Part shown: in pieces, positions 1-64,000 of the stretch
Position numbering within the stretch: the stretch's first letter is position 1
How the letters are laid out: each line of letters starts with the position of its first letter
Program-made: the position numbers and the translations under genes
Source: an uncultured Clostridia bacterium
GTDB lineage: Bacteria > Bacillota > Clostridia > Oscillospirales > QAMX01
Reading direction: 5' to 3'
Assembly (NCBI GenBank): GCA_944380935.1
Contig: CALWJF010000039.1
Location: forward strand, 12,492-76,491
Length of the DNA stretch: 64,000 bases
Notes under the pieces: generated by a model
The model's input: only the letters and a program-made list of their open reading frames with translations
Told to the model about the DNA's origin: nothing
Database searches by the model: none

Positions 1-1
1 A

Positions 2-1954
2 TTAACGACTGCCCAGGATGAAGAAACTCCACTGCAAAAGAAACTCAATCAATTAAGCAAGATTTTAAGTATTTTGGTTCTGTCCATCTGCGTAGTAATT
101 TTCGCCATTGATTTAATCCGTATGTATCCGGATTTTACAGGTGAAGCGCTGCTGGATACCTTTATGGTTGCCGTCAGTCTTGCAGTCGCAGCGATTCCGG
201 AAGGACTTGCAGCAGTTGTTACCATTGTGCTGTCGATCGGCGTAACCAATATGTCTCGGCGCAACGCCGTAATCCGCCGCTTGACAGCTGTTGAAACGCT
301 GGGTTGCACCCAGATTATCTGTTCTGATAAAACAGGCACCTTGACGCAAAATAAAATGACCGTTGTCGAGGATTACGGGGACAATCGTGAAGCTGCCGCC
401 ATATCGTTTTGTCTTTGCACCGATGCTGTGCTGCGTCCGGGTGAAACGCTCAGCGAAGGAGATCCGACACAAACGGCAGTCGTCGATTATGCCTGTAAAC
501 TTGGTTTGGCAAAGTATGATCTGGAGAAAAAATATCCTCGTGTCGGAGAAATCCCCTTTGATTCGGGCCGTAAGCTGATGACCACTGTCCATTACGATGG
601 GAAAGGATATATGCAGCATACAACAGGAGCTCCTGACGTTGTAATCAGCCGTTGTACACATATCTTGCGTGGTGGCGAGATTCTCGAACTAACAGATGCC
701 CTACGGGATGAACTGCGCAACGCCAATAAGGCGCTTGCAGACCAGGCGCTGCGTGTTTTGGCCGCTGCTTACCGATACTACGACAAACGGCCGGAATCCT
801 ATGAGCCATCTGTTATGGAAAACAATTTGATTTTCCTGGGGCTGGAAGGCATGATTGATCCCATACGCCCTGAAGTGCGCGACGCCATTCGCGAATGCCG
901 GGAAGCCGGCATTCGTCCGATCATGATTACCGGAGACCATCGGGATACCGCAGTTGCCATTGCGCGGCAGCTCGGTATTCTGGAACCCGGGCAGGAAGCC
1001 ATCACAGGGGCAGAACTTGATGAACTTTCGGATGAGGAATTCCGTAATAATATTGAAAAATATTCTGTTTATGCACGTGTGCAGCCAGAACATAAAGTGC
1101 GTATTGTCAACGGCTGGCGTTCTTTAAATCGTATTACTGCTATGACCGGAGACGGCGTGAACGATGCGCCCTCTATAAAAAGTGCAGATATTGGCGTCGG
1201 CATGGGAATTACCGGAACTGACGTGACCAAAAATGTAGCCGATATGGTATTGGCAGATGACAACTTTGCCACAATCGTATCTGCGGTAGAAGAAGGACGC
1301 CGTATTTACGATAATATCCGAAAGGCGATTCAGTTCTTGTTATCTTCCAATCTCGCCGAGGTACTTTCCATTTTTATCGCCACTATTCTTGGCTTTACCA
1401 TTTTAAAACCTGTCCATCTTTTGTGGATCAACCTGATTACCGACTGCTTCCCTGCACTTGCGCTGGGCATGGAAAGAGGCGAAGCCGATACAATGAAACG
1501 GCCCCCACGCAGCTCAACAGATGGTATCTTTGCCGGCGGTATGGGATTCGATATTGCCTTCCAAGGACTTTTAGTTACCATTTTAACATTAAGCTCTTAT
1601 TTTATCGGCCATTATATGGAGGCTGGTGTCTGGGAGATAACCGATAGTGCCGACGGTATGACGATGGCGTTTTTAACGCTTTCTCTGGTTGAAATTTTCC
1701 ATTCCTTTAATATGCGTGCACGCCGTACATCTGTCTTTTCCATTCGCTGGCAAAACAAATGGCTGTGGGGTGCAATGGCGCTTTCTCTGATTTTGACTAC
1801 GACAGTTATTTATGTCCCCTTCTTATCGAATGCTTTTGGATTTGAGCATATTTCCTTCGCTGAATACGCGGTTGCTATCGCGCTTGCACTGTGCATTATC
1901 CCCATTATGGAATTCGTCAAATTTATTCAGCGTCGTATGGCCCGGAATGTATAA
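2..1954 (+). CDS. P-type Ca2+-transporting ATPase (P2 type), 5' end outside window
   Basis: Frame is open from nt 2 (..ETPLQKKLNQLSKIL..). Motifs: CSDKTGTLT phosphorylation site, TGDHRDTA, TGDGVNDAPS hinge, C-terminal TM helices. Stop at 1952-1954. Confidence 0.9.
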   Translation, partial: LTTAQDEETPLQKKLNQLSKILSILVLSICVVIFAIDLIRMYPDFTGEALLDTFMVAVSLAVAAIPEGLAAVVTIVLSIGVTNMSRRNAVIRRLTAVETLGCTQIICSDKTGTLTQNKMTVVEDYGDNREAAAISFCLCTDAVLRPGETLSEGDPTQTAVVDYACKLGLAKYDLEKKYPRVGEIPFDSGRKLMTTVHYDGKGYMQHTTGAPDVVISRCTHILRGGEILELTDALRDELRNANKALADQALRVLAAAYRYYDKRPESYEPSVMENNLIFLGLEGMIDPIRPEVRDAIRECREAGIRPIMITGDHRDTAVAIARQLGILEPGQEAITGAELDELSDEEFRNNIEKYSVYARVQPEHKVRIVNGWRSLNRITAMTGDGVNDAPSIKSADIGVGMGITGTDVTKNVADMVLADDNFATIVSAVEEGRRIYDNIRKAIQFLLSSNLAEVLSIFIATILGFTILKPVHLLWINLITDCFPALALGMERGEADTMKRPPRSSTDGIFAGGMGFDIAFQGLLVTILTLSSYFIGHYMEAGVWEITDSADGMTMAFLTLSLVEIFHSFNMRARRTSVFSIRWQNKWLWGAMALSLILTTTVIYVPFLSNAFGFEHISFAEYAVAIALALCIIPIMEFVKFIQRRMARNV

Positions 1955-1971
1955 GTACAGTTTCACAATAC

Positions 1972-2015
1972 AAAAAGATCGTCTGTCCGCAAACTTATGG
2001 ACAGACGATCTTTTT
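1972..2015. terminator. bidirectional rho-independent terminator between convergent genes
   Basis: AAAAAGATCGTCTGTCC (1972-1988) pairs perfectly with GGACAGACGATCTTTTT (1999-2015). A/T runs on both sides. Confidence 0.8.
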
Positions 2016-2064
2016 ACCCATTGAAAAATTACAATTCTTTTGTTCTTATGAATACTTATATGTA

Positions 2065-2724
2065 TTATTTTTGAATATTTTTACAGCCTGCATCCTTTGT
2101 TAAACAGGCAAAACCGGCTGGTATAATCAGTAACAGACACAAGAGAATGGAGCAGAAACCCAAATAACGCATTCCAAAAAAAGCCGCGGCAACTCCAATA
2201 TGAAAAAACAACAACGAACTGGCAAAAAACCGTGTCCGGCGCAAAACTTCCTGATCTTTTGTCTGAATATACTCTGTAATGCCAATAATTAACTGTCGGT
2301 AGTTATTCGTAGAAAACACACATGAGCTTGCGTATCCGCATGCCCCGGGAAAAGCATTCCATTGAAAGCCCGTGATAAAGAAAATCGGATAAAGAGCAAA
2401 AAAACCTGCGCTTTCCGGTAAAAAACTTACAATAATAATGCCAATACTATCTGCAATAACCGCCCAAAACTGTAAATTAATTTTTTTCTTACGCCGCAAT
2501 ACCGTGGAAAGTGAAATAGAAAATGCAAAAGTTAATGCAGCGCCCAGACGTATCAACATCTGAGAAATGTCCAAACCAAAAATTGCCTGTGTCAAAACAA
2601 TCAAATTTACTGTTTCCGCACTGGCCAATACACCGCAGCGCGTCACCGTATAACCGCCTAAAAAACCACCAAACGTCGCCATTAGAAAAAACAACGACTG
2701 TTCTGAGATCCGTTTGTGCATCAC
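2065..2724 (-). CDS. YoaK-family (DUF1275) membrane protein
   Basis: 219-aa polytopic membrane ORF with an N-terminus (FFLMATFGGFLGGYTVTRCG) typical of DUF1275. GGGGAGG RBS lies upstream of the GTG/ATG start pair. Confidence 0.6.
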   Translation of the reverse strand: MMHKRISEQSLFFLMATFGGFLGGYTVTRCGVLASAETVNLIVLTQAIFGLDISQMLIRLGAALTFAFSISLSTVLRRKKKINLQFWAVIADSIGIIIVSFLPESAGFFALYPIFFITGFQWNAFPGACGYASSCVFSTNNYRQLIIGITEYIQTKDQEVLRRTRFFASSLLFFHIGVAAAFFGMRYLGFCSILLCLLLIIPAGFACLTKDAGCKNIQK

Positions 2725-2942
2725 AACCCAATGCCTCCCCTATTATGATTGAGCATGTAAACACCGGCTATTTCCTGCATCCTGCAAGTAGCCGGCAAAT
2801 CAATCCTACACATATTATGAAACACGGTATACACTTTGTCTATGGATGCTTTCACGAGAGTTCCAGAGAATTGCAGAAAAACTCTGAGCATGATTTACAA
2901 AATTCAGCTTTGTTTTTCAGCATTCTCCACAAAGATATCGTT

Positions 2943-5081
2943 TCATATGTCCTTCTTCGTGCTCAACACCGGTGATAAAAGAGAAGTCGGTTTTTCTGTA
3001 TAAAAAATATTTAATTCATGCAGTGCGCGCGTTAGTGCAACATATAAACGTTTTGCCGACGCCGGATCCGTATTCCAGTATGCAGCTGAAGCATCAAATA
3101 GTATGACCGTATCAAATTCAAGACCTTTGACCAGCGTAACCGGTGCTACTACCACACCACCTGTATATAAACTTGTATCATCATCAATTAAATGCAGCTG
3201 CATATATGGTGTGAGTGCCGTATAAACGGAACGTGCTTGTCCTATATCACTACAAATGACTGCACAGCTCCCGTCAGGGTGCATAGTTCCTGTAATTGCC
3301 TGCCGAGTTTTCTCAACACAGTCGGAAAAACTATCCGCTGACTCGAAACGCACAATTCGGCCATGCCGGACAACCGGCATAATCTCATAGCCTGTCCCGA
3401 TTTTATCTAGCACCCGATTGGCAAATTCCGCAATTTCGATTGTATTTCGGTAACTCTTCGTCAAGGCACGGAAAAACACTGCCGGAAACATTGGAAATAT
3501 TTCATCCCAGGAACTTAACCCGCTCTCTCCATGGATATTTTGGGCAATATCTCCCAAAATGGTAAAGCGCGCGTCCGGGAAACAGCTCGACAATGTCATA
3601 AAAGCCATCGGGCCAAAATCCTGCGCTTCATCAATCACTATATGATCATATTCTTTTGTACGCACATTTGTCTCCAGCCAGCAAGACAGATAAGCCAGCG
3701 CACAAAGATCATATAGATCATAACTTTTTTTCCGAATCCTACGCGAAGTCTGCTTTGCAACTGCTGCTTCCTTTCCCCCGCGTTCGGCATACTGTTCCAG
3801 GAACGACAGATATAACTTCGTTTCATTGACTTTTTTCAATCGGTTTAAAAATACCCGTTTTATACTTTTCGCCTGCGTACGCACTTGCTGTAATCTGGCA
3901 TACTTCTCATCTAACAATAAATTTCGTTCCTGTCGAGTCTGCACATCCGTGCTGCGCCGCTCGAAATCAGTCTCTATTGCGGCAAGAATTCCTTCCAGCT
4001 GTGTTTTAACGCGATGGTCAATCAATCTAGCCATGGTATCGGCACGTTCCCGCATGGCTACGTGTGGCCGCAACGCAAAATTGTCGGCTATTTCTGCACA
4101 ACTGACCAGCGTTTGTCCGGCAAGCACAACATCTTCACAAAGAAAAACCTCTTTTTCAAAACGATCCGCGTACTGGCAAAGCGCTTGCGCAAAATCCATC
4201 GTGGACTTTTCCGGTATCACTTCCGCTTCCTGAGCATCCGCACCATAAAAAAGAATATACAGCAAAAGCTCGCGCAAGACGCTTTGCCGGACACTTTCCA
4301 CACCGAGATCCGGCAGCATACCCGATATGTAATTTAAAAACATCCGGTTTGTTCCCAATATGCAATAGCGGTTTTCCTTTGCATCTGCATTAAAAATCAG
4401 ATAAGAGATTCGATGCAGCGCGACCGTCGTCTTTCCGCTTCCCGCTACGCCTTGCACAATCACATTGCGCCAGGGCTCAGCCCGAATGATCTCATTTTGA
4501 TCACTTTGGATTGTCGCTACAATATCATGAAGCACAACATCTGCATTTTTAGCAAGATATTCCTGCAAAAGCGCATCGTTAGTAATCAAATCTGCATCAT
4601 AGTAGTCCGATAATTTGCCATTTTTTATGCTATAGGTCCGTTTCAGCCCCATCTCTCCGTCTATTTCCCCATCCGGCGATATATACGATGCATGGCCGGG
4701 TTGCGCATCATAATAAAGATTTGCAATGGGGGTACGCCAATCTACAACCAGCACCTCATTATCTTCAATCACACCTCCACGCCCAATATAAATCTGTTTC
4801 TCCACTTCTCCCGTCTCAGCAAAATCAACACGTCCGAAGTAGGGGGAATTTTCCGCATTCCGATAAACACGCAGAAGCTTAGCCAGTCCTTCCTGCCGGT
4901 CCGTACCTACAACGAGCTGCATATAAAGCTCAACATTTTCGTCATTATAGGCTTTTAGCCATTCATCAATCTGACGGTCCAATTCTTCTTTTTGAACGGA
5001 TGCTTCAGAAATTGCTTTCCTAACTTTTCCCAGTACATAAGAAAGCCAGTTCTCCTCATATTCACGTGACTTTGTGTTCAT
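2943..5081 (-). CDS. helD: HelD-type UvrD-like helicase (helicase IV / RNAP recycling factor)
   Basis: 712 aa. N-terminal SPYFGRVDF motif, Walker A GVAGSGKTTVALHRISYL, DEAQD box and a C-terminal UvrD_C-like end. GAGGGGG RBS. Confidence 0.8.
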   Translation of the reverse strand: MNTKSREYEENWLSYVLGKVRKAISEASVQKEELDRQIDEWLKAYNDENVELYMQLVVGTDRQEGLAKLLRVYRNAENSPYFGRVDFAETGEVEKQIYIGRGGVIEDNEVLVVDWRTPIANLYYDAQPGHASYISPDGEIDGEMGLKRTYSIKNGKLSDYYDADLITNDALLQEYLAKNADVVLHDIVATIQSDQNEIIRAEPWRNVIVQGVAGSGKTTVALHRISYLIFNADAKENRYCILGTNRMFLNYISGMLPDLGVESVRQSVLRELLLYILFYGADAQEAEVIPEKSTMDFAQALCQYADRFEKEVFLCEDVVLAGQTLVSCAEIADNFALRPHVAMRERADTMARLIDHRVKTQLEGILAAIETDFERRSTDVQTRQERNLLLDEKYARLQQVRTQAKSIKRVFLNRLKKVNETKLYLSFLEQYAERGGKEAAVAKQTSRRIRKKSYDLYDLCALAYLSCWLETNVRTKEYDHIVIDEAQDFGPMAFMTLSSCFPDARFTILGDIAQNIHGESGLSSWDEIFPMFPAVFFRALTKSYRNTIEIAEFANRVLDKIGTGYEIMPVVRHGRIVRFESADSFSDCVEKTRQAITGTMHPDGSCAVICSDIGQARSVYTALTPYMQLHLIDDDTSLYTGGVVVAPVTLVKGLEFDTVILFDASAAYWNTDPASAKRLYVALTRALHELNIFYTEKPTSLLSPVLSTKKDI

Positions 5082-5161
5082 TTTACTACCCCCTCTGACG
5101 CTGATTTTTTGTGAAAGAGAGTGGATTATATCACATTATCCTTATAAATTCAAGCGTTTCT

Positions 5162-5204
5162 AAAATAAAAAACCATCGGAAGTATCTTAACTTCCGATGG
5201 TTTT
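5162..5204 (-). terminator. rho-independent terminator of murA
   Basis: AAAACCATCGGAAGT / ACTTCCGATGGTTTT stem (5169-5204), followed on the minus strand by a T-rich run. Confidence 0.8.
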
Positions 5205-5217
5205 CCTCTCGATTCAT

Positions 5218-6507
5218 TCAGGCGTTTGCCAATTCTTCTTCATCCTGGAATTCTACTATTTCTATTCCCGCGCCAAGGCTGTTGAACTTGGCCACCATAT
5301 TGTCATAACCACGCTCGACATGTTCAATATTCCCGATTTCCGTCACACCCTGTGCTGCCAACGCCGCTATAATCAACGCTGCCCCGCAACGCAAATCGCA
5401 ACATTGTACCGGCGCTCCGGACAAATTATGCACGCCTTCTACAATAGCAATCTGGCCGTCAACCTGTATATGGGCGCCCATCCGGCGCAACTCATCCACA
5501 TAACGGAATCGGTCTTGAAAAACACCTTCCGTCATAATACTCGTACCGCGAGCCAAGCACATCAATACCCCAGTCTGCGGATTCATATCTGTTGGATAGC
5601 CCGGATACGGCATCGTTTTGACATTGGTTCTGCGCAATTCTCCAGTACGGCGGACCAATAGCGCGTCATCCAGATCAACAACCTCAATTCCCATTTCTAT
5701 CATCTTTGTACTGATACATTCCAAATGTTTGGGAATAACATTCCGAATTACAATTTCACCGCCTGTAGCAGCAACTGCTGCCATAAATGTTCCGGCTTCA
5801 ATCTGATCCGGAATAATCGAATACATACCGCCATGAAGCTTATGCACGCCGCGGACCTTGATTACATCCGTCCCTGCGCCGCTGATCTCTGCGCCCATAG
5901 CATTGAGGAAATTGGCAAGGTCTACTATATGCGGCTCTTTATTCGCATTTTCAATAATTGTCAAACCGGGTACGCGCACTGCTGCCAGAATTACATTAAT
6001 CGTTCCGCCAACCGTACGCTGATCAAAATAAATCCGAGCCGGGTGCATACCATCCGGGGCGGTGATATGGATAATCCCGTTACGGATTTCCACCTTTGCA
6101 CCCAAAGATTCAAATCCTTTGATATGCTGATCAATCGGACGCGAACCGAGATTACATCCTCCAGACATCGATACATGCGCCGATCCAAAACGCCCCAGTA
6201 CAGCCCCCATCAAATAGGTAGAAGCACGGGTTTTACGCGTCAAATCGTCAAATGCGGCTCGCGAGCCACGCAAATGCGCGCAGTTGATTTCAACCGTTGT
6301 ATCATCCAATAACTTTACGGATGCACCCATCCGTTTTAAAATCTCCAAATGGACGGTCACATCGCTAATTTTCGGAATGTTGCTGATAATACAGGAACCC
6401 TCAACAAGAATCGTAGAGGTTATAATCGCTAACGCGGCGTTTTTGAAACCGCTGACTGTAACTTCTCCGTGGAGTTCGTTACCGCCTTTTATAACATATT
6501 TTCTCAA
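5218..6507 (-). CDS. murA: UDP-N-acetylglucosamine 1-carboxyvinyltransferase
   Basis: Full-length MurA-like sequence (KYVIKGGNELHGEVTVSGFKNAAL.., catalytic-loop region RPIDQH). The longest ORF reaches 6585, but a TTG at 6507 with a GAAGGTG RBS gives the canonical MurA N-terminus. Confidence 0.9.
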   Translation of the reverse strand: MRKYVIKGGNELHGEVTVSGFKNAALAIITSTILVEGSCIISNIPKISDVTVHLEILKRMGASVKLLDDTTVEINCAHLRGSRAAFDDLTRKTRASTYLMGAVLGRFGSAHVSMSGGCNLGSRPIDQHIKGFESLGAKVEIRNGIIHITAPDGMHPARIYFDQRTVGGTINVILAAVRVPGLTIIENANKEPHIVDLANFLNAMGAEISGAGTDVIKVRGVHKLHGGMYSIIPDQIEAGTFMAAVAATGGEIVIRNVIPKHLECISTKMIEMGIEVVDLDDALLVRRTGELRRTNVKTMPYPGYPTDMNPQTGVLMCLARGTSIMTEGVFQDRFRYVDELRRMGAHIQVDGQIAIVEGVHNLSGAPVQCCDLRCGAALIIAALAAQGVTEIGNIEHVERGYDNMVAKFNSLGAGIEIVEFQDEEELANA

Positions 6508-6734
6508 TCCCGCACCTTCTTTTGTCTTGGGTCTTGCGAATCTAAAATCTAAAGTTCGCGTTCTCCGGGCAATTTTGCCTATCATCCTATAGCATTAACA
6601 AAATGAATCGTTTTAAACCGTTTAGTAAAAAAAACTTTAATACAGCGTGAGTATTATAACACGGCTTTACCAATTATGTCAATCGCTTTTTTTCCAATGT
6701 GTCATCATTTTGTAATTTTTGTGAAATTTTTCCA

Positions 6735-7406
6735 CTATTTGGCAAAATAATGGTTACCGATTACGGTAATTACCTCTCGCGAATATATCCAGCTGTTTGT
6801 CGTTTTGGCGGGATTATAATAATAGATAGCGCCTCCTGTTGGATCCCAGCCATTTAAAGCATCCTGTGCGGCAGCATAAGACTCTGAACTGATCGGTTCA
6901 TCAAATTGGCCATCTACAATTGCTGTAAAAGCACCATTTTGATAGATTACACCAGCTACGGTATTTGGAAAGGATGGATGCCGTACCCGGTTGAGGACAA
7001 CCGCACCTACCGCAACCTGACCTTTATACGGTTCGCCCCGTGCTTCAGCAGATATAATCCGTGCCAGCAAATACAAGTCGTTTGATGAAGCGCCTGACCC
7101 ACCTGTAGATAATCCCAACGCAGCCAAAGTCTGCGTTCCGGTTACGCCATCCACGGAAAGTCCGTTTTTTCGCTGAAAGCTTTTAACTGCCGCAGTCGTT
7201 TGAGAACCATAGATCCCGTCTACTGCACCGGAATAATATCCCCATTTCTTCAAATTGGTCTGTATTTGCCGTACGGTTTCCCCTGTAGATCCTTGACGGT
7301 AAACCGCCGCCTGCACCGGCGTGTAAGAACAATATATGGTAAAGATCAAAATGTTGATCAGGAACAGAGCCGCAAGTTTTGTTATGTTTTCTCGATTGGC
7401 TTTCAT
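6735..7406 (-). CDS. sleB: SleB-like spore cortex-lytic / cell wall hydrolase (PG_binding_1 + Hydrolase_2)
   Basis: Signal/TM N-terminus, a peptidoglycan-binding repeat (VRQIQTNLKKWGYYSGAVDGIYGSQTTAAVKSFQRKNGL) and a C-terminal SleB/CwlJ hydrolase domain (ARIISAEARGEPYKGQVAVGAVVLNRV). Confidence 0.75.
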   Translation of the reverse strand: MKANRENITKLAALFLINILIFTIYCSYTPVQAAVYRQGSTGETVRQIQTNLKKWGYYSGAVDGIYGSQTTAAVKSFQRKNGLSVDGVTGTQTLAALGLSTGGSGASSNDLYLLARIISAEARGEPYKGQVAVGAVVLNRVRHPSFPNTVAGVIYQNGAFTAIVDGQFDEPISSESYAAAQDALNGWDPTGGAIYYYNPAKTTNSWIYSREVITVIGNHYFAK

Positions 7407-7675
7407 TTTCCTTGCCTCCTTAGATTTTATTCTTCCAGCGGATTTTTCTTTTACAGCTTTATCATATGCGTGTAAACGAAGCCTATCCCAGTAAAATCAA
7501 ACCATGTTTGGCAATCTGCTATTGAAAAAAGCAGGAAGTTTATGGTAAAATAACGTTGTTAATATTAATACGTAGATTTTATAATTTTGCACATAGTATT
7601 TCTCATATAAAGCAAAATCAGTAGTCTGCCTGATTTCTAATGTTTCGTCAGTTCTGCAGGGAGATCCCCGTAATT

Positions 7676-9043
7676 ATGAAAAAATTCTTTTGTATTATTC
7701 TCTTTTGTATGCTGGTCGTAGTTTTTTGCGTATGCACCCAGAAAAGTGTACTTGCCAAACCTTTGCCTGGAGCGCTTTCGCAGATTCGAAATCAGAAGAT
7801 TTCTCAATTTCTTTTCAATTCAGCCAGTTTTACTACCGTCCAATCTGGAGATAACCAAAATTATTCTTATTGCGATTTGGATCTGGATGGAGAAGAAGAA
7901 CAACTCTCTTTTCTAATGTTTTCACAAGGCGGACAACATCGGGCTGAACTTTGCGTATCTCGCCTGGAAAATGGAATTTACCGTCCTTGTGCTGTGCTTC
8001 GCAATACCTGCGACGAAATTACGGATTGCATTCCTGCCCGCCTGGCTGAAAATATGCAGGCGATTGTACTTGGATGGGGTTTATCCGGAGAAGACAGCCG
8101 AGGCGTAAGCATCTGTACGTTATCCGGCGATTCCTTGGAAATCCTTTACGGCGGACATTATACGGCCCTTTCCGTCGCGGATTTTGACACGGACGGGTAC
8201 GATGAAATCTTAATTGCCCGGGCCGGGACCGAACATACACGTGGCTCTGCTGTATTGCTGGACTATGTTGACGGCGTGTTATCTCCGATATCCCGTGTCC
8301 AGCTATCCGCCGGGCTAAATACATTTATGCAGGTACAAACCGGTTCCATCGGCTTTGAGCAGACTGCATTGATTTGTGAAGGCTTTATCGAAGACGTCGG
8401 CTATGTCAGCGATTATATTGTTTTTGTTAACCAAAAACTTGTCAATATTTTCCTTTCCGACTATACAGGCATAAGTTCGCAAACATTGCGTCCCTATCCT
8501 GTTTGGTCCTGCGATATTGACGGAAATGGCTATATTGAACTTCCTGTTTTGCGTGAAGTGCCGCGCTTTTTCTCTGAAAAAACAGGCGCATACACGCTCT
8601 GGTTTGTCGATTGGATGCAATGCGGGGATACCGGTATTGCAAGCCTTGTATGTACAAGCTACCACGATTTTGAAGACGAATGGTATTTGATTCTCCCGGA
8701 TGCCATGTCTAATAATGTTACAGTTGAAATTTCTTTGGATACTCCTGACTGTAAAGGCGTGTTATTTTATTACTGGTCCGATGAGGGGGAACGCACCGTA
8801 CCAATCTGGGAAGTTTACATCTTCCGCGGCGAAGAAGCCAGAACACGGATGCAGCAGCTTGCCTTTGATGAAGTCGGGTTTGTTTACCCTCGAGCTTATT
8901 CGCTCCTGCTTTATCATAACGTATACGGTTTCAGCTACTCCCGCCGTTCCCTTACGGCAGATTTTTGTGCTTATGGAGCACCTGAACTTACACTGCCTTA
9001 TGCGGAACTGTTTGATTTTTCTGATGCACAACGGCAGGGATGA
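7676..9043 (+). CDS. secreted hypothetical protein with FG-GAP/VCBS-like DxDxDG repeats
   Basis: Signal peptide MKKFFCIILFCMLVVVFCVC. Three Ca-binding-like repeats: DLDLDGEEE, DFDTDGYDE, DIDGNGYIE. The stop lies 20 nt before the response regulator start. The longest ORF begins at 7640. Confidence 0.6.
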   Translation: MKKFFCIILFCMLVVVFCVCTQKSVLAKPLPGALSQIRNQKISQFLFNSASFTTVQSGDNQNYSYCDLDLDGEEEQLSFLMFSQGGQHRAELCVSRLENGIYRPCAVLRNTCDEITDCIPARLAENMQAIVLGWGLSGEDSRGVSICTLSGDSLEILYGGHYTALSVADFDTDGYDEILIARAGTEHTRGSAVLLDYVDGVLSPISRVQLSAGLNTFMQVQTGSIGFEQTALICEGFIEDVGYVSDYIVFVNQKLVNIFLSDYTGISSQTLRPYPVWSCDIDGNGYIELPVLREVPRFFSEKTGAYTLWFVDWMQCGDTGIASLVCTSYHDFEDEWYLILPDAMSNNVTVEISLDTPDCKGVLFYYWSDEGERTVPIWEVYIFRGEEARTRMQQLAFDEVGFVYPRAYSLLLYHNVYGFSYSRRSLTADFCAYGAPELTLPYAELFDFSDAQRQG

Positions 9044-9063
9044 TTATCGAAAACGGAGGACAC

Positions 9064-9747
9064 ATGAAAAAAATTCTGGTTATCGAAGACGAGGACAATA
9101 TTCGCAGTTTTGTTGTAATTAACCTTAAACGTGCCGGTTATACGGTTGTGGAAGCGGCAAGCGGTGAGGAAGCATTCGAGGTCCTGGCCAAAAACCCCGA
9201 TGTGATCTTGATGGTTGTGGACTTGATGCTCCCTGGGATCGATGGCTATGAAATTTGCCGACGGGTTCGGGCTTCCGGTTCCAATATGGGCATTGTTATG
9301 CTCACTGCACGTTCACAGGAAATGGACAAAGTTACCGGGCTAATGACCGGAGCAGATGATTATATTACCAAGCCTTTTTCCCCTGCCGAATTGACAGCGC
9401 GAATTGATGCACTTATGCGCCGGCTTGGCGGTGCAGGATCCGCTTCAGACGAAATCGTCTGTGGGCCATTTTCTTTGAGTTTAAAGAGCAGAACTGTGAT
9501 GAAGAACGGCGTTCGGATTGAATTGACGCAGGTTGAATATCTGATTATGAAGTTATTTTTGGAAAATCCAAACCGGGCGCTTTCTCGCGAAGAGATTCTT
9601 AAAGCGGTCTGGGGACAGGAATATTTTGGAGATTTAAAAATTGTAGATGTCAATATCCGCCGTCTGCGTCTGAAAATCGAGACAACACCTGCCAGCCCGC
9701 AATTTATTGAAACAGTATGGGGATATGGCTATAAATGGGACGCTTAA
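9064..9747 (+). CDS. OmpR-family response regulator
   Basis: Receiver domain (MKKILVIEDE.., DLMLPGIDG, KPF) plus a winged-helix trans_reg_C domain (VWGQEYFGDLKIVDVNIRRLRLKIE). GGAGG RBS at 9053-9057. Confidence 0.9.
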   Translation: MKKILVIEDEDNIRSFVVINLKRAGYTVVEAASGEEAFEVLAKNPDVILMVVDLMLPGIDGYEICRRVRASGSNMGIVMLTARSQEMDKVTGLMTGADDYITKPFSPAELTARIDALMRRLGGAGSASDEIVCGPFSLSLKSRTVMKNGVRIELTQVEYLIMKLFLENPNRALSREEILKAVWGQEYFGDLKIVDVNIRRLRLKIETTPASPQFIETVWGYGYKWDA

Positions 9748-11210
9748 ATCGAAAAAACCGGGATGACGATGGGATTTTTTCGCTGGAAAATGAAAAAGAC
9801 ACTCATCGCGATTGGGTAAACGATACGGTTTCCCGTGCTTCCGTATGGCTGCTTTTGCTTACCTTGGGAGCCATTTTGATCTCCACGCTTTGGGTTTATG
9901 GAAGTCTTGCAGTACAGCTTGCGCAGCGGGCTGATACAGCCGCCGTTTTTTTCTCCAAATATTTTTCAGCTGATCCGGTAAACCTTGCCAACCGTACAGA
10001 AACTTATTTTACACATTATGCAGATTCCGAAATTTCCGAATTACAGCTTATCGATCCCGACGGAAACGTCTTATGCGCTTCCACCATTTCTTATGTCCGG
10101 CAGATCGCCAGCAGCCCAGATATTACCAGGGCGATCCAGCGCTCTGGCCACGGATTTGCCATTGGCCGGGACCCGCTTTCCGGCGCTTTTTGTCTGGCCT
10201 ATTCCAGCGCTGTTTTGTCTTCTGACGGCGAAGTACTTGCTGTCGTTCGAGCTGTAAGCGGATTTTCCAGCGCTAATGTCACGTTACTGCGTAATGCTGC
10301 ATTTTTTTTGATTCTTTTTGGTTTGGGCGTTTTATGCGTAACACTGACAACACGGCGTTTTTCCAGACTGGTAATGGCGCCGATTTCACGCGTAAACGAG
10401 ACTGCGCAAATGATCGCCGAAGGGCTTTACGGCGTTCATATCGATCCGGTATATCCGGGTGAAATTGGTGCTCTATGCCGCACAATCAACGATATGTCTG
10501 ATGCCATTGGACGTTCTGAAAAACTGAAGAATGATTTTATATCTTCCGTATCTCATGAACTGCGCACTCCTCTGACCGCTATTGGGGGCTGGGGAGAAAC
10601 GCTGTTAGCTGGTGACCTGGGAGGAGATGAAGAGGTCCGCCGCGGTCTGACCATCATTACAAGTGAAGCATCCCGACTCGCGCGCATGGTTGAAGAACTA
10701 CTGGATTTTTCCCGGATGGAAAGCGGGAATTTGACAATGCAAATGGAACGCATTGACATCACACCCGATATTGAAGACGTCGTATTTATGTATATGGATG
10801 CAATTCACCGTGAGGGAATGACGCTGGAATATGATGAGGCCGATGTATTACCTGAAATTATCGGCGATCGTAATCGTTTACGGCAGGTTTTTCTGAATCT
10901 ATTGGATAATGCTGTAAAACATGGCGGTGAAGGGAAGCGCGTTCGCGTCGAAACTTATGCGCAGGCACAAACGCTGATTATTAGTGTACGCGACTGGGGC
11001 CCGGGGATTCCTTCGGAAGAGCTTCCGCATGTCAAAGAGCGGTTTTATAAAGGCAGTTCCAAAGCACGCGGTTCTGGTATTGGTCTGGCAGTAGCAGATG
11101 AAATTATGAAGTTACATGGCGGCAGGTTGGAAATCAGCAGTGTTCTTGGTGAAGGTACGCTTGCAGTCATGGTTCTCCCAGCAATTATCGGAAACCCGGA
11201 TGGAGAATAG
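9735..11210 (+). CDS. sensor histidine kinase (2 TM, extracytoplasmic loop, HAMP, HisKA, HATPase_c)
   Basis: H-box SHELRTPLTAI, N-box LLDNAVKHG, G-boxes DWGPGI and GSGIGLA. The start overlaps the response regulator stop by 13 nt. Confidence 0.9.
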   Translation: MGRLNRKNRDDDGIFSLENEKDTHRDWVNDTVSRASVWLLLLTLGAILISTLWVYGSLAVQLAQRADTAAVFFSKYFSADPVNLANRTETYFTHYADSEISELQLIDPDGNVLCASTISYVRQIASSPDITRAIQRSGHGFAIGRDPLSGAFCLAYSSAVLSSDGEVLAVVRAVSGFSSANVTLLRNAAFFLILFGLGVLCVTLTTRRFSRLVMAPISRVNETAQMIAEGLYGVHIDPVYPGEIGALCRTINDMSDAIGRSEKLKNDFISSVSHELRTPLTAIGGWGETLLAGDLGGDEEVRRGLTIITSEASRLARMVEELLDFSRMESGNLTMQMERIDITPDIEDVVFMYMDAIHREGMTLEYDEADVLPEIIGDRNRLRQVFLNLLDNAVKHGGEGKRVRVETYAQAQTLIISVRDWGPGIPSEELPHVKERFYKGSSKARGSGIGLAVADEIMKLHGGRLEISSVLGEGTLAVMVLPAIIGNPDGE

Positions 11211-11305
11211 TCTGTCCGGGGTTTCTTATGTCTTCTCCGGTTTATTCCCCATGCTGCGCACCGTCTGCCAACCAGTGCATATACTGAGTGCGGGGGAAAT
11301 TTTTT

Positions 11306-11623
11306 ATGGGCACATTAACAAAATTCTACATCAAATCCTCCGGCGGCGAAACCGTGGAAACGCTGGTGAGAACCGGGCAGGATATACGTGGTGCAGCAGC
11401 CGGTCGCGTCGTGGATTCTTCCGGCAAGGCGCGTAAAGACGTTTTAATTTTGCTATTTGATACGCTGGGAAAAACAGATTTTTCAGAATATAAGCTCATC
11501 GACGCCTGCTTTTCCGATGCAGACGGCTTTTTTGCCTTTGGTCCGCTTACCGACAATGCACTCTACGCAGTCTGTGTATACGACGGTGGCGTTCGGCTAC
11601 GCGAACTAAAACTGGAAATCTGA
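11306..11623 (+). CDS. small hypothetical protein with carboxypeptidase-regulatory-like (prealbumin) fold
   Basis: GRVVDSSGKARKDVLILLF...SDADGFFAFGPLTDNALYAVCVY matches the GxVxDxxGxP...TDxxGxFxFxxLxxGxY pattern. GGGGG RBS before the ATG at 11306. Confidence 0.5.
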   Translation: MGTLTKFYIKSSGGETVETLVRTGQDIRGAAAGRVVDSSGKARKDVLILLFDTLGKTDFSEYKLIDACFSDADGFFAFGPLTDNALYAVCVYDGGVRLRELKLEI

Positions 11624-11660
11624 AGATTTACAAACCCGTATATTGAACGTATGTCATAGA

Positions 11661-11704
11661 GAAAAGCTTCCCATTCGGCATCTAAATCCGACGGGAAGCT
11701 TTTT
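11661..11704. terminator. bidirectional terminator
   Basis: GAAAAGCTTCCC (11661-11672) pairs with GGGAAGCTTTTC (11693-11704), between convergent genes. Confidence 0.75.
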
Positions 11705-11731
11705 CTGTCCTGATCTCAACCTGCTGAAAGT

Positions 11732-12088
11732 TTAAAGCTGTGGTTTACACTTTCGAGCCTTGACAATAACTGTCAAAATTATCCCTACCCATATCGCTGC
11801 TGCAAAAAAACAGGTCCAGAGAATCCACAGTGTATTATAGCCTGCAGGACCGTCATATTGTAATCCATAGCCAAACGCAAAACCTGCAAGATAACCGACA
11901 ACCGTACACACTGGTAAAAATCGATTTCCAAAACCCAAACCAGAAATGGCGATGACCGTTCCTCCAACCATGAATAGATAAAACGGCCAGTCTTTCATCC
12001 CATGCAAATCAAACAAAAAACTGCGCAAACAAAAATAAAAGGCAATCAAAATCAGCAGCGCAACCAGTCCCGGAATTCTCTTCTTCAT
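11732..12088 (-). CDS. hypothetical 4-TM membrane protein
   Basis: 118-aa ORF with MKKR start and four hydrophobic segments. No recognisable family. Confidence 0.55.
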   Translation of the reverse strand: MKKRIPGLVALLILIAFYFCLRSFLFDLHGMKDWPFYLFMVGGTVIAISGLGFGNRFLPVCTVVGYLAGFAFGYGLQYDGPAGYNTLWILWTCFFAAAIWVGIILTVIVKARKCKPQL

Positions 12089-12188
12089 ATCTTTCGGCTC
12101 CTTTTCAATTCGCCATAAGCGTTGAAGCGGGATAAACTTAACAGGGATAATCCTCGTTTCATTAAAACAAATGGGCTTTCGGCGCTAT

Positions 12189-12920
12189 TTATTGAATTTT
12201 ATCCGCATCATATACCAATGTACTATTTTCCAGATAATAACAGCATTTGCGTTTTTTGCCATGGATTTCCTCTGTTTCTCCCAGCCTTCCGGTTCCGGAT
12301 AGAATGCTGTCACAGGCATCCTTAAGCGCATCAATCAAAGTTGGCTCATCCAAACCTACGCCGTGTCCAGTCAAAAGATAATCAAACTCAGAACGATAGG
12401 TATCGATATGATCCAGGCTTTTTCGCATGGTTGCAATTGTTACGGAATTGGGCATAAACATCCAAACTGTACGGGCCAAAATAGAGTCACCTGTAAATAG
12501 GAGTCGATCTGCCCGATCAAGCAAACATACTCCACCAGGGGTATGTCCAGCAAACTCAATGACTTCCAGCGAACGGCCGCCCAAATCAAAAATATCGCCC
12601 TGTTGGATAAATTCCACCTCTCCTACAGATTCCGGCAAGTGCAAAACACTGTTTGCATCCTCGTATTCCTTGCGGCAGATATATGTCTTCTCAAAGAATC
12701 GATTCCCACCTGTATGATCATGGTGCGCGTGGGTATTGACAACAACCAACGGTTTATCTGTCAGTTCCCGCACACAGTCGTGAAAATTTTGCATACCGTT
12801 TGCCGTATCAATTACCATTGCCCGTTTCTGCCCTTCCACAACATACGCCGTTCCATTATGGTCATCTTCCAACAACCATATCCCATCACGAATTTTGACC
12901 AGATTAATTCTTGCATCCAT
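12189..12920 (-). CDS. MBL-fold metallo-hydrolase
   Basis: HAHHDHTGG metal-binding motif and a downstream GHTPG motif. Confidence 0.8.
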   Translation of the reverse strand: MDARINLVKIRDGIWLLEDDHNGTAYVVEGQKRAMVIDTANGMQNFHDCVRELTDKPLVVVNTHAHHDHTGGNRFFEKTYICRKEYEDANSVLHLPESVGEVEFIQQGDIFDLGGRSLEVIEFAGHTPGGVCLLDRADRLLFTGDSILARTVWMFMPNSVTIATMRKSLDHIDTYRSEFDYLLTGHGVGLDEPTLIDALKDACDSILSGTGRLGETEEIHGKKRKCCYYLENSTLVYDADKIQ

Positions 12921-12932
12921 ACAAATACCTCC

Positions 12933-13370
12933 TTAATTTTTATCAGTTTTTCGCATACAGAGAATCGCGCATTTATAACCAGGCACATATCCGGCATCTG
13001 CAAATCCCAGCGATTGGTACAGCCGATAGGCTGCGCCCGGCATTGTCGGGTCTTCCGGCGCATATGTAAAAAGTTCCGCACAGCCACCAAGGCAGGATAG
13101 CGCAGTTTTCATAAGCGTACGGCCAATACCACGGCGCTGAAATGCAGGATGTACAACAAGAAACGATATCCGCTTAAGCGGCGGCGAAAAAATTATAACT
13201 CCGGCCAGCTGATCCTCACAATATACGCCCCGAACACTTCCCCTGCGTAAATTTCGGATCAGCACTTCACAGAAGCTCTTTTCCGCCAGGCCGGGAAAAG
13301 CCTGCGCTTGTACATGATATAACGCAAGCACAGCTGAAAAGTCCTTCGTTGTAAGAACACTTGTTTTCAT
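12933..13370 (-). CDS. GNAT-family N-acetyltransferase
   Basis: 145 aa with the acetyl-CoA motif VHPAFQRRGIGRTLM. Confidence 0.8.
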   Translation of the reverse strand: MKTSVLTTKDFSAVLALYHVQAQAFPGLAEKSFCEVLIRNLRRGSVRGVYCEDQLAGVIIFSPPLKRISFLVVHPAFQRRGIGRTLMKTALSCLGGCAELFTYAPEDPTMPGAAYRLYQSLGFADAGYVPGYKCAILCMRKTDKN

Positions 13371-13486
13371 AGTCTCACACTAACATAAATATTTTTTGCG
13401 TTCGGCGCTCCCCTTCTTGCACCCATATTGTTTTTCCAGTATAATATTTTCATCTGGACCTATACAAACGGACAGGAGGATGCAAT

Positions 13487-14065
13487 ATGCTCAGGAAAAT
13501 TCAATATAATGCACCTGTCACACTGACCTTTGCATTAATCTGCCTGATCATCTTGGGTGCAAACCAAGTAACTAACGGTTTGCTTAACCGTTATTTTTTC
13601 TGCGTATACTTTTCTTCATTTACCGATCCTATGCTTTATATTCGCCTGTTTACACATGTACTGGGACATGCAAGTTGGCAACATTATTTTTCTAATACGA
13701 TGTATATTCTCCTGCTCGGACCAATGCTCGAAGAAAAATATGGGAGCCGGACAATTTTGAGCGGTATCCTTGTAACTGCTCTGATAACGGGGATTGCGCA
13801 TCTTTTGCTGAATCCTGAAACCGCGCTGTTGGGTGCATCAGGAATTGTTTTTATGATGATTCTGCTTGCTTCCTTTGCCAGTTTTACACAGGGGCATATA
13901 CCTCTGACGTTTCTCCTCATCGCCGCAATTTATCTGGGCAATGAAATTGCATCAGGGCTGTTAAGCACCGATCATATTTCTCAGCTTTCCCACATAATTG
14001 GCGGCGCTTGCGGCGCGCTTCTGGGTTTCTTTTACAAACGACATCCCCATGCAAGGAGGAAATAA
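13487..14065 (+). CDS. rhomboid-family intramembrane serine protease
   Basis: HASWQHYFSN (TM2), catalytic GASGIVF, and SHIIGGACGALLG (catalytic His). GGAGGA RBS. Confidence 0.85.
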   Translation: MLRKIQYNAPVTLTFALICLIILGANQVTNGLLNRYFFCVYFSSFTDPMLYIRLFTHVLGHASWQHYFSNTMYILLLGPMLEEKYGSRTILSGILVTALITGIAHLLLNPETALLGASGIVFMMILLASFASFTQGHIPLTFLLIAAIYLGNEIASGLLSTDHISQLSHIIGGACGALLGFFYKRHPHARRK

Positions 14066-14665
14066 ATGAACTATAAAACATTGCCTACTGGTTATATTCT
14101 ATGTAAAGTCGTCAACCTGCAAAAACAGCGCAAGCTTGCGCTGTGCATTAGCGCTGCATCTATAGGCATTGCCATCGTCATGATTTTTGCAGCGATTTTT
14201 TTCATTCCCTTTACACGTTTTATTTCCTTTTCCCAACCGCAAGCTTCCGATGCGCTTCGGCTACTACTACTTATACCTGCAATCTGTTTTTATGTTGTTT
14301 CACATGAACTGATCCATGGACTGCTTATGCGCCGTTATTCAGGTGTAAAACCTAAATATGGTTTTTCCGGTCTGTACGTCTACGCGGGAAGTTCTGCTTT
14401 CTTTGCCCGAAACAGTTATTTAAAAATCGCACTAGCCCCCGTTTTTACCTGGTTCTTATTGTTGCTTATCGCAAATCTGCTGTTACCGGATACACTTTTC
14501 TGGTTTGCCTATAGCTTGCAGATCCTTAATATTGCTGGTGCATCCGGTGATTTTTATATTGCCTGGGTTTCTAAAACCATGCCGGCAGACGTGTTGATCC
14601 GCGATCAGGGATACGAAATGGAGTTTTATTGCCGTGTGGAAAAAGTACATGGAGATAAAATCTGA
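14066..14665 (+). CDS. DUF3267-family putative membrane zincin peptidase
   Basis: HELIHG motif at the end of a TM helix, with polytopic topology. The ATG immediately follows the rhomboid stop. Confidence 0.7.
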   Translation: MNYKTLPTGYILCKVVNLQKQRKLALCISAASIGIAIVMIFAAIFFIPFTRFISFSQPQASDALRLLLLIPAICFYVVSHELIHGLLMRRYSGVKPKYGFSGLYVYAGSSAFFARNSYLKIALAPVFTWFLLLLIANLLLPDTLFWFAYSLQILNIAGASGDFYIAWVSKTMPADVLIRDQGYEMEFYCRVEKVHGDKI

Positions 14666-14666
14666 T

Positions 14667-15341
14667 ATGAAGCAAATACGACATCTTGATCCAATTAAAA
14701 ACGGTTATTATCGGCATTTCATCTATATTTTGATCTTTCCACTCTATCTCGCGGCATTTTTTTTCGTGGAGTCCTCTGTTTCCGGACCATTCTTTATTTC
14801 CTATATCCCACTAGACGATTTTATTCCCTTTTGCGAATATTTTGTTGTTTTTTACATTCTCTGGTTCCCCTATATGGGAATTACAGGTCTGTATCTTCTC
14901 TGGCATGATGCAGAAGGATTTGTGCATTTTATGCTTTATATTGCCGCAAGCTTTTTCCCCATTCTGATTTTCTGCTATCTGTTTCCAAATTGTCAAAATC
15001 TTCGCCCGGATCGTTTTGCGCATAACACCATTTTTACGCAACTCATTGAAATGATCTACCACGCCGATACAAATACGAATGTCCTGCCTTCCACCCACGT
15101 TGTGGGTACGATGGCCGTTATTTTTGCTGTATTTGAAAGTCCTTCTTGCCGGCGCAGTCTTTTGCTGAAAGTGCTGAGCATTATTCTTGGTGCCCTAATT
15201 TGCGCATCCACCGTACTGATTAAACAGCATTCTGTGCTCGACGGTCTTGTTGCTGTACCTTACGCTTTCGCTGTCTGGTATCTGATTTACCGGCTGCCAA
15301 AGCGGATCCGGCAATCGCAGACACACCAAGTAAGCAAATAA
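14667..15341 (+). CDS. PAP2-superfamily (PAP2_C / sphingomyelin-synthase-like) membrane phosphatase
   Basis: C1-like NLRPD, C2 PSTH, and C3 STVLIKQHSVLD (SRx5Hx3D with R replaced by T). The longest ORF starts at 14634 and overlaps the upstream gene. Confidence 0.65.
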   Translation: MKQIRHLDPIKNGYYRHFIYILIFPLYLAAFFFVESSVSGPFFISYIPLDDFIPFCEYFVVFYILWFPYMGITGLYLLWHDAEGFVHFMLYIAASFFPILIFCYLFPNCQNLRPDRFAHNTIFTQLIEMIYHADTNTNVLPSTHVVGTMAVIFAVFESPSCRRSLLLKVLSIILGALICASTVLIKQHSVLDGLVAVPYAFAVWYLIYRLPKRIRQSQTHQVSK

Positions 15342-15398
15342 GCAGACGCCATCACTTTTCTACTGCCTACTGCCGTCAAACAAATCTGCAGTCTTGCT

Positions 15399-16049
15399 TT
15401 ACAGCTCCAACAAGCGGGGATCAAACTGCTCCATATCCTGATCCCAGATCAAAAGAAGCTTGCCTTCGCGCACGGAAATGCTTGCCTTCATCCCGCAAAA
15501 TTCATTACTGACGCCCAGAGGAAACAAAACATCCAGCTGGGCGTCTGTTAATGTATATTTTAAACCCTGTTCATACACACCCGATGCCGGAGCGCCAAAA
15601 GCAAATGCGGAAAAATATCCCTTGCTGCGCGGTGCAAAATGCAGCGCGCCTTCCGCCAATACAGTAACTGCCTGCCCGCCGCCAAGCAGATAACCACGTC
15701 CGCCTTCCTGCGCCAGCGCGGCCAGAAGCTGGATGTTGGCAATTGTATGGTCAAGCCTTCCGCCTAAGGCGCCATAGATACAAAACGTCTGATATCCCCG
15801 CTTTTTCCCTTCCCGAATTGCAAGGTCGAGATCCGTATAATCCTTTTCCGGCGGAAAACAGATTACCTTTTCCCGCTGCGGCGGAGCTCCCAGGGAATCA
15901 AAATCCCCGACAACCAGATCTGGTACAATATTTGCATTTTGCAAATATGCATAACCGCCGTCGGCTGCAATTATAAAATCTCCCGCATTCTTTTTAAATT
16001 GTACAATTCCAGGATCCATCGCACCGTAAATATAACAAATTGAATTCAT
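15399..16049 (-). CDS. thiN: thiamine diphosphokinase
   Basis: IAADGGYAYL...PDLVVGDFDS catalytic motif and a C-terminal TPK B1-binding-like domain. Confidence 0.85.
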   Translation of the reverse strand: MNSICYIYGAMDPGIVQFKKNAGDFIIAADGGYAYLQNANIVPDLVVGDFDSLGAPPQREKVICFPPEKDYTDLDLAIREGKKRGYQTFCIYGALGGRLDHTIANIQLLAALAQEGGRGYLLGGGQAVTVLAEGALHFAPRSKGYFSAFAFGAPASGVYEQGLKYTLTDAQLDVLFPLGVSNEFCGMKASISVREGKLLLIWDQDMEQFDPRLLEL

Positions 16050-16096
16050 ATTTTACATCCTTTTCCCTATTTTTAAATTCATATGCCCAGTTTTTT

Positions 16097-16496
16097 CTAC
16101 CATACAGACGTTGCAAATTTACTGCACAACCCGCTTTTCCAAGCGTCAGCGGCACATACGAGGTTGGCAAAAGCAAGTCTTCCATTCCTGGTGCGCACGA
16201 ATTCATCGATCAAAATCTGGACTAGAGGGGTACAGGAGTAGCTACTGGCATCATTAACAGAAAAAATCGAATGAATTTTAAAGCGCAAGCTTAATCCAAC
16301 CCGATTTCCATCGAGCGTGTAAAGCCTATCATCCTGCGTCCCAGTAATAACGTTTTGTGATTCTACCCCTATGGCGCACGTCTTTATATGCCGGCCACTT
16401 TCTGTAGCATCCTGTCCATCCAAGCACAGGCAGTGATATATACCTGGCAATCTTGGTGTATTGTCATTCCAACAGCGATATACATCTTTTTTTCAT
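16097..16496 (-). pseudogene. Cys-rich hypothetical ORF disrupted, or phase-shifted, at an A7 tract just after its ATG
   Basis: ATG (16494-16496) plus A7 (16487-16493) reads MKKRCISLLE-stop. The +1 frame is open from the overlapping TGA through to 16097 (KKDVYRCWNDNTPRLPGIYHCLCLDG...). Loss of one A would fuse them into a 133-aa protein. Confidence 0.35.
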
Positions 16497-16620
16497 ACCG
16501 TCGTACAAATATGGATAACAAGCTTTACTTTCTCTGTCTGGTTATACCATAAGAAAACAAAAAAGTAAAGATCATGCGTAATCATGCTCAACTTTATGCT
16601 GATTTTCCAAATATAAACAT

Positions 16621-16657
16621 GCAGCATGGGTGAAATCGATATTCCACCCATGCTGCA
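16621..16657 (-). terminator. terminator downstream of feoB
   Basis: GCAGCATGGGTG (16621-16632) pairs with CACCCATGCTGC (16646-16657). T-rich run follows on the minus strand. Confidence 0.7.
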
Positions 16658-16689
16658 CCGAAAATTTTAATATCGTACCGGAAAAATAT

Positions 16690-18846
16690 CTATATAAAAA
16701 TCCTGCCTATTGCAGCAGTTACCATACAGCACCCAATCCCAAGCAGGGTCGGTAAGAGGAACGCTACCGCTGTCCATTTCCAACTTCCGGTTTCTTTTTT
16801 AATCGTCAATAGGGTTGTAGAGCAGGGCCAATGCAAAAGAGAAAACAAAATTACACACAACGCAGTTACCCAGGTCCAGCCGTTCGCAACAAACAGTTCC
16901 TTCATTTGCGCAAGACTTCCAAGCTCTATCAAACTACCCTGCGCCATATAGGTCATAATAATAATTGGAACGACGATTTCATTGGCAGGAAATCCCAGGA
17001 TAAACGCAAGCAGAATTACCCCATCTAACCCCATTAAACGGGCAAAAGGATCTAGAAATGCCGCGCAATGCTGTAAAACACTAGTCTCCCCTACCGTAAT
17101 ATTGGCCATAAGCCAAATCAGCAGCCCTGCAGGAGCCGCAACCGCCACTGCACGGCCAAGCACAAAAACCGTTCGATCGAAAATGGAACGGACAATAACC
17201 CGGCCGATCTGCGGGCGTCGATACGGCGGTAATTCCAAAGTATAGGATGATGCGACGCCCCGCAGGAGTGTTTTCGACAACAGTTTCGTAGTTGCAAAGG
17301 TAAGTGCAATACCTAATAAAATCACCATAGTCAACAAAGCTGCGGAGAAAAGAGAGGATATAATTCCACTAGAAGCAATTACAAAAAACATGCTTAAAAT
17401 TGTAATTAGAGTTGGGAAACGACCATTGCATGGCACAAAATTATTGGTCAGAATGGCCAGTAATCGTTCTCTTGGCGAATCAATAATACGGCAGCCCACA
17501 ACCCCTGCCGCATTGCAGCCAAAACCCATACACATTGTCAAAGCCTGTTTCCCACATGCACAACACCGTTTAAACGGTTGATCTAAATTATAAGCAATAC
17601 GCGGCAGATACCCGGCGTCTTCCAGCAACGTAAACAAAGGGAAAAAAATCGCCATTGGCGGCAGCATCACGGAAACCACCCATGCAAGAACCCGATACAC
17701 CCCAAGCACTAGGGCACCATGCAGCCATTGTGGCGCATGCACGGCGGCAAACAGCGCACTAAGCTGATCCTGAATCCAAAACAGCCCACTGGAAAGCAAT
17801 TGAGATGGATAATTGGCCCCACTAATCGTCAGCCAGAAAATCAGCGCAAGAAAAATCAGCATTATTGGATATCCTGTAAATCGACTGGTTAAAACACGAT
17901 CAAGCCTGCGGTCAAATGCTGCATATGCTTCTTTTTTATAAACTACCACACCTTCGCAGATTTGTTGTGCGGTACCTACAAGCGCGGATACAATCAGGTC
18001 TTTCAAGCGTTGTTGATCAATTCCTTTTTCCAAAAGTATAGATTTTGCAGTTTGGCGCGCCTCTTTCAACAATGGATCTGTTAAAAAATTCTCTCCCAGA
18101 TATGCGACGATTTCTTGTTCTAACGCCTCATCCATATCTAACAGCTGCAAACTCAACCAACGGCTATTTAGTTTTTTTTCGCAATGCTCCTGGTAAGTAC
18201 ATACCGCCGGCTCCAGAATCTGTAATGCGTCCTCCACAGCCTGTGGATACTGTACAGGCTGGACCGTATGTGCGATCGAATCTACTTTACATACCCGCTC
18301 CAATGCATCCATCAGTCCCGATAAACTTTGCTTCTTTCGAGCTACCGTGCTGACTACTGGAACTCCTAGACGCTGAGACAGCAGCTCTAAATCGATTTGA
18401 ATATGTTTGCGCCGCGCTTCATCCATAAGATTGACGCAGACAAGAACTTTGGAAGAGATTTCGATTGTCTGCAACACCAGATTCAAATTTCGTTCAAGGC
18501 ATGTCGCATCACAAACCAAGATGATGGCGTCCGGGTCTCCAAAACAAATAAAATTGCGCGCAACCTCTTCTTCTGCTGAATGCGCCATCAAAGAATATGT
18601 ACCCGGGATATCTACCAGCACATATCCGTATTCCTTCCATACGCAATACCCCTGCGCATTCGATACCGTTTTCCCCGGCCAATTCCCAGTATGCTGATTC
18701 AATCCGGTCAAGGCATTAAAAACCGTACTCTTCCCAACATTGGGATTCCCGGCCAAGGCTATAACATGATCCGTATCTTTACGCCGCTGTATTTCAAATC
18801 TTGAATTTAGCACTTGTAATCCTACTGCACCATTCGTCAACCCCAT
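16690..18846 (-). CDS. feoB: ferrous iron transporter FeoB
   Basis: N-terminal G-domain (GNPNVGKST, DIPGTYS, NLMD) and a large polytopic C-terminal domain. AAGGAGGG RBS. Confidence 0.95.
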   Translation of the reverse strand: MGLTNGAVGLQVLNSRFEIQRRKDTDHVIALAGNPNVGKSTVFNALTGLNQHTGNWPGKTVSNAQGYCVWKEYGYVLVDIPGTYSLMAHSAEEEVARNFICFGDPDAIILVCDATCLERNLNLVLQTIEISSKVLVCVNLMDEARRKHIQIDLELLSQRLGVPVVSTVARKKQSLSGLMDALERVCKVDSIAHTVQPVQYPQAVEDALQILEPAVCTYQEHCEKKLNSRWLSLQLLDMDEALEQEIVAYLGENFLTDPLLKEARQTAKSILLEKGIDQQRLKDLIVSALVGTAQQICEGVVVYKKEAYAAFDRRLDRVLTSRFTGYPIMLIFLALIFWLTISGANYPSQLLSSGLFWIQDQLSALFAAVHAPQWLHGALVLGVYRVLAWVVSVMLPPMAIFFPLFTLLEDAGYLPRIAYNLDQPFKRCCACGKQALTMCMGFGCNAAGVVGCRIIDSPRERLLAILTNNFVPCNGRFPTLITILSMFFVIASSGIISSLFSAALLTMVILLGIALTFATTKLLSKTLLRGVASSYTLELPPYRRPQIGRVIVRSIFDRTVFVLGRAVAVAAPAGLLIWLMANITVGETSVLQHCAAFLDPFARLMGLDGVILLAFILGFPANEIVVPIIIMTYMAQGSLIELGSLAQMKELFVANGWTWVTALCVILFSLLHWPCSTTLLTIKKETGSWKWTAVAFLLPTLLGIGCCMVTAAIGRIFI

Positions 18847-18916
18847 GCAAAACCCTCCTTTTCCGCATTTTGCGCCAAAAAGCCTTTACAGACCTTCTGG
18901 CGCAAAATTACCCAAA

Positions 18917-19144
18917 TTATACTTCTTTCATCCGGATCTTCCGGCTATCCTCCGAACGGATTGCAATTACAGCGCCGCGAATCAGATACGCAGACGGATC
19001 CCCAGATGGACTGCGGCCAAGGCATTCGACCTGGGTATTTTCCACAAGCCCAATGTCCAACAAACGCCGACGCATTGCGCCTTCCGTCTCTAATCTCTGC
19101 ACAATACCATGTTGCCCTGGTTTTATATCAAACAATGAATACAT
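18917..19144 (-). CDS. feoA: FeoA family protein
   Basis: 75-aa SH3-like FeoA (MYSLFDIKPGQHGIVQRL...RRRLLDIGL..G). The ATG at 19144 is internal to the longer track ORF. Confidence 0.85.
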   Translation of the reverse strand: MYSLFDIKPGQHGIVQRLETEGAMRRRLLDIGLVENTQVECLGRSPSGDPSAYLIRGAVIAIRSEDSRKIRMKEV

Positions 19145-19254
19145 ATTTGCAAAACTCCAAAATATAAATTTGGAATCTCTCCATCTATAGTTTATTCCGG
19201 AAAAAAATTTTGGTTCCAAAATACAGCATATTTTTGGAGTCTTCCAGTTTCCAT

Positions 19255-19299
19255 AAAAAGCCCCCTGAAAGAAAAGCAAAGCTTTCCCTTCAGGGGGCA
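19255..19299 (-). terminator. terminator of the yab operon (after yabR)
   Basis: On the minus strand: GCCCCCTGAAGGGAAAG...CTTTCTTTCAGGGGGC followed by TTTTT. Confidence 0.8.
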
Positions 19300-19324
19300 A
19301 ATCATATCCTTACAATCTAAATCG

Positions 19325-19744
19325 TCAGCGTCTTCCTTTACGTCCGCCTGTTTTACGATCTGTATTGTGACGCAAATCTGAGATCCGGCTGTCGCTGGAC
19401 CGCATGAATGCTTTAAGCTTGTCTTCGAAACTCATTGACTGCGCAGTCTCATCATTCACTGGAGCATGGGAAGGCACTGTTTGCGTTCGACGTGGGGCAG
19501 GCGCAGGCGATGCCTGTGCTTTTTTTATCGAAAGGCTATACCGTCCCGTTTCATCCATTTTTAATACCTTCACACGGACCGTCTGCCCAACCTGCAGATG
19601 TTCGGATATATCATTAATAAACCGATAGGAAACTTCGGAAATATGTACCATACCCACCGCACCGCTGTCGAGCGCAACAAACGCACCGTAACGTGTCAGT
19701 CCTGTGATTTTTCCCTCTACAACAGAATCAATTTCGATGGCCAT
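19325..19744 (-). CDS. yabR: S1 RNA-binding domain protein (YabR-like)
   Basis: S1 domain (VVEGKITGLTRYGAFVAL....GMVHISEVS). GGGAGG RBS before the ATG at 19744. Position after divIC matches the B. subtilis order. Confidence 0.8.
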   Translation of the reverse strand: MAIEIDSVVEGKITGLTRYGAFVALDSGAVGMVHISEVSYRFINDISEHLQVGQTVRVKVLKMDETGRYSLSIKKAQASPAPAPRRTQTVPSHAPVNDETAQSMSFEDKLKAFMRSSDSRISDLRHNTDRKTGGRKGRR

Positions 19745-19769
19745 ATTCGGATTCCTCCCAGATGTATCT

Positions 19770-20072
19770 TTACTTTCCAGTAATATTGATATAGATCCGT
19801 TCACCATAGTAAACGTAGCCAAGTTTCTCTCGTGCAATATTGGCAATCTCTTCGTCTGTCAGTTCCGAATCAATTGCTTCCTCCAGCTCCTGATTTTGTA
19901 CTTGAAGCTGATATACATCGCTTTTCAAAGCGTCAATTTCTTCCTGCTTTGCGCGAATGCCTGCGCTGATATCCAGAATATTATATCCCGCATAAACCAC
20001 AAACAAGACAAATGCTACTTTTAATATAAAAAGAGGTTTACGTTTTTTCTGTTTTGCTTTGCTTTTGTCCAT
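19770..20072 (-). CDS. divIC: septum formation initiator (FtsB/DivIC family)
   Basis: Basic N-terminus, a single TM, a coiled coil (EEIDALKSDVYQLQVQNQELEE) and the conserved REKLGY motif. Confidence 0.8.
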   Translation of the reverse strand: MDKSKAKQKKRKPLFILKVAFVLFVVYAGYNILDISAGIRAKQEEIDALKSDVYQLQVQNQELEEAIDSELTDEEIANIAREKLGYVYYGERIYINITGK

Positions 20073-20343
20073 TTCGTCTCCTTATAAATACCGGACGCAG
20101 AAGCCGTACCACAAGCAGCATACCTGAAATGATCGCTACAAGCTGATAGCCACGCACGAGTCCGCCACAAACGATTAGAAAAAAAGCCGTCGCAGCACCC
20201 AATGCAAAAATGGAGAAAATCAGATCCATTACAAGTTTCCATCGACCAAACCAGTGCGTCAGCACATATGCCGTTCCAAGTGTAAATCCCAAGAGCAAAG
20301 CATACAAAAATTCCAACGCCTGTACCGTATTCGAAACCAACAT
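20038..20343 (-). CDS. yabQ: spore cortex biosynthesis protein YabQ
   Basis: Small polytopic membrane protein between yabP and divIC. The ATG at 20343 abuts the yabP stop. Confidence 0.6.
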   Translation of the reverse strand: MLVSNTVQALEFLYALLLGFTLGTAYVLTHWFGRWKLVMDLIFSIFALGAATAFFLIVCGGLVRGYQLVAIISGMLLVVRLLRPVFIRRRNGQKQSKTEKT

Positions 20344-20344
20344 C

Positions 20345-20620
20345 TCAACCAAATAATTTTGACAGAATGGAGCCTGAACGTGCAGCGCTGTATTCCAATG
20401 CATCAATCTGCCCATGAATCACCAGTCCGCCATCATCGACACTCAAGCGCTCCATCTTCAAATCCCGGCCACGAATTACCAATTTTCCCAGTGTTGTATA
20501 CAGAATTGTCTCCCGGTCATCGAAATTTTCGATGTCTTCTACGCCTGTGATACTGATCTTTTCCCGATCCTGAATCACAACATTCTGCGGAATCTGCTTT
20601 TTCATTTCATGATCCGCCAT
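20345..20620 (-). CDS. yabP: sporulation protein YabP
   Basis: 91 aa. The pattern VVIQDREKISITGVEDIENFDD..I...T..G.L.I.G..L....L is typical of YabP. Confidence 0.8.
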   Translation of the reverse strand: MADHEMKKQIPQNVVIQDREKISITGVEDIENFDDRETILYTTLGKLVIRGRDLKMERLSVDDGGLVIHGQIDALEYSAARSGSILSKLFG

Positions 20621-20674
20621 TTTTTCACCGCCTTTTGCTCAATCTTAATCCATTGTATGGCGGCTCGGCAGCAT

Positions 20675-20920
20675 TTATTCCGCTATCTCCCGATAAAGTG
20701 CATCGGCCGAAGCCTTTGCAACATGCTCTTCCACTTGCATAACTTCAACTTTTAACGTCCGATTGGCATATCCTATTTCAATAATGTCGCCAGGCTTTAC
20801 CTGATAGGAAGCCTTCGCCTGACGGCCATTTACCATAACCCGTTGCCCATCACAAGCTTCGTTGGCAACCGTTCTACGTTTGATCAATCTCGATACTTTC
20901 AAATATTTATCCAGTCTCAT
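20675..20920 (-). CDS. yabO: S4-domain RNA-binding protein (YabO/Hsp15-like)
   Basis: MRLDKYLKVSRLIKRRTVANEACDGQRVMVNG S4 motif. Overlaps the hup stop by 4 nt. Confidence 0.8.
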   Translation of the reverse strand: MRLDKYLKVSRLIKRRTVANEACDGQRVMVNGRQAKASYQVKPGDIIEIGYANRTLKVEVMQVEEHVAKASADALYREIAE

Positions 20921-21195
20921 TCCTTCGCTATTGCCTCTTTCAACGCTTTCCCAGGCCGGAACGCAACCGTGCTCGTCTGACGGATTTCAATCATCTCTCC
21001 CGTTCGCGGATCACGTCCCGTATGTGCTGCTCTTGTACGAGGCTCAAAAGTCCCAAACCCTGAAAAAGATACTTTTTCACCCCGCGCCAGGCATCCAATC
21101 ACCAGATCACAAAATCCCGAAACCGTAGTTTCCACATCCCGGCGCTGCATACCCGTCTTTTCCATCAACGCAACAATAAGATCGCTTTTGTTCAT
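20917..21195 (-). CDS. hup: DNA-binding protein HU
   Basis: 92 aa, MNKSDLI....GFGTFE.R.RAA..GR.P.TGE.I.I signature. Confidence 0.95.
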   Translation of the reverse strand: MNKSDLIVALMEKTGMQRRDVETTVSGFCDLVIGCLARGEKVSFSGFGTFEPRTRAAHTGRDPRTGEMIEIRQTSTVAFRPGKALKEAIAKE

Positions 21196-21333
21196 CTTTT
21201 CTCCCTTCCTGGTTTAACAACCGTTGTATATGCACATCTCCATTTACGCTGCATGTCAATGCAATGTATATACATAAATATGCTTCTAAATTAACACAAA
21301 AGCCGGAAACATGCAAGGCGTTTTTTAAATTTT

Positions 21334-22938
21334 CTATCTCAATTTCAAGAATCCTGCAATTTTTTCACCCTTCGGCAACATCACGATATCTTCTTTATAT
21401 ATTCCGTGAATCGCATACAGTACAACACAATATACTACTGCTCCAACAGCAATTGCTCCAAGCGTTCCGATTTTGCTGCCAAGCACCCCTGCAAGCGGCG
21501 GATAAACCAGCCAAACCAAAATACCCATAACAAGCGCTGCCGCCATAGGCTTCAGAATACTCCCCCACCGTCTCGGCGATACACGCGAACGCTGAATCAC
21601 AATTAAATTAAAAATCGTAATCCCTGCGAAACTAATAACAGTCCCCACCGGCGCACCGTAAATCCCAATTGTGGGAATTCCAATTAAAACATAATTGACC
21701 GCAAGTTTCACACCTGCTCCAAAAAACATGGACCAGAGCGAAACTCGTTCCTTTCCGATTGCCTGCAAAATACCATTTGTGATCGAGACAAAACAAATGA
21801 ATACTGTAGAAATCGACATCATACGAAGTAACGGTGTTGCTGTCGCAACATCATCGGTAAAAAGCAAGCTAAGAATCTGGCCGGTAAGAACAAAAATACC
21901 AGCCGCACATGGAAACGCAATCAATGATGTCAGCCGCAGCCCGCTTTCTGTTGTACGTACCGCTGTTTCCCGGCTGCCTGTTACAAGATTTGCCGAAATA
22001 ATCGGAATCAGGCTGACCGTCAGCGAAGCAATCAGCGTTTGCGGTAAATTCATAATACTGACGCACATCGTCTCATAAATCCCATATAACGCACTTGCTC
22101 CGCTTTCTGTATAGCCGATCGCCTGAAGCCGCGACTGGATGATATACATGTCAATAATATTGGTTAATGACATAATACTGGATGCGATTGCGATTGGTAC
22201 GGCAATAGAACCCAACGTTTTTGCGAGCTTTGCACGCCGCTCGCTATATCCTTCACTACGGCTCTCACCCACTACATGCAGCGGTCGGCGAATCCACGTC
22301 TTTACCATTAAATACAGAGCGCTGACCGCTGTGGATACCACTATACCACCCACAGCTGCCGCCGCAGCATATTCAATACTTGCGCCACTTGAAATTGCAA
22401 GATATGCAAACCCATAACCGAAAATTAATTTTACAACGGCTTCCAGTGTCTGTGATATTGCCGTCGGATACATATTGGACAGGCCTTGATAAAAGCCGCG
22501 GTATGCTGAGGCAACCGCGCTGAAAAACAGCGCCGGGCCAAAAATCAATACACTCAAATAGGCGCGCGTGTTAGGAATAGACTCTACAAAGGGCCGTGCA
22601 ATAGCGATCAGGATTATACACAACACCGTCCCCAAAGCCAGCATAATGGCCATCGTTATATGGAACGTCCGTTTTGCCTGCGTACTGCGGCCAAGTGCCA
22701 CTGCTTCGGCAACCATCCGGCTGGTCGCAACCGGCACCCCGGCCGCCGCAACATTCAAAAGAAAAGCATAGGGCATATAAGCCGTGTTATATATGCCCAT
22801 ACCGTCGGCACCGATAAGGTTTTTCAGCGGGATTTTATAAATCGCACCAATTAATTTAATGACTATATTGGCGATGATAAGGATCATCGCACCTTCCAGA
22901 AAGCTCTGCCGTTGGATATGTCGGATATTATGTTTCAA
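21334..22938 (-). CDS. MOP-superfamily flippase (SpoVB / YabM-like polysaccharide biosynthesis protein)
   Basis: 534 aa, about 14 TM. N-terminal FLEGAMILIIANIVIKLIGAIYKIPL is typical of SpoVB/MurJ-like proteins. Position upstream of the yab genes resembles B. subtilis yabM. Confidence 0.8.
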   Translation of the reverse strand: MKHNIRHIQRQSFLEGAMILIIANIVIKLIGAIYKIPLKNLIGADGMGIYNTAYMPYAFLLNVAAAGVPVATSRMVAEAVALGRSTQAKRTFHITMAIMLALGTVLCIILIAIARPFVESIPNTRAYLSVLIFGPALFFSAVASAYRGFYQGLSNMYPTAISQTLEAVVKLIFGYGFAYLAISSGASIEYAAAAAVGGIVVSTAVSALYLMVKTWIRRPLHVVGESRSEGYSERRAKLAKTLGSIAVPIAIASSIMSLTNIIDMYIIQSRLQAIGYTESGASALYGIYETMCVSIMNLPQTLIASLTVSLIPIISANLVTGSRETAVRTTESGLRLTSLIAFPCAAGIFVLTGQILSLLFTDDVATATPLLRMMSISTVFICFVSITNGILQAIGKERVSLWSMFFGAGVKLAVNYVLIGIPTIGIYGAPVGTVISFAGITIFNLIVIQRSRVSPRRWGSILKPMAAALVMGILVWLVYPPLAGVLGSKIGTLGAIAVGAVVYCVVLYAIHGIYKEDIVMLPKGEKIAGFLKLR

Positions 22939-22963
22939 AAGCTGTCTCCTCCGTCCGCCGCTT

Positions 22964-24244
22964 TTAAGAATACAGAAGGGGCATTACATCGTCATGAAAT
23001 TGCCGGATTATTTTTTCCTTGTCAACATTAGGATAGTCCCCATTTTCATATATTATGCGGCCTCTTACCATTGTAAGCCGTACATCCGAAGCATTTGTAC
23101 AATAAATTAAATTCGATAGCAAGTTCCGTTGGGGAATAAGTCCCGGTCGGTCAAGATCCAGCATGGCCAGATCCGCATCATAACCTATTGCAATACGTCC
23201 GCAATTTTTATATCCCAATGCTTGGCACGCATTGGTTGTTGCAAACTGAAATACCTGCTGACTGTCCAACACTTGCGCATTACCGCTACGATATTTTTGC
23301 AACAGCACAGCATATTTCATCTCTTCGAACAGATCAAGACTATTATTGGAAGCCACGCCATCGGTTCCAACACTGACATTAATCCCATGGGCCAGATACT
23401 CTGTAACCGGCGCAATACCGGAAGCCAGTTTTAAATTACTGACCGGGCAATGCGCCAATGATACTCGATTGCGCGCTAGAATTTCCAAATCCCGCGCATC
23501 TACCCATACGCCATGCGCGACAAGCGGCTGGTTGGCAAACAGGCCGTTTGCTTCCAATACGGCTGCCGGCGTGTCTCCATATTGTTTCCGGCAGGTTTCC
23601 ACATCCTCGCGCGCTTCTGACATATGCATAATCAGCGGAACAGGATATCGGGCTTCCAATTTCCTTACCCAATCCCATACCTCCGGGCACGTCGTATGGA
23701 CACTATGCACACCACAGACCGGGGTAATGAATGTATCCCCCCAAAATTCCGCAAGCAACTGTTCTGTCTCGACAACACTGCAGTCATCCAGCGAAAAATT
23801 CTGCGTACAGAGCGGTACGTTGCCAATATTTCCGCGCATACCAAGTGCACGGACAGACCGCGCCAGCTGAGGCGCGCAGGCATACATATCACAAATCGCC
23901 GTTGTCCCCCCCGCCGCCGCTTCTAATAAGCCCATTTGTGCGGAAATCATTATCATTTCCGGCGTCATCCGGTCTTCTACCGGGATAATCGAACCAAACA
24001 GCCATTCATTGAGGTTTTGATCATCGCATACCCCACGCAACGCTGTCATGGCTATATGGGTATGCGTATTTTTCAGGCCGGGAATCAACAACCGGTTTTT
24101 CCCGTTGATTACACGTTTCGCCGGCTCCTGCGGCGCCTTATCAGACAGCCAGCAAATACCTGTGCCCTCAACACCGACATACATATTTCGCTTTTCTCCA
24201 TCAACAGGATCTAAAATATCAATGTTTTCAAATAAATATTCCAT
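22964..24244 (-). CDS. amidohydrolase, MTA/SAH deaminase (MtaD)-like
   Basis: PGLKNTHTHIAMT HxH metal motif, and the chlorohydrolase/deaminase pattern through HMSE, HGV and GTDG. Confidence 0.75.
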   Translation of the reverse strand: MEYLFENIDILDPVDGEKRNMYVGVEGTGICWLSDKAPQEPAKRVINGKNRLLIPGLKNTHTHIAMTALRGVCDDQNLNEWLFGSIIPVEDRMTPEMIMISAQMGLLEAAAGGTTAICDMYACAPQLARSVRALGMRGNIGNVPLCTQNFSLDDCSVVETEQLLAEFWGDTFITPVCGVHSVHTTCPEVWDWVRKLEARYPVPLIMHMSEAREDVETCRKQYGDTPAAVLEANGLFANQPLVAHGVWVDARDLEILARNRVSLAHCPVSNLKLASGIAPVTEYLAHGINVSVGTDGVASNNSLDLFEEMKYAVLLQKYRSGNAQVLDSQQVFQFATTNACQALGYKNCGRIAIGYDADLAMLDLDRPGLIPQRNLLSNLIYCTNASDVRLTMVRGRIIYENGDYPNVDKEKIIRQFHDDVMPLLYS

Positions 24245-24268
24245 ATTTTTCTGTTTCTCTACACAAAG

Positions 24269-24293
24269 AATCCGGCGATTTTCTCGCCGGATT
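24269..24293 (-). terminator. terminator after the zinc-ribbon gene
   Basis: AATCCGGCGA / TCGCCGGATT stem with a 4-nt loop. Confidence 0.65.
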
Positions 24294-24370
24294 TCTATTC
24301 TTTTTATTTTTCCGGATAATCACCCAAGTGCATATTCTCAAATATCGGTTATCTGAAACCTACTAAGTCT

Positions 24371-24958
24371 CTACAGCTTATCCGGCTCATCCTGATCTTT
24401 GCAATCCGAGTCGGTGGAATCCTCCGCTTCACACGGGCAGGTCTCCGGCTGCGCACAACACGACGGCTGCGCTGCATTTTCGCAGCAATTCCCTGCTTCT
24501 TCTTCCGATTCTGCTACAGAAGCCTCACACTCTTCTCCGGAAAATTCTCCCTCAACAACTTCCACTTCGATTTCCGGTTCGGGACGCTCAATCTTTGTCC
24601 CGCAGGAAGAACAATACGCTGCACTTTTTCCTACATTTTTCCCACAATTCGGACAAGTATACGCAGCTTTTGCTTTTGCAAGCGCTTCCTTTAACGCTTC
24701 GAGCTCCTCCTGTTTTCCATCAATTTGCGCCAAAATCTCATCAATGGCTTCCGAGTCAATTTCTTCACCACAGTGTACCGCATACAAAAGCTTCCCGGCA
24801 GCTTTAAAATCTGCATCAATTTGGGAGCCCAGCTCCATAATACGGAAATTTAGCTTTGTATTCGATACCCATTCTTTACCAAGCTGTGTCGCCTTTGTCC
24901 CAACTTGCTGCGCAGTTGATTTTACTTTATTCAAAAGATCTCTCACATTAATTTCCAT
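24371..24958 (-). CDS. zinc-ribbon domain protein with coiled-coil N-terminus and acidic Cys-rich tail
   Basis: CPNCGKNVGKSAAYCSSCG zinc ribbon. The tail carries 9 Cys in about 45 aa, including two CC pairs, among D/E residues. Confidence 0.7.
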   Translation of the reverse strand: MEINVRDLLNKVKSTAQQVGTKATQLGKEWVSNTKLNFRIMELGSQIDADFKAAGKLLYAVHCGEEIDSEAIDEILAQIDGKQEELEALKEALAKAKAAYTCPNCGKNVGKSAAYCSSCGTKIERPEPEIEVEVVEGEFSGEECEASVAESEEEAGNCCENAAQPSCCAQPETCPCEAEDSTDSDCKDQDEPDKL

Positions 24959-25054
24959 AAACTACGCTCCTTTCAAACAGCCAATAAAAATTCCTATCTT
25001 TATTATAACCCCCACCCGGTTCAAAGGCAAGATTTTTTTTAAAAAAGCACCAAT

Positions 25055-25993
25055 CTAATGCGGTAATCCTTCATTTCCAATGAATTCCCGCATAACCGAA
25101 TCCCGGGGAATCCAAGTTAAATTTAATTTTTCAACATTACGGAGTTTCTCTTCAAGATCCGCAAGACCGACCGCATCCAGCTTCTGCGCATCCAGCGCAG
25201 CAAGCGAATCACCTACCGCCACAGCCAGCATACCAGGTTCATAAGCCATCGATGTATCAATCAGAATATCAGCATTTGCCTTGGATGGTAATACATAACG
25301 GCGTTCTCCGCGGATCACGTTGGGCCAAAGCGATAATGTGCGGGTAAAGTCCGCACTACGGAATCGGATATCACGTATACTCCGGCGCAAAAATCGCAAT
25401 GCTTCCGGCGTCAAATAAATATCACCTTCCCTGGTCACGCGCATGCGCGGGCTGACATAAATCCGCACGGCAGGACCGGCGCCGTCAAACAAATCGGAAA
25501 GCGCATGTAGTCCTTCAAAAATCACCGCCGTCCCTTTTTTACGGCTTACCCTTCGCTGTGACAGGCTCTGTATACCCGTATGAAAATCATATTGGGGCAA
25601 TACTACCTCACCCTCCGACGCCAGAATTTTCATATGCTGGCGCAGCATGGCGATATCCAGCCGCTCCGGCGCTTCAAAATCAATGGTCGGATCATGGCGA
25701 TCCATTGTCATGAAATAATCGTCCATACTTATGGTCTGTGTCTCAATCCCCAGCTGCGCCAGTTTTGTACTTAAACGGTATGCGCTGGTGGTTTTTCCGG
25801 AACTGGAAGGACCTGCAAGCAGAATGATTCCCGCTTGTTCTATGCTCTCTGCAATTTTCTCAGCAGCCGCATCCAGCTTTGCAAAATACTCCTGTTCACA
25901 TGCACGAACAAAACCCTGTGGATCTTCTCGTAAATGCTTATTGATCCAATCAAGTTCCCGATAATTGCGATACGGTATGGCATTGCGCTTCAT
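25055..25993 (-). CDS. P-loop nucleoside/uridine-kinase-family protein
   Basis: Walker A GPSSSGKTT and a Udk/PRK-like core (VIFEGLHAL). Confidence 0.7.
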   Translation of the reverse strand: MKRNAIPYRNYRELDWINKHLREDPQGFVRACEQEYFAKLDAAAEKIAESIEQAGIILLAGPSSSGKTTSAYRLSTKLAQLGIETQTISMDDYFMTMDRHDPTIDFEAPERLDIAMLRQHMKILASEGEVVLPQYDFHTGIQSLSQRRVSRKKGTAVIFEGLHALSDLFDGAGPAVRIYVSPRMRVTREGDIYLTPEALRFLRRSIRDIRFRSADFTRTLSLWPNVIRGERRYVLPSKANADILIDTSMAYEPGMLAVAVGDSLAALDAQKLDAVGLADLEEKLRNVEKLNLTWIPRDSVMREFIGNEGLPH

Positions 25994-25994
25994 T

Positions 25995-26612
25995 CTACTT
26001 CCCTCCCCGTGCTTTTTTTCGAGCTAATTTTCTGGATATTCCAGGACCTTTATTTTTTTCCTTTAATTTCATTGGCCGCTTTTCTGCAGTAAAAATAAAA
26101 TATCCATCGTCCTCTTCAATTTTTACACCGCCAAAAACTGCAGCAATTCGATTTTTATACCATTGTTTACGCTTTGTCACCATAACAAGCCGGCCGCCCA
26201 AACAAAGGTGCTCCCAACTCTGGGATATAAACTTTTTTGCAACGGAAAAATCACTTTGATAGGGTGGATTGGACAGAATCAGCGTATAATCATAAAACAA
26301 AAGCGCATCCAGCGCATTACTTTGAACAACACGCACCGGCAAACCGGCAGTTTCCAAATTCTTCTTTGCGGCTGCTACAGCCTTTGCTTCAATATCGCAG
26401 GCATCTACACGCGCAGCGCCTGCAATACTGGCCCAGGCACTCACATAGCCCCAGCCGCAACCCAAGTCCAATACCCGATCTTCAGAAGTTATTGATACAT
26501 GCCGAAGCATAGCCAACGTACCGCAGTCCGGTGCGGATGGCGAAAACAGATCCGGTTCCGTTTTAAATTGAATTTCCCGCCCTAAGACAGGCAGAATCAG
26601 CTCATTCTTCAT
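25995..26612 (-). CDS. class I SAM-dependent methyltransferase (RsmC/RsmD-like, NPPY)
   Basis: VLDLGCGWGY SAM motif I and the NPPY motif. Confidence 0.8.
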   Translation of the reverse strand: MKNELILPVLGREIQFKTEPDLFSPSAPDCGTLAMLRHVSITSEDRVLDLGCGWGYVSAWASIAGAARVDACDIEAKAVAAAKKNLETAGLPVRVVQSNALDALLFYDYTLILSNPPYQSDFSVAKKFISQSWEHLCLGGRLVMVTKRKQWYKNRIAAVFGGVKIEEDDGYFIFTAEKRPMKLKEKNKGPGISRKLARKKARGGK

Positions 26613-28026
26613 AAAAATATTGCTCTATCCAGTCAAAATCTGCCAATACGCTGTCAATTCCTGCAATATACTCACGCGGATACTTCGGATTAACCCGGCG
26701 GCGAATTCCATGCCGGGTTAATTTGGTAGAAGCACCTGCCCCCAGGGCAATCACGTCCCCGATTTCTTCCATCATGCAAATGTTGTACAGGCATTCTTCC
26801 CCCGGCTTTGCAAAGCCGATATTTTCAAAGCTGCCCCCCATGTTCTTTTGCCGATAGAGATAATACGGCGCATATCCCTTTTGCATAATCGTCTTTTCTG
26901 CATAATCCAGCATTGCATGCAACCGGGAAGCCGGAGCGGGCTGATAAGCTTCCGCATTTAAAAAACTGGAACGTTTCACGGCAAGCGTATGTACCGTTAT
27001 ATTTTCCGGCGCAAGCGCCGTCACCCCATCAATTGTATTGTAAAAATCCTCTTCCGTTTCTCCCGGCAGGCCCGCAATTAGATCTACATTAATTGCTTGA
27101 AAACCTGCCTGCCTCGCAAGCGCAAACGCCTGGTAAAAATCTGCACTCGTATGTTTGCGCCCGATTACAGACAGCGTCTGATTTTTCAACGTCTGCGGAT
27201 TGACACATACACGCTCCACACCTGCCCTGCGAAGCGCCGCAAGTTTCTGTGCGCTGATCACGTCAGGACGTCCGGCTTCAACCGTAAATTCCGCAGCAGG
27301 CGCCAGCACATGAATGCGCGCGCACAGATCATACAGCTTGTCTGCATCCAGAATTGCCGGCGTACCACCGCCAATATAGACGCTTCGGATGCGGAGCCCT
27401 CTTGTCTTGACAAGTGTTTCAAATGCAAAAATTTCCCGCATCAGCGCCTGAATATATGCCTCACCATACTGCGCATAATCCCCCGCGGACATACTGACAA
27501 AAGAACAGTAACTGCATCGGGAAGGGCAAAATGGGATATGTAAGTACAGCAACACGTCCCGCGGTACCAAATCCTGATGCACGGAAAACGCAAATTTCGC
27601 TGCTGTTACGCACAAAGCTGCTTTGTCCGATTGAACATCGTAGGTTTTTTCCAACCAACGCTGCGCCTGCTCAGGCGTATGCCCCGCTTCCAGTTGCGCA
27701 CGAATTAATTTGGCCGGCCGTACGCCCGACAGCATCCCCCACTGCGGCGGTGAATCCAGCATCTGCAATGCGGCCCGATACAGTGCTCGCGCAACAACAA
27801 GACGATGCGTATGTTGACATTCATACTTGTCATTTGAATTCTGCAACCATGCGCAGGCTCGGGATTGGCGGTCTTCCTGTATCAATACGCACACCGCACT
27901 GATACGCTTGTGGGTCTGCCGAACCCGACATTGAATTTCAATTTCCTGACTGCCAAAAAGCGTCTGCGCAAGCTGCTCCAATGTATACCGGGCGTCGCTG
28001 CCCTCCAATAAAATCCGCATCGTCAA
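26602..28026 (-). CDS. HemN/HemZ-like radical SAM protein (annotated family: coproporphyrinogen dehydrogenase HemZ)
   Basis: CPSRCSYCSF CxxxCxxC cluster and a HemN_C-like end. Overlaps both neighbouring genes. Confidence 0.8.
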   Translation of the reverse strand: MTMRILLEGSDARYTLEQLAQTLFGSQEIEIQCRVRQTHKRISAVCVLIQEDRQSRACAWLQNSNDKYECQHTHRLVVARALYRAALQMLDSPPQWGMLSGVRPAKLIRAQLEAGHTPEQAQRWLEKTYDVQSDKAALCVTAAKFAFSVHQDLVPRDVLLYLHIPFCPSRCSYCSFVSMSAGDYAQYGEAYIQALMREIFAFETLVKTRGLRIRSVYIGGGTPAILDADKLYDLCARIHVLAPAAEFTVEAGRPDVISAQKLAALRRAGVERVCVNPQTLKNQTLSVIGRKHTSADFYQAFALARQAGFQAINVDLIAGLPGETEEDFYNTIDGVTALAPENITVHTLAVKRSSFLNAEAYQPAPASRLHAMLDYAEKTIMQKGYAPYYLYRQKNMGGSFENIGFAKPGEECLYNICMMEEIGDVIALGAGASTKLTRHGIRRRVNPKYPREYIAGIDSVLADFDWIEQYFYEE

Positions 28027-28664
28027 GCCTGAACAGCGCGAAGCATATCGACGTTGGTTATGCGTTCCCGCGCAAGCGTTGTAGAAACGTCATGGCCGGG
28101 ATAAACCACACGATCACCAGACAAATGGTATAAACGGCGCAAAGATTCCTGCATATCCAAAACACTTCCGCCCGGCAAATCGGTGCGTCCGCAGTCGCTT
28201 TCAAAAAGCGTATCTCCCGAAAACAGAACCTCTCCATTGTCAAAGCACACGCTGCCGCGCGTATGCCCCGGTGTATGCAAAACAACAAAATCCCCGCCGG
28301 GCAACGCAAGCACATCGCCATCATGCAGCTTTTGATCAACTTTAGCCGGTTTTATGTAGAGATCCGGCATACGCAGCGATCGGGTTTCCGCATGATCCGG
28401 TGCCTCTATACAACCTGCCTCCAGTTCATGAACGCATACCCGCGCGCCCGTCGCCGCCTGAACATCAGCAAGCGCAAGAATATGATCAAAATGGCTATGC
28501 GTTAATAAGATATGGGACACATGCAATTTGTTCTTTTCCACAAATGCCAGAATTCTTGCTGCCGTATCCCCCGGATCTACAATAAAAGCCTGCCGTGTAT
28601 CCGGATCAAATGCAACGTAGCAGTTGGTTCGAATCCATCCTACCGGAATCGTTTCAATTTCCAT
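28023..28664 (-). CDS. MBL-fold metallo-hydrolase (glyoxalase II-like)
   Basis: LLTHSHFDHI motif, then GHTRGS, then D..F. Confidence 0.85.
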   Translation of the reverse strand: MEIETIPVGWIRTNCYVAFDPDTRQAFIVDPGDTAARILAFVEKNKLHVSHILLTHSHFDHILALADVQAATGARVCVHELEAGCIEAPDHAETRSLRMPDLYIKPAKVDQKLHDGDVLALPGGDFVVLHTPGHTRGSVCFDNGEVLFSGDTLFESDCGRTDLPGGSVLDMQESLRRLYHLSGDRVVYPGHDVSTTLARERITNVDMLRAVQA

Positions 28665-29121
28665 ATCTTTTCCTCTTTAATTCATTTGAATCCAGCATAA
28701 TCGTTACCGGTCCGTCATCTTTTTGCGTTATATGCATGTGGGCGCCAAAAACACCGGTCTGTGTCTCGACTCCCTCCGTGCGGCAGCACGCAACAAAATA
28801 TTCATATAGTGCCTGTGCCTCTTGCGGCGGCATTGCAGCAAAAAAGCTGGGACGGCGGCCGCCTGTACAATCTGCCGCAAGCGTGAAGTTGGACACCACG
28901 AGTATTTCACCCCCAATTTGCAGCAAAGACCGATTCATCTTATCATTTTCATCTTCAAATACCCGCAGCTGTACAATTTTTTTCGCCAAAAGCGCTGCAT
29001 CCTCCGGCGTATCTTCACGCATAACGCCAAGCAAAACAAAAAAACCCTGCCTACAAGCGCCAGCTAACTCGCCGTCTACTTCAACCTCCGCTGAACGTAC
29101 TCTCTGTATTACTGCTTTCAT
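28654..29121 (-). CDS. dtd: D-aminoacyl-tRNA deacylase
   Basis: MKAVIQRV....V......G.I..G..VLLGV, SNFTL and GRRPSF motifs. Confidence 0.95.
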   Translation of the reverse strand: MKAVIQRVRSAEVEVDGELAGACRQGFFVLLGVMREDTPEDAALLAKKIVQLRVFEDENDKMNRSLLQIGGEILVVSNFTLAADCTGGRRPSFFAAMPPQEAQALYEYFVACCRTEGVETQTGVFGAHMHITQKDDGPVTIMLDSNELKRKRYGN

Positions 29122-29125
29122 TGTA

Positions 29126-31267
29126 TCACCGTATAATTCGCGTTACTTCATCGACGCCCTCAATTTTTTTCAATTTCACAACCAACTGCCCAAACTGCTC
29201 GGCATTACGCAGATTAACGGTCACATCGACTACCACATTAGATGCAACATCGTTTGCTTTCATGCTGGTAAGGCTGATATTCATTTCACTGATTAAGCGT
29301 GTAATATCCGCCAAAATACCCATGCGGTTGATGCCCGTAATCTGGATCGCCGCGCTATAGTATTCTTCCGTTTTTGTTGCCCACCGCACTTTGATAATTC
29401 GTTCCGAATTTTCCGGATTCTTCAAAATGTTGAGAATATTAGCACAATCCGCCCGATGAATGCTAACGCCCGCTCCTTTGGTTACATATCCCAAAATATG
29501 GTCGCCGGGAATCGGCGTACAACAATGGGCAAATTTAATCAGACAATTGTCAATTCCTTCCACAATAACGCCGGACGTTGGTTTTGTTTCTTTGATTGTC
29601 CGAGTCTGGTTGCGCTGGGCACGTTCCTGCCGGTTGTGTTCCTCAATCAGGTGATTGATCACTTTACGTACGCTCAATCCTCCGTATCCGAAGGCAGCAT
29701 ACATATCATCCATCGAATCAAATTTATAGCGCTTTAGTATCTGTGCTTCCCGCTCCCCATCGTCAAACATATGCGTTAACAAGTTGCGGCGCAATTCTGA
29801 TTCGAATTCTTCCCGTCCGCGCTGAATGTTTTCTTCCCGCTTTTCCTTTTTATACCACTGCTTGATTTTATTCCGCGCCTCTCCGGTTTTGGCTATTTTC
29901 AACCAGTCGCGGCTGGGTCCCCGAGAAGAATTGGAAGTCAGTACTTCGACAATATCCCCATTTTGCAACGGGCGGTTCAGCGGAATCATCTTTCCATTGA
30001 CACGTGCGCCGACCATCCGGTTGCCAATCGCGCTATGAATTGCATAGGCAAAGTCAATTGCCGTCGAACCCATTGGAAGATTCACCACATCACCCTTCGG
30101 CGTAAAGACAAAAACCTCATCGGCAAACAGTTCAATCCGCAAATCGGAAAGGAATTCCTCCCGATCATCGTTTTCCTGCTGGCTTTCCAAAAAACGCCGC
30201 ACCCAGGCAAACATTTCATCCTGGCTGTTCGTATGAATATTATCTTTATACTTCCAGTGTGCCGCGATCCCGTATTCCGCTGTATTATGCATATCCCAGG
30301 TACGAATCTGGACTTCAAACGGCATACCATCACGGCCGATTACCGTCGTATGCAAACTCTGGTACATATTGGGTTTTGGCGTATAAATGTAATCTTTAAA
30401 ACGGCCGGGCATCGGATGGTAAAGTTCATGCACCAGACCGAGGACATTATAGCACTGCGGTATCGTATCTGTGATTACACGCACCGCATAAATATCATAA
30501 ACTTGCTCAATATCCCGGTTATGCATATAGACCTTATTGTAAATGCCATAAATGTGCTTGACTCTGCCTTCTACGCAAGCCTCTATGCCATGCTCATGCA
30601 AATGGGATTTCAACCGCTCGATTATACTGTTGAGCAGGTTCTGGCGCTCTGTTACATTGCGGTGCAGATAATCGATAATATACTTATATCCAACCGGATC
30701 AAGGTACATAATGGAAAGATCTTCCAGTTCATCCTTAATTGCATTCATACCAAGCCGGTGCGCAATTGGGGCATAAATCTGCATGGACTCAAACGCCTTA
30801 ATCCTCTGTTTCTGCTCGGGCCGGTACATAAGCGTACGCATGTTATGCAACCGGTCGCAAAGTTTGATAATGATCACATGAATATCCTTGGCCATTGCCA
30901 GAAACATTTTACGGATATTCTCGCTTTCTTCTTCCTCTTGTGTGACATGGGGCATACGCGTCAGTTTGGTTACCCCTTCCACAAGATCTGCCACACGCAC
31001 ACCGAACGCCGTCTTGATCTGTTCATAACTTGTATCCGTATCTTCGATACAGTCATGTAGCAGACCGCCGATGATTGTATCAGGGTCGCTCGTATAATCC
31101 GTCAAAATTTCCGCTACTGCAAGCGGATGAATGATATATGGTTCGCCGGATGAGCGCAGCTGGCCGGCATGTGCCTGCTCCGCTGTTTCATAAGCTTGTC
31201 GAATGCGTTTTGCGTCCTCATCAGAACAGTTGATTTTTTTTATAATCGCTTCTATTTTTTCATTCAT
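29126..31267 (-). CDS. relA: bifunctional (p)ppGpp synthetase/hydrolase RelA/SpoT
   Basis: HD domain (HDCIEDT), synthetase domain (RFKDYIYTPKPNMYQSLHTTV), and TGS and ACT domains. ATG at 31267 with an AGGTG RBS. The track ORF extends to 31354. Confidence 0.95.
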   Translation of the reverse strand: MNEKIEAIIKKINCSDEDAKRIRQAYETAEQAHAGQLRSSGEPYIIHPLAVAEILTDYTSDPDTIIGGLLHDCIEDTDTSYEQIKTAFGVRVADLVEGVTKLTRMPHVTQEEEESENIRKMFLAMAKDIHVIIIKLCDRLHNMRTLMYRPEQKQRIKAFESMQIYAPIAHRLGMNAIKDELEDLSIMYLDPVGYKYIIDYLHRNVTERQNLLNSIIERLKSHLHEHGIEACVEGRVKHIYGIYNKVYMHNRDIEQVYDIYAVRVITDTIPQCYNVLGLVHELYHPMPGRFKDYIYTPKPNMYQSLHTTVIGRDGMPFEVQIRTWDMHNTAEYGIAAHWKYKDNIHTNSQDEMFAWVRRFLESQQENDDREEFLSDLRIELFADEVFVFTPKGDVVNLPMGSTAIDFAYAIHSAIGNRMVGARVNGKMIPLNRPLQNGDIVEVLTSNSSRGPSRDWLKIAKTGEARNKIKQWYKKEKREENIQRGREEFESELRRNLLTHMFDDGEREAQILKRYKFDSMDDMYAAFGYGGLSVRKVINHLIEEHNRQERAQRNQTRTIKETKPTSGVIVEGIDNCLIKFAHCCTPIPGDHILGYVTKGAGVSIHRADCANILNILKNPENSERIIKVRWATKTEEYYSAAIQITGINRMGILADITRLISEMNISLTSMKANDVASNVVVDVTVNLRNAEQFGQLVVKLKKIEGVDEVTRIIR

Positions 31268-31462
31268 AATTGCACCTATATATGACTGAATTCCGCCTGC
31301 TTCAAAATCATAATTTCTAGCAGCGGAAAGCTCCAACCAATTGATCCCTATCACACAGGACTTCCTATGGATACATTAATTCTGATTCTATTATATCCAT
31401 GCTTGCATACTATCGTCCCCATTGTTTTATATCCTTATTTAACTGAGTTTCAAGAAAACCAA

Positions 31463-31508
31463 GATAAAAAGAATGATGAAAAGCCGAAGCTTTACGACTT
31501 TTCATCAT
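31463..31508 (-). terminator. terminator of recJ
   Basis: ATGATGAAAAG (31473-31483) pairs with CTTTTCATCAT (31498-31508). TCTTTTTAT follows on the minus strand. Confidence 0.7.
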
Positions 31509-31535
31509 TATACTACAAATATAAGCATTTTTCAA

Positions 31536-33575
31536 TCATACAAGTCCTGCACAACGCTTCAACCGGCAGATCAACTTCGACTGTCCCATATCCCGACGCG
31601 CATGTCCTGGAACCATCTCTACACGCATAACCAAGCCATCATAGGAAAATTTTACAAATCCAAGTTCCGCAAATGCTGCAACACAAATCAACAGCTTTCC
31701 AGCGTTCATTTTAATACCGTTTTCTGTTTTGATCCGCAGTGCAACATCTTCCGGCGGGCGTTTAAACTTTCCTTCCACCATCTTAGATACAATATATTTC
31801 CAGACAAATACCTGCTCGCTTCTACACGGATAAAGATAAGCTGCCTGCGGCCCGGTAAGCTGAGCCCCGGATATACATTTTTGGTATAAACTGATATCCC
31901 GTGCGTTAATCCGCTCAGAAGTCCGGGAAAGCCGAATATCCTTTAAAATAAATTGCACATTTTGACCTCGGAACGTGTTAATATCTGCATTAAACACAAT
32001 ATCCACATAGCTGCCCTTTACAAATGGCGCATCATATACCGTCGCGCAAAACTGAACTGCATCGAAACGCTGGTCGCGCGCTGCCAGCGTCAGCCGCATA
32101 TGGCGCTCATTCCCAATCGGGACCACGCAAGCCACCCGCAAATCCCGCAGACAAAATACAGGCTGTGGGTTCGCCATCCCAAAAGGCTCCAATGCCGATA
32201 AAGATGCAATAGATGCAACAGAAAAATCCTCCGGCTCCGCTTCACAGTCCACATACAACGTCGGAATACAGGCGTCAGGATGCAGCTCACGTTTCGCATA
32301 GATAAGAAATGCGTTCCGAAATGCCTCAAGATTCTCTTTCTTCAACGTTAACCCGGTTGCCAGCTCATGACCTCCGTATTGCGTCAAATATTCACTGGTC
32401 GCACTTAATGCCGCAAATAAATTAAATCCCTCGATACTACGCCCAGATCCTCGAGCTTCATCCCCATCAACACAAATCAAAATCACAGGTTTACCAAGCT
32501 GATCAGCCAGCTTGGAGCTAACCACTCCGATTACACCATGATGCCAATTCTCATCCCATAACACCACTGCGCTGTCGTTATCCATATCGCATTCCACTGC
32601 GATTTTTGCAAGTGCGGAGTCGCGGATACTGTTTTCCATCTCCTGTCGCTGCCGATTCATTGCACACAGCTCATCAGCAAGCCGATCGGCTTCGCTTTGG
32701 ATCTCTGTCAAAAACAGCTCAACGGATTTATATGCACATCCAAACCGTCCTGCTGCATTAATGCGCGGGGCCAATACATAACTGACCGTGATCGCACTGG
32801 CGCGCTTGGATTCATCAACACCGGATTTCTGCGCCAAAGCAAGGTATCCAAGCGGTGGGTTTTCCGCTAAACGTTCCAACCCAAGGCCGGCAATAATCCG
32901 GTTTTCATCGACCAGCGGCATTAAATCTGCAATCGTCCCAAGCCCGGCCAGCGCAGCATAAAGCACAATGGCTATATCCTGCTTCTCCGGCCCAAGCAGC
33001 GCGCACACCAGCTTGAACGCTACCCCAACTCCCGCCAGCTCTTTGAATGGATACGCGCTGTCGAATCGTTTTGGATTCACAACCGCTTCCGCATCCGGCA
33101 ATTGTTCCCGACATTCGTGATGATCCGTAATTACGATCTTCATCCCTAAACGATGTGCGAATTCCACTTCTTCATAGGCCGTTATTCCTGTATCCACAGT
33201 AATCACAAGTTTTACACCCTGCGCTGCCAACTTCTCCAATGCAGGACAACTAACGCCATATCCTTCATTAAGACGATCCGGTATATAATACGTACATTCG
33301 AGATCTACAGAGCGGAAATATTTGAGCATCACACAAGTTGAAGTTACTCCATCAACGTCATAATCCCCAAAAATCGCAATCTTTTCTCTCTTTGCAATAC
33401 TCTCCCGTATCGTTTTTACCGCTTTTTCCATATCCGGCAGCAGAAAAGGATCATACAGATTTTGCGCATCGCAATCCAACCATTGTTCCGCAGAGGGGCC
33501 GTCAAAAGCACCGCGCGCCGCCAATACTCTTGACGCAAGTCGAGACAGTTCCGTCTCTTTTTCAATTCGCCGCAC
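31536..33575 (-). CDS. recJ: single-stranded-DNA-specific exonuclease RecJ
   Basis: DHH motifs (IFGDYDVDGVTS, ITVDTGI, VITDHH) and a DHHA1 domain (GGHELATG). Confidence 0.9.
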   Translation of the reverse strand: MRRIEKETELSRLASRVLAARGAFDGPSAEQWLDCDAQNLYDPFLLPDMEKAVKTIRESIAKREKIAIFGDYDVDGVTSTCVMLKYFRSVDLECTYYIPDRLNEGYGVSCPALEKLAAQGVKLVITVDTGITAYEEVEFAHRLGMKIVITDHHECREQLPDAEAVVNPKRFDSAYPFKELAGVGVAFKLVCALLGPEKQDIAIVLYAALAGLGTIADLMPLVDENRIIAGLGLERLAENPPLGYLALAQKSGVDESKRASAITVSYVLAPRINAAGRFGCAYKSVELFLTEIQSEADRLADELCAMNRQRQEMENSIRDSALAKIAVECDMDNDSAVVLWDENWHHGVIGVVSSKLADQLGKPVILICVDGDEARGSGRSIEGFNLFAALSATSEYLTQYGGHELATGLTLKKENLEAFRNAFLIYAKRELHPDACIPTLYVDCEAEPEDFSVASIASLSALEPFGMANPQPVFCLRDLRVACVVPIGNERHMRLTLAARDQRFDAVQFCATVYDAPFVKGSYVDIVFNADINTFRGQNVQFILKDIRLSRTSERINARDISLYQKCISGAQLTGPQAAYLYPCRSEQVFVWKYIVSKMVEGKFKRPPEDVALRIKTENGIKMNAGKLLICVAAFAELGFVKFSYDGLVMRVEMVPGHARRDMGQSKLICRLKRCAGLV

Positions 33576-33780
33576 ACGCTCTTTTGAATACTGTTCTGAA
33601 AATATCCAACTTTTTTTCAGCTTGCTCGCCCCCTTTCTTCTTCAACAGATTTATGTAAACCTACAATTTGTTAATTAAATTATAACAAAAAGTAACAAAT
33701 ATTTCAAGGCTTTTTGTTACGTTATTTTTAAGTTATGCTTATTTTATTCTCTTTGTTTTTTATTCCCGGCATAGTTGCGC

Positions 33781-33809
33781 TTGATAAAATGCCGGCCTTG
33801 TGATATAAT
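33781..33809 (+). promoter_or_regulatory. sigma-A-type promoter for xylB
   Basis: TTGATA (33781-33786), 17-nt spacer, TATAAT (33804-33809). Lies 55 nt upstream of the GTG start. Confidence 0.55.
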
Positions 33810-33864
33810 CTTATTAATCTGATCCGCACACTGTAATTTACGATCAATTATAGGAGGATTTTTT

Positions 33865-35388
33865 GTGGCATATTTAATTGGTATTGATATTGGTACTTCC
33901 GGCACCAAAACCGTCTTGTTTGACGAAGCCGGTACAACAATTGCTTCCGCATTGCGCGAATATCCTATGGCACAACCTGCTAACGGTTGGGCAGAACAAG
34001 ATCCGGAGTTATGGTGGAATGCCGTTTGTGAAACGCTGAAGCAGGTTACGGCAGGCATTGACGCTTCCGAGATCAAGGGGGTCGGCCTATCTGGACAGAT
34101 GCATGGTTCCGTACTGTTGGACAAAAATGGACGTGTTCTTCGTCCTGCAATCCTCTGGTGTGACCAGCGTACCGTTGCAGAATGTGAGGAAATCACCTCC
34201 ATTATTGGTGCGCAGCACCTCATTGAGCTGACCGCCAACCCTGCGCTTGTTGGATTTACCGCACCGAAAGTCCGTTGGGTATACAACCATGAACCCGAAA
34301 TTTATGAAAAAATTGACAAAATTCTTCTGCCGAAAGACTATATCCGTTATAAGCTGTCCGGTGAATTTGCAACCGAAGTTTCGGACGCTTCCGGTATGCT
34401 TTATCTTGATGTCGCGCACCGTTGCTGGTGCGATGAACTCCTTTCCAAACTTGATGTGGACAAGAACTGGCTGGCGCCTGTTTACGAGTCCCCGGTCATC
34501 AGTTCCGTCGTCAATTCCGAAGCTGCTGCACTGACCGGATTGAAGGCAGGCACGCCGATTGCCGGCGGTGCAGGCGATCAGGCTGCCGGTGCAGTCGGCA
34601 ACGGTATTGTCCGTGAAGGCGTTGTGTCCGCAACCATCGGTACATCCGGCACAATTTTTGCACACACCGATACAGTAAAAGTCCATCCATCCGGCGTAAT
34701 CCAGAGCTTCTGCCACGCAGTACCGGGTGCATGGCATTTGATGGGTTGTACGCAGGGCGCCGGAATGTCCCTGCAGTGGTACCGCAACAACTTCTGCGGC
34801 CCTGAAATGGACACTGCACGTGTCATGGGCGTAGACCCCTATTATCTGATGGACCAGGCGGCAGCAAAGGTGCAGGCTGGCTGCGAAGGCCTGATTTACC
34901 TGCCGTATCCTATCGGCGAACGTACGCCGCACTGCGACGCCGATGCCAGAGGCGTATTCTTCGGTATCAATCCGCAGCATACGCGTGCCCATTTTACCCG
35001 TGCAATCCTCGAAGGCGTTGCATTCTCGCTGCGCGACAGTTTGGAAATCCTGCGCGATTTCGGTATTTCCACCAGTGAAGTCCGCGCTACCGGCGGCGGC
35101 GGAAAGAGCAAAATCTGGCGTAAAATCCAGGCTGACGTCTACAACGCTCCGATTACAACCGTGCAGTCCTCTGAAGGCGGTGCACTGGGTGTCGCAATTC
35201 TCGCGGCAGTCGGCACCGGGCTGTATTCGAGCGTACCGGAAGCATGCGACGCGATTATCCGCACCAATGAACCGCTGATGCCGGACGCAGAGCAGGCGAA
35301 GATTTACGATGGCTATTTCCGTCTGTACGACCGCCTTTATCAGGCACTCAAGCCGGAATATAAAGAATTATCCAAGCTTTACTATTAA
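33865..35388 (+). CDS. xylB: xylulokinase (FGGY family)
   Basis: GTG start with a GGAGG RBS. YLIGIDIGTSGTKTVLFD, GLSGQMHG and the FGGY_C motifs (GGGAKS-like GGGGKS). Confidence 0.85.
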   Translation: MAYLIGIDIGTSGTKTVLFDEAGTTIASALREYPMAQPANGWAEQDPELWWNAVCETLKQVTAGIDASEIKGVGLSGQMHGSVLLDKNGRVLRPAILWCDQRTVAECEEITSIIGAQHLIELTANPALVGFTAPKVRWVYNHEPEIYEKIDKILLPKDYIRYKLSGEFATEVSDASGMLYLDVAHRCWCDELLSKLDVDKNWLAPVYESPVISSVVNSEAAALTGLKAGTPIAGGAGDQAAGAVGNGIVREGVVSATIGTSGTIFAHTDTVKVHPSGVIQSFCHAVPGAWHLMGCTQGAGMSLQWYRNNFCGPEMDTARVMGVDPYYLMDQAAAKVQAGCEGLIYLPYPIGERTPHCDADARGVFFGINPQHTRAHFTRAILEGVAFSLRDSLEILRDFGISTSEVRATGGGGKSKIWRKIQADVYNAPITTVQSSEGGALGVAILAAVGTGLYSSVPEACDAIIRTNEPLMPDAEQAKIYDGYFRLYDRLYQALKPEYKELSKLYY

Positions 35389-35466
35389 AATTTAGAGAGA
35401 TCTGATTCAAAACAAAAATCCTGCTTTTAAATCAGTTTTTCTGCTTCAATTTAATATACTACATAA

Positions 35467-35500
35467 AATCACCCCGGAATTTCCAGATTCCGGGGTGATT
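35467..35500. terminator. bidirectional terminator
   Basis: AATCACCCCGGAAT / ATTCCGGGGTGATT perfect 14-bp stem between convergent genes. Confidence 0.8.
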
Positions 35501-35504
35501 TGTA

Positions 35505-37376
35505 TTATTCTCCGTTTTTGCGATAGTACTGCGCTTGTGCATTCCACAACTCGGCATATTCTCCCGGCTGTGCGACGAGTTCCTCATGCGTGCCGCGCTG
35601 AACAATAGCGCCTTCTTCAAACACAGCAATCGTATCGCAGAAACGGCAGGAAGAAAGCCTATGCGAAATATAAATTGCGGTTTTATCTCCGACCAACTCA
35701 TTAAATTTCGTATAAACCTCACTTTCTGCAATCGGATCCAATGCAGCGGTAGGTTCGTCCAGAATGATAAACGGCGCATCCTTATAAAGTGCACGTGCCA
35801 ACGCAATTTTTTGCGCTTCCCCACCAGATATTTCTACACCTTTTTCATCAAACTCACGATAAAGGTATGTATCCAACCCTTTTTCAAGTGCATCCAACCG
35901 CTCACCAAATCCTGCCTGCCGCAGGCAGGATTCCGCTCGCATACGATTATATTTACTTTTTGCAGCAACATTTTCACCTAGCCCAAAGGCCAAAAGCTTG
36001 AAATCCTGGAATACGATAGAAAAAATGGACATATACTCCGCATAATCATACTTGCGGATATTGATCCCATTCAGCAAAATTTCTCCCTCCGTCGGATCAT
36101 ACAGACGGCACAATAGTTTGACAAAAGTTGTTTTCCCGCTCCCGTTCCGGCCTACAATAGCCAGTCGTTCCCCAACACGGAATTTCATGGAAGCATGACG
36201 TAAGGCATAAACTTCACTTCCCGGGTACCGAAACGATACATCGCGAAACTCAATTTCATATTTACAGTCAGAACGTTTTTCTACCGTCAAGCTGCCCTGG
36301 TACATTTCATGCGGGATATCCAAAAAATCAAAAGTTGTGCGCAGGAAAGCCGCGTTTCCGCGTAGATCGCCGACAAGATTGAAAAGCTGTCCGATGCTTC
36401 CCGACAACTTGGTAAACGCGCCGATATACTGTGTTACAGACCCAACGGCAAATGCCCCAGCCCAGGCCTTTATGCAGGTAAACAAATAAATCGCCCCGGT
36501 AAATGCAACCGACGTCATTACACCAACTGCACACAACATTCCCATTGGACCTTTCGCTTTACGCGCGATGAAAGATCCCGGGGTAAAACTTTTATTCCGT
36601 CTTACATAACTGCGGCACACCTGCTCCTGATCATACATGCGCAAATCCATAGCACGATGGCGATCCATCGATAAACCTCCAAAGAAAGAGAAAAAGCGAT
36701 TCCCAAACTTGGCCTGCTGCGCATACTGGATCCAATATACCGAAGCCCGATTGTTGCAGCAGGCACTCAAAAATATTGCCGCGAGCATCATGCCCAGCAT
36801 AAGAATCGCAAAGAACGGATGATTTAAAAACGCAAAGCTATTTTGTACCGGGATTCTCGCTGTAAACAAACTAATCGTTAACGCCACTGCACCGCAAGCG
36901 GAAAAAACAGACTGAAGGATTGAATTGAAAAAATCCCGGATCCGAGGGAATCCCCATCCTGCCCAATTTGCATTTTGCCGAATCTGTGAAAAATCTTCCT
37001 GCGTTTTGGAAGAAACAACACACGAAAAATCCATTTCTATCATCTTTTGCGCATATATCGAATTGATATCTTCCCGAGCTACGTTATATTCATAAGTTTG
37101 CCAACGCTGCAATACCGCTTCCAGGAATGCCAGAACAGCCGCTGAACACAATGCCGCTAAAACCCAGGTTTGCAACCGTTCTACATTTCGAGTTCCAGCA
37201 AGTTCATTGATCAGCTGAGCAGATAAGTAAATCCCAACATAAGGTGAAAGTGCATGTAAACTTTGGTATAGCCCACCACTTAAAAACAACCTTGGATACT
37301 TATGATATAAAATTTTAAATGCCCGATTGTTCAAGTGCATAACTTCCCGCAATGAAGCCTTTTTAGAGTTCGCCAT
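35505..37376 (-). CDS. ABC exporter, fused permease/ATPase (heterodimer partner 2)
   Basis: 6-TM domain plus an NBD (GRNGSGKTT, SGGEAQKIALARAL, FIILDEPTAALD). The ATG at 37376 has a GGAGGG RBS and overlaps the upstream stop by 14 nt. Confidence 0.9.
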   Translation of the reverse strand: MANSKKASLREVMHLNNRAFKILYHKYPRLFLSGGLYQSLHALSPYVGIYLSAQLINELAGTRNVERLQTWVLAALCSAAVLAFLEAVLQRWQTYEYNVAREDINSIYAQKMIEMDFSCVVSSKTQEDFSQIRQNANWAGWGFPRIRDFFNSILQSVFSACGAVALTISLFTARIPVQNSFAFLNHPFFAILMLGMMLAAIFLSACCNNRASVYWIQYAQQAKFGNRFFSFFGGLSMDRHRAMDLRMYDQEQVCRSYVRRNKSFTPGSFIARKAKGPMGMLCAVGVMTSVAFTGAIYLFTCIKAWAGAFAVGSVTQYIGAFTKLSGSIGQLFNLVGDLRGNAAFLRTTFDFLDIPHEMYQGSLTVEKRSDCKYEIEFRDVSFRYPGSEVYALRHASMKFRVGERLAIVGRNGSGKTTFVKLLCRLYDPTEGEILLNGINIRKYDYAEYMSIFSIVFQDFKLLAFGLGENVAAKSKYNRMRAESCLRQAGFGERLDALEKGLDTYLYREFDEKGVEISGGEAQKIALARALYKDAPFIILDEPTAALDPIAESEVYTKFNELVGDKTAIYISHRLSSCRFCDTIAVFEEGAIVQRGTHEELVAQPGEYAELWNAQAQYYRKNGE

Positions 37377-39198
37377 TTTCCATCCCTCCTTCCTGATAAT
37401 ACCGGCTTTGTATAGCAAAAAGTTCGGCGTAATGTCCGCCCTTTTGCAGGAGCTGTTCATGACTGCCCTGTTCTGCAATTACGCCATTCTCAATAAAAAG
37501 AATCCGATCGCAGAATCGTGTCGAGGCCAGACGGTGTGAAATAAACACCGAAGTCCGTCCCAAAGTAAAATCATTATATTTTTGATACAGTTCGCTTTCT
37601 GCAATGGGATCCAAAGCGGCTGTAGGTTCGTCTAACAGGATTAACGGCGCATTTTTATAAAGTGCGCGTGCCAACATCAAACGCTGTATTTCACCACCGG
37701 AAAGTTCGATCCCATCTTCATATACTTCACGACCAATATGGGTATTTAGACCCTGTGGCAAACGCGTTACCATTTGTGCAAGGCCGGCTTTTTCAAGACA
37801 TGCCTGAACACGATCCCAATCAACTTCGTCCGCACTTTGTGCCACATTCTCAGCAAGCGTAGAAGAAAGAATGGAAAACTGCTGGAATACGGCAGAAAAA
37901 TGCCGATAATAATCCCGTCGGTCATAACGGCGGATATCTACGCCATTGAGCAGTACTTCTCCCTGTGTCGGATCATAAAGGCCGCAAATTAATTTGACAA
38001 GCGTCGTTTTTCCTGCGCCATTGAGACCAACAACTGCCAGTTTTTCTCCCGGCCGAATGGTTAAACAAATGTCCTGCAATGTATCCGATTCGGCGCCGGG
38101 ATAACGGAAACTTACATGGCGAAGCTGGATTTCATAAGCCTTATCCAGCACAGGCTCCAATTTTTCCCCTTCTTCAAAGCGGAACTGTTCCGGTAATTCA
38201 TAAAATTCCCGTACTACCGATAAGTCTATGCTTTGTTTATGCAGACGCGAAAAATCATCTAAAAGTCCCGTAATCCAGTTTGCAAATCCTCCAATTGCTG
38301 AAAAGTACAATAAAAATGTGGAAGCAGGCAACCCCTCACGTAATGTCAGGTCCAGCAGATATAAATAAGAAAGCCCGCTGCGCAAAAATGTCATAAAAAT
38401 ATGAATGATATCCGTCCAGATATATATGCATTGTGCGCGTGCATGAAATTTCCGATACATCTTTACAACGCTGGTATAGACATCATCCAGCCAGGGTGCT
38501 ATGCAAAAAATACGAATATCTTTTGCAAATTGAAGATCTTCTTTTCTGCTTTGAATATAAGCAATCTTTTTTTGGTATCTGCTTTCTTCCTCCCGATGCC
38601 GGTAACCCCATTCATTAAGCCGTTTGCTGGTAAAATAGGAAACCAATGCGGCGAGAGTAGTCACCACCAGCAAAACCGGATCGACCGTTGATAACAGCAT
38701 AAGATATAAAAGAAATCCCAAAAAATTTTTACCAAGATCCGTCAATGTCTCCCAAATTGCCTCGCCCGCCGCACGGTTGTTGGACAGCGCACGGGACGCA
38801 CTTTCTGCGTGCTTTAAAATTTCAGGATTCTCTGTATTGGGGAAACTCGTAGACGCAAACTTTTCATCAGCGCGGCGAACCAGCAATAGGCGTAGATAAA
38901 CACGGCCAAACAAAGTATTCTCATTAATATAGGCTTGTACGCCACGTACAAGCAGCAAAGAAAACACAAAAACCGCTATAACTTCAAACAATTGTACAAG
39001 CGGTGCCGACATTTCCACTTTTTGCAGAATCATTGGAGCAAGAAACAGTTCTATGAGATTCAATATAACAGCCAACAGCGCGCTTACTATACACAAGATC
39101 AGCACACTCTTATGCTGCTTCCAGGCTAATGCCATCATAAATACTGCGTTTTTCCACATCGTATATTTGGGTTTATTCCGCTGTTTCGCCTTTTCCAT
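37363..39198 (-). CDS. ABC exporter, fused permease/ATPase (heterodimer partner 1)
   Basis: 6-TM domain plus an NBD (GLNGAGKTT, SGGEIQRLMLARAL, LILLDEPTAALD). GAGGTG RBS before the ATG at 39198. Confidence 0.9.
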   Translation of the reverse strand: MEKAKQRNKPKYTMWKNAVFMMALAWKQHKSVLILCIVSALLAVILNLIELFLAPMILQKVEMSAPLVQLFEVIAVFVFSLLLVRGVQAYINENTLFGRVYLRLLLVRRADEKFASTSFPNTENPEILKHAESASRALSNNRAAGEAIWETLTDLGKNFLGFLLYLMLLSTVDPVLLVVTTLAALVSYFTSKRLNEWGYRHREEESRYQKKIAYIQSRKEDLQFAKDIRIFCIAPWLDDVYTSVVKMYRKFHARAQCIYIWTDIIHIFMTFLRSGLSYLYLLDLTLREGLPASTFLLYFSAIGGFANWITGLLDDFSRLHKQSIDLSVVREFYELPEQFRFEEGEKLEPVLDKAYEIQLRHVSFRYPGAESDTLQDICLTIRPGEKLAVVGLNGAGKTTLVKLICGLYDPTQGEVLLNGVDIRRYDRRDYYRHFSAVFQQFSILSSTLAENVAQSADEVDWDRVQACLEKAGLAQMVTRLPQGLNTHIGREVYEDGIELSGGEIQRLMLARALYKNAPLILLDEPTAALDPIAESELYQKYNDFTLGRTSVFISHRLASTRFCDRILFIENGVIAEQGSHEQLLQKGGHYAELFAIQSRYYQEGGMENGEL

Positions 39199-39231
39199 TT
39201 GCATCACCTCATGTATACCATAACACAAAAA

Positions 39232-39256
39232 ATCCCCGGCAGACGCTGTCGGGGAT
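39232..39256 (-). terminator. hairpin + T6 between the kinase gene and the ABC genes (terminator or attenuator)
   Basis: On the minus strand: ATCCCCGACAG-cgt-CTGCCGGGGAT followed by TTTTTT. Confidence 0.65.
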
Positions 39257-39285
39257 AAACTGTATAATCCGGGGGATGAATGGTT

Positions 39286-39945
39286 TTACTGCGGCAACAA
39301 CAGCTCCGTTGTAAACGCGCCATCCTCGCTGCCGCGACGCAGATAGCCGCCCAACCGTTCGACAATCGCGTCTATGCGCACAAGGCCGAAACCATGCCCT
39401 TCGCCCTTGGTTGAACGAAAGCGGCCCCCTATCTTTTTCTGTTTTTTCGTGGCTGTTAAGTTTGTTAGGGATATATACAACTGCGGGCCCTTCATATCCA
39501 TGTAAATACGGATCATTCGCTTTTCTTCCGGCAGCGCAAGGCTTGCTTCTATCGCATTATCAAAAAGATTGCCAAGTATCACGCACAGATCAAGTTCCGA
39601 AATATTCAGCGCATATGGAATATGTGCATCCGCGACGACCGGGATATGCTTGGATTTGGCCAGGGAAATCTTGCTGTTCAAGATCGCATCCGCCATACGG
39701 TTTCCGGTTTTTATTACCGTATCAACCGTTGTTAAATCGGCATCCAATTCATCAAGATAACGGCAGACCGCCTCAAAATCCCCCTGTGCCGCATAACTTT
39801 TCATCGTCTGAATATGGTTACGATAATCGTGGCGCCAACCGCGCATTTGCCGGTACATATTTTCCACTTCATCGTAATGTGTCTGAATCAGTTCCCGCTG
39901 ATAGGCGCCGATTCTCCGATCCATCCATTTTTCCAGCATCCCCAT
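39286..39945 (-). CDS. soluble HPK10 (AgrC/NatK-type) histidine kinase core: DHp + GHKL only, no TM sensor
   Basis: H-box WRHDYRNHIQT, N-box LGNLFDNAIEA, G-box GEGHGFGL. There is no hydrophobic segment in the 219 aa. Confidence 0.8.
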   Translation of the reverse strand: MGMLEKWMDRRIGAYQRELIQTHYDEVENMYRQMRGWRHDYRNHIQTMKSYAAQGDFEAVCRYLDELDADLTTVDTVIKTGNRMADAILNSKISLAKSKHIPVVADAHIPYALNISELDLCVILGNLFDNAIEASLALPEEKRMIRIYMDMKGPQLYISLTNLTATKKQKKIGGRFRSTKGEGHGFGLVRIDAIVERLGGYLRRGSEDGAFTTELLLPQ

Positions 39946-39948
39946 TGT

Positions 39949-40650
39949 CTACAGCACGCTTTCCATAATCGCACGGTTCAGCACATCGTACATTCCACGC
40001 GGAAGTGGAATCCATTCACCGCTCAACAGATCCACTTGTTTGCGTGTTACCCGTCGGATATACGCAAGATTCACAATAAAAGATCTTCCAATCCGGAAAA
40101 AGCGTTCATCCAGTACATTTTCAAATCCGGACAGCGTCGATTTCAATGTGTATTCCTTTGCCGCATGGATGGTGACATAATTTCCTTGTACTTCAAAATA
40201 ATGAATTTCCCGCAGTGGAAGCCGAAAAGATTCCCCGCCAATTTTCAAAAACAATACGCGTTCTTCTTTTTTCAAGCAGGCTGCCGCACGAGTCAACACT
40301 TCAAAAAGCTTGACATCTGACACCGGCTTTAGCAGATAATGCAGCGCTGCCACCTCATATCCCTCGGCGATGTAATCTGAATACCCTGTAATAAAAACGA
40401 TCTGTACAGCATCATTTTCAACTCTTATCGTCTTGGCAAGACTAATACCATCCGCCCCAGTCATCTCTATATCAAGCAGGAGGATGTCATAACTTTTATC
40501 TTCAGCGTAACGAAACAGAAACGCCTCGGCAGAAGGGAACACATCCACACGGGCTTGATACCCATACCGGACAGCCCAGCTTTCAACCAGGGCTTTCACA
40601 GTAAGCGCATCTGCATGATGATCGTCGCACACTGCAAAATGATATCGCAA
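39949..40650 (-). CDS. LytR/AlgR-family response regulator (receiver + LytTR)
   Basis: Receiver (FAVCDDHH.., LLLDIEMTGADG) and a LytTR domain (IHYFEVQGNYVTIH......L..FE.......FFRIGRSFIVNL). The likely start is the TTG at 40650 with a GGGAGG RBS. The track ORF reaches 40722. Confidence 0.85.
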   Translation of the reverse strand: MRYHFAVCDDHHADALTVKALVESWAVRYGYQARVDVFPSAEAFLFRYAEDKSYDILLLDIEMTGADGISLAKTIRVENDAVQIVFITGYSDYIAEGYEVAALHYLLKPVSDVKLFEVLTRAAACLKKEERVLFLKIGGESFRLPLREIHYFEVQGNYVTIHAAKEYTLKSTLSGFENVLDERFFRIGRSFIVNLAYIRRVTRKQVDLLSGEWIPLPRGMYDVLNRAIMESVL

Positions 40651-40750
40651 GCATCTTTCCTCCCTTCCGGCTCTATACATGCTGATTTTAGGATACAGAC
40701 TTCTTTCAAAAAAGTCAAGCATGCAAAAGCTGCCTGGATTGCAAGATTTA

Positions 40751-40783
40751 TAAAAAAACCCACCGAGGATTCCCCCGGTGGGT
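40751..40783 (-). terminator. terminator of coaX
   Basis: On the minus strand: ACCCACCGGGG..CCTCGGTGGGT followed by TTTTTTT. Confidence 0.8.
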
Positions 40784-40790
40784 CTAATTG

Positions 40791-41564
40791 TTATTTATGA
40801 TTATGATTTTTCCGGTAAATTGCCCAGAGTCCTTTCAGCAACAGATTTCCGTCATAGATAATTTCATGTTTGCAATGCGGAATAATCCGAGACGCAAGTC
40901 CTCCGGTTGCAAGTACAGTCGCTTGTGACCCAAGCTCCGCCTCTATACGCTCGATCATCCCGTCAAGCATGGAAACCGTCCCAAGCACAACGCCGCTTTT
41001 CATACAGTCAACGGTATTGGAACCAATACAGCGGCGCGGAACTTCAAACGGGATCTTCTGTAGCAGGGATGTCCTGGCAACCAACGCATCAAGCGATAAC
41101 CCCATTCCCGGGACAATTGCACCGCCTAAAAAAGCGCCGGAAGCATCGATCACAGAAAACGTCGTCGCTGTTCCCATATCGATCACAATCAACGGCGGCT
41201 TATACAACTCCAGTGCCGCTACCGCACCGACAACCAGATCCGGGCCAAGCTGCGCCGGATTATCAATCCGAATATTCAAGCCAGTCTTGATCCCAGAACC
41301 GACAATCAGTACCTCGCATCCTGTCAGCAATTTGACCGCATGTGCCAGCACTTCTGTTACCTGCGGCACAACACTGGACATGACCGCACCTTCAAACTGT
41401 GAACAACTCACATGCTCCAGCGCCAGAATCTGGGAAATCATTACCGCATATTCATTTTCCGTCCTGATTTCCTGGGTAGAAATACGCGCTACATGGGATA
41501 TCTCGCCATTTTCTACGCAACCAAGGACAATATTCGTATTCCCAACATCCAAAACCAGAATCAT
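40791..41564 (-). CDS. coaX: type III pantothenate kinase
   Basis: MILVLDVGNTNIVLG start, then the DMGTATT and GG..PG motifs. Confidence 0.9.
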   Translation of the reverse strand: MILVLDVGNTNIVLGCVENGEISHVARISTQEIRTENEYAVMISQILALEHVSCSQFEGAVMSSVVPQVTEVLAHAVKLLTGCEVLIVGSGIKTGLNIRIDNPAQLGPDLVVGAVAALELYKPPLIVIDMGTATTFSVIDASGAFLGGAIVPGMGLSLDALVARTSLLQKIPFEVPRRCIGSNTVDCMKSGVVLGTVSMLDGMIERIEAELGSQATVLATGGLASRIIPHCKHEIIYDGNLLLKGLWAIYRKNHNHK

Positions 41565-41577
41565 ACCGACGCCCCGT

Positions 41578-42171
41578 TCATTCTTTTTTCCCAATTTTGA
41601 TAATCCGGACAATCAACGGACTAAAGATCAGGTTGACGGCAAGTTCAAACAGGAAATTCCCACCTACCAATCCCACGATCATATAGGTACCTACCGCACT
41701 GCCAAAACCGAGATTTTCTGCCCAAACAGCCAATGTTTCCATAAAAAAGCACAAACAGCCAAGCAGGAAAATCCCTGTGTTAACAACCGGGCAAACAAAC
41801 GCTGCCGCAGCAACTGCAAGATAACGGTTCTTTTTCTCCAATACTTTATACACAAGCCCAGCACATAAACCGGCGACTGCTCCTTTAAGCAGTACCGTAA
41901 TCACCGTGCCAACAGGGTTAACCGGCAAAAATGCAGCTGCATCACCGGAGAGAAGAACAGCCACGCCGAATACAAAGCCCAGCCAGAGACCGGATTTTGC
42001 ACCGTAGACCGCGGCGCCAACCACAATGGGAATCAACGTAAGTGAAATCGAAAAGGGCCCAAAACGGATAAAACTGCCAAGTAGCTGCAAAACAACGACA
42101 ATTGCGGTAAACAAAGCGATTCCTACAAGCGTACGTGTTTTCTGCGCTGATGTTTTTGGATTACGTTCCAT
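41578..42171 (-). CDS. ECF transporter S component, probably pantothenate-specific (PanT-like)
   Basis: 197-aa 6-TM protein of ECF-S appearance. Substrate is inferred only from its position 13 nt upstream of coaX. No EcfA/T genes are nearby. Confidence 0.65.
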   Translation of the reverse strand: MERNPKTSAQKTRTLVGIALFTAIVVVLQLLGSFIRFGPFSISLTLIPIVVGAAVYGAKSGLWLGFVFGVAVLLSGDAAAFLPVNPVGTVITVLLKGAVAGLCAGLVYKVLEKKNRYLAVAAAAFVCPVVNTGIFLLGCLCFFMETLAVWAENLGFGSAVGTYMIVGLVGGNFLFELAVNLIFSPLIVRIIKIGKKE

Positions 42172-42295
42172 ATCAAATTCCTCCTGCTGCTGCTCTTGTC
42201 TTCAAGATGCAGCGCTTTTTATTTCCAAACGGATTTACCCGTTTTGGATACAGCAACCTCTGGGAAACCGGCAAGCAGCTTTCCCCGCCCGTATT

Positions 42296-42336
42296 ATAAA
42301 ACAATACGGGCAGAAGTTCAAGCTTCCGCCCGTATT
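42296..42336 (-). terminator. terminator of the PPIase gene / first element of the panT leader
   Basis: On the minus strand: AATACGGGCGGAAG-cttgaa-CTTCTGCCCGTATT followed by GTTTTAT. Confidence 0.7.
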
Positions 42337-42397
42337 TTGTAGGAATGTATAAAGTTTTAAAGAATCAAATTGGGTTTTCTGTAAATTTGCAAACAGT

Positions 42398-43051
42398 TTA
42401 CGGTTTTTCCGTTCCCAGCAGCTTCGCATAGGAAATTACCGGCTGGTCCTGCGTTTCCAGCATCCCATTGTATGCATTGGGGTCAGCGTCTTCGCACATT
42501 TTATCAACCACTTCAATTCCCTCGATCACGCGGCCGAAAGCAGCATAGGAACCGTCAAGATCTGTATAATCGGCATGCATAATGAAAAACTGCGAACTTG
42601 CGCTGTTGTAATCCTGCGCACGGGCCATAGAGATTACACCGCGGGTATGGGAAATTGGATTATCATACCCATTCAGCGCAAATTCCCCGGTAATCGTTTG
42701 CGCTTCATCAGCACGGTCTGTTGCAGAACCATCTCCACCCTGCGCCATGAATCCAGAGATAATACGATGGAACGTCAGGCCATCATAAAAGCCGGAATTT
42801 ACAAGCTTTAAAAAATTCGTAGCACTGATCGGTGCCGCATCGGCATCGATTTCCAGAATCATCGTACCATAATCTTCGACTTCCATCTCAACATAATGCA
42901 ATCCTGACAACAATTCTCCGTCTTCAAAATTATAGTCCGGATTCCCATTGTTTTCCCCGGAACCTTGATCCGCATCTGTTTTTGCACACCCGGAAAAAAC
43001 CAAAACAAAAGCCAAAACAACTGAAAAAATTGCGAATACTCGTTTCATCAT
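42398..43051 (-). CDS. cyclophilin-type peptidyl-prolyl isomerase, lipoprotein
   Basis: Lipobox VFSGC, then FHRIISGFMAQGGD and the cyclophilin core. Confidence 0.9.
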   Translation of the reverse strand: MMKRVFAIFSVVLAFVLVFSGCAKTDADQGSGENNGNPDYNFEDGELLSGLHYVEMEVEDYGTMILEIDADAAPISATNFLKLVNSGFYDGLTFHRIISGFMAQGGDGSATDRADEAQTITGEFALNGYDNPISHTRGVISMARAQDYNSASSQFFIMHADYTDLDGSYAAFGRVIEGIEVVDKMCEDADPNAYNGMLETQDQPVISYAKLLGTEKP

Positions 43052-43172
43052 TCACTTCTCCTTTATTTGTCCTGCTGATTATTGTAGCAGGAATTTTCGA
43101 TTTGTCAAAGAAGAAAATGTAAACAGTTGCCAAGTACCGGATTTATGTGATAGACTAACGTAAAGGAGTGTG

Positions 43173-44042
43173 ATGTTTATGCAGATGATTTCTAATCCGG
43201 CCTTTGTTTGTGCTTCCGGCGCACCGGTTTGCAGACTCGGGCAGGGTACATGGCATCTGGCGGAACGTGGTGATCGAAAAACCGAAATCGCTACACTCAG
43301 GCACGGTTTAGAACTCGGACTAAATCTTATCGATACTGCGGAAATGTACGCATCCGGCCGAAGTGAGATGCTGCTTGGCGAGGCAATACGCGCTTTCCCC
43401 CGGGAAAATATTTTTCTCGTTTCCAAGGTGTATCCACACAATGCCGGACGTAACGCAATTTTCTCAGCCTGCGATGCAACGCTTTCACGTCTGGGAACAT
43501 CCTATCTGGATCTGTACCTTTTGCACTGGCGCGGCCGCGTACCACTTGCGGAAACAGCTGCCTGCATGGAGGAACTGGTCAAAAGCGGAAAAATCCGGCA
43601 TTGGGGTGTTTCCAATCTCGACACGCAGGATATGCAGGAGCTGATTTCTGTTCCCAGTGGCGCAAACTGCATAACCGACCAGGTACTATATCATGTCGGT
43701 TGCCGCGGTCCGGAATTTGATCTCTTTCCCTGGCTGAAAAACCACAAAATGACCGCAATGGCGTACTGCCCCTTAGCACAATTCGGCGCACTGGACCGTG
43801 ACGTTGTCCGTAGCCATACCCTTTCCGCTGTTGCAGACCGTCACGGCGTAAGTCTTGCACAAGTGATGCTTGCCTTTATCCTACGGGACGAAAACCTGAT
43901 CCCCATCCCCAAAGCCTCTACCCCTGCGCATGTCGAGGACAACGCACAGGCGTTGAAACTTATACTTGACGATCAGGATCTAGCGCAAATTGAACGCGAA
44001 TTTCCTGCGCCCAGGCGCAAAGTCGCCCTGGAAATTAACTAA
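43173..44042 (+). CDS. aldo/keto reductase
   Basis: GQGTWHL, LIDTAEMYASG and HWP-like motifs. The start is ambiguous among GTG 43170 and ATG 43173/43179/43185. Confidence 0.85.
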   Translation: MFMQMISNPAFVCASGAPVCRLGQGTWHLAERGDRKTEIATLRHGLELGLNLIDTAEMYASGRSEMLLGEAIRAFPRENIFLVSKVYPHNAGRNAIFSACDATLSRLGTSYLDLYLLHWRGRVPLAETAACMEELVKSGKIRHWGVSNLDTQDMQELISVPSGANCITDQVLYHVGCRGPEFDLFPWLKNHKMTAMAYCPLAQFGALDRDVVRSHTLSAVADRHGVSLAQVMLAFILRDENLIPIPKASTPAHVEDNAQALKLILDDQDLAQIEREFPAPRRKVALEIN

Positions 44043-44049
44043 ACCTTTC

Positions 44050-44088
44050 AAAGCAGGGCAGATGTACCGGCATTTGTCCTGCTTTTTT
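44050..44088 (+). terminator. terminator of the aldo/keto reductase gene
   Basis: AAGCAGGGCA (44051-44060) pairs with TGTCCTGCTT (44075-44084), followed by TTTT. Confidence 0.65.
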
Positions 44089-45328
44089 ATACATATGTAA
44101 CCCAAAAATCCGCTGTATACTCCGGCAAATCCGGCCATTCGATTTTTTTGCATCGATTGAATCTCGCAAACCGTATAACGGCATGTTCCAGCGCCTGAAG
44201 TAGGGCTCTTGTCCGTTGAATTTCTTTTTCATACCAGATGTTTTTTATGATAAGCGTCCGGTTTTTTTGCTGTGCAATAGCTTCAATGCGTCCAACAAAA
44301 CGCTCTCCATAAATTATGGGAAGAACATACGCGCCGAATTTTCGTTTTTCGGCCGGTGTATAAATTTCCCAACTATATTCGAAACCAAACAGCGCCCGTA
44401 TCAGTTTTCGATCCCAAAGGAATGGATCCAACGGCGCAAGCAACGCGCAGCGCGGAAAAAAGCTTTTTTCTGTTTCCAGGATCTCTTCCAACAAAGCTTC
44501 GTCTTCCGCACGGCAATAAAGCGGCGTGCGGATCCCTTCCACCTGTATCGGGATAAGGGCGTCCTGTTCCACAAGGCAGTTAAACGCTGCATGGCGTTGT
44601 TGGGTCGTAAGGCCCAATAGATTCAACCAGGCATCTGAAGCATGGTCCCAAAGCAGTCCGACGGCGCCGATACGGCGAAGAATCCGCCATTTTAAATGTT
44701 CAAAATCATTTGGAAACGGGTCTTCCGCATGAAGCAATGGTTGCGGAATATGGCGCTGAGCAAGGTCATAAAATTTCCGCGTCCCGTTTTTATGATGGAT
44801 AACCAGATCTCCAACCGAATATAACTGCTCCAGTACACTGCGCGCAGCCTTGCTCTTTTCATGCCAGTTCCCGCTCCAATGAATAGCAGAATGCCAGTGC
44901 AGGTCCCCATCTATTGGCAATTCCTCCGAGCATACAGGACCATGGGTACAAATATACGCCTTTGCCTGTGCTTCCAGTTCCGGCAGTTCTGGAAACGTCG
45001 CCGCATTTTTCCGTGCAATCTCACGATACCGTGCAAAATACGGCCAATCTTCAACAGGAAAAATGGACAGCTGCTTATCCGGATAATCAATCAGTGCACG
45101 ATCTTTATACAAAAGCGTATCCAACATCGATTTGGTAAAACCTTTTACTCTGGACTGCAACGTCAGTTCCGCGTTTTTTCCGCAAATATCGACTGGATCA
45201 AACTGAATACAACCTGCCTGACGGATATATTCCAGTGCTCCCTGTTTACCAGCAAATCGGTACCGTCCGAGTAAGCCCTGTTTCAAAAGGATGAACTGCC
45301 TTGCCTGCCGAAGACAGATTGATTTCAT
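44087..45328 (-). CDS. winged-helix DNA glycosylase-like protein (YcaQ/AlkZ family, DUF1006)
   Basis: N-terminus ARQFILLKQGLLG...ALEYIRQAGCIQFDPVD is typical of the family. Confidence 0.7.
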   Translation of the reverse strand: MKSICLRQARQFILLKQGLLGRYRFAGKQGALEYIRQAGCIQFDPVDICGKNAELTLQSRVKGFTKSMLDTLLYKDRALIDYPDKQLSIFPVEDWPYFARYREIARKNAATFPELPELEAQAKAYICTHGPVCSEELPIDGDLHWHSAIHWSGNWHEKSKAARSVLEQLYSVGDLVIHHKNGTRKFYDLAQRHIPQPLLHAEDPFPNDFEHLKWRILRRIGAVGLLWDHASDAWLNLLGLTTQQRHAAFNCLVEQDALIPIQVEGIRTPLYCRAEDEALLEEILETEKSFFPRCALLAPLDPFLWDRKLIRALFGFEYSWEIYTPAEKRKFGAYVLPIIYGERFVGRIEAIAQQKNRTLIIKNIWYEKEIQRTRALLQALEHAVIRFARFNRCKKIEWPDLPEYTADFWVTYV

Positions 45329-45372
45329 ACCCCACCCCCAATTCTACTTATGGTTTTTTCTTTATCTGGTAT

Positions 45373-45404
45373 AAAAAATCCGGCTGTTTCAAGCCGGATT
45401 TTTC
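45373..45404 (-). terminator. terminator of upp
   Basis: AAATCCGGC / GCCGGATTT stem. TTTTTT follows on the minus strand. Confidence 0.75.
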
Positions 45405-45408
45405 TGTT

Positions 45409-46041
45409 TTATTTTGTACCGAATATACGGTCCCCGGCATCCCCTAAACCCGGAACAATATAACCGATTTCATTAAGCCTTTCATCCACACAGCCGCAAT
45501 AGATTTCCACGTCCGGATGCTCTGCAGCGAGACGCTCGATACCCTCCGGCGCTGCAATTATACACATCATTTTGATATGATTACAACCGCGCTGTTTTAT
45601 AAAATTTACAGCGGCCGACGCACTACCGCCGGTTGCAAGCATGGGATCCAGAAGGATTACCAACCGGTTTTCAATATCATCGGGGAGCTTGCAATAATAT
45701 TCATGTGGCTCAAGCGTATCATGATCACGATAAAGCCCGATATGGCCTACGCGCGCAGAGGGAACAAGATTAAGCAAACCATTCGTCATTCCCAGACCAG
45801 CACGTAAAATCGGGACAATCGCGAGTTTTTTCCCTGAAAGAATTTTTGCCTTTGTTTTGCAAATCGGTGTTGTTATGTCAACCTCCTCCAAGGGAAGATC
45901 CCGCAACGCTTCAAAGCCCATTAATGTCGCAATTTCCTCAATCAACTCCCGAAATTCCTTGCAGGACGTATCGACACTGCGCAGCACACTGATCTTATGA
46001 GTAATAAGCGGATGATCGAATATCGTAACATTGGTATGCAT
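45409..46041 (-). CDS. upp: uracil phosphoribosyltransferase
   Basis: 210 aa. HPLI.HK...[11 protein letters not shown] and DPMLATGGS motifs. Confidence 0.95.
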
Positions 46042-46087
46042 GGTTTTCTATATCCTCCGTAAACGTATAATTAATCCATATCGATTT

Positions 46088-46116
46088 ATTATACTCCATC
46101 CGCCTTTTGATTGCAA
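46088..46116 (-). promoter_or_regulatory. sigma-A-type promoter for upp
   Basis: On the minus strand: TTGCAA (46111-46116), 17-nt spacer, TATAAT (46088-46093). Confidence 0.5.
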
Positions 46117-46127
46117 ACATTTTTCGA

Positions 46128-46898
46128 CTAAATCTGCTTTTTAATCCGGGCAAGCGCCGCCTTCTCCAGCCGGCTGATTTGTGCTTGGCTAATCCCTACC
46201 TCCTCCGCCACTTCTGTTTGCGTGCGTCCTTCAAAAAAACGCAAGGATAAAATATGCTGTTCCCGTTCGGGTAATCGGCTGATCGCATTTCGAAGTGCTA
46301 TACGTTCCAACCAACTTTCATCTGTATTTTTTGTATCCTTTACTTGATCCATTACACACATCTCATCCCCTGCGTCCGAATACAGTGGTTCATACAACGA
46401 TACCGGCTCAACAATAGCATCCAGCGCAAACACCAATTCCTCGCGTGGCGTACCCATAATCGTTGCAAGCTCGTCAAGCGTCGGCTCCCGTTGATGTGCA
46501 TTCACAAATTGTTCTTTGGCCTGCATTGCACGATATGCCGTATCCCGCATAGAGCGGCTGACACGGATGGAGCTGTTGTCCCGAAGATAGCGCCGGATCT
46601 CGCCAATAATCATCGGTACGGCATAGGTTGAAAAGCGTACGTTTTGCGTAAGGTCAAAATTGTCTATGGATTTAATCAAACCAATACAGCCAACCTGAAA
46701 AAGATCATCCACCAATTCTCCCCGGTTCGTAAAACGCTGAATAACGCTCAATACCAACCGCAGATTGCCTTGCACCAGCTTCTCCCGCGCTTCTCGATCA
46801 CCCTGCTTTGTCTTGTTCAGGAGCTCGACGATTTCATCATTAGGCAACACTTTTAGTTGAGAGGTGTTGACACCGCAGATTTCCACCTTGTTCAACAT
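46128..46898 (-). CDS. sigG: sporulation sigma factor SigG
   Basis: Near-collinear with my recollection of B. subtilis SigG: NKVEICGV.TS.L.VL, GNLRLVLSVIQRF.NRGE.VDDLFQVGCIGL.KSIDNFDL, FSTYAVPMIIGEIRRYLRDN. ATG at 46898. Confidence 0.9.
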   Translation of the reverse strand: MLNKVEICGVNTSQLKVLPNDEIVELLNKTKQGDREAREKLVQGNLRLVLSVIQRFTNRGELVDDLFQVGCIGLIKSIDNFDLTQNVRFSTYAVPMIIGEIRRYLRDNSSIRVSRSMRDTAYRAMQAKEQFVNAHQREPTLDELATIMGTPREELVFALDAIVEPVSLYEPLYSDAGDEMCVMDQVKDTKNTDESWLERIALRNAISRLPEREQHILSLRFFEGRTQTEVAEEVGISQAQISRLEKAALARIKKQI

Positions 46899-47196
46899 TC
46901 CGAAATCCCCCGTCAAAGGTATTTGTTACCTTGAAAGTATTGCCCGGAGGCGTTTCTTTCATACCTTTTTGCGCAAACCATTGACGAAGCACTCTTCGTA
47001 AACCATTTTTCAGTTTGTTGATTAATGCAAAATTATTCCTTTACATGATCATTTCCTGCTGAATTGTTGCTTACGATCCCAAAAACAATGCCGCTGTAAT
47101 TTTTAATTTAAATTGCATTAAAAAAGAAACTTTTTATGAACGCTCTGCGTCTAATAAGTACAAAGCTTAGGAAAATATTGTTTAAGGAGGAAGATT

Positions 47197-49074
47197 ATGA
47201 AGCGGATTTTTTCTCTCTTCATGACATTGGCTCTGGTTGTCACATTATTTAGTGGTGTCCTGGCAACAAATGCATTGACCCCAACTTACTCGGACGTCCC
47301 GACAACCCATTGGGCTTATCTTTATATTGATTATCTGTCTTACAAAAATGTGCTTTCCGGTGATGGGAATGGCAAGTTCCGGCCGGAAGATACCGTAACG
47401 CGAGCCGAGTTCATCAAAATGATGGTGGAACTTTTTGGGCTCAAGGAAACCGCGTATGTTCAATATACCAATATTCCAAAATGGGCCGTTAGTTATGTGG
47501 AAAAAGCTGCTGCGCAAGGATTTTTACTCAATTATTCCCAAAATGCTGATTTCGGGAAAGAGCTGACCCGTGAAGAAGCCGTTGCACTCCTCATGCGCTA
47601 TCTGGATCTCGGAGAAGGCGGAAATATCCAGTATATCAATTTAAGTGATTATTATTCCATCGATGTTATGTATCGTGATTATGTCGTCGAAGCAATCAGT
47701 GAAGGAATCGTCAGCGGCTATAAAGACGGTACATTCCGTCCCAAGAATATCCTCACACGTGCAGAAGCCCTTACAATTCTCTATATGGCTGCAGGCGCAA
47801 TCTACGATCAATCTGCATATGCCAATTCGACGGGGGCTTACCACACCAATGCCGTTATCAACAATTCCGCTTCGCTCTACAATCTTGACCTGAGCGGACG
47901 AATCCTGATTACGGAAGACGTTGAGGTTGTTAACTTTATTGATTGTGACATCAGCGGCAATATTTATGTACGTGGGGATACAACTGTATGCTTTAAGGAT
48001 ACAAATGCCCCTTATATTGAATTCCAGACTTACGAAGGCGAACTCAAACTAAAAGAGGATGCCACATTGAAAGTCGCAGACATTTCCAATACGACTTATA
48101 TTGACATTGATGAAGACTGTAAGATTGAAACCCTCAATATTGCCCCAGAAGCAAAAAATACCAAGGCGGATGGAAAAGGCGAAATCGATAAGATCAACGT
48201 TTATGCTTCCGGTGTGGATACCGGCAAGATCCTGCCTGCTGAATACTATATTCACAAAGGTCTGACGGCTACTTTCGCTGGGATTACCTACAACGAAGGA
48301 ACCGGAAAGGGTACGCTGGCCGGTTTCAAATCCGCTTATATTTCCGGTAATTATTACTATCTGAATAATCCAACTGCACCAGGAACCGGTGAATTGGCTT
48401 ATGAAATCAATATTTCGGTGACACCCACAGTGGATGGTTATGTCTATTCCGCAGCCTGGCTGGCGTCGGAGAAAGCTTTAAGCGGCAAAGATATCTATCG
48501 ATACTGTGAACAGAATTATGGCGGTTTAACCAAGGTTAAGGCAGGGAAAACCTATAATATTGTTATGGTCGTTCCGAAAGCGTATTCGGAGTATAATGCA
48601 GGCATTATTCTTGTTACCAACGATGGTACCCCATTGGCAAATATTGTAAGTACGGCTTATAATCAGAGTGTGATCAGTTATACTCCCTCTTCAATGGGCG
48701 CAAATCCTCCGGAAGTTGTCAAAGCTGATGTACCGGAATGGTATATTACAACCAGTGACGACGGTGAATCTATTGTCATTATGTTCGATCAACTCATGTA
48801 TGCATATAATGGCCGTAAATTTGTTAAACTGTCTGACCTGAACCAGCGTGATCTTAAACAAATTTTTGCCTTGGAAGCAACTCCTGCGAGATTTGCCTCA
48901 ACCTATCCGGAGTTTGATATTGACGTTTATGAAGGATTGACCACCATTGTTTATATAACTCCAGACGAAGGCTTACGCCGTGGGGAATATTATTACGTTT
49001 ATCTTTTGAACCGGTTATATAACAGTCAAGGAACGCAAACAGATACACTATATGATTATGTTTATATCCGTTAA
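47197..49074 (+). CDS. SLH-domain cell-surface protein
   Basis: Signal peptide, three SLH repeats (residues about 25-200; e.g. FRPEDTVTRAEFIKMMV, TFRPKNILTRAEALTILY), then about 420 aa of unassigned beta-rich sequence. AAGGAGG RBS. Confidence 0.85.
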   Translation: MKRIFSLFMTLALVVTLFSGVLATNALTPTYSDVPTTHWAYLYIDYLSYKNVLSGDGNGKFRPEDTVTRAEFIKMMVELFGLKETAYVQYTNIPKWAVSYVEKAAAQGFLLNYSQNADFGKELTREEAVALLMRYLDLGEGGNIQYINLSDYYSIDVMYRDYVVEAISEGIVSGYKDGTFRPKNILTRAEALTILYMAAGAIYDQSAYANSTGAYHTNAVINNSASLYNLDLSGRILITEDVEVVNFIDCDISGNIYVRGDTTVCFKDTNAPYIEFQTYEGELKLKEDATLKVADISNTTYIDIDEDCKIETLNIAPEAKNTKADGKGEIDKINVYASGVDTGKILPAEYYIHKGLTATFAGITYNEGTGKGTLAGFKSAYISGNYYYLNNPTAPGTGELAYEINISVTPTVDGYVYSAAWLASEKALSGKDIYRYCEQNYGGLTKVKAGKTYNIVMVVPKAYSEYNAGIILVTNDGTPLANIVSTAYNQSVISYTPSSMGANPPEVVKADVPEWYITTSDDGESIVIMFDQLMYAYNGRKFVKLSDLNQRDLKQIFALEATPARFASTYPEFDIDVYEGLTTIVYITPDEGLRRGEYYYVYLLNRLYNSQGTQTDTLYDYVYIR

Positions 49075-49088
49075 GCTATAAAGTCAAA

Positions 49089-49140
49089 AATAAACCGGCC
49101 CGACATGCATTGAGTCGGGCCGGTTTATTTTGATTGTTTT
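49089..49140 (+). terminator. terminator of the SLH gene
   Basis: AATAAACCGGCCCGAC / GTCGGGCCGGTTTATT 16-bp stem followed by a T-rich tract. Confidence 0.85.
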
Positions 49141-49465
49141 CTTTCTATAATGGGCAATATAAAAAATCCACAAAACATATGGACATTTATATTTTTTATG
49201 TCTATAATAATGCGATCTCTTTCTATCCGAGCTTATTTATTCTTTGACTCGATTTGTTCCATTGTTTATGAATAAGACGAATATCCATCATGGTAAGCTG
49301 AGGAACAGGAAAGCTGTCTTTAGAATTCAAAAAGTTTATTTTAAGAAATTCGTAAACTTTTTTCTGGTTTTTTTGTAAGAAAGTTTGCGTTAAAATAATA
49401 CCATTCCATAAATCATTCTAATTTATTTGAAATTCGGTTAGAATTGTACTGTCAGGTGAGGTATT

Positions 49466-50140
49466 ATGACCGATCAAAACAAAAAAATAATTGTTGTCCT
49501 TGCAGGTGTTCTATTCTTGCTCTTATTCTTCGCCAGCGCCTGGTTGCTTGGCCGGCCAATGCTGCAATTCGTTTCTGAGCCAGATCGCTTCCGCGCCTGG
49601 GTCAACGAAAACGCATTATTGGGGAAACTTTCTTTTGTGGGGATGATGGCAATGCAAGTATTCGTTGCAATTATCCCCGGCGAACCCCTGGAAATCGTCG
49701 CCGGTTATGCCTTTGGCGCATTGGAGGGCACTCTGTTATGTCTGGCAGGTGCAACGATTGGCAGTATCCTCGTATTCTTGTTTGTACGTAAATGCGGGAT
49801 CCGCGCGGTAGAAATATTTTTCCCACGGGAAAAAATTGAAAAACTGAAATTTCTTCAGGATAACCGTCGTCTAAACTTGTTGGTATTTGTCATCTTTTTT
49901 ATTCCCGGTACACCAAAGGATATTTTGTGCTATTGCATTGGGTTGACAAAAATGCGGCTCGGTACCTGGATTCTTATCACGGCAACTGCGCGAATTCCAT
50001 CCGTGATTACCTCCACTATCGGTGGGGATGCGCTCGGGCTTGGTGCACATGGATTTGCTGCTGCTATTTTTATTGCCACATTGATTCTCAGCATAGCCGG
50101 GTTGTTAATTTACAGAAAGATCTGCCAAACGAAAGGTTGA
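49466..50140 (+). CDS. TVP38/TMEM64-family (DedA-superfamily, SNARE-associated) membrane protein
   Basis: PGEPLEIVAGYAFG motif and a 5-6 TM profile. GGTGAGG RBS. Confidence 0.8.
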   Translation: MTDQNKKIIVVLAGVLFLLLFFASAWLLGRPMLQFVSEPDRFRAWVNENALLGKLSFVGMMAMQVFVAIIPGEPLEIVAGYAFGALEGTLLCLAGATIGSILVFLFVRKCGIRAVEIFFPREKIEKLKFLQDNRRLNLLVFVIFFIPGTPKDILCYCIGLTKMRLGTWILITATARIPSVITSTIGGDALGLGAHGFAAAIFIATLILSIAGLLIYRKICQTKG

Positions 50141-50144
50141 AACC

Positions 50145-51404
50145 ATGAAAACGATCGAAACTATCCAGACCGTAAATTATATCCTCGCATTGATATTCTT
50201 CTTTTGTTATGTTTATCAAATTTTTTATCTATTTGTTCCGTTTTTCAAAAAGGACCGTCCACATAAAAACGCCCGGTTCCATCACTATGCAATTCTGATT
50301 GCTGCGCGAAATGAAGCTTCGGTCATTACGCAGCTGCTCGAAAGCATTCATGCACAGGATTATCCTGCGGATAAAATTTCGACTTTCGTCGTCGCCGATA
50401 ACTGTACAGATGATACTGCTGCGCTGGCACGTGCCTATGGCGCTATCGTATATGAGCGACATAACCGGGAACTTGTCGGGAAAGGTTATGCACTGGATTT
50501 CTTATTGGCGCAGATTCAGCGGGACTGGGGCGATCGTTTTGATGGATATTTTGTTTTTGATGCGGATAATTTGCTAAAGAACAACTACGTACGCGAAATG
50601 AATCGTACGTTTTGTGATGGTTACGAAATCGTTACAAGCTACCGGAATTCAAAAAACTATGGCGACAATTGGATCAGTGCCGGATATGCATTGTGGTTCT
50701 TGCGCGAATCGCAGTACCTCAATCATGCACGGATGCTGCTTGGGACAAGCTGCGCGGTTTCTGGAACCGGGTTCCTATTCAGCCGGCGGATTCTACATAA
50801 GTGCGGCGGCTGGAAGTTTTTCCTACTGACGGAAGATATTGAGTTCACCATTCACAATATTGTTTCCGGAGAACGCATCGGTTACTGTGCGCGTGCTGAG
50901 TTTTTTGATGAACAACCTACGACTTTCCGTCAGTCCTGGCGGCAGCGAATGCGCTGGGCACGGGGTTATCTTCAGGTCTTTTACAAGTATGGCGGTCGTC
51001 TTGCGCAGGGCGTTTTCTCAAAAAATTTTGTCTCCTGCTTTGATATGTCTATGTCCATCATGCCGGCAATTATTCTTGCGGTAATCGGAGGCGTTGTCAA
51101 TTTAATTGCAGCTTTCCATAGTCTTTCCTTAGGACAAGACGTTTGGAGTGCCTTGAAGCCTTTTGGCATAACGCTTGCCAACACTTATTTATTCCTGTTT
51201 TCTCTCGGTCTGCTTACAACCCTTACCGAATGGCGGCAGATTCATACCAGTTGTTTTAAAAAAATCGCCTATCTTTTTACATTCCCAATATTCATGTTAA
51301 CCTATATCCCCATTTCGTTCACTGCATTGTTCAAACATGTTGAGTGGAAGCCAATTGAACATCGTGTTGGCATAAGGATTGGTGAAATTGCGGGAAATCA
51401 ATAG
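50145..51404 (+). CDS. membrane-embedded processive family-2 glycosyltransferase (D,D,D,QxxRW synthase type)
   Basis: ADNCTDDT, FDADN, TEDIEF and QRMRW motifs. One N-terminal and 3-4 C-terminal TM helices. 419 aa, the same size class as IcaA/PgaC/NodC/HasA. Confidence 0.85.
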   Translation: MKTIETIQTVNYILALIFFFCYVYQIFYLFVPFFKKDRPHKNARFHHYAILIAARNEASVITQLLESIHAQDYPADKISTFVVADNCTDDTAALARAYGAIVYERHNRELVGKGYALDFLLAQIQRDWGDRFDGYFVFDADNLLKNNYVREMNRTFCDGYEIVTSYRNSKNYGDNWISAGYALWFLRESQYLNHARMLLGTSCAVSGTGFLFSRRILHKCGGWKFFLLTEDIEFTIHNIVSGERIGYCARAEFFDEQPTTFRQSWRQRMRWARGYLQVFYKYGGRLAQGVFSKNFVSCFDMSMSIMPAIILAVIGGVVNLIAAFHSLSLGQDVWSALKPFGITLANTYLFLFSLGLLTTLTEWRQIHTSCFKKIAYLFTFPIFMLTYIPISFTALFKHVEWKPIEHRVGIRIGEIAGNQ

Positions 51405-51408
51405 TAGG

Positions 51409-51457
51409 AAACCCCCGGTACGGAAATCCGTATCGGGGGTTCTCCGATATTTTTTTG
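51409..51457. terminator. bidirectional terminator
   Basis: AACCCCCGGTACGG / CCGTATCGGGGGTT stem, followed by TTTTTTT. Confidence 0.8.
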
Positions 51458-51461
51458 AATT

Positions 51462-52289
51462 TCAGCCTTTTAGTCCACCACGCGCCACACCGGTAACAAT
51501 GAATTTCCGTGCAAAAATAAAGAGAATAATCATGGGTACAACAACAACCGTCGATGCAGCCATCAAAAGTTCTGGTGAAGAGCCTGCCTCGGTAGTAAAT
51601 ACCTGAAGGCCATACGGCAGCGTTCGGGAAGCTGCATCCGAGGTGATATAAAGCGGCCACATAAAGGAATTCCAGCTTGACAGCGCATTTAACAAAATGA
51701 TCGTTACCAGGCTCGGACGTGCCAGCGGCACCATAATCCGCCATAAATAACGCCAATTGGATGCACCGTCAATACGCGCAGAATAGTACAGACTTTCCGG
51801 TACCGTATCAAAAAATCCCTTTAGTATGTACGTATAAAAAATACTGCTGACAAAAGGAAGCACCAACGCAGGCAGGCGATTGTATAAGCCCATGTCTACA
51901 ATGGTCGTATAGTTTGTAATAATCAGCATTTCAAACGGGATCATCATGAGCCTCAGCAAAACGGAAAACACCACTTCCGGCCCCGGAAAGCGCAATCGGG
52001 AAAAGGCAAAAGCGCCCAAGATTGTCGTTATCGTGGTACATATAACAGAAGCCGCCATAACGACAAGAGAGTTGACAAAGTATTTCAGAAACGGTGCCAT
52101 GGAAAAAGCTTTTTTAAAGTTTTCAAAAGAAAATTGCTCCGGCAAAAACTGAGGCGGGTACTGGGTAACTTCATAGTGTGTTTTAAACGCACACAGAAAC
52201 ATCCAGAGAAACGGAAAGACCATCATTACTGCACCGCAAATGAGTACCAGATATGCTATACTGTTCGCAAATTTACGTCGCATAGACAC
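51462..52289 (-). CDS. carbohydrate ABC transporter permease (MalG-like)
   Basis: 6-TM protein with an EAA loop (SARIDGASNWRYLWRIMVPLARP). Confidence 0.9.
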   Translation of the reverse strand: MSMRRKFANSIAYLVLICGAVMMVFPFLWMFLCAFKTHYEVTQYPPQFLPEQFSFENFKKAFSMAPFLKYFVNSLVVMAASVICTTITTILGAFAFSRLRFPGPEVVFSVLLRLMMIPFEMLIITNYTTIVDMGLYNRLPALVLPFVSSIFYTYILKGFFDTVPESLYYSARIDGASNWRYLWRIMVPLARPSLVTIILLNALSSWNSFMWPLYITSDAASRTLPYGLQVFTTEAGSSPELLMAASTVVVVPMIILFIFARKFIVTGVARGGLKG

Positions 52290-52292
52290 CTC

Positions 52293-53207
52293 CTAGGAAC
52301 GGTTGCGCAGCTTTTTTTTCACAAAAAGCTGGATCATGGTAAACACGAAGATAAAAAGGAACAACACCACAGCGGCCGCTGCGGCATAACCATATTCGCG
52401 CTTTTCCATCATCATATAACGGATATAATAAACAACTGTGTAAAGATTATAAACCGGCCCTGGATCTCCTTTAAAAAGCGGATAAAGCTCGCTGAACACT
52501 TTAAAACTGGATATTGTATTGACAATACACACCAAAAAAATGGTCGGGGCCAAAAGCGGAACCGTGATACGGCGAAATATTCGTCCTTCTTTTGCACCGT
52601 CTACACGCGCAGCAGTATAATAAAGCTCATTAATGTTTTGCAAACCGCTCAATAACAGAATAATGGTAAACGGCAAAATGTTCCAGATTCCGAAAATCAC
52701 CAACGCTGGGAGCGACCATTTCGGATCGGTCAGCCAGCCGATTTTTGACACACCGAAAACGGAAAGCACATAATTCAAAATTCCGTACTGCTGGTTATAC
52801 ATCAACCGCCATGCAAGCCCAACTGCAGTAATCGAAGTCACCATTGGCTTAAAGTACGCTGTTTGAAAAATTGCGCTCCCATGTAAACGGCGATTGAGCA
52901 GCCACGCGATAACAACCGCCAATATCGTAGAAATCGGAACCACCGCTAACACATAAAGCAGCGTATTGCGTATCGCCTGCGTAAATTTAGGATCGGTAAG
53001 GACATTTTGATAATTTTCAAGACTCCAACCGGCATATGTGCCATTTAAATAATTATAGTCCGACTGAAAAGACATCAAAAAAACTCGAATTACAGGGTAC
53101 AACGTAAATATTGCCAAGCCAAGCAGGAAAGGTGCAAGATACAGATACGCCTCTCCGATCGCCCGGAAACGGCGCGGTTGGTCCGGCGCTTGCGGTTTGT
53201 CTTTCAT
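52293..53207 (-). CDS. carbohydrate ABC transporter permease (MalF-like)
   Basis: 6-TM protein with an EAA loop (AARVDGAKEGRIFRRITVPLLAP). Confidence 0.9.
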   Translation of the reverse strand: MKDKPQAPDQPRRFRAIGEAYLYLAPFLLGLAIFTLYPVIRVFLMSFQSDYNYLNGTYAGWSLENYQNVLTDPKFTQAIRNTLLYVLAVVPISTILAVVIAWLLNRRLHGSAIFQTAYFKPMVTSITAVGLAWRLMYNQQYGILNYVLSVFGVSKIGWLTDPKWSLPALVIFGIWNILPFTIILLLSGLQNINELYYTAARVDGAKEGRIFRRITVPLLAPTIFLVCIVNTISSFKVFSELYPLFKGDPGPVYNLYTVVYYIRYMMMEKREYGYAAAAAVVLFLFIFVFTMIQLFVKKKLRNRS

Positions 53208-54268
53208 ATCAACCGACCTCCTGTCTGTGCGTCGAAAAGAAAGATGCCGCGTCCGCGCAAAGAAACCGGCAACCGATCTCCTTCCTTTAAATCCAACTCT
53301 GCAGGGACAAATGCACGCACTTCGACAGAACCGAAACGCAAATATGCAATTTCTTCTTTTCCCATCGCATAAAAGCGAGAAACGGGGCAGGAAAATACCG
53401 CGTCCTGCGGCTGTGCCGCAAGGATACTTTCCGGACGAATAGAAAGAATCACGCTTCGCCCGTTTTCTATCGGCGAATCTGGTGTAAGCTTCAAAGAAAA
53501 CGATCCATCCTTCAAGCAGAAACTACCGTCACGCCACACGCCTTCAATACGATTAATTGGCGGATTGCCAAGGAAATCCGCTACAAAACAATTGGCAGGT
53601 TCGTTATATAGTGCCTGCGGAAGATCATTCTGCTGCAAAACGCCTTCGCGCATCAGGATAATACGATCGGAAATTGACATGGCTTCCTCTTGATCATGGG
53701 TAACGAAAATTGTCGTTACACCCGTTTGTTGCTGAATCCTTCGAATCTCTTCCCGCATTTCCAGTCGCAAGCGCGCATCCAGATTGGAAAGCGGTTCGTC
53801 CAGCAGCAAAAGGCGCGGGCGTTTTACCAGCGCACGCGCAATCGCCACACGTTGCTGCTGTCCGCCGGAAAGCTCCACCGGCCGGCGATCCATAAGCGCA
53901 TCTACATGGACAAGCTTTGCAATTTCCTGTGCACGGCGTAAGCGTTCTGCTTTCGGGACTTTTTGAATCTCTAACGGAAAGCAGATGTTCTGTCGTACAG
54001 TCATGTGCGGATAAAGCGCATAATTTTGAAAGACCAGCCCTACGCCGCGCTTATCCGGGGGTACACGCGTAACCTCAACATCATCAAAATAAATATTCCC
54101 CTGCGTGACCGGAAGAATTCCGGAAAGCATATTCAAGATTGTGGACTTGCCGCAGCCGGACGGACCGAGCAGACATACAAGCTCACCGTCTTCCAGCGTG
54201 GCAGTAAAATCGCGCACTGCGGTCACATTGCCAAAACATTTTGTCAGCTGCTCCAAGCGTACTTTCAT
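53204..54268 (-). CDS. sugar ABC transporter ATP-binding protein (MsmX/UgpC/MalK type)
   Basis: GPSGCGKST, LSGGQQQRVAIARAL, LLLDEPLSNLD, and a C-terminal TOBE-like domain. Confidence 0.95.
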   Translation of the reverse strand: MKVRLEQLTKCFGNVTAVRDFTATLEDGELVCLLGPSGCGKSTILNMLSGILPVTQGNIYFDDVEVTRVPPDKRGVGLVFQNYALYPHMTVRQNICFPLEIQKVPKAERLRRAQEIAKLVHVDALMDRRPVELSGGQQQRVAIARALVKRPRLLLLDEPLSNLDARLRLEMREEIRRIQQQTGVTTIFVTHDQEEAMSISDRIILMREGVLQQNDLPQALYNEPANCFVADFLGNPPINRIEGVWRDGSFCLKDGSFSLKLTPDSPIENGRSVILSIRPESILAAQPQDAVFSCPVSRFYAMGKEEIAYLRFGSVEVRAFVPAELDLKEGDRLPVSLRGRGIFLFDAQTGGRLI

Positions 54269-54344
54269 GGCGGTACCTCCTTTTATTCAATTCTGCAGCT
54301 GAAATACCGGCATAACCAGGCGCTGCCAAGCCCGGATATGGGAA

Positions 54345-54375
54345 GGCGTGCTGCAAATTAACTTTGCAACACGCC
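54345..54375 (-). other. intercistronic stem-loop between the SBP and ATPase genes
   Basis: 13-bp stem (GGCGTGCTGCAAA / TTTGCAACACGCC, one G-U pair) with a 5-nt loop and no U-tract. Confidence 0.5.
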
Positions 54376-54401
54376 AAGATAAAATTCAAGATCATCAGCT
54401 G

Positions 54402-55781
54402 TCAGCCAGCAAGCGCCTCATTACAAGCCGCGACAAGGCCATCTACCGCTTCCTGCGCGCTCATCTGACCGGAGGCTGCATAAGTCAGATATTCTTCCAG
54501 AAGGCCACGCAGCTGTGAAGCACCGGGAATATTCGGGAAGGAACCGGATGCATCCAAATTGGCCTGTACGCACTGCAGGGATTCCGGAACATTTTCAAGA
54601 TAAGCCTGATAATCTGCGTCGGCCTGCGTAGTCCCATATGGAGAAATTGCGGAATTCACCTGCGCCCATCCGGCATTGACAGACGGGGAAAGGAAGAATT
54701 TAATAAACTCATATGCTCCACGGTCAATTGCTTCATCACTCGACTTCAAGAAAATCGGGCCGCGATTCCACGCCGTATAGAACGCTTCTTCTGCAGATGC
54801 GATCCAGGGAGCCATTGCAAATTCAAAATCCTGCGCGGTGATATATTGGTCGTTGACGCACGAACCACTAAAGCCGGCAACCAGCTGCGTATTAAAATCA
54901 TCCGACGCATAATCATTGGTCGGAGAAAGTGCGAAGTAACCAGCCGCGACATTATCCGCAAACCACTGGAAAATTTCCACGGTTCCCTCGCCGCCAAACT
55001 CTACCGTCTTGGAATCCACATCGATATAACCTTCGCCATTTTGCATCAACAGCGCCTGGATATCGTCTACAAGCCCATCCGCCAAATAGCCGGCAATCCC
55101 GTATTCGTTATAAATTGCTGCGCAATTGGAGGCCAATTCTTCCCAGGTTGTTGGCGCGCTAAGGCCAAGCGCATCATACATAGTCTTATTATAGAAGAAT
55201 ATCGGGCCAGTTGTACAGCCAGGCAGATAATAAATACCACCGTCGGCAAACCCCATGACATCCGTCTTCATGGCTTCCGGCAAAGACGCAATATAGTCTT
55301 CCATTGCGGTATCGCCTTGGGCCTTATCTTCATCGATATACGTTTGGATATTTACAGCAAGACCCGCTTCGATATAATCAACCGCAGTAGATGCATAATT
55401 GAAAATCAGGCTCGGTCCTACACCATTCGCAACGGCGTTATATACAGAATCTTCGAACCCACTATAGGCCTGCTCAAGTACCTGGACTTCATATTCCTCC
55501 TGACTCTCGTTAAACGCAGCTGCCTGCTGTTCAAGATAAGCCGCCTGATCGCCCGTATACGTATGCCAAATTTGTACGATGGCGCGCTCGCCCGTCTCCC
55601 CACCATCCGGGATCTCGGCATCCCCATCATCGGGCGTATCCGGCTCATCGGGTGTATCGGGTGTACCTTGACTACTGTCATCCGGTGTGCCGTCGTCTGC
55701 CGTTTCCTGTGCACAACCGCAGCACAGACCGATCAGCATACATACTGCAAAAAGTACAGCAAGAACTTTGCGCAAACTCAT
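54402..55781 (-). CDS. sugar ABC transporter substrate-binding lipoprotein
   Basis: Lipobox LCCGC, a D/P/T-rich linker, then an SBP_bac_1-like body. Confidence 0.9.
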   Translation of the reverse strand: MSLRKVLAVLFAVCMLIGLCCGCAQETADDGTPDDSSQGTPDTPDEPDTPDDGDAEIPDGGETGERAIVQIWHTYTGDQAAYLEQQAAAFNESQEEYEVQVLEQAYSGFEDSVYNAVANGVGPSLIFNYASTAVDYIEAGLAVNIQTYIDEDKAQGDTAMEDYIASLPEAMKTDVMGFADGGIYYLPGCTTGPIFFYNKTMYDALGLSAPTTWEELASNCAAIYNEYGIAGYLADGLVDDIQALLMQNGEGYIDVDSKTVEFGGEGTVEIFQWFADNVAAGYFALSPTNDYASDDFNTQLVAGFSGSCVNDQYITAQDFEFAMAPWIASAEEAFYTAWNRGPIFLKSSDEAIDRGAYEFIKFFLSPSVNAGWAQVNSAISPYGTTQADADYQAYLENVPESLQCVQANLDASGSFPNIPGASQLRGLLEEYLTYAASGQMSAQEAVDGLVAACNEALAG

Positions 55782-55979
55782 AAAAATCTCTCCTTACGTT
55801 CATTTGATTTTGCAAAACTTGCAGGTACGATCTTTATTTTACTCTCTTTTTCTCAAATGTACAGCAAAACAATCTGTATAACTATACCAATTTTTTAGAT
55901 TTTTATATGTAAATTTCGGCAATCAAAGCAAGCTTAGGCGAAAAGCAGCACAATTCGCAACCTTAAAAATCCAGAAAAC

Positions 55980-57698
55980 CTAAACAGCCTCGCGGAATTG
56001 TTCATTATAAAGTTTCGCATAAATCCCCTTCTTTTTCATTAACGCCTCATGGTCCCCCTGCTCTACAATTCTTCCTTCCGCAATGACAGCAATTTCATCC
56101 GCATTTTTTATTGTAGACAGGCGATGTGCAACAACCAATGTCGTACGGCCCTTACACAGTTCATCTAGTGCCTGCTGAATTAAAATCTCTGTGGTATTAT
56201 CCAGCGCGCTGGTCGCTTCGTCCAAAATCAGAATCGGCGGATTCTTTAAAAATACCCGTGCTATGGACAACCGCTGTTTTTGTCCGCCGGACAGCCGAAC
56301 ACCGCGTTCCCCGATTTGCGTATCATACCCATCCGGAAGCGTCATAATGTACTCGTGAATATTGGCGCGTCGGGCCGCTTCCTCAACCTCTTCCTGCGTT
56401 GCGTCAAGCCGGCCATAAAGGATATTGTCGCGGATACTGGCGTTAAACAAATAGATATCCTGTTGCACAATGCCGATATTACGCCGCACCGATTCCATTG
56501 TCAGGGCATGGATATTTTTCCCATCCAACAAAATCTGTCCCGTTGTTACATCATAAAAATGCGGGATCAAATGGCAAATGGTTGTCTTTCCACCGCCGGA
56601 TGGGCCAACTAATGCATACGTCTTTCCTTTTTCTATATCCAGGCTGACATCACGCAAGACGTCTTTAGAACCCTCATACGCATACGTTACATGCCGCAGC
56701 TCAATATGACCGGTAAGTCGTCCGGCATCCACTGCGCCAGGAGCATCCGATTCCGGTTTTGCATCCATAATTTCGATAAAGCGTTCGAATCCGGTAACAC
56801 CATTCTGGTATTGTTCCATAAAATTAATCAGCGTCATAACGGGAGTAATAAACATGCTGATGGAAACTACAAACGCAGAATAATCCCCAAAAATAATTTC
56901 ATTATTATAAAGAAACAATCCGCCCGCAATCAACACAACCACATTGAATATATCGGTAACAAATGCAGTCGTTGAATGGAATTGTCCCATTGAATGATAA
57001 GCTTCCCGTCTGGCTTCAATAAACTGGCCGTTGCCTTCTTCAAATTTTTCACGCTCTTTTTCCGCGTTGGTAAACGCTTTTGTAACACGAATTCCAGATA
57101 TACTGCTTTCCAGCGCTGCATTGATTACAGCAATGGATTTTCGGCTTTTCATAAAAGCATTGCGCATTTTTTTACGCAGCATGAGCGCAATGAGAATCAA
57201 AAACGGGACACATGCGAATACAATCAGCGTTAATTTCCAGTTAATACTTGACAGATACACAAACGAAGTAATCACCGTGATCGTAGAAATCAATACATTT
57301 TCCGGTCCATGGTGTGCCAGCTCGCTGATATCCATCAGATCATTGGTCATACGGGACATAAGCTTTCCAGTTTCATGGTTGTCGTAAAACGAAAACGGCA
57401 GTTTTTCCAGATGATTGAACATATCGCTGCGCATCTGCGCCTGCATCCGTACCCCCATCATATGTCCCTGATACTGAATAAAATAATTCAAAAGCATCCG
57501 AATTATATAAATCAAAAGTAAAATCAGACCAAAAACAATAATCATTTGGTAGTTTCGATTGGGAATCAAATCGTTGAGCATCCGGCGCGTTACAACCGGG
57601 TAAACAATACCGATAAGCGCAACAAGCAAGGAAGCGCCCATATCCAATGCAAACAGTTTTTTATGCGGCTTATAATACTGTAAAAAACGCTTTAACAT
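55980..57698 (-). CDS. ABC exporter, fused permease/ATPase (MsbA-like, homodimeric type)
   Basis: 6-TM domain plus an NBD (GPSGGGKTT, SGGQKQRLSIARV, ILILDEATSALD). Confidence 0.9.
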   Translation of the reverse strand: MLKRFLQYYKPHKKLFALDMGASLLVALIGIVYPVVTRRMLNDLIPNRNYQMIIVFGLILLLIYIIRMLLNYFIQYQGHMMGVRMQAQMRSDMFNHLEKLPFSFYDNHETGKLMSRMTNDLMDISELAHHGPENVLISTITVITSFVYLSSINWKLTLIVFACVPFLILIALMLRKKMRNAFMKSRKSIAVINAALESSISGIRVTKAFTNAEKEREKFEEGNGQFIEARREAYHSMGQFHSTTAFVTDIFNVVVLIAGGLFLYNNEIIFGDYSAFVVSISMFITPVMTLINFMEQYQNGVTGFERFIEIMDAKPESDAPGAVDAGRLTGHIELRHVTYAYEGSKDVLRDVSLDIEKGKTYALVGPSGGGKTTICHLIPHFYDVTTGQILLDGKNIHALTMESVRRNIGIVQQDIYLFNASIRDNILYGRLDATQEEVEEAARRANIHEYIMTLPDGYDTQIGERGVRLSGGQKQRLSIARVFLKNPPILILDEATSALDNTTEILIQQALDELCKGRTTLVVAHRLSTIKNADEIAVIAEGRIVEQGDHEALMKKKGIYAKLYNEQFREAV

Positions 57699-57796
57699 GA
57701 ATTTTCCTCCATTGCATCTTCTTCCAATTTTTTATTATAGCGGTTTTTTACATGTAAAGCAAGACAGGGTATGGAAAACATATTTTTCCCCTGATA

Positions 57797-57828
57797 CAAA
57801 AAAGGCCGGACAGAATAGCTGTCCGGTC
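57797..57828 (-). terminator. terminator of the MATE gene
   Basis: On the minus strand: GACCGGACAG-ctatt-CTGTCCGGCC followed by TTTTTT. Confidence 0.8.
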
Positions 57829-57835
57829 TTTTCAT

Positions 57836-59245
57836 TCAGTCTATACGCACCTGTTGTCCCCGTTCGCGTTCCGGAATTAAACCAATTCGATCATGCAACG
57901 TTTTACGAACATAGAAATATGCCGGTACAAGGAATACATCTGCCATAAGCCACGCAGCAGGATTTGCAAAACAAACCGCATTAAAGCCGAATTTCGGTAC
58001 AAATGCCAGTGCAACAAAAGTCCGCGCTGCCATTTCAAATACACCGGCAAACATAGCAAGCTTTGAAAAACCAAGGCCCTGAATCAAAAGCCGCAAAATG
58101 TTAACAAACGCCAACGGAATATACAACAGGCTATTAATAAACAGAAAATGTGTCGCCTGTGCAATAATTTCTGTTTCTGTTGCATCGAGGAAAATTAAAA
58201 CGATTTTGTCTGCAAAAAAATATAAAATAATACATGCCAGTATGCTATATCCAATCCCCAATACAGAACAGGATTTAAGTCCGTCGTCTATACGCTTCAG
58301 CTTTCCTGCGCCGACATTCTGTCCACCATAAGTCGCCATGGTGGTTCCCATTGCGTCAAACGGCGATACCATTAGAATCTGCACTTTAAACGCTGCTGTC
58401 ATCGAAGCAACACTTCCCGCACCAAGCGTATTAACCGCAACTTGCAGTATTGTACTACCTATTGCCGTAATTGAATACTGAAGACCCATTGGGATACTCA
58501 TCCAAAGCAGATTCTTAATATAGTGCCAATTCAATACCAAATCTTCCCGTTTTAAATGCAAAATTTCAAACTTTTGGATGATATAGAAAAAACATAGCGC
58601 TCCCGAAACAAACTGAGAAATTACCGTTGCCCATGCTGCACCGGCAACACCCATATGGAAAACCACGATAAATACAATATCCAGAATTACATTCAAAACA
58701 GATGCAATTACCAAAAAATAAACCGGCGATTTTGAATCACCGAGGGCACGGATCAGACCGGAAAGCGTATTATAGAGAAAAGTTACCGGGATACCAAGAA
58801 AAATAATAAAAATATATCCATACGCATACGCAAAAACTTCCTCCGGCGTATCCATCCAGACTAGGATATTTCTACATAGCAGGCAGACAACAACCGTCAT
58901 CACCACGGCAAACGCAATTGACACCCAAATAATATTCCCGACATAACGGCGAAGGCCATCATAATCACCTTCTCCAAATTTCTGGGAAATTGGAATTGCA
59001 CAACCCTGGCAGATTCCCATGCAAAAACCCAAAATCAGAAAATTAATCGAACCGGTCGACCCAACACCGGCAAGTGCATTAACGCCCAAGAACTTCCCGA
59101 CAACCATTGTATCGGCCATATTATACAACTGCTGAAACAGGATACCCAAAAAAAGTGGTATCATAAAACCCACAATCAGTTTCATTGGTGAACCGACCGT
59201 TAAGTCCCGTGTCACGGACTTCTTCTTTCGTATTAATTCTGCCAT
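57836..59245 (-). CDS. MATE-family efflux transporter
   Basis: 469 aa, 12 TM. N-terminal GSPMKLIVGFMIPLFLGILFQQLYNMADTMVVGKFLG is typical of MATE proteins. Confidence 0.9.
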   Translation of the reverse strand: MAELIRKKKSVTRDLTVGSPMKLIVGFMIPLFLGILFQQLYNMADTMVVGKFLGVNALAGVGSTGSINFLILGFCMGICQGCAIPISQKFGEGDYDGLRRYVGNIIWVSIAFAVVMTVVVCLLCRNILVWMDTPEEVFAYAYGYIFIIFLGIPVTFLYNTLSGLIRALGDSKSPVYFLVIASVLNVILDIVFIVVFHMGVAGAAWATVISQFVSGALCFFYIIQKFEILHLKREDLVLNWHYIKNLLWMSIPMGLQYSITAIGSTILQVAVNTLGAGSVASMTAAFKVQILMVSPFDAMGTTMATYGGQNVGAGKLKRIDDGLKSCSVLGIGYSILACIILYFFADKIVLIFLDATETEIIAQATHFLFINSLLYIPLAFVNILRLLIQGLGFSKLAMFAGVFEMAARTFVALAFVPKFGFNAVCFANPAAWLMADVFLVPAYFYVRKTLHDRIGLIPERERGQQVRID

Positions 59246-59542
59246 ACTATAACCTCGGATTCATAGAATTACAGTATGTTAGTTTAGCCGTTTTCATGAT
59301 TTTTTCAATACATAAATCATCCAAGTTTATTCGATTTTACTGGTTTTAAACCGTCATTATCCTAAAAAACACTGTGTCTTCCAGCGCATGCAGGCCTTTT
59401 TCTTCTTGACTTAATACACTACCATTTCCGTATCATTGCAGCATATCAAATATCCGTTTTCCGTACGCATTTCTTACCGTTTTCTATTTGAAATTCATAT
59501 ATCCAATCTGCTGTTTAGCTGGATTTTTTATATTAAAAATGC

Positions 59543-59571
59543 TTGACAGTCTCTCGCATATTTTATATAAT
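59543..59571 (+). promoter_or_regulatory. consensus sigma-A promoter driving the S-box leader
   Basis: TTGACA (59543-59548), 17-nt spacer, TATAAT (59566-59571). Confidence 0.65.
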
Positions 59572-59576
59572 AGACG

Positions 59577-59726
59577 TTACCATAAAGAGTGCGTGAGAGA
59601 CAAGCTCATTGACCGCACAGCAACCTGATTCTTTTGATTCGGAATTAAGGTGCTAAAGCTTGACCGATGGCCAATACGTTCATAGGGTTCCATCGGTAAC
59701 GATGGAACCTTTTTGCATCTTTATGG
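59577..59726 (+). promoter_or_regulatory. SAM-I (S-box) riboswitch leader
   Basis: AAGAG junction; P2 GTGCG/CGCAC enclosing a GAGAGA...TGA k-turn; CAGCAACC; P3 CCTGATTC/GAATTAAGG; GGTGCTAAA. The P2-loop CAAGCT is complementary to AGCTTG in J3/4 (pseudoknot), which covaries with CTGG/CCAG of B. subtilis yitJ as I recall it. Confidence 0.8.
59686..59714 (+). terminator. S-box-associated intrinsic terminator hairpin
   Basis: GGTTCCATCG-GTAA-CGATGGAACC followed by TTTTT. The upstream ACCGATGG (59663-59670) can pair with CCATCGGT (59690-59697) as an antiterminator. Confidence 0.7.
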
Positions 59727-59843
59727 CTTCTTACGAATTGTCTGCTATTGTTCCTTATAGCATCCCATGAATCCTGAGTTTTTAACATAAGCGTCTGTCT
59801 TCCGGCATATGAATCTAGTAAGATTTAATCCCGGAGGGATGAG

Positions 59844-60119
59844 ATGAGAAACAGTATCGACGCACGTATTTATGATCTTGCCAATTACATAGTTGAGAAT
59901 GAGACCACTGTCCGTGCAGCAGCAAAGCGTTATGGCGTCTCCAAATCCACCGTTCACAAGGACGTTACGCAACGTCTATATGAAATTGACCGAAGCCTGT
60001 ATCTACGTGTGCAAGAAGTGTTGGCGCGCAATAAAGCGGAACGGCATTTGCGTGGCGGAATGGCTACCAAACGCAAATATGCGCTGCTTGCCGAGGGACA
60101 TAAAAAAAACGGCGCCTGA
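59844..60119 (+). CDS. spoIIID: sporulation transcriptional regulator SpoIIID
   Basis: 91 aa. I.....YIVE...TVR..AK.FGVSKSTVHKD.T.RL and HLRGG.ATK.KY match my recollection of B. subtilis SpoIIID. GGAGGG RBS. Confidence 0.9.
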   Translation: MRNSIDARIYDLANYIVENETTVRAAAKRYGVSKSTVHKDVTQRLYEIDRSLYLRVQEVLARNKAERHLRGGMATKRKYALLAEGHKKNGA

Positions 60120-60188
60120 GCCATTGACATACAGGTGCAGGATTTTTATCTTCTGCAAATGATATTTATTGATATAGGAGATCTACCA

Positions 60189-61370
60189 ATGAAAAAACGT
60201 ATGTACACTTCCGAATCCGTCACCGAAGGGCATCCGGATAAACTGTGTGATCAAATTTCCGATGCGATCCTCGATGCAATCCTTGCTTCTGATCCTGTTG
60301 CTCGCGTGGCCTGTGAAACGACAGCGACAACCGGACTAATCCATGTAATGGGCGAAATATCCACACAGGCTTATGTTGATATTCCAAGCGTTGTCCGCGA
60401 TACCATTCGCAAAATCGGGTACGACAACCCGGCTTACGGCTTTGACGGCAATACTTGCGCTGTTATCACCTCCATCGATGAACAATCCCCGGATATTGCG
60501 ATGGGCGTAAATGCTTCTGCAGAATCCAGAATTTTATCAGATGATCTTGCCGATCGCATTGGTGCAGGAGATCAAGGAATGATGTTTGGCTACGCCTGCC
60601 GTGAAAGCGAGGAACTGATCCCCGCTACGCTATATTATGCACATGCGCTTTCGCGCGGGCTTGCACGGCTGCGCAAAGAAGGCGTTTTACCCTATTTGCG
60701 GCCGGATGGGAAAAGCCAGGTCTCCATCGAATACGGCGAATCCGGACAGCCGCTGCGCTGTACTGCGGTTGTTGTTTCCACACAACATGATCCTGAAGTG
60801 GATATTGAAACTTTGCGCCGCGATATACGAGAAAAATTGATTCTGCCTACCATTCCGGCTTCTCTTCTGGACAGCGAAACAAAGTTTTTTATAAATCCAA
60901 CCGGCCGTTTTGTGCTGGGCGGACCTGCCGCTGATTCCGGATTGACCGGACGCAAAATTATCGTCGATACCTACGGCGGCTTCTCTCACCATGGCGGCGG
61001 TGCATTTTCCGGAAAAGATCCCACAAAAGTTGACCGCAGCGCATCTTACATGGCGCGTTATGCGGCGAAAAACGTCGTTGCCGCCGGGATTGCACAACGT
61101 TGCGAAATCGGCGTGGCGTATGCCATCGGTGTTGCACGGCCGGTTTCCATCTATGTTGATACTTTCGGCACCGGGATTGCGGATGACGACCGTATTGCAG
61201 CAGCCATAGAAGAAGTTTTTGACTTTCGTCCAGCTGCAATTATTGAAACGCTTGGCCTGCGCCGCCCGATTTATGCCAAAACAGCTGCATATGGCCACTT
61301 CGGCCGCCATGATTTGCCCTGGGAACAGACAGATCGTATCGAGGCACTCAAATCTGCGCTGACTCGCTAA
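60189..61370 (+). CDS. metK: S-adenosylmethionine synthase
   Basis: [31 protein letters not shown] and [16 protein letters not shown] motifs. AGGAG RBS. The track ORF begins at 60135. Confidence 0.95.
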
Positions 61371-61382
61371 CGGTAAAAACGA

Positions 61383-61433
61383 AAAAGCCCACGAACCAAC
61401 CTCCTTTTGGGGAATATGGCGTCGTGGGCTTTT
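61383..61433. terminator. bidirectional terminator
   Basis: AAAAGCCCACGA (61383-61394) pairs with TCGTGGGCTTTT (61422-61433), between convergent genes. Confidence 0.75.
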
Positions 61434-61444
61434 CAAATGTCTTT

Positions 61445-61882
61445 TTATCCTGTATAAGGCTTATTCCGTTGGACGATCCAGTCCTGTACTTTCTTATATG
61501 AATGCGGTTGAATCTCTGGATATGTTAACACCGTTGGCAGCGAATTCATATGTATGCACTCGGCAATTTCCATCTCTTCCGGCAAGTTTCCGAGTTGTTC
61601 AATCTGCGCAAAATATAACATCCCGCAGCGAATGTTCTCGCCCTTTTCTCTTCGCACACCATAAACGCATACCGGCCGGAGTGCAAAACGCTGCGCCCCG
61701 GTTTTTTCCCACAGCGTACGCCGGGCTGCTGCTTTATCGTCTCCCCTACTTTCAATGTCCGCTAGGGATTTCCCACTTCTGACACAGCTTATGGCGGCAC
61801 CAAAGCCATTGATTTTCGTGTTGGACGGCCATTTTAAATTTTCATCTACGATCTCCGCACTAGAGAAAAAACGAACCGTCAA
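61445..61882 (-). CDS. hypothetical protein with a degenerate NUDIX-like box
   Basis: AAARRTLWEKTGA resembles the Nudix box REUxEExGU, but with E replaced by T and by K. The only available start is a TTG with a weak RBS. Confidence 0.45.
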   Translation of the reverse strand: MTVRFFSSAEIVDENLKWPSNTKINGFGAAISCVRSGKSLADIESRGDDKAAARRTLWEKTGAQRFALRPVCVYGVRREKGENIRCGMLYFAQIEQLGNLPEEMEIAECIHMNSLPTVLTYPEIQPHSYKKVQDWIVQRNKPYTG

Positions 61883-61930
61883 AGCTGACTTTCTTTTTTA
61901 CGAAATAGCGTTTCCATAAAAACATTCTCA

Positions 61931-63409
61931 TCAATCAATATATAATGCATTATTTTCAAAAACAGGCTCACAAGTACAATGGATTCCCAACCGGCGCAGC
62001 AAACCTGCGTCCTGATCGGAAAGAATACAGGAAGAATGCGCTTCACAACCGTTTAAATAAACCAACTTAGATAAAGCAAGCTCGGCTGTCGGATTCGTCG
62101 CGGCGCAAATGGACAATGCAATCAGCACTTCTTCCAAATTTAAAATAGAACTATGGCCGCCCAAATATTCAAGTTTGGTTTTGATAATCGGTTCCAAAAC
62201 CACGCGCGACATTAAATGCACCTCATCGCCGATCCCTGCGAGATCTTTAATCGCATTAATCACCGCGCCGGAAGCCGCATCCATAAGGTTTTGACGGCCG
62301 GTAACAATTTTCCCATCGGGAAGCTCCAACGCAATCGCGGGACAATCATACTGCCGGCTTTTTGCAATTGCCGGTTTTACCGTACTTCTTCCATCCGGCG
62401 TAACGCCAAGCTGCTGGAGAAGCACCTCAATACGGCATACCGTTTCTGCGCTTTCCCGGCCAAGGCGGCAGTCACATCGGGCATGATAGTACCGGCGGAT
62501 GATTTCCTGTGTCGCCGCAGCACGGCAAACCTGATCATCGATAATACAATTTCCCGCCATATTGACACCCATATCGGTCGGCGAACGATAAATTGTCCGG
62601 TTCATAATTCGTGTCAGGATCGTATTTACAATCGGAAACCCTTCAATATCCCGATTATAGTTAACCGTTGTCTCTCCATACGCATCCAGATGATAGGGGT
62701 CGATCATATTAACATCCTTCAAATCCGCCGTTGCTGCCTCATATGCCAGATTGACGGGATGTTTCAGCGGCAGGTTCCAAATCGGGAATGTTTCAAATTT
62801 CGCATATCCTGCCTTAATCCCGCGCTGGCTTTCATGATATAACTGAGACAGACAGGTCGCCAGTTTCCCCGAATTCGGACCTGGTGCAGTTACAACAACC
62901 AACGGGCGGCTGGTTTCGATATAATCATTTGCGCCATAACCCTGCTGGCTGACAATTAGATCCACATCGCTGGGATACCCGGCAATAGGATAGTGTTTAT
63001 AAGTCTTTATCCCACGCTGGGATAGCAAGTTGATCAGCGATTTCGCACCGGGCTGATCCGCATATTGGGTAATGACAACGGAATTGACCAGCAACCCATA
63101 ACCACGGCAAGTATCGATTGTACGCAGCAGATCCTGATCATATGTAATACCAAAATCTGCCCGTATTTTATTTTGTGCGATGGAAGATGCATTAATACAA
63201 AACACAATTTCTGCAATATCCGAAAAGTTTTGCAAAAGCTTAGCTTTTGCATCCGGCTCAAATCCGGGCAACACGCGGGATGCATGATAATCATCAAATA
63301 ACTTTCCGCCAAATTCAAGATACAACTTATTATCAAACTGATGAATTCTTTCAATAATATGTTCTTTTTGTGTTTTTAAATACAGATCTTTATCAAATCC
63401 CGGCCGCAT
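61931..63409 (-). CDS. DUF1846 (UPF0371) family protein
   Basis: 492 aa. The N-terminus GFDKDLYLKTQKEHIIERI..F.NKLYLEFGGKLFDDYHASRVLPGF is typical of UPF0371. Confidence 0.8.
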   Translation of the reverse strand: MRPGFDKDLYLKTQKEHIIERIHQFDNKLYLEFGGKLFDDYHASRVLPGFEPDAKAKLLQNFSDIAEIVFCINASSIAQNKIRADFGITYDQDLLRTIDTCRGYGLLVNSVVITQYADQPGAKSLINLLSQRGIKTYKHYPIAGYPSDVDLIVSQQGYGANDYIETSRPLVVVTAPGPNSGKLATCLSQLYHESQRGIKAGYAKFETFPIWNLPLKHPVNLAYEAATADLKDVNMIDPYHLDAYGETTVNYNRDIEGFPIVNTILTRIMNRTIYRSPTDMGVNMAGNCIIDDQVCRAAATQEIIRRYYHARCDCRLGRESAETVCRIEVLLQQLGVTPDGRSTVKPAIAKSRQYDCPAIALELPDGKIVTGRQNLMDAASGAVINAIKDLAGIGDEVHLMSRVVLEPIIKTKLEYLGGHSSILNLEEVLIALSICAATNPTAELALSKLVYLNGCEAHSSCILSDQDAGLLRRLGIHCTCEPVFENNALYID

Positions 63410-63565
63410 ATCCTATACCCTTTCGACAAAATCAATCAATATTCAGCATTATACCATTGCCTTCCTTCTTTTGCAATAGAATCAGAAAACGCAGCACCAA
63501 TTTTCCATACTTGCGTAAATGTCCGCAATGGTTTAAAATAAGAAGCAGGTAGGAGGCTATAGTCT

Positions 63566-64000
63566 ATGGAAAAACTTGTGGAATTAAACGATCACCATTC
63601 CCTTCGGGCAAACGTCTACCGAAAAATTGAAGAAGCAATTCTCGACGGCAGTCTTAGGCCAGGGGATGCACTGATTGAGCAAAAACTTTCCGAATCGCTT
63701 GGTGTCAGCCGTACACCCATCCGCGAAGCATTGCGGCAGTTGGAATTGCAGGGTATGGTCAAAAACATCCCCAACCGCGGCTGTTTTGTTATTGGTTTTT
63801 CCAAAAAAGATATCTTAGACATGTATGCCATCCGTATACGAATTGAGTCGCTTGCCGCACGATGGGCCGCAGAAAATATTACGGATGAAGAATTGGAAAA
63901 ATTACGTGAAATCGTCGATCTACAAACTTTTTATGTCGAACGCAGCGATACACTTCAGGTCTGGAGTTTGGATAACCGCTTTCATGACCTGATTTTTACT
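63566..64000 (+). CDS. GntR-family (FadR/FCD-type) transcriptional regulator, 3' end outside window
   Basis: AGGAGG RBS. wHTH motif: VYRKIEEAILDGSLRPGDALIEQKLSESLGVSRTPIREALRQLELQGMV. Frame stays open to the window end. Confidence 0.85.
   Translation, partial: MEKLVELNDHHSLRANVYRKIEEAILDGSLRPGDALIEQKLSESLGVSRTPIREALRQLELQGMVKNIPNRGCFVIGFSKKDILDMYAIRIRIESLAARWAAENITDEELEKLREIVDLQTFYVERSDTLQVWSLDNRFHDLIFT

Follow-up and report, generated by a model that had tools for sequence, protein, structure and literature searches.

A SAM-I riboswitch, the sporulation gene spoIIID and the SAM synthetase gene metK follow one another in the window, the 64-kb stretch of DNA analyzed here, and appear to form a composite control region (Table 1). 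In the reading that we favor with moderate confidence, metK answers to the riboswitch, the intervening spoIIID stays translationally silent on that transcript, and transcription in the mother cell bypasses the riboswitch. We infer this course of transcription, termination and translation from sequence elements, conservation and covariation that were observed directly. The organism is known from metagenomes only; a sigG equivalog in the same window (46128–46916, NCBIfam profile match) indicates that the lineage carries sporulation genes. An earlier, sequence-only reading had listed the promoter, the aptamer, a hairpin with five Ts, the ORFs and several motifs, all of which are present at the positions given in Table 1. 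It had also offered three interpretations: that SAM gates a spoIIID–metK bicistron, that read-through from the leader governs metK while spoIIID, lying in between, has an internal promoter of its own, or that the leader is a terminated stand-alone RNA. The second of these fits best.

Table 1. Sequence elements and genes of the S-box–spoIIID–metK locus (window coordinates)
Feature	Position	Strand	Details
Sigma-A-type promoter, TTGACA-17 nt-TATAAT	59543–59571	+	12/12 consensus match; TTGACA 59543–59548, TATAAT 59566–59571
P4-less SAM-I (S-box) aptamer	59577–59674	+	RF00162; P4-less model R1
Predicted antiterminator helix	59663–59697	+	ACCGAUGG 59663–59670 with CCAUCGGU 59690–59697
Predicted intrinsic terminator	59684–59714	+	Stem 59684–59695/59700–59711, loop GUAA, U5 59710–59714
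ATCTTTATGG, possible anti-SD relic	59717–59726	+	9/10 complement of CCATAAAGAG 59580–59589
Sporulation-type (sigma-E-like) spoIIID promoter	59785–59814	+	−35 CATA 59786–59789, 16-nt spacer, −10 CATATGAAT 59806–59814
Predicted hairpin over spoIIID Shine-Dalgarno	59799–59837	+	CUUCCGG 59799–59805 with CCGGAGG 59831–59837
spoIIID (91 aa)	59844–60119	+	PF12116, E 1.4e-34
TTGACA-17-TATCTT promoter-like site	60124–60152	+	Motif match; not conserved
metK, SAM synthetase (393 aa)	60189–61370	+	PF00438, PF02772, PF02773
Stem-loop between A- and U-runs, end of operon	61383–61433	.	−26 kcal/mol fold

The leader RNA is predicted to start at about 59576–59579, which coincides with the 5′ end of aptamer helix P1, and TTGACA...TATAAT promoters occupy the equivalent position in the related loci L001, L081–87 and L192. 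Positions 59577–59708 match RF00162 with 60.7 bits (cut-off 44.4, E 1.3e-11), the only Rfam match in the whole 64-kb window that reaches its gathering threshold, and RF00162 is the model that Rfam keeps as best within the SAM clan. The SAM-I assignment of the sequence-only reading is borne out by this significant match. The loci of nine relatives score 47.3–59.4 bits with the same model, and our own P4-less model, R1, gives the window aptamer 94.9 bits. Helix P1 (59577–59583 with 59667–59673) is weak in the window, with 4 bp, an internal loop and then 3 bp; P2 (59589–59618) contains a K-turn-type internal loop (UGA/AUUGAC), and P3 spans 59619–59655. Across 29 sequences, this three-helix fold has 93.6% of cells paired, compared with 24–38% in slid controls, and nine of its pairs show compensatory changes. 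A pseudoknot between the P2 loop and J3/4 (CAAG 59601–59604 with CUUG 59660–59663) can form four pairs in 29/29 sequences, its columns being invariant and so without covariation. The P2 loop also holds a SpoIIID-box-like AGACAAGC, a motif with a chance expectation of about one per kb per strand.

Helix P4 of RF00162 is missing from this subtype: the relatives align to the model with P4 deleted. SAM-IV and SAM-I/IV riboswitches are marked by a P4 hairpin 3′ of P1 that makes a second pseudoknot and by a P2 lacking a K-turn; a comparison of related leaders finds no conserved hairpin 3′ of P1 besides the terminator. For the window, the Rfam alignment instead draws 59663–59697 as P4 with a 22-nt insertion and closes P1 on the 3′ arm of the terminator. 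We rejected this alignment and end the aptamer at about 59674, because the relatives, the covariation and the P4-less model disagree with it; the aligned structure would terminate in both states. The helix labeled P4 by Rfam in the window is the predicted antiterminator. Some natural SAM-I sequences without P4 can still function, with lower affinity (PMC12714719), so the missing helix does not bar membership of the class. Those aptamers and the one described here are alike in that the core is kept and P4 is gone; the group highlighted in that study is Actinomycetota, whereas the present variant is common among Clostridia of the gut and rumen, with 98 exact-motif matches in metagenomes. Judged by its sequence, the leader aptamer is a genuine SAM-I riboswitch, for which SAM sensing is predicted.

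Downstream of the aptamer, the minimum free energy fold is dominated by the 12-bp terminator stem (−19.7 kcal/mol), whose last two pairs use U59710–59711 of the T-run that ends it. The hairpin followed by five Ts that had been noted earlier was recovered in this fold, and a simple terminator scan of the sequence did not list the 59684–59714 hairpin. Over 25 sequences, 97.5% of the cells of the terminator helix are paired, and 6 of its 11 pairs have compensatory changes. The antiterminator (−12.5 kcal/mol, 8/8 pairs Watson-Crick) overlaps both the 3′ strand of P1 and the 5′ arm of the terminator, an arrangement that recurs in about 50 independent leaders; as in an S-box attenuator, terminator and competing antiterminator share strands with P1. 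Since aptamer, antiterminator and terminator all show compensatory changes, the switch appears to be under selection. We propose that the strong sigma-A promoter starts an RNA of which the first ∼98 nt fold as the P4-less aptamer. With SAM bound, P1 would keep its AUGG strand, the terminator would form and transcription would stop at about 59714; when SAM is low, the AUGG strand would pair with CCAUCGGU and polymerase would pass through spoIIID into metK. The resulting circuit would be classical S-box feedback on SAM synthetase. S-box leaders of the Grundy and Henkin type, which precede metK and other met/cys genes of Bacillus and Clostridia and act by transcription attenuation, have in common with this one the sigma-A promoter, the SAM-I aptamer with its K-turn and, as predicted here, its pseudoknot, mutually exclusive antiterminator and terminator, the off logic and metK as regulated enzyme. 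They differ from it in that here P4 is absent and a 276-nt regulatory gene with an internal promoter stands between leader and metK.

The gene at the end of this proposed transcript encodes all three S-AdoMet synthetase domains (N-terminal, central and C-terminal, E 1e-45 to 1e-68). Its ATG follows the spoIIID stop by 69 nt, and its Shine-Dalgarno (SD) is predicted to be open on the read-through RNA (0.31–0.71). The stem-loop behind metK could be a two-way terminator shared with a convergent NUDIX-like ORF. The TTGACA-17-TATCTT motif that the sequence-only reading had pointed out before metK is present in the window and is specific to it, as no such site was found in or next to the spoIIID–metK gap of the four relatives scanned (L001, L081, L085 and L086; gap −4 to 74 nt); it may be a weak metK promoter confined to this lineage, or a chance occurrence. 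This site, together with the strength of the terminator, could be taken to mean that the leader is a stand-alone terminated RNA, either vestigial or acting in trans as a small RNA, and that spoIIID and metK are expressed from their own promoters only. Some S-box RNAs do act in trans, such as Listeria SreA. For the present locus we regard this as very improbable, since the compensatory changes extend through aptamer, antiterminator and terminator, the metK-proximal site is not conserved, five relatives have a spoIIID–metK gap as short as −4 to 36 nt, and metK would be left without a vegetative promoter. With no other conserved promoter for metK in the clade, a stand-alone RNA, the third of the earlier interpretations, is unlikely to be the sole role of the leader.

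The order S-box, spoIIID, metK recurs among uncultured gut Clostridia: seven lineages have it, in every case in which the contig is long enough to show it, with spoIIID–metK gaps of −4, 27, 28, 29, 36, 69 and 74 nt. Within this group, identity to the window proteins is 76–96% for SpoIIID and 80–92% for MetK. The sequence-only reading had made its proposal depend on this adjacency being conserved in relatives, and it is kept in the seven lineages. Model R1 detected no S-box at E ≤ 1 among 84 other spoIIID loci, a result that applies to the P4-less subtype to which R1 is tuned and leaves a classical S-box possible in the 71 of them without an Rfam scan; candidates turned up in 14 loci with a loose regular expression, and the 13 of these submitted to Rfam showed no SAM match. 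The out-group spoIIID–metK loci L090–L092 likewise have no S-box even at E ≤ 1. Another locus, L193, with an apparent S-box, spoIIID and mbl and no metK, was discarded as evidence as a mosaic: nucleotides 1–132 of its spoIIID are 85.6% identical to L001, whereas nucleotides 133–240 are 61% identical to L001 and 71% to L032, and the break falls inside the most conserved HTH segment. Literature searches found nothing on spoIIID, metK and a riboswitch together, and those on spoIIID and S-box yielded no account of this arrangement. The antisense S-box of Clostridium acetobutylicum (PMC2258182) and SreA of Listeria are also SAM-I elements with a non-sulfur-metabolism sequence directly downstream. 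These work by antisense or trans RNA, whereas here the likely target, metK, lies one gene further on the same transcript.

The spoIIID ORF scores 118.5 bits with PF12116, against a gathering score of 27. In Bacillus subtilis and Clostridioides difficile, sigma-E RNA polymerase transcribes the gene, and its product is a regulator of the mother cell. The window gene resembles those two genes in encoding a small PF12116 HTH protein behind a promoter of the ATA-N16-CATA type ∼30 nt before the ribosome-binding site; unlike them, it lies inside a housekeeping operon under riboswitch control, is followed by metK and not by mbl/mreB, and encodes a protein just below the equivalog cut-off (TIGR02844, 105.6 bits versus 111.5). 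The element CATATGAAT, which the sequence-only reading had proposed as a sigma-E-like −10, forms the −10 of this bipartite motif, with ATA-N16-CATATGAAT at 59787–59814. Motifs of the form ATA-N15–18-CATA lie upstream of 66 of the 87 spoIIID genes compared with 5.2 expected, and in 7/7 in-group lineages the motif aligns and is invariant. Thus, spoIIID keeps the sporulation-type promoter of its family, with a predicted start at about 59820; from motif resemblance we infer that it is sigma-E-like. In our proposal, spoIIID would be a passenger between leader and metK that has retained this promoter.

The low equivalog score is shared by the in-group proteins (94–106 bits, compared with 113–121 for other SpoIIIDs), and could point to a diverged SpoIIID paralogue that now serves as a methionine/SAM regulator co-expressed with metK, and not to the sporulation SpoIIID. 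The linkage to metK also reaches the more distant lineages without S-box (L090–L092), and a second SpoIIID, P0020 (121 bits), shares its NCBI assembly with the SpoIIID protein P0012. We consider such a paralogue distinctly unlikely: the window protein keeps all invariant family residues, the family promoter motif is intact and conserved, and the assembly is apparently a bulk metagenome, so that the co-occurrence of P0012 and P0020 does not place them in one genome.

The silence of spoIIID on the riboswitch-driven RNA is suggested by a predicted hairpin over its SD, the 5′ arm of which falls within the spacer of the internal promoter. Predicted folding in seven lineages gives the SD a probability of being unpaired of 0.00–0.13 on the read-through RNA, and of 0.5–0.6 on the short transcript from the internal promoter. 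In five lineages the duplex of masking arm and SD comes to −14 to −25 kcal/mol, the hairpin has z = −2.2 to −4.4 against mononucleotide shuffles, and the 5′ arm varies by lineage (CUUCCGG, CUUCUCCGGA, CCUUCCCGGG, UUCUCGGGAU) with pairing kept. RNAalifold did not recover the hairpin from the −35-to-ATG region of the seven lineages, as its pairing register shifts among them, nor is there clean column-wise covariation for it; the evidence for the mask therefore comes from per-sequence folding and mononucleotide shuffles. We propose that the promoter spacer, being complementary to the SD, buries this site on the long RNA, so that SpoIIID would not be made from it, and that the masking arm is missing from a transcript begun at the internal promoter, which would be translatable. 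More tentatively, and at somewhat less than even chances, promoter choice may set translatability: spoIIID would be silent in the housekeeping operon during growth and become translatable once sigma-E polymerase starts within the hairpin, with metK then escaping SAM feedback. The internal start lies downstream of the riboswitch, and mother-cell transcription from it would thereby free metK expression of SAM feedback.

The hairpin could also be a regulated gate and not a constitutive mask, which is conceivable because related S-box leaders have an anti-SD hairpin there that is probably ligand-responsive. Most of these leaders carry a homologous anti-SD element 0–9 nt past the U-tract, absent in L001, and ATCTTTATGG, which stands at this position in the window and forms a duplex of −11.4 kcal/mol with CCATAAAGAG, is probably a relic of it. 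A gate of this kind would allow SAM shortage to induce SpoIIID: both proteins would come from the riboswitch-gated bicistron, which would tie a lack of methyl donor to the mother-cell programme or to some function of this regulator in vegetative cells, and the SD hairpin would be a second SAM-responsive gate. In keeping with this, spoIIID is the first gene past the leader in 7/7 lineages, its start codon in L081, L085 and L086 lies ∼60–70 nt after the U-tract, as is usual for a directly regulated gene, and in B. subtilis the genes of the S-box regulon respond to SpoIIID by a possibly indirect route (PMC517825). Moreover, in related P4-less leaders the anti-SD is complementary to the SD and also to the 5′ strand of the aptamer, a hint that unmasking depends on the ligand. 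In the spoIIID clade, however, the anti-SD arm has weak complementarity to the aptamer 5′ strand (−5 to −8 kcal/mol, where shuffled controls give −6.3 and typical leaders as much as −17), so that no unmasking partner is evident, and spoIIID retains an independent sporulation-type promoter. We therefore judge SpoIIID induction by SAM shortage to be unlikely. As for the first of the earlier interpretations, a SAM-gated bicistronic transcript is very probable, and SAM gating of the SpoIIID protein is undercut by the conserved SD-masking hairpin.

Promoter–SD complementarity is enriched at other spoIIID loci as well (21 of 66 with z ≤ −2), and masking of this kind may thus be a general insulation device for the SpoIIID regulator. 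If riboswitch control of metK across a silent spoIIID holds, the locus would be a compact natural case of two regulatory programmes, metabolite feedback on an essential enzyme and a developmental sigma-factor cascade, combined on one DNA stretch without cross-talk. It would further teach that the target of a riboswitch is not always the adjoining gene and that covariance-model alignments can take an antiterminator for an aptamer helix. Should the promoter-embedded SD mask work as predicted, a potent developmental regulator would be transcribed in growing cells yet remain untranslated, and the developing cell would be seen to override riboswitch feedback on SAM synthesis.

The promoter and aptamer core that the sequence-only reading had placed ahead of spoIIID were borne out. 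The sigma-A promoter is a perfect match, an aptamer match begins within ~6 nt of its TATAAT, and RF00162 (SAM-I) is significant at 59577-59708 (60.7 bits, E = 1.3e-11), the only Rfam gathering-threshold match in the 64-kb window. Rfam's alignment of the window has a 22-nt insertion in 'P4' and P1 closed by GAUGGAAC, the terminator 3' arm; we dropped this arrangement, which could not switch: either conformation would put a hairpin ahead of the U-run. When eight related loci are aligned to RF00162, P4 is deleted and the first AUGG directly after GCUUGACCG closes P1. Searching for exact copies of the junction GGTGCTAAAGCTTGNCCGATGG gave 98 metagenome stretches; the 80 that came back as loci contain 67 different leaders, and all 12 leaders sampled from this set match RF00162 (46.9-65.9 bits). 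Across 29 diverse members, P1, P2 with its K-turn, P3 and the P2-loop/J3-4 pseudoknot are paired in 93.6% of cells, with both-side changes at nine pairs, versus 24-38% of cells in slid controls. The P4-less covariance model scores the window at 94.9 bits (59577-59674), and for the outer P1 positions the first AUGG strand is the better partner in 23 leaders and the terminator arm in nine. SAM-I aptamers without P4 are known from nature (PMC12714719), and the window riboswitch is therefore an ordinary further member of this known subtype.

In leaders with a short linker (window 59663-59708; L104, L108, L110 and L140 among related loci), the RF00162 alignment sets the antiterminator as P4 and the terminator 3' arm as the P1 3' strand, with an inflated score (57-66 versus 47-57 bits) and a reported aptamer stretched into the expression platform. 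In the window aptamer the P2 loop (59596-59607, GAGAGACAAGCUC) includes AGACAAGC, a fit to the SpoIIID box of B. subtilis, WWRRACAR-Y; with roughly one such fit per kb to be expected on each strand, it is probably chance.

The hairpin and T5 run noted from the sequence form a terminator (table) that dominates the minimum-free-energy fold and, among 25 leaders, is paired in 97.5% of cells with compensatory pairs at 6 of 11. The P1 3' strand is contained in ACCGAUGG, and CCAUCGGU doubles as the terminator 5' arm. This architecture suggests a classical platform, which would act as an off switch via transcription attenuation.

Features of the S-box-spoIIID-metK locus in window coordinates
Feature	Position and elements	Remarks
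Sigma-70-type (sigma-A) promoter	TTGACA 59543-59548, 17 nt, TATAAT 59566-59571	Perfect match
Antiterminator	ACCGAUGG 59663-59670 with CCAUCGGU 59690-59697	-12.5 kcal/mol
Terminator hairpin + U5	12-bp stem 59684-59695/59700-59711; U5 59710-59714	-19.7 kcal/mol
Bipartite promoter element	CATA 59786-59789, 16 nt, CATATGAAT 59806-59814	ATA-N15-18-CATA motif
SD-masking hairpin	CUUCCGG 59799-59805 (in promoter spacer) with CCGGAGG 59831-59837 (SD)	Predicted pairing
spoIIID	59844-60119	Pfam SpoIIID, E = 1.4e-34
metK	ATG 60189 to 61370	Three SAM-synthetase domains

As had been read, spoIIID is the first ORF past the leader and metK the next; the neighbours are a MATE transporter gene in divergent orientation and, past metK on the opposite strand, a DUF1846 gene and a NUDIX-like ORF. 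Among the best 80 of 355 SpoIIID loci in species-representative genomes, metK lies near spoIIID only in L001 (SpoIIID 96% identical), and metagenome contigs supply six more lineages (L192, L191, L086/87, L081-84, L085; SpoIIID 76-83% and MetK 80-83% identical). The synteny proposed for comparison is thus conserved: promoter, S-box, spoIIID and metK keep one order in all these lineages wherever the contig reaches, usually with the MATE and DUF1846 neighbours, and the spoIIID-metK gap across seven lineages is 74, 69, 36, 29, 28, 27 and -4 nt. That the leader is a stand-alone RNA, which its strong terminator would suit, is very unlikely. More distant loci (L090-L092, MetK 74-77%) retain spoIIID then metK with no SAM riboswitch, even at E <= 1, and a separate TTGACT-17-TATACT promoter precedes their metK, in a gap of 116-228 nt. 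The P4-less model found an S-box at none of 84 other spoIIID loci, and Rfam at none of the 13 checked out of 14 flagged by a loose core regex.

The metK leader in the distant loci (L091 3848-4001, L092 3772-4001, L090 193-310) is ~60-190 nt long and has no Rfam match at E <= 1. An apparent S-box-spoIIID-mbl order without metK on a 1843-nt contig, L193, was set aside as a mosaic: up to nt 132 of spoIIID, S-box and promoter included, it is L001-like (85.6%), and from there on spoIIID and the mbl behind it look like those of L032-type genomes. The break falls within the conserved HTH-coding segment, and the contig arose either by chimeric assembly or by natural recombination. In L088 (4001-5185) a radical-SAM enzyme gene follows 4 nt after spoIIID (P0017, 72% identical), a second case of tight spoIIID linkage to a SAM-related gene. 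Incidental Rfam matches were a purine riboswitch just downstream of spoIIID (L037 4478-4579) and a ZTP riboswitch (L140 2193-2277).

No terminator was found between spoIIID and metK, the sole hairpin in the window gap being weak and without a U-run. The TTGACA-17-TATCTT site proposed before metK (60124-60152) is present in the window but has no counterpart in L001, the closest relative, or in L081, L085 and L086; in these four, no promoter-like site occurs in or beside the short gaps. With neither a conserved gap promoter nor an intergenic terminator, metK in this clade would therefore depend on upstream promoters. During growth it would rely on the S-box promoter, and the leader would then provide the usual feedback control of metK, with spoIIID lying in between.

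The B. subtilis sigma-E consensus is ATA ... CATACA-T, and spoIIID is sigma-E-dependent in Bacillus and C. difficile. The sigma-E-like -10 of the sequence-only reading, CATATGAAT, proved to be one half of a bipartite element whose motif lies between -110 and -12 in 66 of 87 spoIIID genes (5.2 expected from shuffles), and neither half varies in the alignment of the seven lineages. This element is most likely the spoIIID mother-cell promoter, the putative sigma factor being assigned by likeness to the B. subtilis consensus. A sigG equivalog in the window (46128-46916, minus strand; 433 bits versus a cut-off of 372) means that the lineage has sporulation machinery; neither spoIIGA nor sigE is adjacent to it. 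SpoIIID scores 105.6 bits in the window and 94-106 in in-group relatives, all short of the equivalog threshold (111.5), as might be expected of a diverged paralogue that regulates methionine metabolism; that reading is highly unlikely beside the promoter and the presence of every invariant SpoIIID residue in the window protein, as aligned with the B. subtilis sequence. In a comparison with L001, L192 and L193, the stretch from the -10 to the start codon (GGCATATGAATCTAGTAAGATTTAATCCCGGAGGGATGAGATG, 59806-59846) is the same in L001 and L193 as in the window, whereas the coding DNA is only ~83-86% identical, which points to a possible 5' UTR constraint beyond the SD.

The promoter spacer is complementary to the spoIIID SD (duplex -14 to -25 kcal/mol in five lineages). 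Partition-function folding of all seven lineages leaves this SD open with a probability of 0.00-0.13 on read-through RNA, versus 0.5-0.6 on a transcript from ~6 nt past the -10; for the metK SD on the long RNA the value is 0.31-0.71. That SAM limitation truly induces SpoIIID, as the leader's place ahead of the gene would invite, seems unlikely beside the predicted masking of this SD. The 5' arm of the mask varies among lineages (its register is shifted in L191) and the SD side is fixed, which argues for selection on pairing; alignment-based covariation of the mask could not be shown. At other spoIIID loci, promoter-to-SD complementarity averages -10.6 versus -7.7 kcal/mol for shuffles, with z <= -2 in 21 of 66, and RBS masking on read-through transcripts may be a general spoIIID feature. 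Many riboswitch-free spoIIID genes (L002-L080; e.g. L009, L051, L043, L030, L007, L011) have a C/U-rich spacer complementary to their own SD.

Related P4-less leaders carry at the equivalent place an anti-SD element complementary to both the SD and the aptamer 5' strand. In most (L093-L172; e.g. L095, L101, L106, L122, L140) a CUCUUUAUAGG-like element lies 0-9 nt past the U-tract and complements the aptamer strand CCUAUAAAGAG and a downstream SD-containing mimic, CUAUAAGGAGG (median duplex -9.3 versus -6.3 kcal/mol for shuffles; 43 distinct leaders). This suggests that one aptamer could control termination and translation in these leaders. In the spoIIID clade complementarity to the aptamer is weak (-5 to -8 kcal/mol), so that the mask on the long RNA seems to be constitutive. 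The window retains the typical element at 59717-59726 as a 9/10 copy, probably a relic.

In our best model, which we rate as moderately probable, the sigma-A/S-box transcript would deliver SAM-regulated metK in growing cells while its spoIIID stays untranslated, and the internal promoter would yield translatable spoIIID and riboswitch-independent metK in the mother cell. Several genes of the B. subtilis S-box regulon rise in a SpoIIID-dependent manner, possibly indirectly (PMC517825); this would accord with a changed SAM demand at that stage but is no proof for this locus. We found no description of the S-box-spoIIID-metK arrangement in the literature. That an S-box controls metK is textbook knowledge; the unusual part is a gene for a developmental regulator, with an embedded promoter and a predicted SD mask, nested between leader and metK, an arrangement that by sequence comparison is shared across one clade of uncultured gut Clostridia. 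The proposed promoter-dependent translatability is the part worth testing.
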